NCBI GenBank assembly: GCA_002701295.1
Contig: NZUJ01000124.1
Location: 53,986-117,985 of the forward strand
Source of the DNA: Ponticaulis sp.
GTDB taxonomy: Bacteria; Pseudomonadota; Alphaproteobacteria; Caulobacterales; Hyphomonadaceae
Length of the DNA stretch: 64,000 bases
Direction: 5' to 3'
A program made the position numbers and the translations under genes. Shown piece after piece: positions 1 through 64,000 of this stretch (position 1 is the stretch's first letter; each line of letters starts with the position of its first letter). The notes beneath the pieces were generated by a model, which saw only the letters and a program-made list of their open reading frames with translations, was not told the origin of the DNA and did not search any database.

Positions 1-479
1 GTATAGCACCAGCTGACCATGTCAGCGATCAGACGCATGCTGGGCTTTGGCGGAAACACATATGTTCCGCGTGACAGATATTCCTTGATGATGTCGTTCT
101 GCGTCGTACCACGAAGAGCCTTGCGGTCAGCGCCCTGCTCGTCGGCCAATGCCACATATAGCGCGAGCATCCAGGCGGCTGGCGCATTGATCGTCATCGA
201 AGTGTTCATTTCCGCGACCGGGATCTGATCAAACAGGGTCCGCATGTCGCCCAGATGGCCGATCGGAACACCTACTTTACCGACTTCGCCCCGCGACAGA
301 ACATGATCGGCATCATAAGCCGTCTGTGTCGGCAGGTCGAAGGCGATGGACAAGCCTGTCTGACCCTTGGCGAGGTTTTTCCGATAAAGCGCGTTTGATT
401 CGGCAGCCGTTGAATGGCCCGCATAGGTGCGGAAAATCCAGGGCCTGTCGGCTTTGTGCTGGTAAGGCGTCTCAGTCAT
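1..479 (-). CDS. ecm: Ethylmalonyl-CoA mutase (MeaA/Ecm), 5' part; runs off the left window edge
   Basis: Not in the ORF track; manual translation from ATG 479 gives [23 protein letters not shown]...[18 protein letters not shown]...EVGKVGVPI...TSMTINAPA...[17 protein letters not shown]; divergent from ccr. Confidence 0.9.
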
Positions 480-743
480 TTTGTTTTCTCCCGGCGGCGA
501 GATAACCGCAGAAAAATGTGCAATGCAACATTTTCGAGGGTGTGACACGGTTGCTCACCCTCTCGAAAGCGCCGAATTTTCACCAAATGCGGGAAAAACA
601 GGTCATTATGCGACGTTAGAATTATTGCACCGCAACACAAACCTGTTGACTCTCCGGTTTCAATCGTCAGGTTACGGAGATCAAATCGCTGTGAGACGGA
701 CAACCCGCCACAGCTTCAGTGTCTCAATGCTGGGGAGAAACTT

Positions 744-2018
744 ATGTCGGCTACACAAGCCCGCGAACAAAAAGATTTGTACGACGTTGGTGAGATTCCA
801 CCGGAATTCCACGTCCCAAAATTCATGCATGCCTGGTCGATTCGTCGTGAACGCCATGGCCGCCCGAATCAGGCAATGCAGCTGGAGCAGGTGCCTGTTC
901 CTGAAATTGATTCGGACGAAGTGCTCGTCCTCGTCATGGCTGCAGGCGTCAATTATAACGGCGTCTGGGCTGGTCTGGGCGAACCGATTTCACCTTTTGA
1001 TGTCCACAAAGCAGACTTCCACGTCGCAGGTTCTGATGCCTCTGGTATCGTCTGGGCTGTTGGTCGCAAAGTGACCCGCGTCAAACCAGGCGACGAAGTG
1101 GTTATCCACTGTAACCAGGATGATGGCGACGACGAAGAATGTAATGGCGGCGACCCGATGTTCTCGCCGAGCCAGCGCATCTGGGGTTATGAAACGCCGG
1201 ATGGGTCTTTCGCGCAATTCTGTCGCGTTCAGGCGCGTCAGTGCATGCCGCGCCCGAAGCATCTGACATGGGAAGAAAGCGCCTGTTACACGCTGACGCT
1301 CGCGACCGCTTACCGTATGCTGTTTGGCCACCGTCCGCATATTCTGCGTCCGGGTGAAAACGTTCTCGTCTGGGGGGCATCTGGCGGTCTGGGCTCATTC
1401 GCGACACAGCTTTGCGCCGTGACGGGTGCGCATGCGATTGGTGTGGTCTCAGATGACTCCAAGCGCGACTTCGTGATGAGCATGGGCGCCAAAGCCACGC
1501 TGAACCGGAAGGACTTCAACTGTTGGGGCCAGCTGCCGACAGTGAACGGCCCTGAGTTCAATGACTACATGAAAGAGTGCCGGAAGTTCGGTAAGGCAAT
1601 CTGGGAAATCACCGGCAAGAAAGACGTCGACATGGTGTTCGAGCACCCTGGCGAGTCAACAATGCCTGTGTCTGTCTTCGTTGTGAAACGTGGCGGCATG
1701 GTGGTGATTTGTGCGGGGACGACCGGCTTTAATCTGACCATGGATGCACGCTTCCTCTGGATGCGTCAGAAGCGGGTTCAGGGCTCTCACTTTGCGAACC
1801 TGAAACAGGCATCTCAGGCAAACCAGCTGGTCATCGACCGCCGGATCGACCCGTGCATGTCTGAGGTCTTCCCTTGGTCTGACATTCCGGAAGCCCACGA
1901 GAAAATGCTCGATAACCGCCACCTGCCAGGCAATATGGCTGTCCTCGTGACATCGCCGAAGCCAGGCTTGCGCACGGTCGAAGACGTGCTGGAAGTTGGC
2001 CCGCTTAAAACAAACTAA
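744..2018 (+). CDS. ccr: Crotonyl-CoA carboxylase/reductase
   Basis: MDR fold; MAAGVNYNG, FHVAGSDASG, IWGYETPDGSFAQF, ARFLWMRQKRVQGSHFA; GGAGA RBS. Confidence 0.95.
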   Translation: MSATQAREQKDLYDVGEIPPEFHVPKFMHAWSIRRERHGRPNQAMQLEQVPVPEIDSDEVLVLVMAAGVNYNGVWAGLGEPISPFDVHKADFHVAGSDASGIVWAVGRKVTRVKPGDEVVIHCNQDDGDDEECNGGDPMFSPSQRIWGYETPDGSFAQFCRVQARQCMPRPKHLTWEESACYTLTLATAYRMLFGHRPHILRPGENVLVWGASGGLGSFATQLCAVTGAHAIGVVSDDSKRDFVMSMGAKATLNRKDFNCWGQLPTVNGPEFNDYMKECRKFGKAIWEITGKKDVDMVFEHPGESTMPVSVFVVKRGGMVVICAGTTGFNLTMDARFLWMRQKRVQGSHFANLKQASQANQLVIDRRIDPCMSEVFPWSDIPEAHEKMLDNRHLPGNMAVLVTSPKPGLRTVEDVLEVGPLKTN

Positions 2019-2039
2019 GCGCTTCAGTACCATGAACAG

Positions 2040-2069
2040 AAAAGCCGGGCATCTTGCCCGGCTTTTTTT
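2040..2069 (+). terminator. Rho-independent terminator after ccr (probably bidirectional)
   Basis: AAA-AGCCGGGCA-tct-TGCCCGGCT-TTTTTT. Confidence 0.85.
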
Positions 2070-2100
2070 GTGTTCCATCGAGGGACCGATGACACCCTTG

Positions 2101-2892
2101 TCAGACGTTCACAAGTCTGGGTGCGTCCGCCTTGAGGCCTAGCCGGGTGATAACACGGCTGGCCAGACGATTAGCCTCCGTTCGCGCGGCCAGAAGACTG
2201 CGCTGTACTGGCTCACCAGCAATATCATCCATGGGCGTGATGCCCGTTTCCATCATGTTGCGATAACCCACACGATCGACCAGACCATCAATCAGGCGAA
2301 TATTGGCTTCTTCGGTGAATGTGCGCAGACGATCTCGCACACTGTCGCCAACGCGCGTACGCAAATGCGACCGGCGGTTCAGACACAGGAACCATTCAAA
2401 ATCGGTTTTGTTGGATTTTTCAGCATGACGACGCACGAGATCGATCAGTTGCGCATAAGGGCGGACAGCCTGCATGCTCGGGCCATTGGTTGGCATAATC
2501 TGGTAAAGGTCGATCGGGCTCTCGGTCACTGTCGTGATGACCAGATCAGCCATAAGGTGCGCCGCAATGACTTCTGGTTTCCAGACCGATGTGGTGTCGA
2601 TGACAAGAACGTCTACACCATCCTGGGCTGCTTCGCTCTTGGCCTGGCGAAAACTGATCTGCCAGTCCTGAACATCCGGCTGACCACCAGACATCATCAG
2701 ATCATCGATTTCCGGGCAATCAAGATCGGCGAACTCCCGGCAAGCCTGAAAGCGCGCCAGCGGCTTGGTGGATGTTTCAAGTTCAATGAGCCGGGTTTTA
2801 AGGCCGCGAAGCGCCAGAGCCGTTCCGAGAACAGCCCCCAGCGTTGTCTTGCCTGTGCCACCCTTAAAACTTCCGATCGTGACGGTTTTCAT
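2101..2892 (-). CDS. Divergent MipZ/ParA-family ATPase
   Basis: Deviant Walker A KGGTGKTT; MipZ-like AHxxADLVIT, WFLCLNR, DRVGYR and C-terminal AARxE motifs. Confidence 0.7.
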   Translation of the reverse strand: MKTVTIGSFKGGTGKTTLGAVLGTALALRGLKTRLIELETSTKPLARFQACREFADLDCPEIDDLMMSGGQPDVQDWQISFRQAKSEAAQDGVDVLVIDTTSVWKPEVIAAHLMADLVITTVTESPIDLYQIMPTNGPSMQAVRPYAQLIDLVRRHAEKSNKTDFEWFLCLNRRSHLRTRVGDSVRDRLRTFTEEANIRLIDGLVDRVGYRNMMETGITPMDDIAGEPVQRSLLAARTEANRLASRVITRLGLKADAPRLVNV

Positions 2893-3148
2893 AACGGCCC
2901 CTTTCCAGCAGCGTCAGTTCCACGCGTTGCACCTTCAAGGTCCCCAGCAACTCGCATACCAACACACTTCACCTACCAGGCTAGTCAGTTAACTACAAAA
3001 TCGCCAGAAGTCGGGCCATTGTTCAAGATAAAACCGGAAAGTTTCCTCAAAATTTGCCGGATTAGCGGTCAATTCTTGTGAGCTGGCCAATTTTGGCACA
3101 CGTCAGAAAAGAAGGTTCAGAAGTTAATTCCCGTCATGGGCGTGTACG

Positions 3149-3179
3149 AAAAAGCCCCGACAGACAGACTGCCGGGGCT
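3149..3179 (-). terminator. Rho-independent terminator of the acyl-CoA dehydrogenase operon
   Basis: AGCCCCG...CGGGGCT stem with an A-run on the + strand (U-run on the - strand). Confidence 0.7.
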
Positions 3180-3207
3180 ATAATCTCAGATATTTCAGAC
3201 CGCCAGA

Positions 3208-4344
3208 CTAGAAGCCCAGCAGATCCGCATAGCGTTCGCGGTGATACCCTTCACCACCATAAAGTGCTTCCTGAACGCGGGCACGTTTGATGTAGAAACC
3301 AGAGTCGTGCTCGTCTGTCATGCCGATACCGCCATGCATCTGGATGGTCTCGTTAGACACCAGGTGCACCAGTTTGGAGGCGCGCGCCTTGGCGAGTGAA
3401 GCGAGTTCAGAAATATCATCGCTACCCTGATCGAGCGCATTGAGCGCCGCAGCAATGCATGAGCGTGTCTGTTCCATTTCCGAGAACATGATGGCCGCGC
3501 GGTGCTGCAATGACTGGAACGAGCCAATCAGCTGACCGAACTGCTTACGAGTCTGCAGGTATTCATGCGTCATCTCAAATGCAGCTTCAGACGACCCAAG
3601 CATTTCGGCCGCAAGTCCAATGCATGCACGATCAAGAACAGGCTCCAGAATTGCCCAGCCGCCATCAACAGGGCCAAGCACATCTGCATTCGGAACGACA
3701 ACGCCATCGAGCGTGAGGTTCGCTGCGCCGTGATAATCGAGCGTGTTGAGCTCGGTCACTGTCAGACCGTCAGTTTCGCGCGGGATCATAAACAGTGTGA
3801 GGCCGTTCGTATCGCCCGGTTCTCCTGATGTCCGCGCCACCAGAATGAACAGGTCAGCGAAATGACCATTTGCAACAAAGGTCTTCTTGCCTTCGAGCGT
3901 GAAGGCACCGCCCGTGGCCACTGCTTTGAGTGACGTGTTGGCAGGCGTATGGTGAGCCGTCTCATCAACAGCCAGTGCCGTTGTGATCTTTCCCTCAGCG
4001 ATCTTCGGCAACAGCGTCGCCTTCTGTTCGTCTGACCCGCCAAGCACAATGGCAGACACACCGATCAGCGCCGTCTGAAGCAGAGGCGTTGGCGCGAGGG
4101 TCCGGCCCTGGGCTTCAAGCACCTGACCGAGGCCGACATAGCCGAATTCCGATCCGCCGAATTCCTCGGGAATGAGAACACCAGCCCAGCCCATTTCAGC
4201 CATGCTGTTCCAGCTTTCCGGGTCCTTGCCGTTCGCGCCGGCATTCCGCTTCTCGCGGAAGTATTTGAGAGAGAGCTGCTCTGCGGTGAAATCGCGAGCG
4301 GCTTCCTTGAGCATGTTCTGCTCTTCAGTAAGTACAAAAGTCAT
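3208..4344 (-). CDS. Acyl-CoA dehydrogenase (PimD-like subunit)
   Basis: ACAD fold; RKQFGQLIGSFQSLQHR, QMHGGIGMTDEH. Confidence 0.9.
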   Translation of the reverse strand: MTFVLTEEQNMLKEAARDFTAEQLSLKYFREKRNAGANGKDPESWNSMAEMGWAGVLIPEEFGGSEFGYVGLGQVLEAQGRTLAPTPLLQTALIGVSAIVLGGSDEQKATLLPKIAEGKITTALAVDETAHHTPANTSLKAVATGGAFTLEGKKTFVANGHFADLFILVARTSGEPGDTNGLTLFMIPRETDGLTVTELNTLDYHGAANLTLDGVVVPNADVLGPVDGGWAILEPVLDRACIGLAAEMLGSSEAAFEMTHEYLQTRKQFGQLIGSFQSLQHRAAIMFSEMEQTRSCIAAALNALDQGSDDISELASLAKARASKLVHLVSNETIQMHGGIGMTDEHDSGFYIKRARVQEALYGGEGYHRERYADLLGF

Positions 4345-4673
4345 TTGAATGTTTCCTCGTAGGATTTGACTTCATTCGGCGTGCCGTATTTCTCGACCCA
4401 GATTTCTCTGAAGGGCTTCGCAACCTTGAACCCCAGAAAGAAAAACAGGGGCCATATGCCTGCGATGATCAGAATAATCAGACCGAGAGCGGGGTTGAGT
4501 ATCGTGGCCCCCTGCCTCGCGGCGATTGGAGAGATGATCAACCCGACACTTACAAGCGCTCCGATGCAGATGCTGGCCCAAAATACCCGCAGGTCATGAC
4601 GGAACACCCCACAAATAACGCCAGAAATCAGCGGAATTCCGAAAAGTGCGATTGGGCCTACAATCTGAAGCAA
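4341..4673 (-). CDS. Hypothetical membrane protein (about 3 TM), inserted between the paired acyl-CoA dehydrogenases
   Basis: Hydrophobic segments; ATGA overlap with the downstream gene. Confidence 0.65.
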   Translation of the reverse strand: MLQIVGPIALFGIPLISGVICGVFRHDLRVFWASICIGALVSVGLIISPIAARQGATILNPALGLIILIIAGIWPLFFFLGFKVAKPFREIWVEKYGTPNEVKSYEETFK

Positions 4674-4681
4674 ATCAATGA

Positions 4682-5899
4682 TTACCCTTTATGATCCTTA
4701 AGGCCGAGCACGCGCTTGGCGACGACGTTGAGATTGATCTCGGACGTTCCGCCCTCAATCGAGTTTGCCTTAGCCCGCAGCATGGCTTTTGGTGCCATCA
4801 GCTCGTGCTCGGAATAGCCTTCGCCTTCCCAACCGAGTCCCTGCGCGCCCATGGCCTCAACCGTGAATTCGGTCTTCGCCTGATTGAGCTTCGCCGCCGC
4901 GTATTTGATGATGCTGGCCGTGTGGCCGACTTCTTCACCGGCCTTCGCCTGCTCAGCCGAGCGCGCGATCGTCAGTTTAAAGGCTTTATCTGCCATCATC
5001 ACATCCGCAAGACGCGAGCGCATGTCTGCATCAGCAAGTTTGCCGTCTGCCGTTGTGCCGACATAGTGCTTGGCGATTTCTGGCAGTTCAGGCGAGCCCG
5101 AACGCGCGCTGCCAAAGCCTGTCGCAGAAATGTTTGACCGCTCATACTGCAAAAGACGCTTGGCAATTTCCCAACCGCCATTGAGGCGACCGACCAGCTG
5201 GTCTTTCGGCACTTTCACGTCATTGAAGAAGGTCTCGCAGAATGGAGACGACCCAGAGATGAGTTTGATCGGGCGGGCTTCAACGCCTTCGCTTTCCATG
5301 TCGAACAAGACAAAGGAAATGCCTTCATGCTTGACCGAGGTGTCGGTCCGCACAAGACAGAAAATCCAGTCGGCTTCGTCAGCATAAGACGTCCAGACTT
5401 TCTGGCCATTGATCAGCCAGTGGTCGCCCTTGTCTTCACATTTCGTCTGCAGACCAGCAAGGTCAGATCCTGCGCCCGGTTCAGAATACCCCTGACACCA
5501 GCGGATCTTGCCGTTCACGATATCCGGAATGAATTTCAGCTTCTGTTCGTGAGTTGCGTATTCCAGAAGAACCGGGCCGAGCATCCAGAGGCCGAATGAG
5601 TTCAGCGCGTGACGCGCCTCAATGCGCTTCAGCTCTTGTTGGAGGATGAGGTTTTCGTCTTTCGAAAGGCCACCACCGCCATACTCTTTTGGCCAGGTCG
5701 GCGCGGTCCAGCCTTTGGACGCCATGCGCTCGAGCCAGAGTTTGCTTTCCGGGTTTTTGAACTTTTCCCGACGTCCACCCCAGACAACTTCGTCTTCGGT
5801 CTGTGGTGTGCGCATGCTTGGCGGGCAATTTTCTTCCAGCCAGGCGCGCGTTTCCGCCCGGAAAGCGTCCAGTGCCGGATCCATTCCGTCTGCCATCAT
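4682..5899 (-). CDS. Acyl-CoA dehydrogenase (PimC-like subunit)
   Basis: WCQGYSEPGAGSDLA, INGQKVWTS, SIEGGTSEI; start moved to ATG 5899 behind GGGAGA. Confidence 0.9.
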   Translation of the reverse strand: MMADGMDPALDAFRAETRAWLEENCPPSMRTPQTEDEVVWGGRREKFKNPESKLWLERMASKGWTAPTWPKEYGGGGLSKDENLILQQELKRIEARHALNSFGLWMLGPVLLEYATHEQKLKFIPDIVNGKIRWCQGYSEPGAGSDLAGLQTKCEDKGDHWLINGQKVWTSYADEADWIFCLVRTDTSVKHEGISFVLFDMESEGVEARPIKLISGSSPFCETFFNDVKVPKDQLVGRLNGGWEIAKRLLQYERSNISATGFGSARSGSPELPEIAKHYVGTTADGKLADADMRSRLADVMMADKAFKLTIARSAEQAKAGEEVGHTASIIKYAAAKLNQAKTEFTVEAMGAQGLGWEGEGYSEHELMAPKAMLRAKANSIEGGTSEINLNVVAKRVLGLKDHKG

Positions 5900-6063
5900 C
5901 TTTCTCCCTTGCGACAGGCCGACGAGCGGCCTTTTTAACAGCTTGCGATAGTAAACTATCGTCAATTTCAAAGACTACTCATCTGTTCTGAGCAAATCTA
6001 GCCTTACCTAAGGGAGACTATGGCAAAAAATCTGGCGGAATTCCAATTTCGAATTGGCAATCC

Positions 6064-6300
6064 TCAACCAAAGCGACCGCCAAGCAGGCCTTTTCCCGGA
6101 CCTGTTTCATATCCGAATATATTGACGATGTGCACCAACATCAGGAAGGCAACAAATCCGGAAAGGATCATGAGGAACCTCCAGGGCAGTCTTTTCGGTT
6201 TCATGTCATCGCGCGGCAGACCCGATCGCCATGAACAGAATGCGGCGAAACCGGCGGCCATAACGAGACCCGCGAGAGTGAGAAGCAAATGAAGTGACAT
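6064..6300 (-). CDS. Small 2-TM hypothetical protein
   Basis: Two hydrophobic segments separated by PKRLPW; GGAGA RBS upstream. Confidence 0.65.
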   Translation of the reverse strand: MSLHLLLTLAGLVMAAGFAAFCSWRSGLPRDDMKPKRLPWRFLMILSGFVAFLMLVHIVNIFGYETGPGKGLLGGRFG

Positions 6301-6518
6301 GACTGACCGGAGAGACTTTCCCGCTTATTGCCGGTTCAGATAGCGCCTTGATCATAAGGTTCAACCATCTGTCAGATGGAATTCGATTGATGTGCAGGGA
6401 ACTTCAGCACCGCCAGAGTTTTAATCAGGTATCACAACTGGCCCGTTGACTGACCCGGAACAATTGACCCAATCCACACGAGCGGCGCCTAATCGAATAA
6501 ACCGAAGGAAGGATGTTC

Positions 6519-7745
6519 ATGTCAGCGACACAGGCGACTGATGCAACCGAACCCCTGGCTGGCCTGATCGGCGACGTCACAATGCAGAACCTGATCGCGA
6601 TTGGCGGCCTGATTGGCGCAGTCATAATTGCGCTGGTGGTCCATCACTTTGTCTATGGTGTTGCGCTCAAATCATCCGGCAAAAAGCGTGACGGACTGAT
6701 ATTCCGCATCCTTCGAAAAACGCGAACCGTGACCCGACTTGCGCTTATTGTACTGGCGGTCGAAATCACCTTGCCCTTCATCAGTATGCCGGAAAGGTGG
6801 ACCGAGCTTGTCGGGCAAGTCATCACCCTTCTTCTGATCGGCCTGTGCGGACTTCTCGCCAATCAGCTGGTGAACGTTCTGACCGACGCGCGCATGTCGC
6901 GTTATGATATCAATGCCGAAGACAATCTCGAGGCCCGCCGCGTTGCGACGCGGATGAAAGTTCTTCGCCAGATGTCGACCATGTTGATTCTTCTGGTGAC
7001 TGTCGGCGCCATGCTGATGACCTTCCCAAGTGTCCGTGCCATCGGCCTCTCTCTGTTTGCCTCCGCAGGTGTGGCCGGGATTGTGATCGGCTTTGCGGCG
7101 CAGCCCGTGCTGTCCAACCTGCTCGCCGGTATTCAGATTGCGCTTACCCAGCCGATCCGGATCGGTGATGCCGTCATCATGGAGAACGAGTGGGGCTGGA
7201 TCGAAGAAATCACCGCCACTTATGTCGTCGTCAAAATATGGGATTGGCGACGACTGGTCATTCCCCTCACACAGGTCATTCAAAAACCGTTTCAGAACTG
7301 GACCCGCGAAACTGCGAGCATTATCGGCAGCGTCGTCTGGTATCTCGATTATACCGCGCCGGTGAATGAAATGCGGGTGAAGCTGAAGGAGTTTCTGGAC
7401 GAATCCGAATTGTGGGACGGCGATGTTCAGGTGCTTCAGGTCATCGACACCACCGAAGAAACCATGCAATTGCGTGCCCTGATGAGCGCCAAGAACTCGC
7501 CTGTCGCCTGGGATTTGCGCTGCGAAATTCGTGAGAAAATGATCCGGTGGTTACAGGAAAATCATGCATCCGCTCTGCCGCGACGCCGTGGTCAGCTGCA
7601 GATTGATCAGTCTGAAATCGAAATCACGTCAGGCGAAGACCCAACAGGCAGCGAAGCTGGCATGTCAGATCAGATCAAACATCCTGAGCCTGACGATCCG
7701 GTGGATACCAGCCATCATGATGACCCGTCCGCTCCTACCCGGTGA
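6519..7745 (+). CDS. Small-conductance mechanosensitive channel (MscS family)
   Basis: ASAGVAGIVIGFAAQ, NLLAGIQIALTQPIRIGD, GWIEEIT. Confidence 0.9.
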   Translation: MSATQATDATEPLAGLIGDVTMQNLIAIGGLIGAVIIALVVHHFVYGVALKSSGKKRDGLIFRILRKTRTVTRLALIVLAVEITLPFISMPERWTELVGQVITLLLIGLCGLLANQLVNVLTDARMSRYDINAEDNLEARRVATRMKVLRQMSTMLILLVTVGAMLMTFPSVRAIGLSLFASAGVAGIVIGFAAQPVLSNLLAGIQIALTQPIRIGDAVIMENEWGWIEEITATYVVVKIWDWRRLVIPLTQVIQKPFQNWTRETASIIGSVVWYLDYTAPVNEMRVKLKEFLDESELWDGDVQVLQVIDTTEETMQLRALMSAKNSPVAWDLRCEIREKMIRWLQENHASALPRRRGQLQIDQSEIEITSGEDPTGSEAGMSDQIKHPEPDDPVDTSHHDDPSAPTR

Positions 7746-8677
7746 GCCTTGCTCGTCGATGTGAACGCGCGGGAAGCTTCCTCGAAGACCATGGCGTGAA
7801 GACGGGCAAGGTGCTGAACGTCCTGGCTGTATCCGCCACCCATGACGCAGACCAGCGGCAGGCCCCGCTCCCGGATGCGGCGGATAACTAACGCGTCCCG
7901 TTTGCGAATGCCCTGATCCGTCAGGCTCAGCTTCCCCAGCCGGTCATCGGCGTGTGGATCTACGCCCGCGTTATAAAAGACGATATCAGGTTGGAACGAC
8001 CCGAGTGACGCGGCCAGTCCTCGGTCCAGTTCAGCCAGATAGGCGCCATCGTTCAGACCAGCATCAAGACCAATATCCAGACTTGATGGCACTTTCCGGA
8101 CCGGCCAGTTTGTCTCGCAATGAAGGGAGAAGGTGAATACACTGTCGTCGTGTTGGAAGATGTCCGCCGTGCCATCGCCCTGATGCACATCGCAATCAAC
8201 CACCAGCGCCCGGCTGATCTGCCTGGTGGCCTGCAACGCCCGAATGGCTACACCGACGTCATTAAAGACGCAAAACCCTGCCCCATGAGTGTATCGGGCG
8301 TGATGGCTGCCGCCCGCCGCATTGCAGGCGATTCCCTCGGCCAGAGCCGCCTTCCCGGACAGATAGGTACCCATACATGAGAGGCGCGAGCGCATGGCAA
8401 CGGCATGGGTCATTTCAAAGCCGATCGTTCTGGCTGTCCGATAGTCGACCGTCTGATCAAAGACAGCGCGGACATAATCCGGATCATGCGCCAGTGCGAT
8501 CATGTCGAAGTCCGCTGGCTTCGGCCGACGAAACGGTCTCCGCGCGGATACGAGACCGATTTCTTTCAGCACACGACCGGTCTCGCGATATTTCCGCATG
8601 GGAAAACGATGCCCGTCCGGCACGGTCTGGGCGTCATACTCATCATGATAGAAAATCGGCAGCATCTGGATGAACAT
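7715..8677 (-). CDS. Histone deacetylase family (AcuC/AphA-like) zinc amidohydrolase
   Basis: HRFPMRKY, GGSHHA, GFCVFND, VDCDVHQGDG, NAGVDPH, GGGY. Confidence 0.9.
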   Translation of the reverse strand: MFIQMLPIFYHDEYDAQTVPDGHRFPMRKYRETGRVLKEIGLVSARRPFRRPKPADFDMIALAHDPDYVRAVFDQTVDYRTARTIGFEMTHAVAMRSRLSCMGTYLSGKAALAEGIACNAAGGSHHARYTHGAGFCVFNDVGVAIRALQATRQISRALVVDCDVHQGDGTADIFQHDDSVFTFSLHCETNWPVRKVPSSLDIGLDAGLNDGAYLAELDRGLAASLGSFQPDIVFYNAGVDPHADDRLGKLSLTDQGIRKRDALVIRRIRERGLPLVCVMGGGYSQDVQHLARLHAMVFEEASRAFTSTSKAHRVGADGSS

Positions 8678-8751
8678 AGCCCTTCCAGAGACTTTAACCA
8701 GCCTCTCTGGAGAGCCTTTCTTTCCGCAGTTTCAGAGGCTTTGCCAATATT

Positions 8752-8813
8752 ACTAAATAATTAGTTGTTAGAATTCGCCGGTCGTGAGAGGGTCAATCAA
8801 CTAAGGAAATAGT
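8752..8813. promoter_or_regulatory. Two ACTA-N6-TAGT palindromes (8752-8765, 8800-8813); putative BlaI operators
   Basis: ACTA-AATAAT-TAGT and ACTA-AGGAAA-TAGT; the second covers the RBS of the BlaI-like gene. Confidence 0.6.
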
Positions 8814-8815
8814 AG

Positions 8816-9205
8816 ATGGCTCGAAAACAATCTCACCAGCTGACAGAAGCCGAGCGGCGCATCATGGATGTGCTCTGGGACTCGGGTGAAGCCAGCGTCC
8901 AGGACGTGACCGATGCGCTGACACAGGATCACCAGCTTGCTTATACCACGGTGCTGACAACAATCCGGATCATGGCTGAAAAGGGATATGTCGGCTTCCG
9001 CAAGGAAGGCCGCGCGCATATCTACCATCCGCTTCTTTCCCAGGATGCAGCGCGCAAGACAGCGCTTGGTGATGTGATGAAGGCTTTCTTTCAGGGGTCT
9101 TCGCAACGGCTCGCACAGCATCTCGTCGAGAATGAAAATCTCACACTTGAAGACATTGAACGCCTGCGCGCGGAGGTCATCCGCCGCTCTGAATCGGGGG
9201 AATAA
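8816..9205 (+). CDS. BlaI/MecI/CopY family transcriptional repressor
   Basis: LTEAERRIMDVLW, LAYTTVLT, KGYV, YHPLLS, FFQGS; directly upstream of an M56 peptidase. Confidence 0.9.
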   Translation: MARKQSHQLTEAERRIMDVLWDSGEASVQDVTDALTQDHQLAYTTVLTTIRIMAEKGYVGFRKEGRAHIYHPLLSQDAARKTALGDVMKAFFQGSSQRLAQHLVENENLTLEDIERLRAEVIRRSESGE

Positions 9206-9208
9206 GAG

Positions 9209-10849
9209 ATGGACTTGAATGGTTTTCTACTGATTGCGGCAGTTGTCGCGCTCGAAGTCAGCCTGATCGCACTCGTAGTGATCGCGTTGAACCGGTTTCT
9301 GCCAGACCGCCTCGTCGCAGCGCGCCACAATCTCGCACTCGCTGCCTTTCTACTCATTCCGGTACTCTTCATTTTTGCGAGCCAGCCCGGAAAACCCAAA
9401 CCGCAACAGCCGGAACCTGTTCTTCTGAACCGCGTCACCACAGCCCAGCCGCAAGGATTTGGCGGTGAACCGATACAGATTGCACCTGTGAACGAGCGAG
9501 CGGTTTCGAGCCAATCCTTCGAAACGGCGACCATCGCGCCAATCTCATTCACGAACATCGCCTTGACCATCTGGGCGATTGGTACAGGCCTCATGCTGCT
9601 GCGTCTTGCCGGTGATCTGGTACAGCTTCAGTCGCTTCGATCTCGAAGCGTTGTCGCCCACCTGCCCGCCTCGCTTCGGCTTTCCCGACGCATCACAGCG
9701 CGACGCTCAGCCGATATCGACGCCCCTATGGTTGTCGGCTTTTTCCGCCCGGTCATTCTTCTGCCTATGGATTTCGATGTGCATTTCAGGGCGCATGGCG
9801 TTCTGGAGCATGAGATCGCCCACATCCGGCGCGGCGACGCCTGGGCAGAGCTCGGCCTTCGCCTGGTTCTGGCAGCGTTCTGGTGGATCGCGCCGCTTTA
9901 CCTGCTTCACAAAATCATCCGCCAGACCCGCGAAACGCTTTGTGATGCGCGGGCGGCGACAGTCACTGGTGCGCCTGCAGAACTCGCACACGCTCTCCTG
10001 GATGCAGCTGCTCGCGTGACCAGAGTCCCGGCCATGGCACTCTCAGCCAGCCCGACACGCCCCAACCTGTCAACCCGCATCGAATACCTGACCTCCAACA
10101 ACACACCCTCAGGAAGGACCCCTCTTATGCGCCTGCATGTTATTCTGCCAACAATGGCCATCTTTGGCCTCATCGTGACGCCTCAGCTCGGTGAAGCGCG
10201 TGAGATCGACGAAAAAAAGCTGATCTTCTCCCAACTGGAAGATGATGATCAGCTCGCCGTCGGAGACTCATCTGAACGCGTCTATGTCTATAGCGGCGAC
10301 AAAGATCTGGACCTTGAAGAACTCGAAGCCAGACTTTCCGAAATTGATTTTGCTGAACTGGAAGCCCGTCTCAACGAAATGGAAATCGAGATCGAAGCCA
10401 AAATGGCGGATATCGATTTCTCTGAATTCGAAGCCAGAATGGACGCGCTCGATTTCTCCGAGTTTGAAGCGAAGATGGAGGCGATGGAAGCCGAAATCGA
10501 AGCCCGCGTCGCCGAGATGGATTTTTCTGCCATGGAAGCTGAGATCGAAGCAAAGATTGAAGCCATGGATTTCGAAGCACTCGAGGCGCAAATTGAAGCC
10601 AAATTGTCAGAAATCGACTTCGCTCAGCTCGAAAAACTCGCCGAACTTGAAGAGCTGTCTCAGCTGAAGGCTCTTTCGCGTCTGGAAGACCTGTCGCGCC
10701 TCGAAAATCTGAAGAATCTAAAGGTTGTGAGAGTTCCGCCTGCACCACCCGCTCCTGCAGCAATGCCTGAACTGTCTCGCGAACAAGCGCTCGAAAAAAT
10801 GGAACAGGAGTTCTATGAACGGAACCCCGACTATCGTCGCGACGAATAG
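9209..10849 (+). CDS. M56 (BlaR1-like) membrane metallopeptidase with acidic repeat C-terminal domain
   Basis: N-terminal TMs, PMVVGFFRPVILLP, HEIAHIRRGD, ExxCD, LSTRI. Confidence 0.85.
   Translation: MDLNGFLLIAAVVALEVSLIALVVIALNRFLPDRLVAARHNLALAAFLLIPVLFIFASQPGKPKPQQPEPVLLNRVTTAQPQGFGGEPIQIAPVNERAVSSQSFETATIAPISFTNIALTIWAIGTGLMLLRLAGDLVQLQSLRSRSVVAHLPASLRLSRRITARRSADIDAPMVVGFFRPVILLPMDFDVHFRAHGVLEHEIAHIRRGDAWAELGLRLVLAAFWWIAPLYLLHKIIRQTRETLCDARAATVTGAPAELAHALLDAAARVTRVPAMALSASPTRPNLSTRIEYLTSNNTPSGRTPLMRLHVILPTMAIFGLIVTPQLGEAREIDEKKLIFSQLEDDDQLAVGDSSERVYVYSGDKDLDLEELEARLSEIDFAELEARLNEMEIEIEAKMADIDFSEFEARMDALDFSEFEAKMEAMEAEIEARVAEMDFSAMEAEIEAKIEAMDFEALEAQIEAKLSEIDFAQLEKLAELEELSQLKALSRLEDLSRLENLKNLKVVRVPPAPPAPAAMPELSREQALEKMEQEFYERNPDYRRDE
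10304..10720 (+). repeat. Coding tandem repeats (about 11-aa DF..(L/F/M)EA units, then L..L..L units)
   Basis: DFAELEARL / DFSEFEARM / DFSEFEAKM / DFSAMEAEI / DFEALEAQI / DFAQLEKLA. Confidence 0.85.
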
Positions 10850-10860
10850 GCCCGTTCAGC

Positions 10861-12375
10861 TCAGTGCCGGATCTTCTTTCTGGAAAGCGTTTCGGCACTG
10901 ACCCCATGTTCGGTCTTATCCCAGTAATAAGGGTCCCGAAACAGTTCGAAGATGGCTTTGGCAGCCGCAAAGCTCTGAAGAGGCCAGTAAAGCGGGGCCG
11001 AAATCATCGCCAAAGCAGAGCTAAATGACCTCACCCGTCCCGTTAGAACACATGACAGAATATGCACGGACAGACCCGCACCGCACAGACCCAGGGCCAG
11101 AGCGGGAACAGCGAGCCCCGGAATCAAAGCCGTCAGCAGCAATACTATCAGCCCCGGCCCGTGCAAAAGCGATGAGACCACTGAGCCGCCCAGATAAAGC
11201 ACCGCCCAGACAAAGTTACTCCGCCCCATCTCATTCATTGAGCGTGCAGGATGACGCAGAAAAACACCGAGCGTCTGCATGAACCCCTTTATCCAGCGCG
11301 ATCTCTGCTTCACCCAGGGCCACCATTTGACGGGCGCTTCTTCATAGGTCGGCGGCGTGATGCTTCCAACGCGATAGCCTGCCTGCGCAATGCGTAAGCC
11401 GAGGTCAGCATCTTCCGTGACATTGAACGGATCCCAACCGCCGATCTCTTGTAAAATTCTCTTGTCGAAATGATTGCTTGTGCCGCCGAGCGGGACCGGG
11501 CATCGAAGTTTAGTGAGCCCTGGAACAATGAGACCAAAGTGTACACCATATTCCTGGGTGAACTGGCTCGCGATCCACCCCTCTCCACCATTATGCGGAA
11601 CAAGTGGCGCCTGAACACAGGCCAGCGGCGGAACGCCTCGTTCGATTCGATCATTCTGAAAGGCTCGTACAGCCGCCTTGATCTGCCCTGCATGCATTTG
11701 ATCTTCGGCGTCATAAATGGCGACGAATTGTCCACGCGCGAGCTTGAGACCGAAGTTCAACGCGCGCGGCTTGGTTTGGACCTCACCCTCAGGAATTCGG
11801 ACGATCCGGAAACAGGGCCGCAGCTGAATCTCCTGTAAGGCGGCAAAGGTCAGGTCATCTGACTCTTCGAGAAGTATCAGAATGTCGAGTTGGCGTTTCG
11901 GATAATCCAGGCCTTTGAGCGCGGCAATCAGGTCGTGAACGGCGGCGGGTTCGCGATAGACCGGAACCAGAATAGTGTAGACAGGCCAGATTTGCTTCCT
12001 GCCCTTCTTGGGCGGCGATTCCTGAGAAGCGGGGTCTTCGCGACGACTGAACCAACCCGCGCCGATCAGAATGGCTCTCTGCGCGACCAGACAGGCAAAA
12101 AACGCCCAGACAAGCAAAGTCAGCCCGATGAGAGTCAGCGTCGGCAAGGCGATCAGACCGAGGCTCACAACGCATCCCAGTTGCCTCGCAAGGCGCATCT
12201 GCGCCGGTGTGAGCCCTAGCGTGCAGGAGGCTTCTGGTCTGATCCGGAAAAGTTCCGTTTCTGCATCCCGACGCAATTGTTCTGTATTTTGAAGGCGAAT
12301 AGCGGGATTGCGAATGGGTAGTGCTGAAGGCGCATTTTCGCCTCCGATCCCAAAATACTGCCCACCGTCAGCCAT
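10861..12375 (-). CDS. Membrane GT2 glycosyltransferase (processive type, NfrB/cellulose-synthase-like)
   Basis: LVPVYRE, TKPRALN, YDAED, GGTSNHF, NVTEDADLG, QRSRWIKG (QxxRW). Confidence 0.85.
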   Translation of the reverse strand: MADGGQYFGIGGENAPSALPIRNPAIRLQNTEQLRRDAETELFRIRPEASCTLGLTPAQMRLARQLGCVVSLGLIALPTLTLIGLTLLVWAFFACLVAQRAILIGAGWFSRREDPASQESPPKKGRKQIWPVYTILVPVYREPAAVHDLIAALKGLDYPKRQLDILILLEESDDLTFAALQEIQLRPCFRIVRIPEGEVQTKPRALNFGLKLARGQFVAIYDAEDQMHAGQIKAAVRAFQNDRIERGVPPLACVQAPLVPHNGGEGWIASQFTQEYGVHFGLIVPGLTKLRCPVPLGGTSNHFDKRILQEIGGWDPFNVTEDADLGLRIAQAGYRVGSITPPTYEEAPVKWWPWVKQRSRWIKGFMQTLGVFLRHPARSMNEMGRSNFVWAVLYLGGSVVSSLLHGPGLIVLLLTALIPGLAVPALALGLCGAGLSVHILSCVLTGRVRSFSSALAMISAPLYWPLQSFAAAKAIFELFRDPYYWDKTEHGVSAETLSRKKIRH

Positions 12376-12490
12376 GCGCCAACCCCAATCCCAGATGAGA
12401 TTAAGGCGGGTTGTCCCCTTAGAGTCGAGACTTACTCACAAGAAAGTTTAACTTTTTGTTTACTTTTTAACGAATCGCAATCTGCGCGCA

Positions 12491-13567
12491 CTAAAGATCA
12501 GCACCAACAGCGTCAGCCAGTGACGAGAAGCCGTCCGCCTTCAGGCGATCTTCCAGCCCGGCATTGATCTCGCCCACCAGGTCGATCCCGCGATAAACCA
12601 GCGCCGAGTACAGCTGAACGGCATGAGCACCCGCGCGAATTTTGGCATAAGCCTGCTCCGCAGAGCCGATACCGCCCGCACCAATGAGATCAAACCGCCC
12701 ACCGACGCGCCTCGCAAACGCCCTGAGAATCTCCGTAGACGACTCAAACAGCGGCGCACCCGAAAGACCGCCCTGCTCGCCCTTCTCGTCACTCTTCAAA
12801 GAGTCCGGCCGCGCAAGCGTCGTGTTGGAAATAATCAGACCTGACAGCCAGCTTCCGGCGGCATCAAGCACGTCGACAATATCGTCGATCGCCGTCTCAT
12901 CGAGATCTGGCGCGAGCTTCAGAAACACAGGCCGATCCGGCAGACCCGGATATGCCGTTCGCGCCTGCTCGACCGCCTCACCACAACGCGTCAGCAATTC
13001 AGTCAGCGCGCTCTTGTCCTGCAGCCCTCGCAAGCCCGGCGTGTTTGGGGAGGAGATATTGACGGTCACATAATCACACAGCGGCCAGACTGCGCGAATG
13101 CCAACTTCATAGTCGGCAATCTTGTCTTCAGAAGCCTTGTTCGCACCAACATTGGCGCCGAGCTTTGCTGCGCCCGTATACGTTTTGAGGTTGGCCTCAA
13201 ACTTGGGCAGACCCTCATTGTTAAAGCCCATGCGATTAATGACAGCCTGATCCTCAGTCAGTCGAAACAAACGCGGCTTCGGGTTTCCGGGCTGAGACTT
13301 CGGCGTCACCGTACCGCATTCCACCAGACCAAAACCAAAACGCGACATAGCGCCTGGCACATCGGCATTCTTGTCAAAGCCCGCCGCCAGACCAACAGGA
13401 GAGGTCAACTCAAGTCCTGACTTCGGCAGCGTCACAGCAATAACCGGACTATGCATCACTTTCGGCGCAGGCATCAGGCCCGTCTTCAGCGCGCGTATGG
13501 TCAGCACATGCGCCGTCTCCGGATCCATCGTGCGCAGAATACTCTGCCCGAGCTTGTAAATGACCAT
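12491..13567 (-). CDS. pyrD: Dihydroorotate dehydrogenase (quinone)
   Basis: GLAAGFDKNA, NRMGFNN, NISSPNTPGLR, KLAPD, GGLSG. Confidence 0.95.
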   Translation of the reverse strand: MVIYKLGQSILRTMDPETAHVLTIRALKTGLMPAPKVMHSPVIAVTLPKSGLELTSPVGLAAGFDKNADVPGAMSRFGFGLVECGTVTPKSQPGNPKPRLFRLTEDQAVINRMGFNNEGLPKFEANLKTYTGAAKLGANVGANKASEDKIADYEVGIRAVWPLCDYVTVNISSPNTPGLRGLQDKSALTELLTRCGEAVEQARTAYPGLPDRPVFLKLAPDLDETAIDDIVDVLDAAGSWLSGLIISNTTLARPDSLKSDEKGEQGGLSGAPLFESSTEILRAFARRVGGRFDLIGAGGIGSAEQAYAKIRAGAHAVQLYSALVYRGIDLVGEINAGLEDRLKADGFSSLADAVGADL

Positions 13568-13696
13568 CAGTCGTCGCCTTTTGAGTGAAATCACATTTCG
13601 ATACCATGCTTACTCAACACCTCCAATGCGCGATAATGTGTTGATATTCCCATCCAATCCGGTACAAATAGGAAAACATACCCACAGGAGCGGGTG

Positions 13697-14314
13697 ATGC
13701 GACATACAGATATGTGGAAAGGCCTGGACCTTCTGGCCGATCGCCACGGACTTTCAGCCTCGGCTCTGGCACGCGCCGCCGGGCTTGACCCGACAAGCTT
13801 CAACAAATCCAAACGACAGTCGCGCGATGGCAAGCCGCGATGGCCCTCCACTGAGAGTGTATCCCGCGCTCTCGCTGCTGTCGGCGCGACGTTTGAAGAA
13901 TTTGCTGATCTTGTCGAAGGTCGCCCCGGTCGGTCAGTTCCACTGATCGGTCTCGCACAGGCGGGCAATGATGGTTTTTTCGATGATGGCGGATTTCCGG
14001 CTGGTGAAGGATGGGAATCCATCCGCTTTCCCGGCCTTGAGGATGAAGCGGTTTATGCCCTTGAAATCACGGGCAACTCGATGGAACCGGTTTATCGGGA
14101 AGGCGACCGGGTGATTGTGGCACCCGGCGCACAACTGAGACGCGGCGATCGTATAATCGCGAAGACGCGCGACGGGGAAATCCTGGCCAAGACACTGGGC
14201 CGGACCACCGATGAAAGCATAGAGCTGATCTCAGCCAATCCGGACTACCCGGCACGAAAGTTCAATCGCGAAGATCTGCGATGGATGGCGCGGATTTTAT
14301 GGGCCAGTCAGTAA
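13697..14314 (+). CDS. HTH + S24 peptidase (LexA/CI-like) transcriptional repressor
   Basis: HTH SASALARAAGLDPTSFNKSKR...WPSTES; AG site (AQAG); catalytic Ser (GNSMEP) and Lys (LAKTL). Confidence 0.85.
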   Translation: MRHTDMWKGLDLLADRHGLSASALARAAGLDPTSFNKSKRQSRDGKPRWPSTESVSRALAAVGATFEEFADLVEGRPGRSVPLIGLAQAGNDGFFDDGGFPAGEGWESIRFPGLEDEAVYALEITGNSMEPVYREGDRVIVAPGAQLRRGDRIIAKTRDGEILAKTLGRTTDESIELISANPDYPARKFNREDLRWMARILWASQ

Positions 14315-14317
14315 AGA

Positions 14318-14767
14318 TCAGGCGAACACCTCTGCATCTATTTCGTCGGGGCGCCGCTTCTTCAGACGGTGATACTGAAAGGCGCGGTAAATACCGAGCC
14401 CCACTAAAAACGGGCCGATAATGTTCAGAAAGCCAGGCGACCCGAACTGCCCTTCCATGATCAGCAGCACAAAATCCACCCAGTTCAGCAGAAACAGCAG
14501 CATACCGACACAAAGTGCGATCCGGGACTGCATGACATAGGCAAGCACACCGCACACCAGAGCCAGCACCGCATAAACCGCAAGATAGATTTTTACATCG
14601 AGAGCCTCACTCTGCGACAAATCTTCATTCATCGCGCCGGTCAGCGTCATGAACAGCTGAAATCCGATAAATGCAGACAGGATCAGCAATACCACGCCGG
14701 CACGCTTGGTTGCCTTTCGGGCATTCATAAAATCAGTTTCCGAGAATTTATTGACGTCCGACACCAC
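14318..14767 (-). CDS. Hypothetical membrane protein (about 4 TM)
   Basis: Hydrophobic segments, gene-like codon usage. Confidence 0.65.
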   Translation of the reverse strand: MVSDVNKFSETDFMNARKATKRAGVVLLILSAFIGFQLFMTLTGAMNEDLSQSEALDVKIYLAVYAVLALVCGVLAYVMQSRIALCVGMLLFLLNWVDFVLLIMEGQFGSPGFLNIIGPFLVGLGIYRAFQYHRLKKRRPDEIDAEVFA

Positions 14768-14886
14768 CCACCCCCGAGCACTTTTTCTGTCGTCAGACTG
14801 ACTTGAAAAGACTCAGCTTTGCAACCCCGTCGAGTCAAAACGCGGAATCCAGAGTCAATACGCTTACGAAATAATCCACAGGCTTT

Positions 14887-14902
14887 TTAACCACTCGTTA
14901 AC
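14887..14902. promoter_or_regulatory. Perfect CtrA box within a GANTC-rich intergenic region
   Basis: TTAA-CCACTCG-TTAAC; six GANTC sites between 14810 and 14938. Confidence 0.7.
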
Positions 14903-14972
14903 CGTGCGGCTTGTCTGATTCGGCGAATACGTCGAGTCTTTCTTTCGATGGATAAAACAGGACCAATTCCCC

Positions 14973-15347
14973 ATGGCCCGCATTCAAACACAGGACGCAC
15001 TGGAAATCTGGTGTGAGGTCACGTCAAACATTGTCAGTGGCGACTGGCCGGACCTCACTCTGCGCCAGCAGGCGATATTGATGCAGGTGTATCTGAAACC
15101 GCAGCCGCACACGGTTCGCGGCCTTGCAAAAACGCTGAATATTACAAAGCCCGCTGTCACACGGGCCCTGGACACGCTGTCTGCGCTTGATCTTGTACGG
15201 CGTAAAAAGGACCCGAACGATCTCCGCAATGTGCTGATCCAGCGCACTGTAAAGGGATCGGTCTTCCTGTCGGAATTCTCAGACCTTTTCATTCGCCAGG
15301 CAGATGCCCGCGGCATTGAAGGACCGGAAAACAGAGCGGCTGCATGA
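14973..15347 (+). CDS. MarR-family winged-helix regulator
   Basis: DLTLRQQAILMQVYL, TVRGLAKTLNITKPAVTRALDTL, DLRNVLIQRT. Confidence 0.85.
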   Translation: MARIQTQDALEIWCEVTSNIVSGDWPDLTLRQQAILMQVYLKPQPHTVRGLAKTLNITKPAVTRALDTLSALDLVRRKKDPNDLRNVLIQRTVKGSVFLSEFSDLFIRQADARGIEGPENRAAA

Positions 15348-15369
15348 GCAGCCGCGCATAAAAGTTCGT

Positions 15370-15993
15370 CTAGCTTTCGACCGGCTCAGCTGAGCTCGCA
15401 TCTTCGCCTGAGCGCGCCATCATGGCGCGAAGTCCGGCATCATCGTCACCGGCATCATCGCTCGACTGCGAAGCCTGCGCATCATCAGTCGGCTTGCGAC
15501 GCGAGCGCGAACGTGAGCTGCGGCGGCGGGATGAAGATCCGTCTTTCTGATCACCAGAACTCTCTGAAGAGATGTCCTGCGGCGCTTCACTCTTGCCGTC
15601 TACGACTTCCAGGCCATCAACATCAGAGTCATCACCATTCGACCGTTTAGGCTTCGTCGATGTCACTTCAGCTTCGGCTTCAGAATCGTCTTTGGCGTTC
15701 GCATCATCATTGCGATCATTGTCGTCGTCATCGCGATTGTTCTGATCGTCATTCTGATTGTAACGCTCTTTTGGCGCATTGGCGGCAACGATCCGGAAAT
15801 AGTGCTCAGCGTGCTGAAAGAAGGCTTCAGCAGCGACGCGGTCCCCTGAGGTCTGCGCATCACGCGCATACTGGAGATATTTCTCGTAGATCTGGTTGGC
15901 GTTGCCTCGGATTTTTACATCCGGCCCGTTGCTCTCGTATGAACGATTGCCCGAGTTGTTTGACTTACGCCCACGCCCTCTTTGGCGTTTCAT
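15370..15993 (-). CDS. DUF4167 domain protein with disordered acidic tail
   Basis: MKRQRGRGR...YESNGPDVKIRGNANQIYEKY..ARDA...GDRV.AE...QHAEHYFR. Confidence 0.85.
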   Translation of the reverse strand: MKRQRGRGRKSNNSGNRSYESNGPDVKIRGNANQIYEKYLQYARDAQTSGDRVAAEAFFQHAEHYFRIVAANAPKERYNQNDDQNNRDDDDNDRNDDANAKDDSEAEAEVTSTKPKRSNGDDSDVDGLEVVDGKSEAPQDISSESSGDQKDGSSSRRRSSRSRSRRKPTDDAQASQSSDDAGDDDAGLRAMMARSGEDASSAEPVES

Positions 15994-16157
15994 ATATCCA
16001 TCCTGCATTTGCTGGTAGCCAATAAGGCTTGAAAGACATCCTTGCTATCGGATCACGAACCTGCGCGATTTAGAAAGGAGCCCCGAACAACGATCCAGCC
16101 TCTGGTTCGTTTCAGATACTGCCTAGCGTCTGGAATTGATTCCGCCAAGCCTTTTTT

Positions 16158-17018
16158 TCACTGTTTCTGTGCGATCACTACACGATTATGCCCCGAAAAG
16201 TCTTTAACAACTGTCAAATGTGCAAAATTTTGGCGCGACAACAGGTCTGACACGGAATCCGCCTGATCAAAGCCGATTTCAAACACCAGATGAGCACCCG
16301 ACATCATGCGCGCAGCACATATTTCAATTATTTCCCGATAACAGTCGAGACCATCTGCGCCGCCACCCAGCGCATTAGTCGGGTCGAAGTGTCGCACCTC
16401 AAAATCGAGCGCAGGAATATCTCCATCGGGGATATAGGGTGGATTGGAGATAACAAGCCTCGCCCCGGCAATGGCATCAGCGGCGTCGTGCCAGCTACCC
16501 TCAATGAATTCGATCCGGTCTGACAGGCTCAGGCGATCCGCATTTTCCTGCGCCAGCGATAGTGCTGCGGGACTGATATCAAGGGCAATACCGTTCCAAT
16601 CCGGCAGGAAATGCAGAAAGCTGAGGACCAGACAACCGCTTCCTGTTCCAAGGTCGACGATTGTTCCTGTCTTCTTCTCTGCAGCCAGCCCAAGCGCAGC
16701 CTCAACCAGCCGCTCGCTGTCATTTCTGGGCGCCAGCGCGCGCGTATCTGTCTTGAAGGCCAGCCCCATGAACTCGACCTCACCCAGAATGAGGCTCACT
16801 GGTTCGCCTGAAAACCGTCGCCGAATAAACTCATCATAACTGGCCGCCACATCAGTCGGAACCGTCGCCATCTCCTGCATGATGAGGTCAGCAGAACTGA
16901 GGCCCGAAGCCTTCAGTAGCAAGAGCTTTGCGTCAGATCGTGCGGTTTCAACGCCCGCATCTGCGAGACGCAGGCTCGCAGCCCGCAGCACGTCGCCAAA
17001 GCTGGCCTGCATACTCAC
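16158..17018 (-). CDS. prmC: Release factor glutamine methyltransferase
   Basis: DLGTGSGC, NPPY, FEIG; downstream of prfA. Confidence 0.95.
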   Translation of the reverse strand: MSMQASFGDVLRAASLRLADAGVETARSDAKLLLLKASGLSSADLIMQEMATVPTDVAASYDEFIRRRFSGEPVSLILGEVEFMGLAFKTDTRALAPRNDSERLVEAALGLAAEKKTGTIVDLGTGSGCLVLSFLHFLPDWNGIALDISPAALSLAQENADRLSLSDRIEFIEGSWHDAADAIAGARLVISNPPYIPDGDIPALDFEVRHFDPTNALGGGADGLDCYREIIEICAARMMSGAHLVFEIGFDQADSVSDLLSRQNFAHLTVVKDFSGHNRVVIAQKQ

Positions 17019-17782
17019 AACTGCTCCAACAGATCGCCTTCGCGGACAGTGCCCGATTTGGAGACGTTTGCATAAAGTCCCAGTGTGACGCGATCAAACG
17101 CCGTCTTCAGCAGAGGAACGGTGTCGAGATCATAGGTGCCCGTTTCGGGATTGGCATGCGTCGCCATGCAGCGAACAGTGGGCGCCAGAATAGTCAGCTC
17201 AGCGTCACCAAGCCGCAGAACATCCCCCGAATTCAAGTCATCCTCCGCCCAGGAAGAAAGCCCATCGATATGGATATTCATCCGAAACCGCAGGGGATCG
17301 ACCGGCGTACCGAATGCTTCAGATGCAGTTTTGACGCTTGCCAGGTTGAGGAGAGAGACATGTCCTTTCGGGTGATCCGTGAAACGATGGGCACCCGGAC
17401 CCTCAAGGGTTTTCAAATCGCCATCAAACACGTCAGCAAACTGGCGCGAGAGAAAGGTTGCGAGCTCTGTCTGTCCTTCGGCGGTATGAATCGCAAAGGC
17501 TTTAGAGGCGCCATCAGGCGTGGTCACATGGAAGAGGCCGGTTTCATCTTCGAACTTGGTGTTCAGCTGGGCCACCACAGGGCTGCGAGCGAGCACGGTA
17601 AACTTCTGCTTTTTAACATGCTTCGGGTTGGCGGGATCGAACCCGGACGGACCATTTTCAACAGCAAACAATCGATCTGTCGGAAAACAATCGCCTGCAG
17701 TCAGCACTGCACTCTGGATGCGCTCTGGCGTGAACCCTTTGACAGGATGCCGATAAAGCGCCGCCACGACACCCCAGGTCAT
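17015..17782 (-). CDS. MOSC domain protein
   Basis: YRHPVKG, DRLFA, DPLRFRMNI, RCMATHANP, GLYA. Confidence 0.85.
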   Translation of the reverse strand: MTWGVVAALYRHPVKGFTPERIQSAVLTAGDCFPTDRLFAVENGPSGFDPANPKHVKKQKFTVLARSPVVAQLNTKFEDETGLFHVTTPDGASKAFAIHTAEGQTELATFLSRQFADVFDGDLKTLEGPGAHRFTDHPKGHVSLLNLASVKTASEAFGTPVDPLRFRMNIHIDGLSSWAEDDLNSGDVLRLGDAELTILAPTVRCMATHANPETGTYDLDTVPLLKTAFDRVTLGLYANVSKSGTVREGDLLEQL

Positions 17783-18861
17783 CAGGCTTCGCTCGCCTCC
17801 AGATCAGCCAGCCGTGCGGCCTGATCTTCCGCGAGCAGCGCTGAAATCATCTCGCCCAGATCATCTCCGGCGAGCACCGTCTCCATCTTGTGAAGCGTCA
17901 GCTTGATCCGGTGGTCCGACACCCGGTTCTCTGGGAAGTTATAAGTCCGGATTTTCTCGGACCGATCACCAGAGCCTACCTGAGATTTTCGCGCCTCAGC
18001 TCGGGCCGCATCCTTTTCTTCGCGCTCTTTCTCATAGAGGCGAACTTTCAGAACTTCCATGGCTTTGGCCCGGTTCGCGTGCTGAGACTTCTCTGAAGAC
18101 GTCACCACAATGCCGGTCGGAAGGTGGGTGATGCGCACAGCTGAGTCAGTTGTGTTCACGTGCTGACCACCTGCACCCGACGCGCGCATGGTATCAATTC
18201 GGATATCTTCCTGTTTAACTTCGATATCGACATTCTCAGGCGCTGGCAGCACCGCGACAGTCGCGGCGGACGTATGAATCCGGCCTGAGCTTTCCGTCTT
18301 CGGCACGCGCTGGACACGATGCACGCCGCTTTCAAACTTCAGCTTACCGAACACGCCGTCGCCTTCAATGTCAGCAATGATTTCCTTGAAGCCACCTGCA
18401 TCACCTTCAGAAGCCGAGATGATATTCATTCGCCAGCCCTGAAGCTGCGCATAACGTTGATACATGCGGAACAGATCGCCGGCGAACAGTGCAGCCTCAT
18501 CACCGCCTGTGCCCGCACGGACCTCGATCACCGCATTCGCATCGTCATCCCGGTCTTTAGGCAGAAGCAGAAGCTGCACCTCGCTTTCAAGTTCCGGGAT
18601 CGCATCCTTCAGCGCGTAATACTCTTCGCGTGCCAGTTCAGCCATCTCAGCATCGTCGCCCTCCATCATGGCCTCGGCTTCCTCAAAGTCCGCGCGCGCC
18701 TGTGCAAGCTCTCTGGCTTTGTCGGCGACGGGCTTCAGTTCAGCATGCTCTTTGGACAACGCAACAATCTGATCGGGATCTGAAACTGCACCCATACGGG
18801 CCTCGACCTCGTCAAAACGGTCAATGACTTGTTGCAATCGATGAGCTGGAACGCTGGCCAT
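17782..18861 (-). CDS. prfA: Peptide chain release factor 1
   Basis: [20 protein letters not shown] (PxT), GGQ; start at ATG 18861 behind GGAGA. Confidence 0.97.
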
Positions 18862-19019
18862 AGATGGGGATCTCCTGAAGTCGCCAGACATAAGTGCAAT
18901 CGCGGCTCACGAAAAGCTGCAGTCACGCAAAAACTCGTCAACAGGCCTTCAAACTCAAGCTGGCGCAGAACTTGCGAAAGTAAACGCGAAACCTGAATTC
19001 CCTTGAGAGGCGAACCGAC

Positions 19020-20288
19020 ATGAGCATGAATCTGCCCCAGTTTGGAACGAACACCCGTGGTAAAGCGGGACAAAGCTCGTTCTGGCAATCCATTGTGGCA
19101 CTCATGACACCCCCGGCAAAGTCGACATTGGCGGAATCGACGTCGCTTCGGATTCGGGTCGCCCGGCCTTTATGCATCTTTTTCATGATCTGGGTTCACA
19201 CCAACCCCGGCGCGGCAGAATTCAACATTGCCGAACACGGCATTCGAATTGCGGACTGGTATCGCTTCATCTTTGCTGACGGCGTGGGCCGTACCAGTAT
19301 TGGCCTTCTAGCCATCGCTTCAGGCTTCCTCGCCATCGGCACCGCGCGGGTCTTTCCGTTTGGGAAATTTGCAATGAAACGCGTCAAAAGCCTCCTGATG
19401 CCAATGGTCATCTGGAGTGCAATCATGCTCTGTTTCTATCTGCTCGGCGAACAGGTTGAACCGGGTTACCTGGAACGCCAGGTTGGCGAAGGCTGGTCCT
19501 GGGCACACGTACCAAACTGGCTGTTTGGCATTACGGATCACCCTGCAAACTTCCCGCTGGGCTTTCTGCGCGATCTATTCATCTGTGCGCTTCTGACCCC
19601 TGTTTTCGTGCTCGCTATGCGCAAGGCGGCGCTGCCGGTTCTTGCCGTACTGTTCATCCTGATGGTCACGCACGCGCCAACGCCTTTCCTCGGTAATAAC
19701 ATTCCGATGTTTTATGGTCTTGGCATCTGGCTCGCGCTGAACGGACGGTCACTTGAGCAATGGGCTGATGGGAACCGCATCAAGATCCTGCTGGCGTTTG
19801 CCGCTTACTCGACATTCATCACAGGCTTTCGTTTTTACGTGTTCGCTCATGAAGACATGCATCTCATGCCGATCTTCCTCGGATTCCTCGAGGTACAGCG
19901 TCTTTTCGGCGCGGCCGCATTCTGGGTCATCGCAGGCCTGATCGCGAAACAACCATGGTCCAGTCTGATCTCACGGTTTGAGCCTTTCTCATTCTTCGTC
20001 TTCTGCAGCCACATGATCATACTGACGCTGTATTGGGTGCCATTCCAGAAACTGGTCGGCGGCTATTACCACCCGCTTTATCCGGTATTCTTCACACTGG
20101 TCCCGATTGCGTCCTATCTGACGGCTGTAGCCGGTGCGCTGATCCTTGAACGCCTGCTTCCAACGCTCGCAGCAGGACTGAACGGTGGGCGGCCCCTGCC
20201 AAAAGACGGGTTTGCACGCCTGACCCGTCCGGTCTTTGCCAAGCCGATCAAACCATCTCAGACAGCCCAGGCCGGGAAGATTTTCTGA
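19020..20288 (+). CDS. Acyltransferase-3 family (ExoH-like polysaccharide acyltransferase)
   Basis: Multi-TM; R..CIFFMIWVH, SGFL, KRVKSLLMP..W, LGFLRDL. Confidence 0.75.
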   Translation: MSMNLPQFGTNTRGKAGQSSFWQSIVALMTPPAKSTLAESTSLRIRVARPLCIFFMIWVHTNPGAAEFNIAEHGIRIADWYRFIFADGVGRTSIGLLAIASGFLAIGTARVFPFGKFAMKRVKSLLMPMVIWSAIMLCFYLLGEQVEPGYLERQVGEGWSWAHVPNWLFGITDHPANFPLGFLRDLFICALLTPVFVLAMRKAALPVLAVLFILMVTHAPTPFLGNNIPMFYGLGIWLALNGRSLEQWADGNRIKILLAFAAYSTFITGFRFYVFAHEDMHLMPIFLGFLEVQRLFGAAAFWVIAGLIAKQPWSSLISRFEPFSFFVFCSHMIILTLYWVPFQKLVGGYYHPLYPVFFTLVPIASYLTAVAGALILERLLPTLAAGLNGGRPLPKDGFARLTRPVFAKPIKPSQTAQAGKIF

Positions 20289-20741
20289 TCAGATCAGGAA
20301 AATCCGGATCAGCTCGCGGATCACAATCACAAACAGACAGATTGAAGACGCGACGAAGGCATAGAACCGGTAGACCACAATATTGATGGTCGCCTGGATG
20401 AAGGAATGCATGATCCTGATGATCACATATCCCCACAGAAGGGCGACATTTACATTGTCATAGCCGCCACCGAGCGCGAGGAAAAATGCCAACGCATAGA
20501 AGAGTGTCGGCTGCTCATGCAGATGATTGTAATTGTCTGAGACGTTCCGCACTTTTTCTGGCAACAGATCTGCCAGTTGATCGGTATACTTCCCCTTTTG
20601 CGGATGGATTTTCTCCCTCTGCATCGTCGGAATTCGGGTCAGCATCACCCAGAGCCACACGACCAGCGTCCACGTAATCAGCGCCAGAACAGGCAGCAGG
20701 GCTTTGAATTGAGCATAATTCAGCGCTTCAGGCATGGTCAT
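20289..20741 (-). CDS. MAPEG family membrane protein
   Basis: NYNHLHEQPTLFY, RIMHS. Confidence 0.85.
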   Translation of the reverse strand: MTMPEALNYAQFKALLPVLALITWTLVVWLWVMLTRIPTMQREKIHPQKGKYTDQLADLLPEKVRNVSDNYNHLHEQPTLFYALAFFLALGGGYDNVNVALLWGYVIIRIMHSFIQATINIVVYRFYAFVASSICLFVIVIRELIRIFLI

Positions 20742-20844
20742 CTCCCCGTTTGAGGACAGTCTTATCCGAAAAGGGATGTTTTGCCACTTGCCAGATTAAC
20801 CACGATCATAAATACTACTTTAAATTGTTTTTATGGAGATAACT

Positions 20845-21351
20845 ATGGCTGATACAGCAACCCTGCAATCTGACCCATCAGGCAACACAGCTGAAAACTG
20901 GGGACTGACAGCCGTCAAAACCGCTCTGGCACCGGGCGGGCGGGCCTATGATCTACCCTTCATGAAAACGGCTGGCTTTTCTGACAGCATCACGCTCTTG
21001 CAGGCTGAGAAAGGTTTAGTGCTGATCGAATGGCAAGCAGACGCGCCACTGAACAGTTATGACGGCATCATCCATGGCGGGATGCAGACTGCACTTGCCG
21101 ATATCGCACAGGGCCACGCCTTTTCTACGCTGATTGACGCGCCATGCGGCTTTTCAACGGTCGACCTCACATCGCGTTATCTACGCCCCATGCCGTCTGG
21201 CCGGACCTATCAGGTGGAGACAAAAGTTCTGGAAAGCACGCGTCGCACAGCACTTATTGAGACGGTTATCCGCCGGGAAGATGGCAAAACCGTCTCACGG
21301 TTTCTGGGCAACTGGCAGATCGTCCAGAGAGAGTTTCAGCTGAAGAACTAG
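20845..21351 (+). CDS. PaaI family thioesterase
   Basis: NSYDGIIHGG...LAD, TVDLTSRYLRP. Confidence 0.85.
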   Translation: MADTATLQSDPSGNTAENWGLTAVKTALAPGGRAYDLPFMKTAGFSDSITLLQAEKGLVLIEWQADAPLNSYDGIIHGGMQTALADIAQGHAFSTLIDAPCGFSTVDLTSRYLRPMPSGRTYQVETKVLESTRRTALIETVIRREDGKTVSRFLGNWQIVQREFQLKN

Positions 21352-21720
21352 CTAGCGGTCTTCGAAGCGCGCCTGTTCGGCCTTGTTCGCAATCTGAAGC
21401 GCCATAAGGAGGGATTTTGCTTTAGGCAACATGACCAGGCTGGCCACTATGGTGACGAACACCAGGCCGAACATCATCAAGAGCTTCCACCACATTGGCT
21501 GGTCGGCCATGGGGATGATGAAGCCGAACGGCGCAAACAAAATCAGAACGATGAAACCAACAAAAAAAGCCGGGCCGTCAGCGGTATCCGCTTTGGTAAA
21601 ATCCTGGCCACAGGCTTCGCAGGCTGGCTTGAATTTCAGATAGCCGCGAAAAACGCGACCCTGACCGCAGGTCGGGCAACGCTCAGCGAGGCCCGCGGAA
21701 ATGGGGGAAACTTTGCTCAT
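21352..21720 (-). CDS. DUF983 family membrane protein
   Basis: RCPTCGQGRVFRGYLK...CEACG...ADGPAFF. Confidence 0.85.
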   Translation of the reverse strand: MSKVSPISAGLAERCPTCGQGRVFRGYLKFKPACEACGQDFTKADTADGPAFFVGFIVLILFAPFGFIIPMADQPMWWKLLMMFGLVFVTIVASLVMLPKAKSLLMALQIANKAEQARFEDR

Positions 21721-21737
21721 GTTTCCCACATGAAAGC

Positions 21738-21766
21738 AAAACGCCGCGAGGTCAACGCGGCGTTTT
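21738..21766. terminator. Bidirectional-type terminator downstream of cytochrome c
   Basis: AAAACGCCGCG-aggtcaa-CGCGGCGTTTT perfect stem. Confidence 0.8.
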
Positions 21767-21787
21767 AGCATTTTCTAATATTATATT

Positions 21788-22219
21788 TTAGTCGAGGCTG
21801 GCGATAAAGGCCGCAACATTGGCCGCTGCCGCTTCGTTTGGTGCGCCGATCGGCATGCTGCCACGAATACCCGTGTCGCCGATAAAGTCGGCAAGGAATG
21901 CATTCGGGCTTGCAATGTAGGCGACGAGATTTTCTTCAGTCCAGACAAGACCCTGATCTTTCGCTGCCATCATTGCAGGCGAATAGCGACCAAAATTCTC
22001 AACGGAGCCAGCAGGCTGTCCCGCGATACCATACAGGTTCGGACCAACCATACCGGCAGCACCTGCCAGAAGGTTACCCTCGCCATCCTTCACGACATGG
22101 CATGTCTGGCACTGCAGAAACACGCCAGCGCCAGCTTCAGCGTCGCCAGAAAAGTCTTCAGCGACAGCTGGACCAGCAGCAGCGAGAGCGAGTGCAGAAA
22201 GAGCAATTTTAAATTTCAC
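21788..22219 (-). CDS. Periplasmic cytochrome c2-like class I cytochrome c
   Basis: Signal peptide, CQTCH, GPNL, distal Met (GSM). Confidence 0.9.
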   Translation of the reverse strand: MKFKIALSALALAAAGPAVAEDFSGDAEAGAGVFLQCQTCHVVKDGEGNLLAGAAGMVGPNLYGIAGQPAGSVENFGRYSPAMMAAKDQGLVWTEENLVAYIASPNAFLADFIGDTGIRGSMPIGAPNEAAAANVAAFIASLD

Positions 22220-22335
22220 GAGATTCCCCTAGCATTTTTATCAAGAACTCAGGAGCATATGTCCGTTTGATAACGGCGATAGTCAACTCACATGAGCAGT
22301 TACGTTTTCGTGATTACCATACTCAGTTTGAACCA

Positions 22336-23013
22336 ATGCTGAACGAATTGAAGAACTGGCCAAAAACTGAGCGCGATGCGCTGGACCTTCAGGCGCGGCT
22401 CGCCGCTGAGGTCAGGGCTGTTCCCTTAAACAAGCCGCCGGAGACAATTGCCGGCGTCGACGTCGCGTATAACGACGCGACAGGCTTATTGATCGCTGCC
22501 ATTACCGTTCTTGACGCGAAGACTTTAAACTTGGTGGATCAGGCCGTGTTTGAGGGAAAAGTCGACTTCCCTTACGTCCCGGGATTGTTCTCTTTTCGGG
22601 AGCTGCCGCCTGCCCTCGAAGCAGACCGGCAACTGAAAATCAGACCCGACCTGTATATTTGCGATGGACACGGGCTGGCCCATCCTCGCCATTTTGGTCT
22701 GGCCTGCCATCTGGGACTTGCCCTCAACACGCCTGCAATCGGATGCGCCAAAACCCATTTGTACGGAACCTCATGCCCGCCCGGCGAACTCCGCGGAGAA
22801 AAGGCGCCCATTCTGGACGGTGATACTCAGATTGGCGCTGTGCTGAGAACGCAGACGGGCGTCAAACCCGTCTATGTTTCGATCGGTCATCTCATAACGT
22901 TGGATGAGGCTGTTGCGGTCACGTTGAACGCCAGCCCCAAATACAGGCTTCCGGAGACAACCCGGTCGGCGGACCAACTTGTCCGCCAACGTCTGAAACA
23001 GGCCTCGGGTTAG
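22336..23013 (+). CDS. nfi: Endonuclease V
   Basis: AGVDVAY, FPYVPGLFSFRE, CDGHG.AHPRHFG, GCAK. Confidence 0.93.
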   Translation: MLNELKNWPKTERDALDLQARLAAEVRAVPLNKPPETIAGVDVAYNDATGLLIAAITVLDAKTLNLVDQAVFEGKVDFPYVPGLFSFRELPPALEADRQLKIRPDLYICDGHGLAHPRHFGLACHLGLALNTPAIGCAKTHLYGTSCPPGELRGEKAPILDGDTQIGAVLRTQTGVKPVYVSIGHLITLDEAVAVTLNASPKYRLPETTRSADQLVRQRLKQASG

Positions 23014-24092
23014 CGCCAGCCTGCCCGGTCGAACACCTGCACGGCCAGGGTCTGATTTTCGCCAAGCGCAGACACATGCAGATCATCTTCTTCAAAACTG
23101 CCAAGCGTTGTCACCTGTTCAGCTGTCGTGGCCGCTTCATTGATTGGATATTCGTTATTGCCCGCCGAAAAAGCCTCCTGGACGTCAGGCCGTGTCAGAA
23201 ACTCGATCAGGGCAACCGCATTGTCTTTGTTCTTGGCGAATTTCGTCAGACCAATGCCAGAGACATTCACGTGCGTTCCAGAGGTGTCCTGATTGGGAAA
23301 GATAATTCCAATCTCATCGTAAACCTGTTGTGTCGCCGCATCATCTGACGCGCCGAACCGGGCAATGTAATAGGTATTCGCAAGGCCAATGCCGCATTCG
23401 CCAGCTGCGATGGCCCGGAGGATAGAAGTATCATTGCCCTGTGGCGGACGCGCAAAGTTTGCGACCACGTCTTCTGCCCATTCCTGTGCCGCAGCTTCAC
23501 CGTCCCGTTCGATAATCGACGCCATCAAAGAGAGATTGTAGATATTCGTCGACGATCGCATGCAGATCTGCCCAGAATAAGCAGGATCTGCGAGGTCCTC
23601 ATAAGTCTCCAGACCTTCAGGCGGACCGTCCGCTTTGCGGTAGACAATCACGCGCGCGCGTTTGGTAATGCCCCACCATTTCCCCTCAGGATCGTGAAAT
23701 GCATCCGGCACGCGCGAACTTAGCGTCTCCGTCTCCAATGGTTGAAAGACATCAGCATCAACGGCGCGCCATAACCTGCCAGCATCGACGGTGATCAGAA
23801 CATCGGCGGGCGAGAATTCAGCTTCACTTTTCAGGCGCTGGATCAGCTGATCGCTATCCGCTTCCAGAAGGTTCAGCTTGATCCCGGTCTCGCAGGTAAA
23901 CTGGTCGAAAATCACGCGGTCGCTGTCATAATGGCGAGCCGAATAAACATTCACCGATCCGGCACCATCGGCACAGGCTGCTTCCTGCGGCGCAGGGGCA
24001 TCTGATGACGCGACGGGCGTATCCGTAGATGGCGAACCACAGGCTGCCAGACCAAAACTCAACACCAGCGACTTGATTACATGTTTGGCCAA
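23010..24092 (-). CDS. Fe3+ ABC transporter substrate-binding lipoprotein (FutA/FbpA-like)
   Basis: LAAC lipobox, YSARHY, SPADVL.TVDAGRL, NTYY; TTG start with AAGGAGG RBS. Confidence 0.9.
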   Translation of the reverse strand: MAKHVIKSLVLSFGLAACGSPSTDTPVASSDAPAPQEAACADGAGSVNVYSARHYDSDRVIFDQFTCETGIKLNLLEADSDQLIQRLKSEAEFSPADVLITVDAGRLWRAVDADVFQPLETETLSSRVPDAFHDPEGKWWGITKRARVIVYRKADGPPEGLETYEDLADPAYSGQICMRSSTNIYNLSLMASIIERDGEAAAQEWAEDVVANFARPPQGNDTSILRAIAAGECGIGLANTYYIARFGASDDAATQQVYDEIGIIFPNQDTSGTHVNVSGIGLTKFAKNKDNAVALIEFLTRPDVQEAFSAGNNEYPINEAATTAEQVTTLGSFEEDDLHVSALGENQTLAVQVFDRAGWR

Positions 24093-24106
24093 TGCGGCCT
24101 CCTTAT

Positions 24107-24147
24107 TGAGAACTATTCTTACCTAGAGGGTATGCGAGTAATTCTCA
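24107..24147. promoter_or_regulatory. Two Fur-like 7-1-7 boxes upstream of the Fe3+-binding protein gene
   Basis: TGAGAAC-T-ATTCTTA (24107-24121) and TGCGAGT-A-ATTCTCA (24133-24147). Confidence 0.65.
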
Positions 24148-24157
24148 AGAGCGGAGA

Positions 24158-25216
24158 TCAAGACTTTCGTCGAAACAGAAATGCGTTGTGCGATTGAAGC
24201 GATAATTCACCGCGCATGCCGATGGCATAGTTTTCTGAAAAACTGGCATCAACGCGGACCAGCTGCGCTGACGGAGAGTCGTCAACCGACAGAAACAAGA
24301 CTTCGCCCGTGCTGCGATAGCGGATATCCCGCACTTCCCAGGGCCCGGAGTTTGATTCACGGAAGCTCAGACCAGCGGGTCTTGTTACCAATGTATCCGA
24401 CTGATCTGTGTCGTCATTCCGGTCGATCACGCCAAGTTGGAAGGGCCCGGCCTCAGAATTGAAAACACCATCACTAACTGAGCCCTCAAAGGTTTGTGCC
24501 TCGCCAAACAGGCTGGCGACCTCTGCATTCCGGGGAGAATTGATGATCTTGTCCGGCGTATCCACCTGGAGAATTCGTCCATCAGACATGACGGCAATGC
24601 GGTCAGCCATCTCCAGCGCTTCATCGGGATCGTGGGTCACCAGAATGGCGGCACTTTCCGCGCGCTTCAGCAAGACACGCGCAGATTCGCGCAGTGATCG
24701 GCGCAACACGACATCCACGCTGGCATAAGGTTCATCAAGCAGCATGATGGCTGGTGATGGTGCAAGTGCCCGTGCAAGAGCCACGCGTTGTTGTTGCCCG
24801 CCGGATAACGTTCCCGGCTTTCGATCATCAAGCCCGGTCAGGCCGACCATATCGATCAATTCTTTCCGACGCGCCTGACGCGCATGCAGGGAAAGGCTCT
24901 TCAGGCCGAATTCGATATTCTCCGCGACACTCATATGCGGAAACAATGCGTGCTCCTGAAACACCAGTCCAACAGGGCGCTTTTCGGGTGCAGGGTGCAG
25001 ATCAGACGTCGCCAAAGTCGTCTCGTCTATCCGGATCCGTCCGTCGGTCAGCCGCTCCAGACCAGCCACCAGCCGCAAGAGAGTTGTTTTGCCACATCCC
25101 GAAGGTCCGAGCAGACACATAACCTCTTTCGGCTCGACGGTCAGCGACAAGCCCTTCAGCGTTTTGTTGTCCCCGTAGACATGAGAGAGATTTTCGAGAA
25201 TGAGTGTCATGCGCAT
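24158..25216 (-). CDS. Fe3+ ABC transporter ATP-binding protein (FbpC-like)
   Basis: GPSGCGKT, LSGGQQQRVALARAL, LLDEP, THD. Confidence 0.9.
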   Translation of the reverse strand: MRMTLILENLSHVYGDNKTLKGLSLTVEPKEVMCLLGPSGCGKTTLLRLVAGLERLTDGRIRIDETTLATSDLHPAPEKRPVGLVFQEHALFPHMSVAENIEFGLKSLSLHARQARRKELIDMVGLTGLDDRKPGTLSGGQQQRVALARALAPSPAIMLLDEPYASVDVVLRRSLRESARVLLKRAESAAILVTHDPDEALEMADRIAVMSDGRILQVDTPDKIINSPRNAEVASLFGEAQTFEGSVSDGVFNSEAGPFQLGVIDRNDDTDQSDTLVTRPAGLSFRESNSGPWEVRDIRYRSTGEVLFLSVDDSPSAQLVRVDASFSENYAIGMRGELSLQSHNAFLFRRKS

Positions 25217-25252
25217 TCTTTTGACTAAGGAAGCTTCACCCTCTAAAGGCAG

Positions 25253-26935
25253 ATGATGACAGCGTCAAAGCTCTTCCTTGCCAATACGGACATATCTCGC
25301 CCGATCAGTCGGCGCGGAATGGTGATGGCGATTGCCCTGATTGTTCTGGCGGGCCTGCTGATGCTGCCTGTTCTCGGGGTTCTCGTGGGCTCATTCGGCG
25401 AAAGTGATGGGACCTGGAACCATATCCGCGAGACCGTTCTCACCGAGTATCTGCTCCATACGCTCGGGCTTCTGATGATAGTCGGCGTTCTGACGGCAGG
25501 CATAGGAACAGGCGCAGCATGGATTGTGTCCACACTGAATTTTCCAGGGCGCAAACTTCTTGAATGGCTGCTGGTGCTACCGATTGCCTCGCCTGCCTAC
25601 ATCATCGCTTATGTCTATACCGACCTTCTGGAGTTTGCTGGCCCGGTTCAGACCAGTCTTCGACATCTGACGGGATGGGGCGCGAATGACTATTGGTTCC
25701 CGGAGATCAGATCCCTCCAGGGTGCGGGCATCGTTCTGGCATCGGTTTTATACCCTTATGTCTATCTTATCACGCGCAGCGCCTTCCTGAACCAGTCTCA
25801 AACGCGATTTCATGCCGCCAGGTCACTCGGCGCTTCGCCATTCAGAGCTTTCTGGTCCGTCGCCCTGCCAAGCGCGCGTGCAGCTATTATCGCCGGTGTC
25901 GCGCTGGCCCTCATGGAAACGGCCGCAGATTTTGGCGTATCCGATTATTTCGGCATTACGACCTTTTCGACCGGCATTTACCGCGCCTGGTATGGTATGG
26001 GCGACCCCGTCTCCTCGCTGCGGCTTGCGGGTTGCCTCCTGTTTCTTGTCGCGGCGATCCTCGTGATTGAGCGCGTCAGCCGTGCCAATCAGGGCGGCAA
26101 TGCCATTGCGCGCGATGTAACAGTGCGCCGGATGACGCCGGGGCCTTTCAGCCAGTTTATCTGTTTTCTGGCCTGCGCTCTGCCGGTTTTGATCGGTTTT
26201 GTGATTCCGGTCGGCACACTGGCCATTCTGGCATTTGGCGAAGGGTTTCAAGCGGGCGTCAGTGAGTTTTTGCGAAGCGTCAGCAACAGCCTCACGCTTT
26301 CTGTTATCATCTCAATTCTCACCCTCGGGATTTCGCTTTTTCTGGCCTATGCCCAGCGGGGTCGCACGCGGAATGATCTTTCCCGCTTTTCAGGCGCAGC
26401 AACGCGACTGGCGACGCTCGGCTACGCCCTGCCCGGTACATTGCTCGCTGTCGGTTTGCTTTTGCCGCTGATCGCTCTGGATAAATCCATTTCTCGCTTG
26501 GCGCAGGACTTTCTGGGCGTAAATCCCGGCCTTGTGCTGACCGGCTCGATTGCAACGCTCATCTATGCCTGCACCATCCGGTTCCTGACGGTGTCCTACA
26601 ATACGGTGGAGCCAGCAGTGAATGCGATCCCGCGGGCTGTCGACGAAGCCGCAAGAACACTTGGCTCACGCCTTTCGAGAATTGTGTATGAGATCCACTT
26701 ACCCGGCCTGAAGCCAGCGCTTTATTCGGCCGCACTGCTGGTCTTCATCGACACCATGCGCGAACTGCCTGCGACGCTTCTGCTCAGACCATTCAATTTC
26801 GAGACCTTGGCAACCCGGGTGTATCGACTGGCCAGCGATGAGCGACTTTCCGAAGCCTCCATCTCAGCTTTGGCACTGGTGCTGATTGGTCTGATCCCGG
26901 TCATCCTGATCAACAAGGTATCGCGATCAAGCTGA
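25253..26935 (+). CDS. Fe3+ ABC transporter permease (FbpB-like)
   Basis: Duplicated permease; YPYVYL, ARSLG, ADFG, RELPATLLLRPFNFETLA. Confidence 0.9.
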   Translation: MMTASKLFLANTDISRPISRRGMVMAIALIVLAGLLMLPVLGVLVGSFGESDGTWNHIRETVLTEYLLHTLGLLMIVGVLTAGIGTGAAWIVSTLNFPGRKLLEWLLVLPIASPAYIIAYVYTDLLEFAGPVQTSLRHLTGWGANDYWFPEIRSLQGAGIVLASVLYPYVYLITRSAFLNQSQTRFHAARSLGASPFRAFWSVALPSARAAIIAGVALALMETAADFGVSDYFGITTFSTGIYRAWYGMGDPVSSLRLAGCLLFLVAAILVIERVSRANQGGNAIARDVTVRRMTPGPFSQFICFLACALPVLIGFVIPVGTLAILAFGEGFQAGVSEFLRSVSNSLTLSVIISILTLGISLFLAYAQRGRTRNDLSRFSGAATRLATLGYALPGTLLAVGLLLPLIALDKSISRLAQDFLGVNPGLVLTGSIATLIYACTIRFLTVSYNTVEPAVNAIPRAVDEAARTLGSRLSRIVYEIHLPGLKPALYSAALLVFIDTMRELPATLLLRPFNFETLATRVYRLASDERLSEASISALALVLIGLIPVILINKVSRSS

Positions 26936-26937
26936 GA

Positions 26938-27738
26938 TCAAAGCAGCCCTTTTTCGCGCAATAGACGTTCAGCAAGCGCCAGATCCTCAGGTGTATCCAC
27001 CCCTGAAATGCTGATCTCCGGTTCGGGCACCTCGACCACGCGAATGCTCATCCCGGCTTCGAGCAGTCGTAGCTGTTCCAGCCCTTCCAGCTTCTCATAG
27101 GTCGACTCGGGCATACCGGCGAACCGTTTGAGCGCGGCAGTAGTGTAAGCATAGAGCCCGATATGTCTCAGCACGGGAGAAAGACCACTCGTGATCCGCA
27201 ACTGATCTTCCTTGCGCATGGCCGGAATGACATTCTTCGAGAACCAAAGCGCCCGACCATCCGTGCCGCATATACAGGTTGTCCCGCTGAACGGCGCTGC
27301 AATCTTGTGGTCGCGCAACTGATCAAGCGCGTCCCATGACAGCCGCACAACCGGGGTGGCAACGTCGTCACCACTATTGAGCGCCGCCTCGGCGATATCA
27401 GCCACCATTTGCGGCGGGGTGAACGGCGCATCGCCTTGCAGATTCACGACGACTTCCGGGTTCGCCCCCAGAGCATCCAACGCCGCGAGCGCGCGATCCG
27501 TCCCTGTTGGCACGTCGCTTGGCGTCATCACGACGCGTACGCCAGCTTCCTCGCAATGTGCAAAAATTCGGTCGTCATCGGTCGCAACAACGCACTCGGC
27601 ATCGGTCATCTGGCTGGCAGCTGTCTGCGCCGCATCTGCGACACGCAGAACCATGGACCGACCACCGATCTCAGCGAGAGGCTTACCCGGAAAGCGCTTT
27701 GACCCATACCGGGCCGGAACAACTATCAGACTGCGCAT
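26938..27738 (-). CDS. kdsB: 3-deoxy-manno-octulosonate cytidylyltransferase
   Basis: IVVPARYGSKRFPGKPL, NLQGD, HIGLYAY, EGLEQLR, VDTPED. Confidence 0.85.
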   Translation of the reverse strand: MRSLIVVPARYGSKRFPGKPLAEIGGRSMVLRVADAAQTAASQMTDAECVVATDDDRIFAHCEEAGVRVVMTPSDVPTGTDRALAALDALGANPEVVVNLQGDAPFTPPQMVADIAEAALNSGDDVATPVVRLSWDALDQLRDHKIAAPFSGTTCICGTDGRALWFSKNVIPAMRKEDQLRITSGLSPVLRHIGLYAYTTAALKRFAGMPESTYEKLEGLEQLRLLEAGMSIRVVEVPEPEISISGVDTPEDLALAERLLREKGLL

Positions 27739-27859
27739 GATTGACCCTAAACTCACTGATCGCGTGACCAACCGAACATGAAGCGGCACCCCTGCCATTG
27801 TCAATTTGTCACGTAAAGGCGTTTCCGGGAACGCAGCAATCATCACAAAGGCGGAATGA

Positions 27860-28474
27860 ATGGCTGAGTCACTACTCGACAGGGCGCTGAAGCACACATT
27901 GAACGTGGAAGGGGGTTTTGTTGACCACCCCGAAGACCCGGGAGGCGCAACGCGATACGGCATCACCCGGGAGACACTATCTGACTGGCTCGGGCTGCAG
28001 GCCTCAACGCATGATGTTGCGACCCTTCAATGGTCCACTGCGAGTGACATTTACAAAGCTCGATATTGGACAATGATCCGAGCTGATGAACTGCCCGACG
28101 CGCTTGCCGTTCTGACCTTCGATGCGGCAGTTAATTCAGGCGTCCATATCGCCGTCAGAACGCTTCAACGTGCACTGAATCATCGTGGCGCGGGCCTCAT
28201 CGAAGATGGCCTGATCGGCCCAGCCACGCTGCGTGCTGCAAAAGAGGCCACACATTCAAAGCATGCCCTGATGGCGGTGATGGATGAGTTCGTCGTCAAG
28301 CGGGGCATGTTCTACGCTGCGCTCGACACATTTGATATCTTCGGGCTTGGCTGGATCAGGCGCCTCGTTTCGACAGCGCGTCTGGCTCACGAAATCGCTG
28401 ATGAGACCTTCAGGGGAAACAACCGCGCCTGCCCGGACAACTGCGCCGAACCCGGCATATGCCGCGAAGCTTGA
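27860..28474 (+). CDS. GH108 N-acetylmuramidase with PG-binding C-terminal region
   Basis: EGGFVDHPEDPGGATRYGIT, FDAAVNSG, DGLIGPATL, FGLGWIRR. Confidence 0.85.
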   Translation: MAESLLDRALKHTLNVEGGFVDHPEDPGGATRYGITRETLSDWLGLQASTHDVATLQWSTASDIYKARYWTMIRADELPDALAVLTFDAAVNSGVHIAVRTLQRALNHRGAGLIEDGLIGPATLRAAKEATHSKHALMAVMDEFVVKRGMFYAALDTFDIFGLGWIRRLVSTARLAHEIADETFRGNNRACPDNCAEPGICREA

Positions 28475-28478
28475 GCCG

Positions 28479-29153
28479 CTAGTTCACTTCCTGCAGGTTT
28501 TCCACGGTCTGCACAGTGACATCCCATTCGCGCTCACCGAGCGTGGACAGGTCCATCGAGACCGTCAGCTGCTGGAAATAGGGCCGGCCAGACGGCGCAG
28601 CCACGCACGAGCCTTCGAGTTTGAAAGCGTTGATCTTCGCCACCACAGCCGGCTTGAAAGGCTCGGTCAGTTCATAGACCACATCGCTGATCTGACGAGA
28701 GGCTTTATTCACGGTCACCCGGGCGACGCTCTTTTCAAGAAGAGCCGCTTCATCCTCATCTGCCAACGGGTCAGTGGGCTGGAAGGCAAAGGTCACGGTG
28801 TCCTCGTCTTCTGCGACCTGACGCACATCGCCCGCAACCTTGTGCGCGACATCATCGCACCAGATGTCATCGCCCTCGCCCTCCAGCTCGATAAGGAGGT
28901 CATCCTTATTCCGCTCAAACTTTTTCGACAGCGAGATGAACTCAAATTCGGGCGTTGCACCAGGTGTGAACCGATAGCGCATGACCTCGTCGCCGGTGAC
29001 ATCGCGACTGGACGCTTCATAGCTGTAAAGTGTGACAGGACCGGCCGGCCCGCTGACGGCATCGCTGAACAGTTCCGGCCAGTCAGACGCACTCGCGCTC
29101 ATCGGCAGTAGAGCGAGAGCAAAAAAGGGTATCGCCAAAATTTTCAGAGCCAT
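28479..29153 (-). CDS. Secreted hypothetical protein, paralog A
   Basis: Signal peptide; DWPELF, IWCDD, CVAAPSGRPYF; aligns by eye with 30518-31219. Confidence 0.75.
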   Translation of the reverse strand: MALKILAIPFFALALLPMSASASDWPELFSDAVSGPAGPVTLYSYEASSRDVTGDEVMRYRFTPGATPEFEFISLSKKFERNKDDLLIELEGEGDDIWCDDVAHKVAGDVRQVAEDEDTVTFAFQPTDPLADEDEAALLEKSVARVTVNKASRQISDVVYELTEPFKPAVVAKINAFKLEGSCVAAPSGRPYFQQLTVSMDLSTLGEREWDVTVQTVENLQEVN

Positions 29154-29306
29154 CTGTCCACATCCATCCATTCGGACATGTGTTTAGCAAACCCCGGCCT
29201 AAATCAAATACGCTTTTTGCAGTGCACTTTGTCGCCACAGGAAAACGAAAAGCCACCAGACCACAAAGCGCCATCTGATGGCTTTTGAACGAAGGTCTTT
29301 CGCAGG

Positions 29307-29534
29307 TTAAGCGGCGTCCGACTGGCCTTGCATGGCGTGGACATCTTTCGCGCCGAGAAGCTGACCGCCAATTCCCCAGTCACCTTGCTCAACTTCCATG
29401 ATGCGAACCCATGTGACCGGTCGAAGGGCTTCACCTTCAAGCTCAACCATAGCATCCGTCAGTTTTGCGATGATCTCAGCTTTTTGTTCCTGAGTGAATA
29501 CGTCTTTGATAACGTCAACAGTTACGAGGGGCAT
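29307..29534 (-). CDS. 4-oxalocrotonate tautomerase family protein
   Basis: MPLVTVDVIK (catalytic Pro1), WGIGG; true start ATG 29534. Confidence 0.9.
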   Translation of the reverse strand: MPLVTVDVIKDVFTQEQKAEIIAKLTDAMVELEGEALRPVTWVRIMEVEQGDWGIGGQLLGAKDVHAMQGQSDAA

Positions 29535-29614
29535 GTATTTCTTCCTTCTTAAAGATGATCCGGGAATGTCCCCGGCGACGAAGAAACAAATGCCGCAAAC
29601 CTGCCCTTGCAGAC

Positions 29615-29675
29615 AGTTCACGATCTGAAGCAAGCCGCTACAGAAACTGAAGTTTTGTGCTATAAAAAATGTAAT
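29615..29675. promoter_or_regulatory. Three imperfect 17-bp palindromes with 22-bp period; putative HxlR operators
   Basis: AGTTCA-CGATC-TGAAGC, GCTACA-GAAAC-TGAAGT, GCTATA-AAAAA-TGTAAT starting at 29615, 29637, 29659. Confidence 0.6.
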
Positions 29676-29699
29676 TCAGACGTGCGGGGCGTGAATTAC

Positions 29700-30389
29700 A
29701 TGAAATATGGCCAGTTTTGTCCAATCGCTAAAGCAACCGAGATTCTCGGAGAAAAGTGGACGATCCTCATTATCAGAGAGCTTTTGATGGGAGGTTCTCG
29801 CTTCAATGAAATGCAGCGCGGTCTCGGCGACATTTCACCCGCTCTTTTGACGTCCCGCCTCAAATCACTGGAAGAACAGGGCATCGTCGTCCGGCGAAAA
29901 ATGCCTGGCCAGAAGGGTTTCGAATACTTCCCTACTTCGGCCTGCCAATCGCTTATGCCTATACTGTTTCAGCTTGGCGAGTGGGGCCTTATCTGGGCTA
30001 AAGACAACGTGCTCGACGAGGAAGTCGATCCTGAACTCCTCATGCTGTATCTGGAGCGGAGCATCGATCCCTCGCAGATTCCGGGCGCGAACGGCGTTAT
30101 CCGTTTCAGATTTATCGATCTGAAGGATCAGCAGGACTTCTGGCTCCTGGTGAAAGAGCGCACGGTTGACTTGTGTATCACCGATCCGGGTCGCGATGTG
30201 GACGTCTATTTCCAATGCACGCTCTGCACCATGAAGAATGTCTGGATGGGTGAACGGAGTTATAAAGATGCCCTCAGTGCAGGTGATCTTCAGGTAACCG
30301 GCGACCCGGCCCTGACACGGAATATTCGTAGCTGGCTCAAGCCGAGCATTTTTGAGCAATCGGCAAGAGAGCCTGTCACAGCAGACTGA
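29700..30389 (+). CDS. HxlR-family winged-helix regulator with C-terminal SCP2-like domain
   Basis: YGQFCPIAKATEILGEKWTILIIREL..G..RFNE; C-terminal domain with GDLQVTGD. Confidence 0.85.
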   Translation: MKYGQFCPIAKATEILGEKWTILIIRELLMGGSRFNEMQRGLGDISPALLTSRLKSLEEQGIVVRRKMPGQKGFEYFPTSACQSLMPILFQLGEWGLIWAKDNVLDEEVDPELLMLYLERSIDPSQIPGANGVIRFRFIDLKDQQDFWLLVKERTVDLCITDPGRDVDVYFQCTLCTMKNVWMGERSYKDALSAGDLQVTGDPALTRNIRSWLKPSIFEQSAREPVTAD

Positions 30390-30517
30390 TCAGGAAGAAG
30401 GCCATATCTCGCTGTATCTGTTCGAAGATGGCTTGATCTCAACTGTGATGTACACGCCAGCGAGCAAGAGAGTTTCGCTTGACGACGCCCCTGAATAACC
30501 ACCGGAATAACCCTGGC

Positions 30518-31219
30518 TCAGTTTTCAGCGAGAATTTCCGTCTTCTGCACGTTTGTCTGTTGCTGGCGCTTTCCGAGCGCGGAGACATCCACATCAATTG
30601 TCAGCGTTCTGAAATAGGGTCGCCCATTTGGCGCAGGCTCGCAATTCGCTTTCAGTTCGAAACTATGCACCTTGGCCACGATGACCGGCTTGAAAGGTTT
30701 TAACAGCGTGTAGCTGAAATCCGTAATCGTCTGCGTCGCACGGTCGACAGTGATGGTCGCCTCCGTGCGCTCGATCATCTTGCGTTCAGTATCGTCGGCT
30801 TCCGGGTCGGTCGGTGTGAAGGCAAAGGTAACGGCGTCCGGCGTTTCGCTGATGGTGCGGACATCGCCCTTCACCCGGTCGGCCATGTCATCGCACCAGA
30901 TGTCGCCGCCTTCTTCTTCAAGCTGTTTCAAGCGTTCTTCCCGCCGCTTTTCATCGACCTCTCCGCCCGCCGACAATACTTCAAACCGCGGTGTTTTATC
31001 GGGGTCAAAGCGATAGCGAAAACTCTCTTTGCCCTCTCCATCTATATTCGCCGTCTCATAGCTGAAGACCTCGGTCTGACCCGGTTTCGCGGCGACGGCC
31101 TTCGCAAAAAGATCCGGCCAGTCGCGCGCATGGGAGGGGAGCGCCAAGGCAATAATCGAAAGTACCAGCGCTCCAAAAATCCAGCTTTTAGACCTATGCC
31201 GTATCCTTTCCCGATGCAT
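30518..31219 (-). CDS. Secreted hypothetical protein, paralog B
   Basis: Signal peptide; DWPDLF, IWCDD, CEPAPNGRPYF. Confidence 0.75.
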   Translation of the reverse strand: MHRERIRHRSKSWIFGALVLSIIALALPSHARDWPDLFAKAVAAKPGQTEVFSYETANIDGEGKESFRYRFDPDKTPRFEVLSAGGEVDEKRREERLKQLEEEGGDIWCDDMADRVKGDVRTISETPDAVTFAFTPTDPEADDTERKMIERTEATITVDRATQTITDFSYTLLKPFKPVIVAKVHSFELKANCEPAPNGRPYFRTLTIDVDVSALGKRQQQTNVQKTEILAEN

Positions 31220-31230
31220 TTGCGGACTCC

Positions 31231-32052
31231 CTACCCATTTAAATATTGTGGCGAATACTGATGACCATAAATCTCGTCGTGCGGATCGTAATAATCTGGA
31301 ACCAGATCGACGCCTTCTTCATAGAGAGTGAACAGAAGATCTTTAGAAATGTAGATCTCGCCCGTGTGAGGCTTGCGGATCAAGTGAAACCTAACGCCAG
31401 GTTTGAAAACAGTGCCAAATTTTACGGGAGTTCCATTCCAGACATGTGACCCGGGGTCAGAACCATCCCAATCGCTCGGTCGAAACCATGTCATGTGCGA
31501 TGCAGAATAGTCGATGTCGTTTTCATCTATGCGCAACGGGTCGATGAGCGAATATGGTATTTGGTCGCCGGTCTCTAAATCTTGTAAGTTAAATTGCAGG
31601 ACCCTGTCGTCTGAAATGGGTTCAATTTGCTGAATGACGCTGAATGCCAATTCGTTAACAAGAAGAGCGTTCTGCAGGAGTGTCAGTGCCGGAAACCCGC
31701 CAGCATTAAAATAACCTAACTCCGGGTTCGGACCAATTAGCCTGAGCTCAACGGGCTCTTTCGGCCGAAAGCGTTCCGACAATAGGTGAAAGCCCCATCC
31801 ATTACCAAATCTAATTGGCTTCGGGGCATTCGAATACGATTTGTATGCGCTCCAGTTGACAAACTCTACAGTCCACCCTCCGTAATCACGTGTGACAAGT
31901 TCTCGGGCCTCGAATACCGGATCAAACCTTTCCGGCGGAACGATGAATTGCTTTCGACGAAACTTGCGTGCGCTCGCTTCGGCTTCTTGAGCCATGATCA
32001 CAGCCTGATGATGCTCAGGTATCTCGTCCCATTCAAATGCTGGCATGCTCAA
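31231..32052 (-). CDS. Hypothetical protein, Imm11/DUF1629-like immunity protein
   Basis: YSLIDPLRIDENDIDYSAS and FHL...GEIYISKDL resemble the Imm11 pattern; AT-richer than neighbours. Confidence 0.5.
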   Translation of the reverse strand: MSMPAFEWDEIPEHHQAVIMAQEAEASARKFRRKQFIVPPERFDPVFEARELVTRDYGGWTVEFVNWSAYKSYSNAPKPIRFGNGWGFHLLSERFRPKEPVELRLIGPNPELGYFNAGGFPALTLLQNALLVNELAFSVIQQIEPISDDRVLQFNLQDLETGDQIPYSLIDPLRIDENDIDYSASHMTWFRPSDWDGSDPGSHVWNGTPVKFGTVFKPGVRFHLIRKPHTGEIYISKDLLFTLYEEGVDLVPDYYDPHDEIYGHQYSPQYLNG

Positions 32053-32230
32053 CGTCCATCGAAGAATTCTCGTCGAAACTCACACTACCCTCCAGTTCCT
32101 GAACATCAATTTGAATTCAGTACTCCGGATGCTTGGCCAGAGTTGTAGAGCCAGCACAATTGCGCAACTCACAAAGTAAGAAGCGAAAATTACCCGATGA
32201 CGCCCGTAACTTTCACGCTATGTTCTAACC

Positions 32231-34729
32231 ATGGCAGACGGCGATCCACATCTCCTTCCTCAACGTTTCGAAGACTGGTTCGCCTCGCGCGGCTGGAACG
32301 CCCGACCACATCAGCTCGCCCTGATCGACGCGGCAAGGCGCGATGAAAGTGCGCTGCTGATTGCCCCGACCGGTGCAGGCAAAACGCTGGCCGGTTTCCT
32401 GCCCAGCCTGATTGACCTTGCTGAGAACAAACCGAAGCGGAACACCAAGCGCCCTGCGCTACACACGCTCTATATCTCACCGCTGAAGGCGCTGGCGGTG
32501 GACGTGCATCGCAATCTGCAAACGCCTGTCGACGAGATGGATCTCGATGTCCGCATTGAGACCCGAACCGGCGACACTCCACAATCGAGACGCCAGCGCC
32601 AGCGTGCCAACCCACCGGATATCCTGCTCACCACGCCCGAACAGCTCGCCCTGTTTGTCGCCTCAGATCGCGCCTCTGAATTCTTTGAAGACCTCAAAGC
32701 GGTGATCATTGACGAAATCCACGCCATCGCGCCGACCAAGCGCGGAGACTTGCTGGCGCTGGGCCTGTCCACGCTTCGCAGCTGGGCGCCCAATCTTCGC
32801 CTCACAGGCCTTTCGGCCACCGTCGCCGAACCTGACCGCCTGACCCACTGGATGGGTGGCGCAACCACCATCACCGCAACGGGTGGCGCGAATGCCAACA
32901 TTGACCTTCTCATCTCTCGGGAGCGCATTCCCTGGTCGGGTCATTCGGGCCGGTTTGCCATTTCTGAAGTCTATGAAGAGATCAAAAAGGCGCGCCTCGC
33001 GCTGGTCTTCGTCAACACTCGCAGCCAGGCCGAAATGCTGTTTCAGGAGCTGTGGCGCGCAAACGATGACAGCCTTCCCATCGCGCTCCATCATGGCTCT
33101 CTGGATGTCGAACAACGCCGCAAGGTCGAAGCCGCCATGGCGAAGGGCATTCTGCGGGCGGTTGTCTGCACCTCGACACTGGATCTCGGCATTGACTGGG
33201 GCGATGTGGACCTCGTCATCCAGATGGGTGCGCCCAAGGGCTCGTCCCGCCTGATCCAGCGCATAGGCCGCGCCAATCACCGCCTCGATGAAGCGAGCCG
33301 CGCGCTGCTCGTACCAACAAACCGGTTCGAAGTGCTTGAGTGCCGCGCCGCGAAAGAGGCCGTGGATGATCGCGCTCTTGATGGCCCGGATAGAACACGC
33401 GGCGGGCTGGATGTGCTGGCCCAGCACATCATGGGCCGCGCCTGTGGCGAGGGGTTCGATATGGAGCGCCTCTATCAGGAGATCACCTCGGTTGCGCCTT
33501 ACGCGCACGTAGACTGGGAGACGTTTGAGCGCGTGGTCGATCTGGCGGCGACCGGCGGGTATGCGCTGCGAACCTATGACCGGTTCAAACGGATTGTGAA
33601 ACGCAAGGAAGACGGGCTCTGGCACGCCCGCACAGCGCGCGATGCACAAGGCCATCGGCTGAATGTCGGCACCATCATTGAAGCCGCTATGCTCAAGGTC
33701 CGCGTGCTGGGCCGCATCAAACGCGATGGACAAGGCCGCGTCACGCCGGGCCAGTTTGGCGGCAAGGCGCTGGGCGAAATCGAGGAAGGCTTTATCGAGA
33801 GCCTGACCCCCGGCGACACTTTCCTGTTTGGGGGTGAGGTGCTGCAATTCGAAGGCATCTCCGAGACCAGCGTTCTGACCACGCGGTCAAACGATACAGA
33901 GCCGGCCATCCCCTCATATGCCGGCGGGAAGTTTCCGCTCTCCACCTTCCTCGCAGACCGTGTTCGGAAGCTCCTCCATGATGAAGAGAACTGGCACAAA
34001 CTTCCTGAACAGGTGGCTGAGTGGATCCGGATTCAAAAACTGCGGTCTGTCATTCCGCCAGCCGACAAAATGCTGATCGAAACCTTTCCGCGAGCCGGGC
34101 GGCATTACCTGATCTGCTACCCATTTGATGGACGACTGGCCCAGCAAAGTCTCGGCATGCTGCTGACGCGGCGGCTGGAACGCTGGGGATATCGCCCGCT
34201 TGGCTTTGTCGCGTCTGAATACGCCATGGCCATCTGGTGCCTGGAGCCTATGGGCGGGCTGGATATGAGCAAGCTGTTCGATCAGGACATGCTGGGTGAC
34301 GACCTTGAAGAATGGCTTGATGAGAGCTTCATGATGAAGCGCACCTTCAAGCAGTGCGCCCAGATTGCCGGCCTCATTCTGCGGCGTCAGCCCGGAACCG
34401 AGAAAACCGGGCGACAGGTCACGTTTTCAACCGACCTCATCTATGACGTGCTGCGCAGCCATGAGCCCGACCACATTCTCCTTCAGGCCGCCCGTGAGGA
34501 AGCCGCAGAAGGTCAGCTTGATATTCGGCGTCTGGCCGCACTCCTCAGCCGCATCAAAGGCCATATCGTCCATAAAGACCTCGACCGCATTTCGCCCTTT
34601 GCCGTACCCGTTATGCTGGAGGTCGGACGTGAACCAGTTGCAGGCGTCTCCGCCGCCGAGGCTATTCTACAGGAAGCGGAAGAAGACCTGTTGGCGGAGG
34701 CGTTTGGCGATGATGTACCGGGAGGGTAA
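32231..34729 (+). CDS. Ligase-associated DNA damage response DEXH-box helicase (Lhr-core type)
   Basis: APTGAGKT, SPLKAL, IDEIH, GLSAT, HHGSL, TSTLDLGID, QRIGR. Confidence 0.93.
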   Translation: MADGDPHLLPQRFEDWFASRGWNARPHQLALIDAARRDESALLIAPTGAGKTLAGFLPSLIDLAENKPKRNTKRPALHTLYISPLKALAVDVHRNLQTPVDEMDLDVRIETRTGDTPQSRRQRQRANPPDILLTTPEQLALFVASDRASEFFEDLKAVIIDEIHAIAPTKRGDLLALGLSTLRSWAPNLRLTGLSATVAEPDRLTHWMGGATTITATGGANANIDLLISRERIPWSGHSGRFAISEVYEEIKKARLALVFVNTRSQAEMLFQELWRANDDSLPIALHHGSLDVEQRRKVEAAMAKGILRAVVCTSTLDLGIDWGDVDLVIQMGAPKGSSRLIQRIGRANHRLDEASRALLVPTNRFEVLECRAAKEAVDDRALDGPDRTRGGLDVLAQHIMGRACGEGFDMERLYQEITSVAPYAHVDWETFERVVDLAATGGYALRTYDRFKRIVKRKEDGLWHARTARDAQGHRLNVGTIIEAAMLKVRVLGRIKRDGQGRVTPGQFGGKALGEIEEGFIESLTPGDTFLFGGEVLQFEGISETSVLTTRSNDTEPAIPSYAGGKFPLSTFLADRVRKLLHDEENWHKLPEQVAEWIRIQKLRSVIPPADKMLIETFPRAGRHYLICYPFDGRLAQQSLGMLLTRRLERWGYRPLGFVASEYAMAIWCLEPMGGLDMSKLFDQDMLGDDLEEWLDESFMMKRTFKQCAQIAGLILRRQPGTEKTGRQVTFSTDLIYDVLRSHEPDHILLQAAREEAAEGQLDIRRLAALLSRIKGHIVHKDLDRISPFAVPVMLEVGREPVAGVSAAEAILQEAEEDLLAEAFGDDVPGG

Positions 34730-34867
34730 GCTTTGATATTGATCGCGTCCCCCTTCCTCCCCAGGGAAGAACGGGGAGCATTTCATTAAGGCCCCTCTTT
34801 CCCCAACGGCAAATTGACCTCGCACCATTCCTGCGCCATCCAAAGCAGGAAATGGGAGTGAACTATA

Positions 34868-35668
34868 ATGACCACTGAAACAAACGATCTCGTCATCACG
34901 AAAGAGAACGGCGTTGGCACGCTGCGCTTCAACCGGCCTGACGCCATGAATGCGCTGACGCCTTATATGTTTGAAACCGGCATTCCGGCTCTTGAAGACA
35001 TGGCGGCTGACAATGATGTGCGCTGTATTGTGGTCACCGGGACTGGCCGCGCCTTCTGCGCTGGCGGCGATGTGAAAGCGATGAATGCGGGGCGTCATGG
35101 TGAAATGACGACCGAGATGAAGGTCAACCGCCAGCTTGGCATCCATCGCTTGTCCGGCCTTCTGAATTCCATACCGAAGCCGACGATTGCGGCGGTGAAT
35201 GGCGTTGCCGCGGGCGCGGGGTTTTCGATAGCACTGGCCTGTGACCTGCGCATCGCGTCCAGCGCTGCGCGCTTCACTACTGCCTTTGCCAAGGTCGGCT
35301 TTGCCGGTGATTTCGGGATCACCTGGCCGCTCGTCCGGGCGCTCGGAGAAGCGAAAGCAAAGGAACTTCTGTTCCTGTCTGAAATGATCCCGGTCGATGA
35401 GGCGCACCGCCTCGGCATTGTAAACAAAGTCGTGCCTGCCGAAGAGTTTGACGCTGCAGTCGCTGAACTCTCGAACAAGCTCGCCACGGGCGCCGCGCTC
35501 GCCTATCGGTACATGAAGGAAAATGTCCGCCTCTCAGCGACCGAAAACTACCAGACCATGCTGGAGCGCGAAGCCTTTACCCAGATCTACACAGGCGAAA
35601 CCGAAGACCACAAAGAAGGTGCACGCGCCTTTGTCGAAAAGCGTCCTCCTGTCTTCAAAGGCCGTTGA
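34868..35668 (+). CDS. Enoyl-CoA hydratase/isomerase family protein
   Basis: AFCAGGDV, AAVNGVAAGAG, LACDLR, EDHKEG..AFVEKR. Confidence 0.9.
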   Translation: MTTETNDLVITKENGVGTLRFNRPDAMNALTPYMFETGIPALEDMAADNDVRCIVVTGTGRAFCAGGDVKAMNAGRHGEMTTEMKVNRQLGIHRLSGLLNSIPKPTIAAVNGVAAGAGFSIALACDLRIASSAARFTTAFAKVGFAGDFGITWPLVRALGEAKAKELLFLSEMIPVDEAHRLGIVNKVVPAEEFDAAVAELSNKLATGAALAYRYMKENVRLSATENYQTMLEREAFTQIYTGETEDHKEGARAFVEKRPPVFKGR

Positions 35669-35717
35669 TTTTACGGGCTTGCCCCTGCATCGTAGAGGCG
35701 AAGCAGGGGTGAGCGGC

Positions 35718-36824
35718 ATGTTCAAATTCGGACGTCTCAGAAGGATTACACGACTAATAGTTCTCATAGCGAGTCTGGTCGGCTGCACGTCATCAAATAA
35801 TGGCACAGAGATCACATTTGCCCCAGTGGGCATGGCACGGCTTGAACTCGCTGATTCAACACGGCTAAACTGGACCGAAGATGGACCGCGTCCGCTGACT
35901 ACATTGATCTGGTATCCAGCCAGGCCGGGAACCCCCATGGAAACCGTCGCAGTACCACCCGGTGATGCATTGTTTGTTGGTGGTGAGGCGGCGTTCGGCG
36001 CGGAGATTGACGCTGTTAGACCACATCCGGTGGTCATGCTCTCTCACGGCACTGGCGGAGCAGCTTTTCAGATGATGTGGCTCGGCCGTGCTCTGGCCGA
36101 GCGCGGATACATCGCTATTGCCGTAGACCATCACGGGAACACCAGCGCGGAACCCGCAATGGACCCAAAAAGCTTTCTGTTCCAATGGGAACGCGCTCAA
36201 GACATCAGTGCTGTGCTCGATCTACTCCAGGCAGATGAAAACTGGTCACCGCTTCTGGATGCAACCGACATTTCAGCAGCGGGTTTTTCCATTGGTGGCT
36301 ATACAATGGCTGTACTCGCTGGCGCGGTCACAAGCTATCAGCAGTTTCAGGAATTCTGCGCCTCAGATCAGGCGACCGCGCCCTGCGACGGTGTTGCTGA
36401 ATATCCCAATCTGAATGCAGATACTGCCGACCTGATCGCACGGGAGCCGACATTGCTGGTTCGTCTGAGCGATGGATTTCTGAATCATTCCGACCAGCGT
36501 ATCGCGAAGTTTGTGCTCATCGCACCTGGCCCTGGCATGATATTGACGAAGGACAGCCTGCGTATGCTGGAGCCCCCCGCGCTGATTATTGCCGGTACAG
36601 CTGATCCCGTAACGCCAATGCCGACGAATGCTAGTCGGATAGCGGACCTCTGGCAAAATTCTGAGTTGGCCGCGCTTCAGGATGTGACGCACTACGACTT
36701 CCTGGCTGATTGCACGCAGCGCGGTCTCGATGTCGTTCCGGTATGCCAGCAAGCCAGTCTCAATAAACAGTCGGCACATCAGCGAGCCATAGATCTGACC
36801 ATCAGGTTTTTAGGTTCGGACTGA
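35718..36824 (+). CDS. Alpha/beta-hydrolase lipoprotein (dienelactone hydrolase-like)
   Basis: LVGC lipobox, SHGTGG, DHHG, GFSIG nucleophile elbow, HYDF. Confidence 0.8.
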   Translation: MFKFGRLRRITRLIVLIASLVGCTSSNNGTEITFAPVGMARLELADSTRLNWTEDGPRPLTTLIWYPARPGTPMETVAVPPGDALFVGGEAAFGAEIDAVRPHPVVMLSHGTGGAAFQMMWLGRALAERGYIAIAVDHHGNTSAEPAMDPKSFLFQWERAQDISAVLDLLQADENWSPLLDATDISAAGFSIGGYTMAVLAGAVTSYQQFQEFCASDQATAPCDGVAEYPNLNADTADLIAREPTLLVRLSDGFLNHSDQRIAKFVLIAPGPGMILTKDSLRMLEPPALIIAGTADPVTPMPTNASRIADLWQNSELAALQDVTHYDFLADCTQRGLDVVPVCQQASLNKQSAHQRAIDLTIRFLGSD

Positions 36825-36869
36825 AGTCCACAGTAATTGCCGCTTCGGGGAATTGACGGTGTTCGTGAA

Positions 36870-37622
36870 ATGTTTCACCGATACGTCATGCAAGCCAAGC
36901 TGCAATCTGATGACGCGCCCGTGCCCACGGTGATCGCTTTCTGCGGGAGCGAATTGCATCCGATGGCTGAGGGCGCGCTCTGGTGGCCTGCACGCAAAAC
37001 GCTGATTGTGTCCGACCTGCACCTTGAAAAAGGCTCATCCTACGCTCGAGGCGGACAACATCTGCCGCCCTATGATACCCGTACAACACTCGGCCTGGTG
37101 AAACGCCTTGTGAGCGAGCTTGGCGCGCAAACGGTGATCTCTCTTGGCGACAGCTTTCACGATCCAAAAGCCTTTCAGCGTTTGTGTGAGCATGACGTCA
37201 CCATCATTCGCGAACTGACGTCACAAACAGACTGGATCTGGGTGGAAGGCAATCACGACCCGATCCCACCCGAAAACCTCGGCGGCAGAGCCTGTCACGA
37301 ATTGCGCATTGCGGGGCTGGTTTTCCGTCACGAGCCAAGCGGCGAAACAGGCGAGATCGCGGGTCACTTACACCCCTGCGCACGGCTTGCGGGACGCGGC
37401 GGAAAACTGATTCGTCGACGTTGCTTCGTAACGGATACGAATAGTCTGATCATGCCCAGCATGGGTGCCTTCACAGGTGGGCTGAATGTGCTTGATCCGG
37501 CTTATTCTCAACTGAGACGATCAGGACTGCGGGTCTATATGACGGGTGAGCGCCGTGTATTTTCTATACCTGTCAATCGGTTAGCGCCAGACCGCACCAG
37601 TCGTTCACACTGGCGCTTATAG
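36870..37622 (+). CDS. pdeM: Ligase-associated metallophosphoesterase/endonuclease
   Basis: VSDLHLEKGS, PPYD, LGDSFHD, GNHD, HEP, GHLHP, GGLNV; start uncertain (36870 or 36888). Confidence 0.88.
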   Translation: MFHRYVMQAKLQSDDAPVPTVIAFCGSELHPMAEGALWWPARKTLIVSDLHLEKGSSYARGGQHLPPYDTRTTLGLVKRLVSELGAQTVISLGDSFHDPKAFQRLCEHDVTIIRELTSQTDWIWVEGNHDPIPPENLGGRACHELRIAGLVFRHEPSGETGEIAGHLHPCARLAGRGGKLIRRRCFVTDTNSLIMPSMGAFTGGLNVLDPAYSQLRRSGLRVYMTGERRVFSIPVNRLAPDRTSRSHWRL

Positions 37623-37625
37623 TCT

Positions 37626-40600
37626 TCACATACTCGCCTGAACGGCCTTCAACTGACGAATAAGCGTTGGCGTCACCTGCACAGACTGCGGGAAACCATT
37701 CGCGCGCTGGAATGCCGAGATCGCATTTCGTGTTTGCGTGCCGAACTCTCCGTCCGCAACGCCTGCACCATATCCAAGATCATTCAGAAGTGCCTGCGCT
37801 TCGCGAACCAGCGCAGTCTGGGCGCTCTCTGGAACCGGGGCGCTCTGAACAGAGGTTTGTGTCGGGGCTGACTGAGTAGCCGGGAAGCGACCGTTCGCAA
37901 TTGGATCGCTCGGTTGTGGTTGGAACGCTGCGGCCTCAGTGAGTGCACTTTCGACGACGACAGGATCCAATTCAGCACTCAGCTGAGACACTTTCGGCGT
38001 CGCACCAGAGTCGCCAGACTTTTCAGCGACAGCAAACCAGAAAAGCGCCTGACCAGGATTGGCCGAAATGCCCATTCCCTGCTCGTAAAGCACACCCAGG
38101 TTGAACTGGCTGTCGACGAGCCCATGCTCTGCAGCTCTACGGAACCATTGTACCGCGCCAGCATAATTCAGCGGGCCACCCTCGCCTTCCGCATAGAATA
38201 CGGCGAGGTCATGCATGGCTTTCACATTGCCAGATTCCGCGGCGCGGGCAGTCCATTCTCGAGACTGGGTCAGATCGCGCGGAACGCCCTGACCGGCCTC
38301 ATAAAGCTTCGACAGGCGATACTGCGCAACGGCAACGCCCGCATCGGCCGCTGAGCGGATTTGTGCGACACCTTCTGTAATGCGACCAGCGTCAAGCAGG
38401 GCCACACCCGTCTGGTAGGTCTCAATCGGTGTTGGCGCAGCTGGCGCGCTGACAGGCGCAGCAATAGTCTGCTGAGGCGGCGCGGTTGCTGCCGCTTCCC
38501 GCTGATTAAGGCTACGCGTCACGCTACTGGCATCTTCAACGACAGACGGCGCCGGCTCGACCTCTGGCTCTGGTGTGACGGTCCGCGCGACTGTCGGTTC
38601 TGGTTCAGCCCTTGGCGCAGGTGCAGACGTCGCTGTCGCTGTCGCTGTTTCAGCGGCACGAGGCGCTGCGGTCTCAGCTGGCATTTCTGCGGCGCTGACC
38701 TCGGAAGCAATTCCCTCAGCGGACTCATCGCCAGTTAACTCGCCCTGACCCATCTCGTCTTCAGACAGAGGTTCGGCAGCACTTGTTTCATCCAGTTCAG
38801 AAACATCCGGCATGATGATGGAGTTTTCATCTACAGCGCCGCGAGACGACGAACTGTTCAGAATATCGATCCCCGAATCCTGCTTACCACGCATCATCAT
38901 GTAGCCGGCTGTCCCGACTGCAGTCAGCGCAAGCACTGAAGCAGCCGCAACCAGCGGAACTTTCGACCCACCGCCTTTGCCAGACGGGGTTTTCTTACGA
39001 GACGATTTTGCAGCTTTTTTGGGCTCCGACCCACTGCGCGCAGCTTCTCGGGCACGGCTCAGATAATCGAGCGCTGGCGCGCTTTCAGCCATTCCGAAAT
39101 CATCAGCGCTGACGTCGTTCGGATCATCCAGTTCAGCAGCGTCGAGGTCAAAACCGCCATCACTCATGCTGGTCGAGAATTCATCGAGTTCCGCGTCAAA
39201 CGACTCGTTCTGGACAGGCGCAGGCGAAAACGCGTCAGCATCATTCGCCCATGGGTCATCCGGGACAACATATGCGTCGGGCTCATTCTTGCTTGCCGGC
39301 GCTTTCGGTTCAGGTACAGGCGCAGGCGCCTCATCCAGATCATCAACCTGGCTGAGCTGATCTTCAAAGCTGGCGAATGACATGCTGGCTTTTTCAGCGC
39401 CAGAGCCACCAACGGGCGAAGAGAAATCTTCTACCGCCTGCAGTCGCTCAGCAAGAGATGCCATGGCTTTCTGGATCGGGCTGACCGTCGAGGCAGTTGC
39501 CGATTCAACCTGAGAAATCCGCTCCTCAACACCTGACACCGCCCGTTTGAGGGAGTCAGACTGCCGCGTTTCAGACTGCTTGATCTCGTCAGAAATCCGG
39601 TTGAGCCCTTCTTCCTGTTTGACCTGCAGCGACTTGGTCAGCGTAGTCACGTGGTCCGTGAAATCGCGAATGGCCGATGCACTGCGCTCTTCAGACGCCT
39701 CGACCCGACCGTTCAGTACATCGGCGAGTTCGTTGATCTTGGCGCTCACTTCATCAAGTGAATCGTCTGATCCGCGCGTTTCCAGATCATTCAGTCGTTT
39801 GTGGAAGGTGGTTGCGAGTTCCGAAATTTGGCCGCGAACAGAGCTGGAAAGTTCAGACTCATTACGCTCTTCGACAACGCGAACCCGTTTTTCGAGCGTT
39901 TCGGTCAATCTGGCGACTTCTTCAGCGATCGCTTCAACCGATTGCATCTGGCGCTGCTCAGCGCGGCGCAATCGTTTGTGCATCTCCGAAACAGCTGTAT
40001 TCATTTCAGAGAAGGCCTCGGTCGGCACCGATGCGGCCTGTTCAATCTGTTCAGCCAGTTCAGAGCGCGTTTGCGCTACAGTGCCCGCCAGGTCAGTCTG
40101 AAGCGCCTGCATGCGCGCATCAAACTCATCTCGAAGGCTGGAGAAATTGTCATCAGCGAATTCGCGAGTCATACGCTCATCGAGCTGTGCGACAGATGTT
40201 TCGAGCCCTGCCAGTGCTGTGTCGGTCAGGTTTTCAGCTTCAGTCAGGCGCTCGGAAATCGCGTCCAGCGACGTATCGACACCGCTCAGGCGATCCTGAA
40301 TATCATCACGGAACTTTTCAGCCTGCTCTTCGAGCCTGGACACAAGATCAAAGGCCTGCTCGGAGCGCTCTTCATTCTGAGCGACATGCTTGCTCATGCG
40401 CTCAACGCTGTCGGAAACTTTTCCGAGGGTCGAACCCACCTCCGTTTCGATCTTGCCGACCCGGTCATTCGTGAGGCGCGATGCCTCAGAGACATCAACC
40501 TCTACTTTGGACAGTCGGTCAGACAGGTGTTGGGTCCGGCCTTCCGAGCGAAGCTCAGCTTCTGAAACGGCTTTTTCAATTCGGGATGCCGCGTCTTCGA

Positions 40601-41249
40601 GAGACGCATCAACATCACTTCGAACCTTGCCGAGTTCGGCATCCAGCCCTTCAACGCGCTCATCGACAGCGCGCTGGCTGGCCTCGTGTGCCGACGACTG
40701 ATCTTCCACACGTGTTGCGAGGCGCTCTAATGCGCCTTCAAGCGTTCTGAGGGCGTGAAGCGTCTGTTCTGAGGCATCATCCGTTTCAAGTCGGTTGATC
40801 CGCTTTTTCAGATACTCCTGCGCCTGACGTAATTCGTCATTCGCATGGTCAATCCGGCTTTCAATGGCTTGCTGAGAGCGTTCGGCATTTTCAAGCCGCG
40901 ACATTGCCCCGCGAAGCGACTGCTCAATTCCGGAAATGGCGAGTGTCGAGCGGTTCTCTGAATTTTCGATCCGACTGGCGAGCTTGGTGATCGCCTCAAG
41001 GCCGCGCACCTGAGCATCCGGAACGAAACCTGTTTCCTCGAATATGTGCTGCTTTTCTTCGGGCTTCATGTTTTCCATTGGGCTCGTTGTGTCAGATGGG
41101 CCTGATTGAGCGTCTTCGCTTTCGGCTTCCAGAAGGAGTCGATTCAGATAGTCACCCAGCGTGACGCCCTCACTGCGCGCAGCCTGAAGGGCCGCTTCGC
41201 GCGCCTTCGAATCGATGCCCTTAACACTCCATGGTCCACGCGTTGCCAT
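37626..41249 (-). CDS. podJ: Polar organelle development protein PodJ
   Basis: N-terminal PWSVKGIDSKAREAA...TLGDYLNRLL, long coiled coil, one TM, SEL1-like repeats, C-terminal PG-binding domain. Confidence 0.85.
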   Translation of the reverse strand: MATRGPWSVKGIDSKAREAALQAARSEGVTLGDYLNRLLLEAESEDAQSGPSDTTSPMENMKPEEKQHIFEETGFVPDAQVRGLEAITKLASRIENSENRSTLAISGIEQSLRGAMSRLENAERSQQAIESRIDHANDELRQAQEYLKKRINRLETDDASEQTLHALRTLEGALERLATRVEDQSSAHEASQRAVDERVEGLDAELGKVRSDVDASLEDAASRIEKAVSEAELRSEGRTQHLSDRLSKVEVDVSEASRLTNDRVGKIETEVGSTLGKVSDSVERMSKHVAQNEERSEQAFDLVSRLEEQAEKFRDDIQDRLSGVDTSLDAISERLTEAENLTDTALAGLETSVAQLDERMTREFADDNFSSLRDEFDARMQALQTDLAGTVAQTRSELAEQIEQAASVPTEAFSEMNTAVSEMHKRLRRAEQRQMQSVEAIAEEVARLTETLEKRVRVVEERNESELSSSVRGQISELATTFHKRLNDLETRGSDDSLDEVSAKINELADVLNGRVEASEERSASAIRDFTDHVTTLTKSLQVKQEEGLNRISDEIKQSETRQSDSLKRAVSGVEERISQVESATASTVSPIQKAMASLAERLQAVEDFSSPVGGSGAEKASMSFASFEDQLSQVDDLDEAPAPVPEPKAPASKNEPDAYVVPDDPWANDADAFSPAPVQNESFDAELDEFSTSMSDGGFDLDAAELDDPNDVSADDFGMAESAPALDYLSRAREAARSGSEPKKAAKSSRKKTPSGKGGGSKVPLVAAASVLALTAVGTAGYMMMRGKQDSGIDILNSSSSRGAVDENSIIMPDVSELDETSAAEPLSEDEMGQGELTGDESAEGIASEVSAAEMPAETAAPRAAETATATATSAPAPRAEPEPTVARTVTPEPEVEPAPSVVEDASSVTRSLNQREAAATAPPQQTIAAPVSAPAAPTPIETYQTGVALLDAGRITEGVAQIRSAADAGVAVAQYRLSKLYEAGQGVPRDLTQSREWTARAAESGNVKAMHDLAVFYAEGEGGPLNYAGAVQWFRRAAEHGLVDSQFNLGVLYEQGMGISANPGQALFWFAVAEKSGDSGATPKVSQLSAELDPVVVESALTEAAAFQPQPSDPIANGRFPATQSAPTQTSVQSAPVPESAQTALVREAQALLNDLGYGAGVADGEFGTQTRNAISAFQRANGFPQSVQVTPTLIRQLKAVQASM

Positions 41250-41314
41250 GGTCAGCCCTCACATTGGCGGTCTTACCGCAATACTAATTTGGAACCTAAA
41301 AGCACCCGTTCGTA

Positions 41315-41329
41315 TTAAGGCAGAGTTAA
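41315..41329. promoter_or_regulatory. CtrA box upstream of podJ
   Basis: TTAA-GGCAGAG-TTAA, 66 bp upstream of the podJ ATG. Confidence 0.7.
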
Positions 41330-41397
41330 GATTGATGAATCGCGAACCGCCCAAGTGAAAAACTCCTGACTCATCAGGCCCGCGCTTTCGAGTTACG

Positions 41398-41426
41398 TTG
41401 ACGTGCGCGTAAAGGTGAACTACATT
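41398..41426 (+). promoter_or_regulatory. Sigma70 promoter with overlapping LiuR-type operator
   Basis: TTGACG-N17-TACATT; TTGACGT-GC-GCGTAAA overlaps the -35. Confidence 0.6.
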
Positions 41427-41432
41427 GCTCCT

Positions 41433-41930
41433 ATGGCTTCTGATCGCTCCACCATCCCGCCCGAGAAACAGCGAACCTACACCATTAGCGAGCTGTCCCG
41501 TGAATTCGACGTCACGCCGCGCGCCTTGCGCTTCTATGAAGACAAAGGCCTGCTTTCCCCGGATCGCAACGGACAGAACCGCGTCTTTTCAAGCCGGGAT
41601 CGCGCACGCTTGAAGCTCGTCCTCTCCGGACGGAAGGTCGGCTTTTCTCTGAATGATATTCGCGAAATGCTCGACCTTTATGATCTGGGTGACAATCAAC
41701 GCGCCCAGCTTCGTGCGACGTACAAGAAGCACAAGCAACAGATCGAAATCCTCAACCAGCAGCGTCTCGAAATCGATGAAGCCCTGAAAGAGCTGCACCG
41801 CGGCGTCGACTGGTTGGAAAAGAAGCTGGCAACCATCGGCCCGGGCAAAGATGAACTGGGCACCATCAGCGCCTATGACGCGATCGCACGAGCCCAGCTC
41901 GAAGGCGAAAACGAGCCGTCATCAGCCTGA
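41433..41930 (+). CDS. MerR-family regulator, LiuR-like
   Basis: YTISELSREFDVTPRALRFYEDKGLL, RDRARLKLV..GRKVGFSL; precedes acyl-CoA catabolic genes. Confidence 0.85.
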   Translation: MASDRSTIPPEKQRTYTISELSREFDVTPRALRFYEDKGLLSPDRNGQNRVFSSRDRARLKLVLSGRKVGFSLNDIREMLDLYDLGDNQRAQLRATYKKHKQQIEILNQQRLEIDEALKELHRGVDWLEKKLATIGPGKDELGTISAYDAIARAQLEGENEPSSA

Positions 41931-41976
41931 CACCCCGACGACTTACACTCCCCAAGCAAGATCCAGGATATTTCAC

Positions 41977-43761
41977 ATGCCAAGATACAAGGCCCCCGTT
42001 CGCGACATGCAATTCGTCCTTCATGAATTGCTGAGCATTGAAAACTATTCAAACCTGCCAGGCTTTTCAGATGCCTCCCCTGACCTTGTGGACCAGATCC
42101 TCGAGGGCGGCGCCAAGTTCGCCGAAGACGTACTTTTCCCGCTCAATAAAGTCGGCGACCGCGAAGGCTGCACACGGAATGCGGATGGCACAGTCACCAC
42201 GCCAACAGGCTTCAAGGATGCCTATAAGCAGCTGGTCGAAGCCGAATGGCTCTCGCTGTCGGCAGATCCTGAATATGGCGGCCAGGGCCTTCCCGCAGTT
42301 GTGAATGTCGCACTCAATGAAATGCAGAGCGCATCCAACATGGCGTTCTCCATGTATCCGGGTCTCACACACGGCGCTTATCAGGCGCTTCTGGCTGGTG
42401 GATCAGAAGAGCAGAAACAGACTTATGTCACCCGCATGATCAATGGCGGCTGGTCGGGCACGATGAACCTCACCGAGCCTCAATGCGGTACAGATCTGGG
42501 CCTCATCAAAACCAAAGCCATTCCACAAGAAGACGGCTCCTATAAAATCACGGGCCAGAAGATCTGGATTTCCGGCGGTGAGCAGGACCTGTCCGAAAAC
42601 ATTATCCACCTTGTGCTGGCCCGCATCGAAGGCGCGCCGGAAGGCATTAAAGGCATTTCGCTTTTCGTTGTGCCGAAATATCTGGTCAATGAGGATGGTT
42701 CTCTCGGTGAACGCAACACCATGCAGTGCGGCGGGCTGGAAGAGAAAATGGGCATTCACGGCAACGCCACCTGCGTCATGAATTATGATGACGCAAAAGG
42801 CTGGCTCGTTGGTGAAGAACACAAAGGCATGCGCACCATGTTCGTCATGATGAACGAAGCGCGCCTGGGTGTGGGCCTGCAGGGCCTTGCGCAAGCAGAC
42901 ATCGCCTATCAGAACGCTGCAGACTTTGCCCGCGACCGTCTGCAAAGCCGCTCCCTCACAGGCCCGGCAGCACCAGAAAAGCCAGCTGATCCGATCATTG
43001 TTCACCCGGACGTTCGCCGGATGCTGATGGACTCGCGGGCCTTCATCGAAGGCGCCCGGGCTTTCATTCTCTGGACCGCGCTTTACGGCGATCTGGAGCA
43101 TAAGTCTCCGGATGAAAAAGTTCGCGAAAAAGCCAGTGACTATATGGCGCTCATGACGCCAGTCCTGAAAGGCTTCCTGACGGATCATGGTTTCAAAACG
43201 ACGTCTGAATGCCTCCAGCTTCATGGCGGCATTGGCTATACAGAGGAAATGGGCGTCGAACAGTATATGCGTGATGCGCGCATTGCCCTGATCTATGAAG
43301 GCACGAACGGCATTCAGGCGCTCGACCTGGTCGGTCGGAAGCTCGCCGCGAATGGCGGCCGGGCCATCTTCACCTTCTTTGGTGAGATCGACGACTTCAT
43401 TGGCGAGAATTCCGACAATGACGACCTGAAATTCGCGCTAGAGCCGCTGAAGGACATCCGTGAGAAGCTGCAGGAAGGCACGATGTGGCTCATGCAGAAC
43501 GGCATGGCGAACTTCAACAATGCTGGCGCAGCGTCCACTGACTATATGCACCTGTTTGGCTACACGGCGCTCGCTTACATGTGGGCGATGATGTCCAAGA
43601 CGGCGCTCGAAAAGAAAGATGGCAGCGACCCGTTCTATGAGAACAAGCTGATCACCGCACGCTATTACATGGAACGCATTCTGCCTCGCGGCGGCGCACA
43701 TCTCTCATCGCTCAAGACCGGCGCTGACAACATGATGGCGCTTGAAGCTGAAGCATTCTGA
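41977..43761 (+). CDS. Acyl-CoA dehydrogenase (long, about 595 aa)
   Basis: GTMNLTEPQCGTDLG, GQKIWIS, EEKMGIHG, IYEGTNGIQALDL. Confidence 0.92.
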   Translation: MPRYKAPVRDMQFVLHELLSIENYSNLPGFSDASPDLVDQILEGGAKFAEDVLFPLNKVGDREGCTRNADGTVTTPTGFKDAYKQLVEAEWLSLSADPEYGGQGLPAVVNVALNEMQSASNMAFSMYPGLTHGAYQALLAGGSEEQKQTYVTRMINGGWSGTMNLTEPQCGTDLGLIKTKAIPQEDGSYKITGQKIWISGGEQDLSENIIHLVLARIEGAPEGIKGISLFVVPKYLVNEDGSLGERNTMQCGGLEEKMGIHGNATCVMNYDDAKGWLVGEEHKGMRTMFVMMNEARLGVGLQGLAQADIAYQNAADFARDRLQSRSLTGPAAPEKPADPIIVHPDVRRMLMDSRAFIEGARAFILWTALYGDLEHKSPDEKVREKASDYMALMTPVLKGFLTDHGFKTTSECLQLHGGIGYTEEMGVEQYMRDARIALIYEGTNGIQALDLVGRKLAANGGRAIFTFFGEIDDFIGENSDNDDLKFALEPLKDIREKLQEGTMWLMQNGMANFNNAGAASTDYMHLFGYTALAYMWAMMSKTALEKKDGSDPFYENKLITARYYMERILPRGGAHLSSLKTGADNMMALEAEAF

Positions 43762-43788
43762 TCCGCAAATCAGAGATGGGAGCCACAC

Positions 43789-44238
43789 ATGACAGCATTT
43801 GATCCGAAGACATTCTTCTCGTCTGATGCGTCGTCGGCTCCCGCTTGCGCCAGGCACCTGCACTTTGAGTTTCAGGATGCCGATCAGGAACGCGGCTGGA
43901 TCCGTATCAAGTTTACGCCCCAGCCCGAATTCCTGAACCCTATGGGCGTTGTGCAGGGCGGCATGCTCGTGGCCATGCTGGACGATACAATGGGCCCGGC
44001 AGTTCTGGTCAAATCTGGTGGCACGCTGGTGACCAGCTCGATCGACATTCACACACATTTCCTGAGGCCGGTCCGACTAGCACCGGTCTATTGTGAAGCA
44101 GAAGTCACACGCCTTGGCCGCCAGATCGCGTATATTGAAGGTAAGCTGTTTGACGAAAAAGGACGCCTCTGCGTCCGCGCGACATCCAGCGCAATGATTG
44201 CAAAATTTCCGATGGCGGAAGGCAACACCGATGTCTGA
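43789..44238 (+). CDS. PaaI family thioesterase
   Basis: NPMGVVQGG...MLDD. Confidence 0.85.
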   Translation: MTAFDPKTFFSSDASSAPACARHLHFEFQDADQERGWIRIKFTPQPEFLNPMGVVQGGMLVAMLDDTMGPAVLVKSGGTLVTSSIDIHTHFLRPVRLAPVYCEAEVTRLGRQIAYIEGKLFDEKGRLCVRATSSAMIAKFPMAEGNTDV

Positions 44239-44587
44239 GAAGAAGATCCGGGATATGTCAGCAAGCGAAACGCGGCTGTACTTCGCAGCGAAGCACTGTC
44301 CATGGCCCTTGGAACAAGTCCAGCAGATCGCACAGCTGGCAAATTCAATTTCGTCAGACATCAATGTTTTGATGCGCGACATTGACGATCTAGCTGGTTT
44401 GCCGGGAACGGATGAGCGAAAACAGGCTAGTCGTATGTTGCGCGGCGCCGCTGACGCCCATAGCGGCATCTACGATATTCTGGCGCCCATTTATTCGAAG
44501 TTCCCTGAACTCGCACCCGAAAAAGTTCGCGCCGAATATCTTCCCGAAACATCTGAAAACAAAACCAATCCCACCCCAAAGGAGTAA
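44231..44587 (+). CDS. Hypothetical protein
   Basis: Open frame overlapping the thioesterase stop and filling the operon gap. Confidence 0.6.
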   Translation: MSEKKIRDMSASETRLYFAAKHCPWPLEQVQQIAQLANSISSDINVLMRDIDDLAGLPGTDERKQASRMLRGAADAHSGIYDILAPIYSKFPELAPEKVRAEYLPETSENKTNPTPKE

Positions 44588-44593
44588 CGCCAA

Positions 44594-45799
44594 ATGGCAG
44601 ATGCATATATATTTGACGCGGTGCGAACACCGCGCGGGAAAGGAAAGAACACGGGTTCTCTCCACGAAATCACATCGCTCAGTCTGGCAACACAGACCCT
44701 CCAGGCCATTCGTGACCGCAACAGCCTCGACACGTCAAAAGTTGATGATGTGATCCTCGGCTGCGTTGCGCCGGTTGGCGAGCAAGGCTCAGACATCGCC
44801 CGCACAGCCGTTCTGGCTGCCGAGTATGCCGAGACCACTGCTGGCGTTCAGGTTGACCGCTTTTGCGCGTCGGGCCTTGAGGCCTGCAATATCGCCGCAG
44901 CCAAAGTCATGACCGGTGAAGCCGATATGGCCATTGGTGGTGGTGTCGAAGCCATGTCCCGCGTTCCGATGGGCTCCAATGGTGGTGCATGGCCGGTTGA
45001 CCCGTCTGTTGCCATCAAATCTTACTTCGCGCCACAAGGCGTTTCTGCTGACCTCATTGCCACAAAATACGGTTTCAGCCGCGATGATGTCGACGCTTAC
45101 GCCGTCGAGAGCCAGAAACGCGCCGCTGCCGCCTGGAAGGAAGGCCGGTTCTCCAAATCCGTCGTTCCTGTGAAAGACCAGATGGGCGCCATCATTCTCG
45201 ATCATGACGAAACAGTGCGTGAAAGCACGGACATGCAGTCGCTTGCTGGCCTGAACCCGAGCTTCACCGGTCTTGGCGGCATGGGTTTTGATGAAGTCGT
45301 CAAACAGCGCTACCCGGAAGTCGAAGCGATCAACCACGTCCACCATGCGGGCAACTCGTCCGGCATCGTCGATGGTGCCTCAGCTGTTTTGTTCGGCACG
45401 AAGGAAATGGGCGAAGCCCTCGGCCTCAAACCACGTGCCCGCATCAAAGGTTTCGCTTCGATCGGGTCTGAACCGGCCATCATGCTGACAGGCCCTGCGC
45501 CGGTCACCGAAAAGCTTCTCAAAAAGCTCGGCATGAATGTCTCTGACATCGATCTTTACGAGCTGAACGAAGCCTTCGCAGCCGTTGTTCTGCGCTATAT
45601 GCAGGCGCTCGATATTCCGCACGACAAGGTCAACGTAAATGGCGGCGCAATCGCTATGGGTCACCCGCTCGGTGCAACCGGCGCGATGATCCTGGGCACC
45701 ATGGTCGATGAGCTGGAACGCTCTGACAAGGAAACCGCGCTCGTCACGCTCTGCGTCGGCGCAGGCATGGGTACAGCAACCGTGATTGAGCGGGTTTGA
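44594..45799 (+). CDS. Acetyl-CoA C-acyltransferase (thiolase)
   Basis: [28 protein letters not shown]. Confidence 0.95.
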
Positions 45800-46011
45800 T
45801 CGTGGCAAAGCGGATAAAACCAGAAGCTGGCATGGCCATCGGTTTGGGGTGCGGCGTCGCCATGGGGGCCGGCCTTTCAGCCGCCACCGGTCAGACGTCC
45901 ATGCTTGCCGTAGGCATTGGGTGTGGGGTCGCCATAGGCGCCGCCATGACCGCTCAGCTGAAAAAGAAAGCCGCTGCCCAATCCGACTCCGACGACAAAG
46001 ACAACGCCTGA
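45796..46011 (+). CDS. Small glycine-rich membrane protein
   Basis: Two GxxxG-rich segments ([28 protein letters not shown]). Confidence 0.6.
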
Positions 46012-46031
46012 AACTTCAGGAGAAATAAACA

Positions 46032-48257
46032 ATGAATCTCACAACATTTACATTTGAAACCGACGCCGATGGCATAGCGGTCGCAACCTTCGACCTGCCC
46101 GGCAAATCCATGAACACCATCACTGGCGACGTGATGGAAGATCTCGCGACAATCGCGAAAGAACTCGAAACCAATGACGACATCAAAGGCCTCGTCATCA
46201 CGTCTGGTAAAGCCTCTGGCTTTTGTGCAGGCGCGGACCTCGGCGAGATTGGTGGCCAGGATGCCTCAGCTCTGAAAGACATGAGCGAAGACGAGCGCCT
46301 GAAAGCGGCATTCGAGCGCGCATTCTCTCTAAACAAGACACTTCGCGCCATTGAGACCTGCGGCAAACCCGTAGCGTGTGCGGTGAACGGTCTCGCCCTT
46401 GGCGGCGGCTTTGAAATCGCCCTCGCCTGCCATGCGCGCTTTGCGGCAAATGACAATCCGAAACTGGTTTTCGGGCTGCCAGAATCCAAAGTTGGCCTGC
46501 TGCCAGGTGGTGGCGGCACACAGCGTCTGCCGCGTCTGATCGGCCTTATGGGCTCAAGCTCCTACATTCTTGAAGGCAAGAACATGAAGCCGCAGGAAGC
46601 CCTCGGCTTCGGCATTGTGAAAGAGCTTGTGCCGACTGCAGAGCTGGTCACAAAGGCGAAAGAATGGGTCAAAGCCAACCCGAATGCCAAGGCGCCATGG
46701 GATGAAAAAGGCTTCCGCTTTCCGGGCGGTGTGCCGAACCAGAAACCAGAGGCCACACAGATTTCCATGGTCGGCAACGCCATGGTCATGTCGAAAACAT
46801 GGGGCAATTACCCGGCTCAGAAGAACATTCTGAAATGTCTTTACGAAGGCTCGCAGGTGCCAATGGATGCGGCGCTCCGTATCGAGACACGCTATTTTGT
46901 CGAGACCATGCAGACACCTGAATCAAAGGGCATGATCCGTTCGCTCTTCCTGTCATTGCAGGAGCTTTCCAAAGGCGCGTCCCGTCCGGTTGGCCCGGCC
47001 CCATACGAGATCAAGAAAGTTGCCGTCCTCGGCGCTGGCCTGATGGGCGCTGGTATTGCGCATGTTCAGGCAATGGCGGGTATCGAAACCGTTCTCCTCG
47101 ACATCTCTCAGGAGAGCGCAGAGAAAGGCAAAGCCTATTCCAAGCGCATTCTCGACAAGGCGGTCTCTCGCGGAAAAATGACGCAGGAGAAGGCCGACAA
47201 GGTGCTGGCGAATATCACCCCGTCGACGGACTATGCGAACATCAACGGCGCTGACCTGGTGGTCGAAGCCGTGTTCGAGGACACAGAGCTGAAAGCCAAG
47301 GTCACGAAGATGGCTGAAGAACACCTTCGCGAAGATGCGGTCATGGGGTCAAACACCTCAACCTTGCCAATCACCGGCCTCGCAAAAGCATCTGTGCGCC
47401 CAGAGAACTATATCGGCATTCACTTCTTCTCACCGGTTGAGCGGATGGGCCTTGTGGAGATTATTCTCGGCGACAAAACTTCAGAGGAAACCCTCGCGAA
47501 GACGATCGACTATGTTCTGAAAATCAAGAAGACGCCGATCACAGTGAACGACCATCGCGGCTTCTACACCTCGCGTTGCTTTGGCACCTACACGCAGGAA
47601 GGCATGGAAATGCTGATCGAAGGCATTAAGCCTGCCATCATCGAGAATGTCGGCCGTATGTCCGGCATGCCGATGGGCCCGCTCGAAGTGTCTGACTCCG
47701 TTGGTCTCGACACTGCGCTGAAAATCGGTCGCCAATACGCCAAGGCGGCAGGCGTAGACGCCAATGAACAGCCGTCCAGCCAATTCCTAGCCTGGCTTGT
47801 CGAAGACAAGGAACGTGTCGGTCGGAAAGCAGGCAAAGGCTATTATGAGTATGACGAAAAGGGAAAACCTTCGCGCATCTGGCCAGACCTGTCAGACCGT
47901 ATTGAGGTCAAAGTGGATGAATGTCCGCCAGCCCTCAAAGAGGAACTCACCAAACGGTTCCTCTTCCGCCAGTGCATTGAGGTTGCGCGCTGTTTCGAAG
48001 AAGGCGTGATCACTGATGCGCGCGACGCCGATATCGGCTCTATCCTGGCATGGGGCTTCGCGCCTTATTCCGGCGGCTGTGCGTCTTACATGGATCTCAA
48101 ATGGGGTATCCCTGCATTTGTTGCCGAAGCTGACCGTCTGGCCGATGCTTATGGCGAGCGTTTCCGTCCGCCTCAAATGCTGCGCGACATGGCGGAAGCA
48201 GGAGAGACTTTCTATTCCCGCTTCCCACCGCCACAGCGTGAAGCTGAAGCGGCTTGA
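46032..48257 (+). CDS. Fatty-acid oxidation multifunctional enzyme (enoyl-CoA hydratase/3-hydroxyacyl-CoA dehydrogenase, FadJ/FadB-like)
   Basis: Crotonase N-terminus, GAGLMG Rossmann motif, SNTS, HFFSP. Confidence 0.93.
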   Translation: MNLTTFTFETDADGIAVATFDLPGKSMNTITGDVMEDLATIAKELETNDDIKGLVITSGKASGFCAGADLGEIGGQDASALKDMSEDERLKAAFERAFSLNKTLRAIETCGKPVACAVNGLALGGGFEIALACHARFAANDNPKLVFGLPESKVGLLPGGGGTQRLPRLIGLMGSSSYILEGKNMKPQEALGFGIVKELVPTAELVTKAKEWVKANPNAKAPWDEKGFRFPGGVPNQKPEATQISMVGNAMVMSKTWGNYPAQKNILKCLYEGSQVPMDAALRIETRYFVETMQTPESKGMIRSLFLSLQELSKGASRPVGPAPYEIKKVAVLGAGLMGAGIAHVQAMAGIETVLLDISQESAEKGKAYSKRILDKAVSRGKMTQEKADKVLANITPSTDYANINGADLVVEAVFEDTELKAKVTKMAEEHLREDAVMGSNTSTLPITGLAKASVRPENYIGIHFFSPVERMGLVEIILGDKTSEETLAKTIDYVLKIKKTPITVNDHRGFYTSRCFGTYTQEGMEMLIEGIKPAIIENVGRMSGMPMGPLEVSDSVGLDTALKIGRQYAKAAGVDANEQPSSQFLAWLVEDKERVGRKAGKGYYEYDEKGKPSRIWPDLSDRIEVKVDECPPALKEELTKRFLFRQCIEVARCFEEGVITDARDADIGSILAWGFAPYSGGCASYMDLKWGIPAFVAEADRLADAYGERFRPPQMLRDMAEAGETFYSRFPPPQREAEAA

Positions 48258-48266
48258 CGCTCAAAG

Positions 48267-48782
48267 TTGAGTGAGCTAGCTGCTGAAGCTGGCTCACTCT
48301 TCACTTACATACAACGCACAATGGGATCTCAGCTTCTCAAAGCACGCATCACTGCCGTCCTGTGCTTTGCATTGGGCGGCCTGATGCTCTGGGCTGGGTC
48401 ATCGACATCTTCTGGTTTGCCCTCCAGGAACGATCTCGCCTACGTCACCGCAAAAATCGACTATTTTGAGAGAGACCAATACGGGATCGATATCCTTGTA
48501 GGCCAGGTGCTCTGGTTTCGATATCTTTCGAAAACGAGAGACATGGACACGGTCTGGGCAGCGCTGGACACCGGAAAAACCGCCCGGATTGGCTTTGAAC
48601 GTAGAGACATGAGTTCAAATCGTACGATCTTCAGCCTGGAAGTCGACGGCCAGACGGTTAGGTCCTATTCAGATATCGAGGAAGCCTGGCGCGGGGACAA
48701 TCTCATTGCGCTGATTGTCGGCATGGCTTTCATCACCGGCGGGATCTTGTGCTTGTTGGTGTACAGAAAAAGACCAGACTAG
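48267..48782 (+). CDS. Hypothetical 2-TM protein
   Basis: Two TM segments flanking a periplasmic domain. Confidence 0.6.
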   Translation: MSELAAEAGSLFTYIQRTMGSQLLKARITAVLCFALGGLMLWAGSSTSSGLPSRNDLAYVTAKIDYFERDQYGIDILVGQVLWFRYLSKTRDMDTVWAALDTGKTARIGFERRDMSSNRTIFSLEVDGQTVRSYSDIEEAWRGDNLIALIVGMAFITGGILCLLVYRKRPD

Positions 48783-48840
48783 GTCTCACCTGCGACTTTA
48801 GGCAAAATCCATCTCAGCGCGAAGCATCAGAGAGGCTGTG

Positions 48841-48969
48841 CTAATCAGCCACTCCAGCCCCGATGTGTTCATTCAGAAAGCTGATAATTTCCGCCAGCAC
48901 TTCTTCCCGGTCTTCTTCATCCAGAATGCTGTGCCCGCGTCGCACGAAGGTGATCAACTCAACATCCAC
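48841..48969 (-). pseudogene. C-terminal remnant of an S9 peptidase
   Basis: VDVELITFVRRGHSILDEEDREEVLAEIISFLNEHIGAGVAD*; matches the C-termini of the S9 peptidases at 52374 and 56457. Confidence 0.6.
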
Positions 48970-48983
48970 TCAGGTCAATATGA

Positions 48984-50009
48984 CTACGTTTCCCACAAGC
49001 TTGGCGTATATTCGTTGACGAAACTTTCTAACTCTGAGGTGTCTGTCGGCTCTGCGATTGTGATGCCGCGACTAAATGATTTCAGTAGAGGATGCACCTC
49101 TGCATATCGACGCAAAAGCTCAATGTGTAGTCGGGTGCCCTCGGGACTGAAAGCATGGCTAAACGGCTCAAGGTCAAATCGATGTCTTTTGGCGCGCGCA
49201 ATCAGCAACATATTGACTTCATGAAAGATCAGCTTTTGTTGATCAACCGTCACCTGCCAATTCCACGCACACTTGCACACTCCAAACATGGTGGTCATTA
49301 CATACGCCAATCGTACTGAAAATGGTGGGTGCGTTGCAGAGGAAACCGAATTCAATGACCACCTTTCACTCTTGCTCATACTAACGAATAAGGTGACAGA
49401 AACTGAAATAATACGAAGCAAGAATGTTCGAACTTTTTCATTCGTTACGGCAAAAGTATTTTTGAGAACGCCTTCCCAATGCTTTTGATCAAACACAAAA
49501 TGAATCAGCTTGTTGAGAGCACCTAAGTCGGCATCCATCTCTAGCGCGCGTCGGATGTCTTTCTTCTGCTGTTCTGAGTAATTTTGTTTGTAGTTTTCGC
49601 TATTTATTTACCCCAAATGACCGTTCGTTATGTGAGAAACCTCGTGCAACCAGACAAAACAGAAAGTTGCACTGTAGATAAGATCAACAAGCGTCCACTC
49701 TCGGTCACTAATTTCAGAATCTGCAAAATTTGGCGATTTATCTTCAGAAAGCACGTCCCAGAAAATTGACCGGCTTGTTACTTCTTCGAGCACTTGATCC
49801 ATAAGCTTTGCAGGAAGGTCTAGTGAAATCCGAACTGCCGGGATGCCGCCCTCAAGACGAGCGCAAGCTAACTGAGGAAACTGGCCGGCGATTTCAGATC
49901 GAACTTCCACACCATACATCGAGCGAAATCGCCCAATCATAACCTTCTGCAGTATTTCGGATCTCTCCAAAATCAACTCGATGTAAGATTGATCGGTTAA
50001 AGCTCCCAT
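48984..50009 (-). pseudogene. Lit/peptidase U49-like HEXXH zinc peptidase interrupted by an in-frame TAA at 49608-49610
   Basis: Two listed ORFs share one frame: WLHEVSHITNGHLG*INSENY...RRALEMDAD...HPPFSVRL. Confidence 0.7.
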
Positions 50010-50162
50010 GAACGCTCATTCCGCTAGCGCACTCTTGCTGGATCAATTAGCTCCCAGCCAAACGCGCATTTCGCGCGTTAGAGGCATTCTGATTCTTTCT
50101 CTGTTAGTTCAAAGAACTTGCTGACGGCTCGTCGAAATAGCAATGTAATGGATCGAAAAACT

Positions 50163-50498
50163 TTACAACCCGATTAACTTTGGCGGCGCCGCGTGCCGCC
50201 AGGACATCTGAAGCGCCGAACGCGCGGTCATCTCGCCCAGTGCATCCAATCTCATGCTCGTCGCACCTTTATCGCCCCCCCTTGTTCGGGACTTTGAAAA
50301 ATACGTCAGACTCAGCAGCAACCAGCATGGCCTGTTCTTCGGGTGTCAGAAAAATATTCGAGAACTCATGATGCAGCGGCAAAGTCGCAAAGATCTTGCC
50401 TTTCGGTACGTACACACGAAAACCCGCCCACTCGAAGTGCGTTTCTCAATGGCAGACGGGAGTGACAATGCGAGCGTTCTAAGTTCATCGGCCTGCAT
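50163..50498 (-). pseudogene. MmcQ/YjbR family DNA-binding protein with two compensating frameshifts
   Basis: MQADELRTLALSLPSAIEK / HFE..GFRV..KGKIFATL...LTPEEQAMLVAAE...VPNK / GDKGAT...WRHAAPPKL. Confidence 0.75.
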
Positions 50499-50695
50499 CG
50501 CCCAACTCTCCAAACTTCTTCAAACCAGCCCCGCAGTCTAGCCCAATACCTCGCGAACTACAGATGGTGGCGGAGCTGGGACACCATCCCAACCATGTTT
50601 TCTTTGTATAACATTGGAGTGAACTATCGCTTTCCACTCACACGGGGCTGGAAACCTTCGGCGAAATGGTCTTACTGGAGAAAACGGAGGATTTC

Positions 50696-52294
50696 ATGTC
50701 AGATACTACTGTGGGGACAGGCGAGAATACGCCTGACGCGCAAGTAGAGGCAAACAATGAAGGTTTCGGATCACGTGGATACCGAACCTATGTATTGAAC
50801 GCCCTACTCTTCATCTACATTCTAAACTTTATCGATCGCGCTTTATTGTCAGTTGTGGCACGCCCGCTGAAAGCCGAACTCGGCATTTCAGATACAGCTT
50901 TCGGCCTTCTGACAGGATTTGGCTTTGCCTTCCTGTATACGATTGTCGGCATTCCGCTTGCCCGCGTCGCTGAACGACGGAACCGGGTCGCGATTATTGC
51001 GATTTGTGTGGCGCTCTGGTCTCTGATGACAGCCCTCTGTGGCCTTGCGACTGAAATCACCATGCTAGGCGTGACGATTGGCGGCTTCTGGGTGCTGTTG
51101 GCCTGTCGTGTCGGCGTCGGTATTGGCGAGGCAGGCTGCACACCACCTGCGAACTCACTGATCGCCGACTATTATCCGCCGAAGAAACGCTCTTCTGCCA
51201 TGGGCTATTATGCCATGGGCGTTACGCTGGGGACTCTGGGCGCAAACCTGATTGCAGGTCCGGTCGCCGATAACTTCGGATGGCGTTATGCGTTCTTCAT
51301 CCTTGGTATTCCTGGAATTTTCATTGGCCTGCTCCTCTATTTTACCGTCAAGGAACCACCTCGTGGGTATTCGGAACCCGGCGGCGCCAAAAAGGAAGTC
51401 GTTCGCGCGAGCTTCAACGAAGCCTTCAAGGAACTGTTCTCCAAGCCATCTTACTGGTGGATGGTGGCAGGCGCGACCATGGCGGCCTTTTGCGGTTATG
51501 CGATTTCTGCCTTCCAGTCACTCTACATCCAGCGCGCTTTCGGCCTGACGGCTGGCGAAGCATCTGTCTGGTTCAATGTGCCGGCCTATGCAGGCGGCGC
51601 GGTAGGCACATTCCTGCTTGGCTATATTGCGAGCAAAATGAAGTCCTCGAGCGCGGTTGCCTGGCTCTCTGCGGCTGGCCTTATCCTTTGCGTACCGTTT
51701 TTCGGGCTCGCCTTCACCTCTGGTCTCGGCATCATCTGTGTTGCAGGCCTCGCGCTGGGTAATGGTATTAAATACGGCTATCTGGCCGCTCAATATTCGA
51801 TTGCAGCAGGCGTTGTTTCCATGCGCGTGCGCGCGACGTCTACGGCAATCATGCTGTTCGTCGTGAATCTGCTCGGTTATGGCCTCGGCCCACCAGCAGC
51901 TGGCATTGTGTCAGATCTCGCATTTGCCCCCGCGCTTGAAGAAGCCGGCTATACCGAGGTTCTGGACCGCTCAATGTGTGACGCCGCTGAACGGGCGGTC
52001 ATCTTCGCGGAACGCAATGCCCGGATTGAAGCCGGACAAAGCCGGTCTTTCTGGACTGTTCTGACAGAAAATACGTCGAACCGGGAAAGCCCAATCTCTC
52101 TGGATGCCCGGAACGCTGTGTTGTCGGATCTGACGCGCCCTGTCACCGAAGAACAGTTTGTCTTCTGTCAGGAGCACAACCAGTCAAGTACTCGCATGTC
52201 CATGCTGTTCCTGACCGTGCTCTATGCGCTGGCTGGCATCTTCTTTTTCTTCTCAGCCCGCGGCCTGAAGCGCGACATGCCAGACAATGGCTAA
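50696..52294 (+). CDS. MFS transporter (spinster-like)
   Basis: NFIDR, GIPLARVAERRNR (motif A), GIGEAG, DYYPP. Confidence 0.9.
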   Translation: MSDTTVGTGENTPDAQVEANNEGFGSRGYRTYVLNALLFIYILNFIDRALLSVVARPLKAELGISDTAFGLLTGFGFAFLYTIVGIPLARVAERRNRVAIIAICVALWSLMTALCGLATEITMLGVTIGGFWVLLACRVGVGIGEAGCTPPANSLIADYYPPKKRSSAMGYYAMGVTLGTLGANLIAGPVADNFGWRYAFFILGIPGIFIGLLLYFTVKEPPRGYSEPGGAKKEVVRASFNEAFKELFSKPSYWWMVAGATMAAFCGYAISAFQSLYIQRAFGLTAGEASVWFNVPAYAGGAVGTFLLGYIASKMKSSSAVAWLSAAGLILCVPFFGLAFTSGLGIICVAGLALGNGIKYGYLAAQYSIAAGVVSMRVRATSTAIMLFVVNLLGYGLGPPAAGIVSDLAFAPALEEAGYTEVLDRSMCDAAERAVIFAERNARIEAGQSRSFWTVLTENTSNRESPISLDARNAVLSDLTRPVTEEQFVFCQEHNQSSTRMSMLFLTVLYALAGIFFFFSARGLKRDMPDNG

Positions 52295-52317
52295 TCGCCA
52301 AAGACGGCTCTGAACGC

Positions 52318-52348
52318 AAAAGCCCGGCTCGTGCCGGGCTTTTCTTTT
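52318..52348. terminator. Bidirectional terminator
   Basis: AAAAGCCCGGC-tcgt-GCCGGGCTTTT between convergent genes. Confidence 0.85.
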
Positions 52349-52373
52349 GGTCTCGTGAGCCCTGAGTTCAGGC

Positions 52374-54311
52374 TCAGGGCTGCAGCGCTTTATCCACGAA
52401 GCTGATGATTTCCTTCATCGCGTCTACCCGGGAATTTCTGGTCGACAGGCTATGATCCTGCCCACGCAGGATGATGAGATCCACAGACTTCCCGGCATCC
52501 TTCAGCGCATCTTCCATCCGCCGACTCTGGCGGGCGTCCACCACCTGATCCTGATCACCATGGATCAGTAGAACAGGCGCCTGAAAGGCCTCAGCCTTGT
52601 ACTTGGGTGACACCTCTTCCAACTGATCGCGCGCTTCACGCACATCTCCTATCGACTCTGTCCAATAGTCATAAACCCAGTGGTCTCGTCCAAAGGATTT
52701 GAGATCATCGATCAGCATCACTGGCAAATCACTGACGCCTGCAATCGACACGACACATTTGTAGAGATCGGGTGTATAAGCCCCCCCGGCCAGCGCCGCA
52801 TATCCGCCATAGCTCCAGCCGACAATGCAGATGCGCTCTTCATCCACCCAGCCAGAACGGACCAAACCACTGACGCCGTCAGAGATGTCGTCCTGCATGG
52901 CACGCCCCCACTCGCCCTTGCCCGCATCCTGAAAGGACCGACCAAAACCTGATGATCCGCGGAAATTCGGTTGAAAAACGACATAGCCCTGGCTCGCGAA
53001 ATACTGCGCCATCCAGTCAAAGCCCACCTGATCATATGACGCTGGTCCACCATGCGGCAGAACAACCATTGGCAGATCTTTCCGGTCGGCCGAAGACAAT
53101 CCGGGCGGCCAGGTCACAATAGCCGGAATATCAAGCCCATCGCGCGCTTTGTAGGAAATCACCGATGACTGAGCCACATCGGTGCCGCTGACATTGGGGC
53201 GCACATCCAGAAGGATGGAAACGCCACCTGATCCGCGGTCATAAAGAAGATACTGCCCCGAAAACTCGCCTGCCGAAACAAACAACAGAATGCGCGACCA
53301 GTCTTCGCTCCATGAGGCAATGCTTACGGAGGAGGGCTTCAACCCCTCTACGATATCTGCGAGATCGCTGTTCAGGTCCGGGTCAAGCATGGCGTATGAT
53401 GGGCTTGTTCCTGAATAGCGAACCCCATGGACGACGCGGTTTTCATCGATCAGAACCGAGTCAATTTCCTTGTCGACCTCATGAAGAAACGGTCCGGAAA
53501 CCTCACCATCTGACAGCCGCATCAGGAACAGGCCATTCATGTCTGACCCCTCTACACCGCTCAGGATCACAAGCTCGGAACGGTCGGGCGTCAGGCCAAC
53601 AGGAGCCAGCTCCGGTATGGCGACTTCCTGCTCGAATATGGTTGTGGCCGAACCGTCCGAATAGCTGTGGACCGAGTAGATATTGCTCTCATTGTCATAA
53701 TCAATACGGGCCAGCACATCCCCATCCGGCTCAACAAACCAGTCACGCGTGTAAGGCAACCCACGCACCAGAACCTTTCCGCGATCGCTGTCGACCTGAC
53801 CTTCAACAAGTGAATACCGTGCCGTGTCGGTGCGCCCGATATAAGCAGGCATGTAAACCTCTTCCCCGTCATCAGACATGGCAAGGATCCGTCCAAGCCC
53901 TTCCTGCGCCGGGTGAAGGTCTTCCGTGCGATTGATGAGCTGAGTAATTCGCTTCCGTCCCAGTTTCACGCTGAAGGCTGACGCATATTCAAAATCGCCA
54001 CGATAGCCGCGCCGGGACGTCATTTCGGACGCGACCAGAACGACATGCTCATCGCCAGCGAATATCAGATTGCGCGGCTTGAGGTCAGTGACTTCCAGAA
54101 CGCAGTCTGATTGCCCGGAATTCAGATCGTAAATACAGAGGACTTCCTTGTCTCCATCTGACGCTATGACGGCCAGTTGATCACCATCATCAGAAAGGAC
54201 TGCATTTCGATAGGCGGGCGGCGCGGCATAGTCTTCCAGTTTCGGCTGCGCGTTTGCAACAAAAGAGAAGCCACCACAGGCAAACACACAAGCGACCAGA
54301 AATTTACGCAT
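52374..54311 (-). CDS. Secreted S9 family (prolyl oligopeptidase-like) peptidase
   Basis: Signal peptide, LPHGGP, NFRGS, GWSYGG, HGDQD, DH. Confidence 0.9.
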   Translation of the reverse strand: MRKFLVACVFACGGFSFVANAQPKLEDYAAPPAYRNAVLSDDGDQLAVIASDGDKEVLCIYDLNSGQSDCVLEVTDLKPRNLIFAGDEHVVLVASEMTSRRGYRGDFEYASAFSVKLGRKRITQLINRTEDLHPAQEGLGRILAMSDDGEEVYMPAYIGRTDTARYSLVEGQVDSDRGKVLVRGLPYTRDWFVEPDGDVLARIDYDNESNIYSVHSYSDGSATTIFEQEVAIPELAPVGLTPDRSELVILSGVEGSDMNGLFLMRLSDGEVSGPFLHEVDKEIDSVLIDENRVVHGVRYSGTSPSYAMLDPDLNSDLADIVEGLKPSSVSIASWSEDWSRILLFVSAGEFSGQYLLYDRGSGGVSILLDVRPNVSGTDVAQSSVISYKARDGLDIPAIVTWPPGLSSADRKDLPMVVLPHGGPASYDQVGFDWMAQYFASQGYVVFQPNFRGSSGFGRSFQDAGKGEWGRAMQDDISDGVSGLVRSGWVDEERICIVGWSYGGYAALAGGAYTPDLYKCVVSIAGVSDLPVMLIDDLKSFGRDHWVYDYWTESIGDVREARDQLEEVSPKYKAEAFQAPVLLIHGDQDQVVDARQSRRMEDALKDAGKSVDLIILRGQDHSLSTRNSRVDAMKEIISFVDKALQP

Positions 54312-54364
54312 AACGCCCCCTAAACTTAAATGGCGAGCCTAATACTTCTGGATGAAATGCCAAT

Positions 54365-54392
54365 AAAAAACCGGCAATCAGTTGATTGCCGG
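54365..54392 (-). terminator. Terminator after the OmpA-family gene
   Basis: CCGGCAATCA-gt-TGATTGCCGG with an A-run on the + strand. Confidence 0.8.
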
Positions 54393-54421
54393 CTCAGAAT
54401 TTTTATCGAGTCACGTCTGTA

Positions 54422-55072
54422 TCAGACATTGCCTTCTGTGATTGGGGTCAGAACAATCTCAACACGACGGTTCTGCGGGCTTTCGCCTGGAATTCCCGGA
54501 ATTGGTTGGCTTTCGCCACGGCCATAAGCAGCCATCCGTACGGGACGCACCCCCTGCTGGTTCAGATATGTCTGAACCGCAACGGCACGACGCTCTGACA
54601 GATCCATATTGTACTGCTCAGGACCGTCTGTACTCGCGTGGCCGACGATATCAACCGCCGTAGATGGGAACTCACGGAGTGTGGCCGCCAGATCGTTCAG
54701 CGTCGGATAGAAGCTGGACTGAATGTCAGCACTGGACAGAGCAAAAGTGATGTCTGCTGGCGTATTCAGATAGATCTGATCGCCGCGACGTTCGACTTCA
54801 ATGCCCGTACCAGCTGTCTGCGCACGCAGACGCTCTTCCTGACGGTCCATATAGCCGCCAACAGCGCCACCAGCGATCGCACCAACTACAGCGCCGATTG
54901 CCGCGTTGCGGCCATCATCACCACCGGCCAGCGTACCAAGGCCAGCGCCCACAACTGCACCTGAGCCAGCACCAATCAGAACACGGTCACTTGGGCGCTG
55001 CATTGTACCATCTGTTGCGCAACCTGCGACGAGCAGCGCACTGGCTGCCGTCGCGAATAAAATCTTTTTCAT
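54422..55072 (-). CDS. OmpA family lipoprotein with glycine zipper (YiaD-like)
   Basis: VAGC lipobox, glycine zipper, GGYMDRQE, NMDLSERRA, NRRVEI. Confidence 0.9.
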   Translation of the reverse strand: MKKILFATAASALLVAGCATDGTMQRPSDRVLIGAGSGAVVGAGLGTLAGGDDGRNAAIGAVVGAIAGGAVGGYMDRQEERLRAQTAGTGIEVERRGDQIYLNTPADITFALSSADIQSSFYPTLNDLAATLREFPSTAVDIVGHASTDGPEQYNMDLSERRAVAVQTYLNQQGVRPVRMAAYGRGESQPIPGIPGESPQNRRVEIVLTPITEGNV

Positions 55073-55176
55073 CCCGGATCCCTTTCATGTCGTCGAATTT
55101 GTCCGATGGCTCCACAACGCTCCGACAATGCGGATGTTCCATGCTTTACTGAAATGTCATCATTCCCAAACTTTTT

Positions 55177-55216
55177 GACAAGTTCGCTTGACAGACAAGT
55201 GAGCTTTACATAATGT
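55177..55216 (+). promoter_or_regulatory. Sigma70 promoter with two tandem operators
   Basis: TTGACA-N17-TAATGT; GACAAG-N4-CTTGAC and GACAAG-N4-CTTTAC. Confidence 0.6.
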
Positions 55217-55243
55217 CGTGTCACCCAAGTAAAGGAGATACAA

Positions 55244-55654
55244 ATGGCCAACTACACATTCCAACAGGCAAACCGGCGATACAGGAGCGTTTTCTTCCCC
55301 CTTATCGCACTGTACGTTGTCGCCTGCATCGGCGGCGCGCTGCTCTTGAAAACGATGGAAGTTCCGCCGGTCTGGCTGAAGCCTGTCGTCGCCGTCTTCA
55401 CCGTCGCGCCAATCTTTGGCGTGTTCTGGCTGGTATGGCGCTACATTCAGGAAACTGACGAATACACACGGCTCCGCCAACTCGAAGCTCTTTCAATTGG
55501 TGGGATGACCTGCGCCAGCGCAACGGGCGTTGTGGGCTTCCTGGAGCTTTATGATGCCATTCCCGCAGATGCCGTACCGACCTTTCTGTTTCTCCCAGTC
55601 TTCTTTTTCAGCTGGGGCGTTACAAAGTGGCTTCGCGGCGCTGGAGGATGTTGA
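55244..55654 (+). CDS. Hypothetical membrane protein co-transcribed with an XRE regulator
   Basis: About 4 TM, DEYTR motif, AAGGAG RBS. Confidence 0.75.
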   Translation: MANYTFQQANRRYRSVFFPLIALYVVACIGGALLLKTMEVPPVWLKPVVAVFTVAPIFGVFWLVWRYIQETDEYTRLRQLEALSIGGMTCASATGVVGFLELYDAIPADAVPTFLFLPVFFFSWGVTKWLRGAGGC

Positions 55655-55656
55655 TC

Positions 55657-55875
55657 ATGGAAAACAAACTTCGCGTTCTCCGAGCCGAGCGCAAATGGAG
55701 CCAGGCTTTTCTGGCCGAACAACTCGGCGTATCGCGCCAGTCGGTCAATGCGATCGAGACAGGAAAATATGACCCATCTCTTCCACTGGCCTTCGCCATC
55801 TCACGATTATTCAGCCAGCCTATCGAGCAAATTTTTCAGGATGATGCGGCCAACCTGACCGAAGCTGCAGAATAA
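55657..55875 (+). CDS. XRE-family HTH regulator
   Basis: MENKLRVLRAERKWSQAFLAEQLGVSRQSVNAIETGKYDPSLPLAF. Confidence 0.9.
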   Translation: MENKLRVLRAERKWSQAFLAEQLGVSRQSVNAIETGKYDPSLPLAFAISRLFSQPIEQIFQDDAANLTEAAE

Positions 55876-55881
55876 CCCGTC

Positions 55882-55915
55882 ACCGTCATCTGCTACTGCA
55901 CGAGCAGATGGCGGT
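55882..55915. terminator. Hairpin between convergent genes
   Basis: ACCGTCATCTGCT / AGCAGATGGCGGT; no U-run. Confidence 0.5.
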
Positions 55916-56454
55916 TACTCCCGGACAGATACCAGGCGGTCAATTTGCTCGCTGAGCACACCATCGACAACCGGCGCGATCTGGTTCAGCGCCTGAAAGT
56001 CCGCGCCCGTCACGAAATACGTAAATGTGACTTCAGAGGTTCCTTCGATCTCAGACACCTCCTGCACCTCCATGGTCAGAACCGACTGAACGCCCATGCC
56101 TTGCAAAGGACCGAGCGGCGCATCAAACCGCACCATGAATTTTCCACCAAGAAAGCCGCTGGCAATGATCCGGCCATGCTCAACATCACCGTTTGCCCAG
56201 CTTTCGCGCCATTGGCCGCCCACGTCGCGCGAAGTAAGCGACAGGCTCGCCGCGTCGCCCGACCATGTATGCGCAGAGCTCCACCAGTCGGCGATGTCGA
56301 AAATTCGTTCGTATTGATCGAGTGCTTCGATATTGGAACTGCGGGTCAGCTTCAGTTCAAAACCATCAGGCGTGGCATTGACCACATCCGCTTGTGCCAG
56401 AGGTGATATCAGCAGGCCGAAGGCGCCCAAAATGGACAGACAGGTGGTCCTCAT
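55915..56454 (-). CDS. Secreted SRPBCC/START-like hypothetical protein
   Basis: Signal peptide; WWSSAHTWSGDA, GPLQGMG. Confidence 0.65.
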   Translation of the reverse strand: MRTTCLSILGAFGLLISPLAQADVVNATPDGFELKLTRSSNIEALDQYERIFDIADWWSSAHTWSGDAASLSLTSRDVGGQWRESWANGDVEHGRIIASGFLGGKFMVRFDAPLGPLQGMGVQSVLTMEVQEVSEIEGTSEVTFTYFVTGADFQALNQIAPVVDGVLSEQIDRLVSVRE

Positions 56455-56456
56455 GA

Positions 56457-58421
56457 TCAATTCACATTCGCGTTTTCATCTATCGGCAGATATTTGTCCA
56501 AAAACGCCCCCATCGCCGCAAGAGCTTCAATCCGGGTTTCGCGCCTCGACAGCCAGTGATCTTCGTCTTTTAGCCTGACGAATTCAACGGTCTTACTCTC
56601 TCGTTTCAAGGCGTTTTCCATGATTTCACTTTGCTCAATCTGAACAACTGTGTCGTCGTCTCCATGGATCAGAAGGACCGGCGCTGAAAATTGTTCAGCA
56701 TACTTGACCGGCGAAACCACCTCCATTTTAGCTTGTCCGCCGTCCGGCCCGGCCATGACTTCTTTCCAATAATCCAGAGCGGTACTCCACTGTCCGTTTC
56801 TGTCGTATGCCGCTTTCACCATCCGCGGGAGGCTGGAAATACCACCGCCAGAAATGACACATTTGAAGCGACCGGCTTCGAAGGCTCCAGCGGCAAGCGC
56901 GGCATATCCGCCATAGCTCCAACCAGCGATGCAAACCTTTTCCTTGTCGACCCAGCCACGTTCGGCCATCGCATCGATCCCGTCGATCAAGTCGGTCTGC
57001 ATCTTATTGCCCCACTCACCCTTCCCAGCTTGGTAAAAGTCCGACCCGTATCCCGTGGATCCGCGAAAATTGGGCTGAAGAACGACATAACCCTTACTCG
57101 CGAAGTACTGCGCCATATAGTCAAATGACACCGTATCGTGAGATGCCGGGCCACCATGTGGCAAAACCACCATGGAAAGCCCGCTCTTCTCGTCGGGTCG
57201 GATTTCAGGTGGCCAGGTCACGATCGCTTCGATCGGTATTCCATCGCGGGCGGCATACTCGATCGTATGGACGTCGCCGACACTTTCTTGTGGAATATCC
57301 GGGTACCGGGATCCGAGTTTCTGGATGCCTCCACTGTCACGGTCGATCAGAAAAAAGGTACCGGTCCCGCCAAGCCCTGTGTAGACAGTGAAAAGCAGCT
57401 TCGATTTATCGTCGGACCATGAAGACAGGTAGACCGATGCGCCGGGAATTTGACGAGCAAACTCGTTGTAGATCTGGTCAAGTCCATCGTCAAAAAAGTC
57501 ATATGACGGGCGCGCTCCACCAAATCGGAAACCATCAATTATTCCGTTTGTGGACAAGGTCGAACTCACATCCTTGCCTCTGCTTTCGGACAGATATGGC
57601 TTGAGGGTGGGGTTATCCGGCGACAGCAGGTAAAACCCGTCGCCCTGTTCAGATTCATAGGTCGCCGCGATAAGGAAAGTTTTCTGATCCGGCATAACGC
57701 CAATCAGGCTGTAACGTGGACGCCTGAACTTGTCTCGAAAGATGGTCGTCCATCCGTCCACTCCACCCGGAACCTCGAGGATGTATTCGTCAGATTTAGC
57801 ACCGTATCGTTCTCGAGCCAGAAGCGTTCCGTCAGTTCCGACCGCGTAATCCAGCGTCGTGAAGTCCCCGATGCTATGGATAACGCCTTTGCCATGACTG
57901 AGGCTTACCTTGAACAGATTGTACTCCCAACGTCCGAAAGTCCGCTGCGGCGCCCCCATGTAGACATAGTCTCCACTTTCATCGACCGCTGCGATCCATC
58001 CGACAGACTGTCTGTCACTGATGCCTTTCGTTCCGACGAGTAATTGCTTCGCTGACTGACGCTTGAGATCAATCGCATAGACCTCGGAGTACTCATATTT
58101 TCCGCGAAGACTGCCGTAATAGCCTGAAGTGTCGGTGCCACGTACGATCAGTTTGTCTTCATTGACCCAGATTGTTCCACGAACTTTCAACCCCGAAACG
58201 GGAACCTTTACTCGAGGCGTCATCGTCGCAAGATCAATGACCAGTACTTCAGTTCCCGTTTCCGTATTTTCAGTCACGGCTACTTGTTTACCAGACGGGG
58301 ACAGTTTCATGTCTTCGAATCTGGGAAGCGCGCCAAATTGTTCAGCCAGATCTTGTGCCGACACAGATTGGTCTGACCAACAGACTATTGTAAGTATGAA
58401 ACACGCAAAAAAACCGCGCAT
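56457..58421 (-). CDS. Secreted S9 family peptidase (second paralog)
   Basis: LPHGGP, NFRGS, GWSYGG, HGDDD, DH. Confidence 0.9.
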   Translation of the reverse strand: MRGFFACFILTIVCWSDQSVSAQDLAEQFGALPRFEDMKLSPSGKQVAVTENTETGTEVLVIDLATMTPRVKVPVSGLKVRGTIWVNEDKLIVRGTDTSGYYGSLRGKYEYSEVYAIDLKRQSAKQLLVGTKGISDRQSVGWIAAVDESGDYVYMGAPQRTFGRWEYNLFKVSLSHGKGVIHSIGDFTTLDYAVGTDGTLLARERYGAKSDEYILEVPGGVDGWTTIFRDKFRRPRYSLIGVMPDQKTFLIAATYESEQGDGFYLLSPDNPTLKPYLSESRGKDVSSTLSTNGIIDGFRFGGARPSYDFFDDGLDQIYNEFARQIPGASVYLSSWSDDKSKLLFTVYTGLGGTGTFFLIDRDSGGIQKLGSRYPDIPQESVGDVHTIEYAARDGIPIEAIVTWPPEIRPDEKSGLSMVVLPHGGPASHDTVSFDYMAQYFASKGYVVLQPNFRGSTGYGSDFYQAGKGEWGNKMQTDLIDGIDAMAERGWVDKEKVCIAGWSYGGYAALAAGAFEAGRFKCVISGGGISSLPRMVKAAYDRNGQWSTALDYWKEVMAGPDGGQAKMEVVSPVKYAEQFSAPVLLIHGDDDTVVQIEQSEIMENALKRESKTVEFVRLKDEDHWLSRRETRIEALAAMGAFLDKYLPIDENANVN

Positions 58422-58491
58422 GACGCTTTCTCCCAAACGCTCCGTCTGGTTGTGGCATGTCAGTTTTTCAAGAGGAGATCAACTCAATCTA

Positions 58492-58902
58492 TCAGGCCGC
58501 TTCGCCACCATCGCCGGAGCCGAGGCGGGCGCGTTTATGCTTGGCAATGGTGAACGCGATGGTTTCGAACAGACCCCGCACTTCGACTGGCTTGATAAGA
58601 AACTCGTCTGCGCCCTGTTCGAGACACTGCCCGCGAAGGTTCAGAGCCGTATCAGCCGTAACCACGATGATGGGTATTTCGGACTTTTCGTCCTCGCGTG
58701 CTCGGATCCGGCGAATGGCCTCCATGCCATCCATACCTGGCATGCGAAGATCCATGAGAATGAGGTCGTAATTTTCTTCGTCGATCTTGCGAAGCCCGGT
58801 CAATGCGTCCTCGGCTTCATGCAATTCAATCTTGGCGGCGGTGAGCATCTCCTTCACCACGCGTCGATTCATTGGATCGTCTTCTACGAACAAAATTCTC
58901 AT
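58492..58902 (-). CDS. Single-domain response regulator
   Basis: VEDD, DLILMD, TA, IKP all intact. Confidence 0.92.
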   Translation of the reverse strand: MRILFVEDDPMNRRVVKEMLTAAKIELHEAEDALTGLRKIDEENYDLILMDLRMPGMDGMEAIRRIRAREDEKSEIPIIVVTADTALNLRGQCLEQGADEFLIKPVEVRGLFETIAFTIAKHKRARLGSGDGGEAA

Positions 58903-58977
58903 CAATTTCGTCAGACTTCACTCCAGTAGGCCAAATATTAGCCTACCATATTCCTAAGTTATGTTTAAGCGTTAGCT

Positions 58978-61491
58978 TCAATTGGCATCCGCTATAACGT
59001 TTTGTTGTGTACTTCTAATCCCCGTTTCATCCCTGTCTGCCGCCAATAATTGTCTGATCGCAGACCAGATATGCTCCGGTTCATACTCGGGCACGACCAC
59101 GCAGGAAACTCCCGAGTGTACTTCTGGTTCCGAAGTTCCAAGCACAGCCAGTTTCGTCGACAATTCTGACAAGTCTGTGCCGGAAGCTTCAAAGTCTGCC
59201 CACATCTGTTCCGGAAATATTGCCAGATGAAACTGACAACTTGTCAATTTTTCCGTAAAATCTTCAATCGAATCTGAAACATGAAGCCGGGCAACATCGT
59301 CGCGAATAAAGGCTTCCAGAACCATCTTCTGCATGAAGTCATCCTGGAAGATCAGAATGCTGGCATCTTTCGGTCCGGCGATCGGGCTGTTTCCATCAAG
59401 AGCCAGCTCGCCTGTTTCTGTCACGCCTTTTTCGATAATCGTCAGAGGAAGCCGCACGGTAAATGCAGACCCCTCGCCTGCCTGGCTTTCGACATCGATT
59501 GTTCCATTCATTGCCTGACAGAAGTTTCGACAGATCGACAAACCAAGCCCTGTGCCGGCATATTTCCGCGTCATCGCACCGTCCACCTGGTGGAATGGCT
59601 TGAAGATGTTCTCGAACTCATCTTCAGGAATACCAACACCTGTATCTTCGATGCGAACGGAGAGGACGCCCGGGTCGGCAGCATCATCATAGCCTGCAAC
59701 CACACGGATCTGCCCGGCTTCTGTGAACTTGATCGCGTTTGAAAGCAGATTGAAGAAGATCTGCCGCAAACGTTGTTCATCAGCCTCGACAAACTGAGGG
59801 CAGTTCCCCAGATCGACCTCGAAACCAAGGCCCTTATTGCTGGCATTGTCGCGCCAGAGCAGACAAGCCTCGTCGATCAGCTCACGAAGCTGGACCTCAC
59901 CAATATTCAGCGTGACTTTGCCGGTTTCGATCTTGGCAACATCCAGCAGGTCATCAACAATGGCCTTCATCGACTTGCCGGCGGTTTCAACAACGCTCAG
60001 TCGTTCCCGAATTTCAGGTGAAAGCGACTTATCCTGCAAAATCACCTGAGACATGCCAAGAATGCCGTTTAGCGGCGTTCGGATCTCGTGACTGGTGGTC
60101 GCCAGGAATTCGGTTTTGGCATTGTTTGCCTTTTCAAGCATGCGGTTTGAATCGTTCAGACGGTCATTCACGCGTCCGATCGCGTCACGGCTGCGGCGCA
60201 TAGAGATATAACCGGCAAGCAGGAAGCCGAGGATCAGAATTGCGCCAATACCAACGCCAGCAAAAATCAAAGTGCGCTGACGTGTACGCGCCTGTGCAAT
60301 CTCAACATCCTGCTCGAGGCGCTGAAGTCTGAGCTGTTCGATACGCAGTTCCTGGTTCGTAAAATCAAACTGCGCGGACATCAGTGCAGAATTGGTTGAT
60401 GCAGCGAGGCTCATCGCCTCGTCTTCCAAGCGCTTGAACGCCTCCAGATGCACCAGAGATCGGTCATACATATCGAGCGTCTGATAAATCTGATAGGCGT
60501 GCTCGTGCATTTCCTTGTAGAGCAACGTTGTCTGGCGGGGATCGACACCCGAAAACGTCCGCTCGATAAATCGTCTCGCCGCCTGAGCATCTCCGCGCTC
60601 ATAGGCAACCTCGGCCTTAACGCCCCAGAGAAACGGCTCCCAACCCGACAATTCCCCTTCAGGCATCCGGTCCAGACCCTGATCCGCAGTTTCCTCGGCA
60701 AGATCATATTCGCCGTTCAGCGCATAGGTGTGCGCAAGGTTGGTGAGAATGCGTGCGACGATAAAATCCGGAGCGCCCTGCGTGTTCGCAAATTCAAGAG
60801 CCTGTTGATAGAGCTCACCCGCTTCTTCATAGCGTTCCAGGCCACGTAAGGCGTTCGCCTTATTGTTCAGGTTGAAGAAGACAAATTGCGGGTCGTCATC
60901 ATACACTTCCATAGACTGATCGTAATACGCGATGGCCTGCTCAAAATCGCCAGCGTCCACATGAATGTCGGCAAGCTTTTGAAGTGCGCTACTCTGACTA
61001 CGGAAGTCGCCCTCAGCACGCAAAATATCCAGCGCGAGCATCAGGCTTTCGAGAGCCTTCTGAATTTTACCGATACGCTGAGCGATCCGTCCGCGCGTTA
61101 GCAGAATATTGCCGCGCAGATCATTGGCTTCGATATCGTCGCCCAGAACTTCGAGTGCCCGGTCGACCATGGGCTCCGCCTCTAGTGGCGCATTCGTTCG
61201 GTTGAGCGCTTCGGCTTGCAGCCAGTAAGACGTCGCCAGTCTGCGGGCACGTTCTTCTTCGGTTGCACGCGCTGGCACAAATTGTTCAGCTGTCCGCGCT
61301 CGCTGAAGCGCAATCGCAGGTGCTTCGACCATATTGCTGCGCGCCTCGGCAATGGCGGTGTCAAAATCTGTCCAATCGACGTCGGACATGATTTCAGAAG
61401 TCGGATCAGCGGGATCAACGGCATGGGAGACCCCCGAGAGAGCTCCTAACGCACAGAGTGCGATCAACATATGCCCGCGCCGAGACACCAT
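58978..61491 (-). CDS. Periplasmic-TPR sensor histidine kinase with degenerate C-terminal receiver
   Basis: Signal peptide, TPR helices, one TM, SHEIRTPLNG, NLLSNAIKFT, DTGVGI, GTGLGL. Confidence 0.88.
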   Translation of the reverse strand: MVSRRGHMLIALCALGALSGVSHAVDPADPTSEIMSDVDWTDFDTAIAEARSNMVEAPAIALQRARTAEQFVPARATEEERARRLATSYWLQAEALNRTNAPLEAEPMVDRALEVLGDDIEANDLRGNILLTRGRIAQRIGKIQKALESLMLALDILRAEGDFRSQSSALQKLADIHVDAGDFEQAIAYYDQSMEVYDDDPQFVFFNLNNKANALRGLERYEEAGELYQQALEFANTQGAPDFIVARILTNLAHTYALNGEYDLAEETADQGLDRMPEGELSGWEPFLWGVKAEVAYERGDAQAARRFIERTFSGVDPRQTTLLYKEMHEHAYQIYQTLDMYDRSLVHLEAFKRLEDEAMSLAASTNSALMSAQFDFTNQELRIEQLRLQRLEQDVEIAQARTRQRTLIFAGVGIGAILILGFLLAGYISMRRSRDAIGRVNDRLNDSNRMLEKANNAKTEFLATTSHEIRTPLNGILGMSQVILQDKSLSPEIRERLSVVETAGKSMKAIVDDLLDVAKIETGKVTLNIGEVQLRELIDEACLLWRDNASNKGLGFEVDLGNCPQFVEADEQRLRQIFFNLLSNAIKFTEAGQIRVVAGYDDAADPGVLSVRIEDTGVGIPEDEFENIFKPFHQVDGAMTRKYAGTGLGLSICRNFCQAMNGTIDVESQAGEGSAFTVRLPLTIIEKGVTETGELALDGNSPIAGPKDASILIFQDDFMQKMVLEAFIRDDVARLHVSDSIEDFTEKLTSCQFHLAIFPEQMWADFEASGTDLSELSTKLAVLGTSEPEVHSGVSCVVVPEYEPEHIWSAIRQLLAADRDETGIRSTQQNVIADAN

Positions 61492-61674
61492 TCTGCGTCC
61501 TTCAGAAAAACTGACGGAAAGACTCACACAACTTTCTGAATTTTCCGTTCATTTCTGTTAACCTCGATCAAGTTCAACAGATTGGCGGACGCGGTCAAGA
61601 GGCATGATGACGCCTGCGTCATCATGCAGATTGCAGACGACTCAGGCTTCAACCTTAGCTTTCAGATAGTTGGA

Positions 61675-64000
61675 TCAGAACTTTATGGAGAAGCGGGCAC
61701 CGGTCGCAAATTCCGGATTAAGCGCGTCGGCAGACCCGTTTCCAGCAGTCACATCAGAACGCGTGAAGGCCGAAACTTCGCCCATGCCATCAAACACAGG
61801 AACACCATAACTGAGTTCCAGATTCAGCGTGCGCTGCGCATCTGAAATACCCCAGGTCTGGCTGACCACGCCGAGCTCTCCGGTTTCGCGATCAACAACC
61901 TCTACACCGCTATACAGGAAAGCGCCGTTTTCTACTCTCAACGGCTGAGACAATGTCAGACGCGCCCGGTCCTCATCAGAGAACAAGCCATCCTTACGAA
62001 GACCAATCGCGAAGGCAGACGATGTCAGACCGCCGTCAGCCAATGAGAGCAAGCCGCTATTGAACTGCTCTGCTTCGGTCTGACCGGAAGTTGCCGATAC
62101 GCCAAGCGTCAGGCTGTAAGGCAGCTGGACATCAGCACCGAACGTCATTGCGGTGGTTGTTGCGCCGCCATCCAGCGAGAAGATACCCGTGCCCTGATCG
62201 CCCAGAACGCTGTTCTTTTCACGCAATTGCGTGTAGCCGAGCGACAGCTTGACCGCATCCGTTGCCTGATATGACATCGAGATATTGGCCGCCTGAGCCG
62301 CATAGTCGGACAGACCGTCACCATTGTAGAGACGCACTTCGGTCAGCGGATCAATGTATGAGTGGTCGTCGCTTGTCTCGGTCACACTGGCCGCGAGGGA
62401 TAGTTTCTCGTTAAGCGGCAGAACACTGGAGAGATAGGCACCACCGGATGCCAGACCCAGGAACGGATTCACACCGCCAGTATCGACATCGAAGTCAGAA
62501 TAGAAGCCAAAGACAGCGCTGGAATTCAGACGCGCCGCCGCATCGCCCTGACCGAAACGGAACTCGGTGCCGGTTGTCGTTTGGCGAACCACAAGGTCTG
62601 TCTGGAATGGCAAAGCATTTTCGCGAATGTCTGTGCCAGGAGCATATGATGCCGCGCGCATGGCAACAGCCCATTCGCCGTTCAGACCAAGATTGGCCTC
62701 ATGGCTTTCAACGTCGCCAAAGGCAGATCCACCAGATGCCCAGTCAACAAACCGCTGATAGAGATGGCGCTGGAATTTCCGGTCCTGATCAATTTGATCC
62801 AGTACGGAATCCTGCCCGAAGAGCTGGCTAGACAGTGGAATCCGGAAATCACGGAAGGTATCGCCAACTTCCTCGATGGCGACGACATAAGCGCCATTTT
62901 CCTCAAGGCGGACACGATCCGCGCGGAGGAAGGCATTCTGGATCCAGTCTGCCGATTTACCGCGGCGCAAACGTCCGTCTTCAGATCGGGAGTAATAGTA
63001 AGTGAGGTTTTCCCAGCTGAGCGGAGACAATGCCGCTTCAACGTCGAGCATCCCCCAGCCATAAACGCCATCGACCCCTTCTTCGCCAAGGTCCTGAGCA
63101 GATTGCAGAATAACATCAACGGTTTCTTCGCCGTGCGACTTCCACCACGGCCATGCGCCATGAACCAGCGCTGCAGTACCGGACACCAGAGGCGCCGCGA
63201 AAGACGTACCAACCTGACGCGTCACGCCGCCCTGCCCATCTGAAACCAGAATGAACTCACCTGGCGCAACAAGGAAGTTGTATTTCAGCTTGTTGGATTC
63301 TGCGCAGACACCATCAAACACAGCGCAGGCTTCACCCGGCGTGTTCGACCAGCTGGCGATCTCGCCATCAATGCCAGTTGCTCCGACAATGATCAGTCGA
63401 TCAAGCGCCGCCTGACTTGACCATGCCACGTCACCCGGCTGTACAGCACCTTCATTACCAGCCGCTTTAACGAAGATCGTGCCTTCGCTCGACGGGTCAG
63501 AAACAACACCGCCCAGAATCGACGACCACTCTTCAGACAGCACACTGCCCGGAACACCGAGCGACATGTTAATCACACGCGCATCATTATCCACGAGCGC
63601 ATTGATGCCGAGCTCGACATCATTCCAGCCAGCCGTGTTGGTCTCGTCAAACGGGTTGTAGGTCGCAACGCTGGCATTTGGCGCAATGCCCATAATACCC
63701 CAGGTATCATGTGGCGCGATCATCAGGCTGATGACTGCAGATCCGTGCGTATCTTCGCTATCAGTTGCATACCCGCCGGAATAGATCACATCATGCGACA
63801 GCAAGGTCTCGTCCGTGATGCCAAAGTCCAGAAGACCGATCACCGATTTTGTCTGGTAATCATGATCCTGAGTCAGCGCTGGCGACCAGTTAACCTGACC
63901 CATCCAGTTATCCACGCGGTCCATCCCGGTGAACAGCATCAGCGTATCATACCACTCCACAAAGAACTTCGCGCGATCAGTCGCCGTCATACCTGACAGG
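61675..64000 (-). CDS. S8 subtilisin-like peptidase with beta-rich, barrel-like C-terminus; probably 5'-truncated by the window edge
   Basis: Triad motifs LLDFG, HGSAV, GTSFAAP; AAGN; frame open to 64000; terminal F. Confidence 0.85.
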   Translation of the reverse strand, partial: LSGMTATDRAKFFVEWYDTLMLFTGMDRVDNWMGQVNWSPALTQDHDYQTKSVIGLLDFGITDETLLSHDVIYSGGYATDSEDTHGSAVISLMIAPHDTWGIMGIAPNASVATYNPFDETNTAGWNDVELGINALVDNDARVINMSLGVPGSVLSEEWSSILGGVVSDPSSEGTIFVKAAGNEGAVQPGDVAWSSQAALDRLIIVGATGIDGEIASWSNTPGEACAVFDGVCAESNKLKYNFLVAPGEFILVSDGQGGVTRQVGTSFAAPLVSGTAALVHGAWPWWKSHGEETVDVILQSAQDLGEEGVDGVYGWGMLDVEAALSPLSWENLTYYYSRSEDGRLRRGKSADWIQNAFLRADRVRLEENGAYVVAIEEVGDTFRDFRIPLSSQLFGQDSVLDQIDQDRKFQRHLYQRFVDWASGGSAFGDVESHEANLGLNGEWAVAMRAASYAPGTDIRENALPFQTDLVVRQTTTGTEFRFGQGDAAARLNSSAVFGFYSDFDVDTGGVNPFLGLASGGAYLSSVLPLNEKLSLAASVTETSDDHSYIDPLTEVRLYNGDGLSDYAAQAANISMSYQATDAVKLSLGYTQLREKNSVLGDQGTGIFSLDGGATTTAMTFGADVQLPYSLTLGVSATSGQTEAEQFNSGLLSLADGGLTSSAFAIGLRKDGLFSDEDRARLTLSQPLRVENGAFLYSGVEVVDRETGELGVVSQTWGISDAQRTLNLELSYGVPVFDGMGEVSAFTRSDVTAGNGSADALNPEFATGARFSIKF

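What the first reader, a model, noticed from the sequence alone, without database searches (positions are those of the whole stretch)
58492..64000. Subtilase - periplasmic TPR sensor kinase - single-domain response regulator module
Seen: three consecutive same-strand genes, namely an S8 protease with intact triad and barrel-like C-terminus, a kinase whose input is about 400 aa of exported TPRs, and a receiver-only regulator. Established: TPR domains bind peptides in quorum and proteolysis sensors. Inference: a possibly undescribed Gram-negative circuit in which the surface protease makes or destroys a peptide, or its own propeptide, that the TPR kinase reads.
Basis: partly seen in the sequence, partly recalled or inferred. 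Interest (0 to 1): 0.62.

Follow-up and report, generated by a model that had tools for sequence, protein, structure and literature searches.

The report
Repeat-bearing subtilase paired with TPR sensor
A marine Ponticaulis bacterium, like many other Alphaproteobacteria, pairs a barrel-anchored protease carrying about 24 copies of one seven-residue peptide with a periplasmic TPR sensor, and the peptide and the sensor's TPR repeats change together between strains, which points to an undescribed peptide-receptor signalling module.

Summary
The three minus-strand genes are real: an S8 subtilase, a kinase with an exported TPR domain, and a receiver-only regulator.

The subtilase start lies 1 kb beyond the window. 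It encodes 24 copies of WGSLDTF. The 21 exact copies all have different DNA.

This architecture (heptad array, helical domain, S8, beta-rich C-terminus) is widespread in Alphaproteobacteria. Its only conserved neighbour is an orthologous TPR sensor, found on the same strand in 42 of 47 loci. In four exceptions the sensor lies elsewhere in the genome. 45 generic S8 loci have no such neighbour. The sensor output varies (kinase, hybrid kinase, GGDEF-EAL), so the link is on the input side.

In six genomes of the P. koreensis complex the locus is about 93% identical apart from two islands, the array and the first 200 TPR residues. These islands sit 2.5 kb apart and always co-vary (WGNLDTF or WGNLDSF).

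Best reading: the array is the sensor's ligand or ligand precursor. Its consensus [YW]G[DNS][IL][ND]PF resembles a subtilisin site. Cleavage, binding and localisation are untested.

I call it a new variant of peptide-receptor signalling; interest is high.

The parts
61675..64000 (-). S8 subtilase gene as far as the window reaches. The gene continues beyond the window end to coordinate 65025 (1116 aa; L002:3661-7011). The heptad array (aa 54-283) lies OUTSIDE the window, at what would be 64177-64866 (L002:6163-6852). It holds 24 units, 21 of them exact WGSLDTF, in runs of 2-4 separated by 5-14 aa spacers.
   Evidence: The 21 identical peptides are encoded by 21 different DNA sequences, and Ser uses both AGY and TCN codons. 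AlphaFold2 gives the array pLDDT below 35 and no secondary structure.
63856..64000 (-). C-terminal part of the conserved helical domain (aa 253-390) between the array and the catalytic domain. The rest lies beyond the window end.
   Evidence: helices 253-388, pLDDT 82-93. F354, D360, G367, D372, W374, M375, W380 and P382 are invariant. No Pfam family matches.
63016..63843 (-). S8 catalytic domain (aa 395-670) with D400, H427, N524 and S608.
   Evidence: The closest folds are classical subtilisins. The S1 and S4 pocket residues are subtilisin-like.
62536..63003 (-). Middle alpha/beta domain of unknown family (aa 675-830).
   Evidence: A conserved FRDF.IPLS motif is present. No Pfam match.
61675..62439 (-). 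C-terminal beta-rich, barrel-like domain (aa 863-1116) plus the stop codon.
   Evidence: 12-13 long strands at pLDDT 85-97. The terminal residue is F, Y or W in 46 of 60 relatives. No Pfam or PDB sequence match.
60478..61371 (-). Periplasmic TPR superhelix of the sensor kinase (aa 41-338, numbered from the ATG at 61491). Its N-terminal two thirds (aa 41-241, 60769-61371) correspond to the block that co-varies with the heptad in relatives.
58978..61491 (-). Whole TPR sensor histidine kinase: signal peptide, TPR domain, stalk helix, transmembrane segment (~60208-60276), DHp and CA domains (59437-60138) and pseudo-receiver (59011-59361).
58492..58905 (-). Receiver-only response regulator (137 aa).
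   Evidence: It follows the sensor in 21 loci. In loci with a non-hybrid kinase sensor it is 72-86% identical within the genus and 42-57% in other families.

Best explanation
This is a two- or three-gene extracytoplasmic signalling module.

The subtilase is exported by Sec and is anchored by a C-terminal beta-barrel-like domain. It carries an N-terminal, probably unstructured, array of near-identical heptapeptides (WGSLDTF in this genome).

That array is the cognate ligand, or ligand precursor, of the N-terminal TPR repeats of the sensor encoded next to it.

Most likely the protein's own subtilisin-like domain cuts after the invariant Phe. In the site [IL]-x-[PT]-F, Ile/Leu would be P4, Pro/Thr P2 and Phe P1. 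Cutting there would release many copies of one heptapeptide, which then bind in the TPR superhelix.

Binding would change kinase activity and phosphorylation of the receiver-only regulator. In other lineages the output would instead be c-di-GMP turnover.

Strain-specific peptide and TPR allele pairs would make this a pherotype-like self-recognition or quorum signal.

Shown here: gene content, conserved pairing, co-inheritance, and co-variation of the array with the TPR domain. Inferred: cleavage, binding, cellular location and direction of signal flow.
For: (a) Linkage.
- The S8 ortholog and the TPR-sensor ortholog occur in the same 15 of 41 related genomes and in none of the other 26.
- The sensor is the only conserved neighbour, in 42 of 47 loci, always on the same strand, at a median gap of 114 nt.
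- None of 45 generic S8 loci has it.
- Four genomes with unlinked pairs still hold one sensor.

(b) The output domain swaps between kinase, hybrid kinase and GGDEF-EAL while the TPR input stays.

(c) The S8 and TPR trees mirror each other. Two paralogous module lineages in Erythrobacteraceae keep their own repeat type and their own sensor, even within one genome.

(d) Heptads are identical within a protein, their codons are scrambled, and they differ between species.

(e) P. koreensis complex.
- Only the array and TPR aa ~41-241 are differentiated between the two allele classes.
- The 2.5 kb of S8 core between them is not differentiated.
- The pseudo-receiver alleles assort freely, so recombination is frequent in the locus.
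- Four further complete contigs and three partial ones, looked up after the prediction was made, all matched it.

(f) Partial Mantel test on 13 taxa. Heptad difference against TPR-N distance gives r 0.46, p 0.0003. For the kinase core r is -0.02.

(g) The family logo is [YW]G[DNS][ILV][ND]PF. The S1 and S4 pockets are subtilisin-like. Together these fit the classical suc-AAPF substrate preference, which is established knowledge. The catalytic residues are invariant.
Against:
- The co-variation rests on one species complex, with three lineages of one allele and two or three of the other. Pairs from other clades gave no clean replicate.
- The allele differences are spread over both faces of the TPR helices rather than enriched on the concave side.
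- Spacers between heptad runs are not explained by a simple 'cut after every Phe' model.
- In many lineages the units within one protein are heterogeneous.
- The array is about 29% aromatic, which is unusual for a disordered region. AlphaFold2 may simply have failed on it.
- An ~824 Da peptide released outside the cell would have to re-enter the periplasm.
- The barrel matches no autotransporter model, so surface exposure is uncertain.
Confidence: 0.55

Rival explanations
1. Tethered-ligand or envelope-monitoring model. The array is never released. It stays in the periplasm, either during export or permanently, because the barrel merely anchors the protein to the outer membrane. The inner-membrane TPR domain binds it multivalently. 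The sensor would then report export or assembly of the subtilase, or the state or width of the envelope. The protease domain would have other substrates.
For: - The co-variation and linkage evidence fits this model equally well.
- The array is N-terminal, so in an autotransporter-like route it would be the last part to leave the periplasm (established knowledge of C-to-N passenger translocation).
- No autotransporter family match was found, and no long pore helix is predicted before the barrel.
- The spacers need no explanation under this model.
- No transporter or importer gene is conserved nearby.
Against: - Discrete, old allele pairs kept in linkage disequilibrium within a species complex are typical of signals exchanged between cells. 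They are less expected for a purely internal contact.
- The heptad consensus matches a subtilisin site, and the catalytic residues are invariant. Both facts would be coincidences under this model.
Confidence: 0.22
2. Adaptor or substrate model. The TPR domain docks the protease, with the heptads as docking motifs, and controls or directs its activity, as TPR lipoproteins do for periplasmic proteases. Alternatively the protease cleaves the sensor. Information would flow sensor-to-protease, or by regulated proteolysis of the sensor.
For: - TPR partners that bind and activate periplasmic proteases are known, for example NlpI-Prc and LbcA-CtpA (from my own knowledge, not checked here).
- Linkage and co-variation are compatible with a docking interface.
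Against: - The TPR domain is always fused to a cytoplasmic signalling output, and that output varies. This argues that the TPR domain is an input.
- The known adaptor pairs use S41 proteases and free lipoproteins, not S8 enzymes.
- 20-30 identical docking motifs seem excessive for an adaptor contact.
Confidence: 0.1
3. No direct interaction. The array is a surface adhesin or antigen under diversifying selection, for example from phage or grazers. The sensor is merely a co-transcribed regulator, and the two divergent islands coincide by chance in a mosaic locus.
For: - The locus is mosaic anyway. The pseudo-receiver has two alleles of its own.
- Concerted evolution of surface repeats is common.
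- The number of independent lineages is small.
Against: - The pair is conserved across several orders, with output swapping, paired duplication and mirrored trees.
- The regulator has no DNA-binding domain, so it cannot simply be a local transcription factor.
- The two islands are perfectly associated across freely recombining DNA.
- The Mantel signal is specific to the TPR-N part.
Confidence: 0.08

Closest known systems
Subtilase autotransporters (NalP, SphB1, EprS, Ssp-type; type Va secretion)
   Same: Sec signal peptide, an S8 catalytic domain with an intact triad, and a C-terminal beta-rich domain that ends in an aromatic residue.
   Different: - None of 48 family members matches the Pfam Autotransporter model or any outer-membrane-protein model.
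- No PDB sequence match was found.
- This family has an extra N-terminal heptad array, a helical domain and a middle domain.
- It has an obligate TPR-sensor partner.
- The NCBIfam EprS model matches only within the catalytic domain and far below its cut-off.
RRNPP/Rap-Phr peptide signalling of Firmicutes (TPR receptors; Phr peptides matured by subtilisin, Epr and Vpr)
   Same: In both, a short linear peptide would be read by a TPR superhelix, and an S8 protease would make the peptide. PMC3601957 reports that peptides bind extended in the concave TPR face and cites Lanigan-Gerdes 2007 for subtilisin, Epr and Vpr.
   Different: - RRNPP receptors are cytoplasmic, and their peptide is imported by Opp.
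- Their precursor is a separate small gene with a single copy of the peptide.
- Here the TPR domain is periplasmic and fused to a kinase or to c-di-GMP enzymes.
- Here the precursor is multi-copy and fused to its presumed protease.
- This is not a homologous family.
Pherotype loci: agrBDCA of staphylococci and comQXPA of Bacillus
   Same: Signal-encoding and sensor-domain segments are hypervariable and co-vary as specificity alleles, while the kinase core and regulator stay conserved. The same pattern is seen here.
   Different: - The proteins are unrelated.
- In agr and com the variable region is contiguous. Here there are two islands separated by 2.5 kb of conserved protease gene.
- The host is Gram-negative.
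- The comparison with agr and com rests on my own knowledge, not on a paper read here.
Multi-copy peptide precursors cut by subtilases (yeast alpha-factor with Kex2; fungal Kex2-processed repeat proteins; cyanobactin PatE with PatA/PatG)
   Same: Tandem identical core peptides within one precursor, an S8-family processing enzyme, and copies that are identical within a species but differ between species. PatA and PagA appear among the fold matches.
   Different: - Here precursor, protease and membrane anchor are one polypeptide.
- Units abut directly, without dibasic or recognition spacers.
- No macrocyclase-type insertion was identified.
- The PatA/PatG NCBIfam score is far below its cut-off.
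FimS of Porphyromonas gingivalis (a kinase with a periplasmic TPR sensor domain)
   Same: A histidine kinase whose periplasmic domain is a cluster of TPR motifs. Its ligand is unknown, and a polypeptide ligand has been suggested (PMC11053733).
   Different: - It comes from a different phylum.
- No partner protease or ligand gene has been reported for it.
- Sequence relatedness to this sensor was not tested.

Membership tests
Peptidase S8 (subtilase) | Asp-His-Ser triad in that order plus the oxyanion Asn; Pfam PF00082 above its gathering score | tested here: met
   PF00082 scores 105.8 bits against a cut-off of 21.8. D400, H427, N524 and S608 are invariant in 60 sequences. The fold matches subtilisins with TM about 0.8 normalised to the target.
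Classical (type Va) autotransporter | C-terminal beta-domain recognisable as the Autotransporter family (PF03797) | tested here: not met
   0 of 48 family members match it at E <= 5. There is no PDB sequence match for the last 283 aa at E <= 10.
Classical (type Va) autotransporter | 12-stranded barrel with a pore-spanning alpha-helix before the first strand | tested here: inconclusive
   AlphaFold2 predicts 12-13 long strands (863-1114) at high confidence, but only short helices (842-845, 854-858) before them. The fold search was dominated by the catalytic domain.
Classical (type Va) autotransporter | Passenger exposed on, or released from, the cell surface | not testable with these tools
   This needs protease shaving or immunolabelling.
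Class I sensor histidine kinase (HisKA + HATPase_c) | H box and the N, G1 and G2 boxes | tested here: met
   PF00512 at 3.5e-19 and PF02518 at 3.7e-31. H468, N581/N585, D616/G618/G620 and G646/G648/G650 are invariant in 65 sequences.
Hybrid histidine kinase | Fused receiver with a phospho-acceptor Asp and the conserved Lys | tested here: not met
   A (beta-alpha)5 fold is predicted at aa 711-827. However, the sequence reads HLAIFPEQ and VVVPEY where the Asp and Lys should be, and Pfam Response_reg does not match. Some relatives do keep a true receiver.
Single-domain (CheY-like) response regulator | Receiver domain only, with the acidic pocket, acceptor Asp, Thr/Ser and Lys | tested here: met
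   PF00072 at 1.4e-29 covers aa 4-116 of 137. E8-D9-D10, D52 (LILMD), VVTAD and LIKP can be read directly in the sequence.
RRNPP peptide receptors | Cytoplasmic TPR receptor with a separate small exported pro-peptide gene | tested here: not met
   The TPR domain follows a signal peptide and precedes the only transmembrane segment, so it is periplasmic. The candidate peptide is part of the protease gene. This is a likeness in function only.
Pherotype-type signal/sensor loci (agr, comQXP) | Signal-coding and sensor-domain segments co-vary as discrete alleles while the kinase core and regulator are conserved | tested here: met
   Two islands of differentiation were found, with perfect association in six genomes. 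Four further complete contigs and three partial ones, looked up after the prediction, all matched it. This is a similarity of pattern, not homology.
TPR adaptor-protease pairs (NlpI-Prc, LbcA-CtpA) | Free TPR lipoprotein bound to an S41 C-terminal processing protease | tested here: not met
   The protease is S8, and the TPR domain is fused to a transmembrane signalling protein.

The most novel reading that the evidence does not exclude
Alphaproteobacteria possess a widespread peptide-pheromone system. Its signal is a heptapeptide produced in 10-30 copies from an array fused to its own maturation subtilase and outer-membrane anchor, and it is read in the periplasm by a TPR-domain kinase or c-di-GMP enzyme. 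Strain-specific peptide and receptor alleles (pherotypes) would mediate kin or strain discrimination. This would be a Gram-negative, extracytoplasmic counterpart of RRNPP and agr signalling.
Probability: 0.35. Interest if true: 0.92.

Novelty: new variant of a known kind. Interest (0 to 1): 0.8.

Why it matters
Linear-peptide quorum or kin signals are regarded as a hallmark of Gram-positive bacteria. Gram-negative bacteria are thought to rely on small molecules.

If this reading holds, it would provide several things:
- a genetically compact peptide-receptor pair, present in more than 100 protein clusters across Caulobacterales, Sphingomonadales, Parvularculales and Micropepsales;
- a ligand candidate for a whole class of orphan periplasmic TPR sensors;
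- a natural example of codon-scrambled identical repeats;
- a directly testable case of co-adapted signal and receptor alleles held together across recombining DNA.

Even under the tethered-ligand rival, it would define a new outer-to-inner-membrane sensing device.

Tried and rejected
- **Barrel and TPR folds.** The Foldseek search of the full S8 model returned only subtilisins in the top 50, so it could not classify the barrel. The search with the kinase model returned only kinase cores, so the TPR domain could not be compared with peptide-binding TPRs.
- **C-terminal domain by sequence.** phmmer of the C-terminal 283 aa against PDB found nothing. Pfam on 48 members found nothing beyond S8.
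- **Literature.** No paper contains any of six heptad strings, and none describes an S8 plus TPR-sensor module.
- **Earlier notes of this scan.** None bear on this finding.
- **S9 peptidases as module members.** Rejected, because they are not conserved next to the pair outside the genus.
- **A regular beta-solenoid with a 21-residue period.** Rejected, because run lengths vary from 1 to 7 units and AlphaFold2 gives no structure.
- **The T-to-S switch as 29 recent parallel point mutations.** Rejected, because dS in the array is saturated and the TPR block has dS of about 1. These are old alleles, not a recent burst.
- **Enrichment of allele differences on the concave (A) helices.** Not seen.
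- **A second clean replicate of the two-island pattern in other clades.** Not found. The TPR domain is generally the fastest-evolving part of the module.
- **Promoter scan.** Uninformative: the four hits, all on the opposite (+) strand, are no more than the shuffles give.
- **Report submission.** It is now described inside the S8 gene part.
Full report
**1. Observation**

ORF listing and Pfam/NCBIfam scans confirm three consecutive minus-strand genes.
- An S8 subtilase runs from 61675 past the window end.
- An 837-aa histidine kinase lies at 58978-61491. It has a signal peptide, about 300 aa of TPR repeats, one transmembrane segment, HisKA and HATPase_c.
- A 137-aa receiver-only regulator lies at 58492-58905.

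The window is C6:53986-117985 of a 133-contig genome. Relatives carry source names such as Ponticaulis sp., P. profundi and P. koreensis. G001, placed in the same genus, has the contig length of the P. koreensis record. The organism is therefore a Ponticaulis, a marine stalked alphaproteobacterium.

**2. The missing N-terminus**

Reading the contig beyond the window gives a 1116-aa subtilase. After a Sec signal peptide it has 24 heptads. Of these, 21 are exactly WGSLDTF. They occur in runs of 2-4 separated by 5-14 aa spacers.

All 21 identical peptides are encoded by different DNA, with a mean pairwise nucleotide identity of 0.80. Ser is encoded by both AGY and TCN codons.

AlphaFold2, run with a 60-sequence alignment, gives the following picture:
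- The array has no structure (pLDDT below 35).
- A confident helical domain spans aa 253-390.
- The S8 domain spans aa 395-670.
- A middle domain follows.
- The segment 863-1114 holds 12-13 long beta strands.

The protein ends in Phe, as in outer-membrane barrels. Only the S8 part matches any Pfam family, in all 48 members tested. The barrel-like part has no PDB sequence match. I therefore do not file the protein as an autotransporter, although it may work like one.

**3. Family and heptad logo**

Full-length relatives with E below 1e-173 fill the 120 rows listed. They come from Ponticaulis, Euryhalocaulis, Maricaulis, Rhizomicrobium, Sphingomonas, Sphingosinicella and others. Nearly all of them carry heptads: 117 of the 120 listed proteins have at least five units.

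I anchored the analysis only on two Phe residues seven apart. In the 115 proteins with at least three such units, this gives the logo [YW] 75%, G 94%, [DNS], [ILV] 94%, [ND], P 73% (otherwise T, A or S), F.

Within Ponticaulis each species has its own near-uniform unit: WGSLDTF, WGDLESF, WGNLDSF, WGNLDTF, YGDLDAF, WGDLDTF, YGNLETF and more. In every species the codons are scrambled.

**4. Linkage**

Among 41 related genomes, the subtilase ortholog and a sensor ortholog whose match covers the TPR part occur in the same 15. Neither occurs in the other 26.

I clustered all ORFs within 7 kb of 47 ortholog loci.
- The sensor is the only conserved neighbour. It is present in 42 loci, always on the same strand, at a median gap of 114 nt.
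- The receiver-only regulator is present in 21 loci, namely those with a non-hybrid kinase sensor.
- Nothing else is conserved beyond the genus.

As a negative control, 45 loci of generic S8 proteases have no such neighbour.

In four genomes where the pair is unlinked, exactly one sensor ortholog lies elsewhere.

The sensor's cytoplasmic part may be a kinase, a hybrid kinase or GGDEF-EAL. What stays with the protease is therefore the periplasmic TPR input. This argues against plain co-regulation, as does the absence of a DNA-binding domain in the regulator.

**5. Co-divergence**

Maximum-likelihood trees of the S8 core and of the TPR domain recover the same clades.

In Erythrobacteraceae two paralogous module lineages exist.
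- One has 14-mer xGRIRTF-EGDIDPx repeats and a kinase sensor with a separate receiver.
- The other has YGNINPF-type repeats, and the three members whose sensor is complete in the locus have a GGDEF-type (mostly GGDEF-EAL) output.

The same six members fall in each lineage in both trees, with support of 99-100. Both modules sit in tandem in Erythrobacter sp. YT30 and in one MAG.

**6. Two islands**

G001 (WGNLDTF, 29 copies) and G007 (WGNLDSF, 30 copies) are 93% identical in the non-repeat DNA of the S8 gene. Their arrays are colinear, including the spacers, yet every unit differs at position 6.

Segment-wise dN and dS for this pair are as follows:

| Segment | dN | dS |
|---|---|---|
| Heptad array | 0.096 | 2.5 |
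| TPR domain | 0.145 | 0.96 |
| All other segments | 0.027 or less | mostly 0.29-0.48 (0.13 in the pseudo-receiver tail) |

The divergent TPR block has sharp borders. It spans HK aa ~41-241 at 65-68% nucleotide identity.

Kinases of this complex in the protein database fall into two TPR-N classes that are 32% apart. The pseudo-receiver tail also has two classes, and these occur in all four combinations with the TPR-N classes.

I predicted the heptad from the TPR-N class and then fetched the contigs. Four complete contigs (L118, L121, L123, L124) and three partial ones (L119, L122, L125) all matched the prediction.

Across six distinct genomes, within-class minus between-class identity is about zero along the locus, with two exceptions:
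- the array, at +0.07 to +0.19;
- TPR-N, at +0.20 to +0.26.

The 2.5 kb of S8 core between them ranges from -0.012 to +0.013.

Across 13 Ponticaulis taxa I ran a partial Mantel test of heptad difference, controlling for kinase-core and S8-core distance:

| Segment tested | r | p |
|---|---|---|
| TPR-N | 0.46 | 0.0003 |
| TPR-C | 0.23 | 0.07 |
| Kinase core | -0.02 | 0.54 |

Caveats:
- The number of independent lineages is small.
- Four pairings in the Mantel set were inferred from equal contig lengths.
- Partial Mantel tests can be liberal.
- The allele differences are not enriched on the concave helices.

**7. Mechanism**

The pattern resembles pherotype loci, in which signal and sensor-domain alleles are co-adapted. 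I conclude, with a probability of about 0.75, that the array and the N-terminal TPRs interact as ligand and receptor.

Release by the protein's own protease is an inference (about 0.4 to 0.5), based on three points:
- The catalytic residues are invariant.
- The closest folds are classical subtilisins.
- The alignment to subtilisin E keeps S125-L126-G127 and A152-G154-N155-E156. It places Ser at position 166, Trp at 104 and Val at 107, which means hydrophobic S1 and S4 pockets.

The most conserved heptad positions (Ile/Leu at 4, Pro at 6, Phe at 7) match P4, P2 and P1 of the standard subtilisin substrate suc-AAPF. That substrate preference is established knowledge. The variable positions 1, 3, 5 and 6 would then carry receptor specificity.

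The regulator's target is unknown. The fused receiver of the kinase has degenerated into a pseudo-receiver in this genus.

**8. Rivals**

I consider three rival explanations: a tethered, uncleaved periplasmic ligand; an adaptor or substrate relation; and coincidence. Their confidences are 0.22, 0.10 and 0.08.

**9. Comparison and novelty**

Nothing in Pfam, NCBIfam, PDB sequences or the searchable literature describes the array, the helical domain, the barrel-like domain or the pairing.

The closest analogues by logic are Rap-Phr/RRNPP (PMC3601957), agr/comQXP pherotypes, Kex2-processed multi-copy precursors, and the orphan periplasmic TPR kinase FimS (PMC11053733). The module fails defining features of each of these families.

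I rate it a new variant of a known kind, namely peptide-receptor signalling with pherotypes. The architecture is new and the host group is unexpected. Interest is 0.8.

Noticed in passing
window 59011-59361 (kinase C-terminus); relatives L026, L028, L029, L118, L121, L124: The pseudo-receiver tail of the kinase has two deeply divergent alleles of its own in the P. koreensis complex (about 34% aa difference, dS about 1.3). They assort independently of the TPR-N and heptad alleles, while the downstream regulator is 97% conserved.
   Followed up: partly
window 56457-58436 and 52374-54311: Two paralogous exported S9 prolyl-oligopeptidase-family genes lie downstream of the module. In some Ponticaulis genomes one directly follows the regulator, but they are not conserved with the pair outside the genus.
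   Followed up: partly
window 55244-55875: A 136-aa membrane protein gene overlaps the start of an 82-aa HTH_3 (Xre-type) gene on the plus strand. This small pair is conserved downstream of the module throughout the P. koreensis-complex contigs.
   Followed up: no
L002:7396-9501 (beyond the window end, upstream of the S8 gene): A 701-aa exported protein combines an AhpC/TSA-redoxin part, a CxxCH haem-binding motif and C-terminal EF-hands. It ends in a strong intrinsic terminator (L002 7373-7348) just before the S8 promoter region.
   Followed up: no
proteins P0017, P0020, P0023: Three different heptad-array subtilases (YGNLDTF-type, 47-60% identical to the query) are all reported from a contig of the same length (66,919 bp). 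This suggests a genome with three paralogous copies.
   Followed up: no
proteins P0005, P0012, P0031: In a few relatives the otherwise invariant Phe at heptad position 7 is Trp in nearly all units (WGTLDTW, YGNLDTW, YGDIGPW). The position tolerates another aromatic residue, but only as a concerted change.
   Followed up: no
L053 and L066, about 7.6-18.9 kb: Erythrobacter sp. YT30 and a related MAG carry two complete subtilase-sensor modules in tandem, 4 kb apart, with different repeat types.
   Followed up: partly
G006:C16:459879-462362: The TPR-kinase ortholog of one Ponticaulis genome was reported with one in-frame TAA. The ORF listing of the locus nevertheless gave an 835-aa frame, so the stop probably lies just outside the gene or in the aligned extension.
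   Followed up: no
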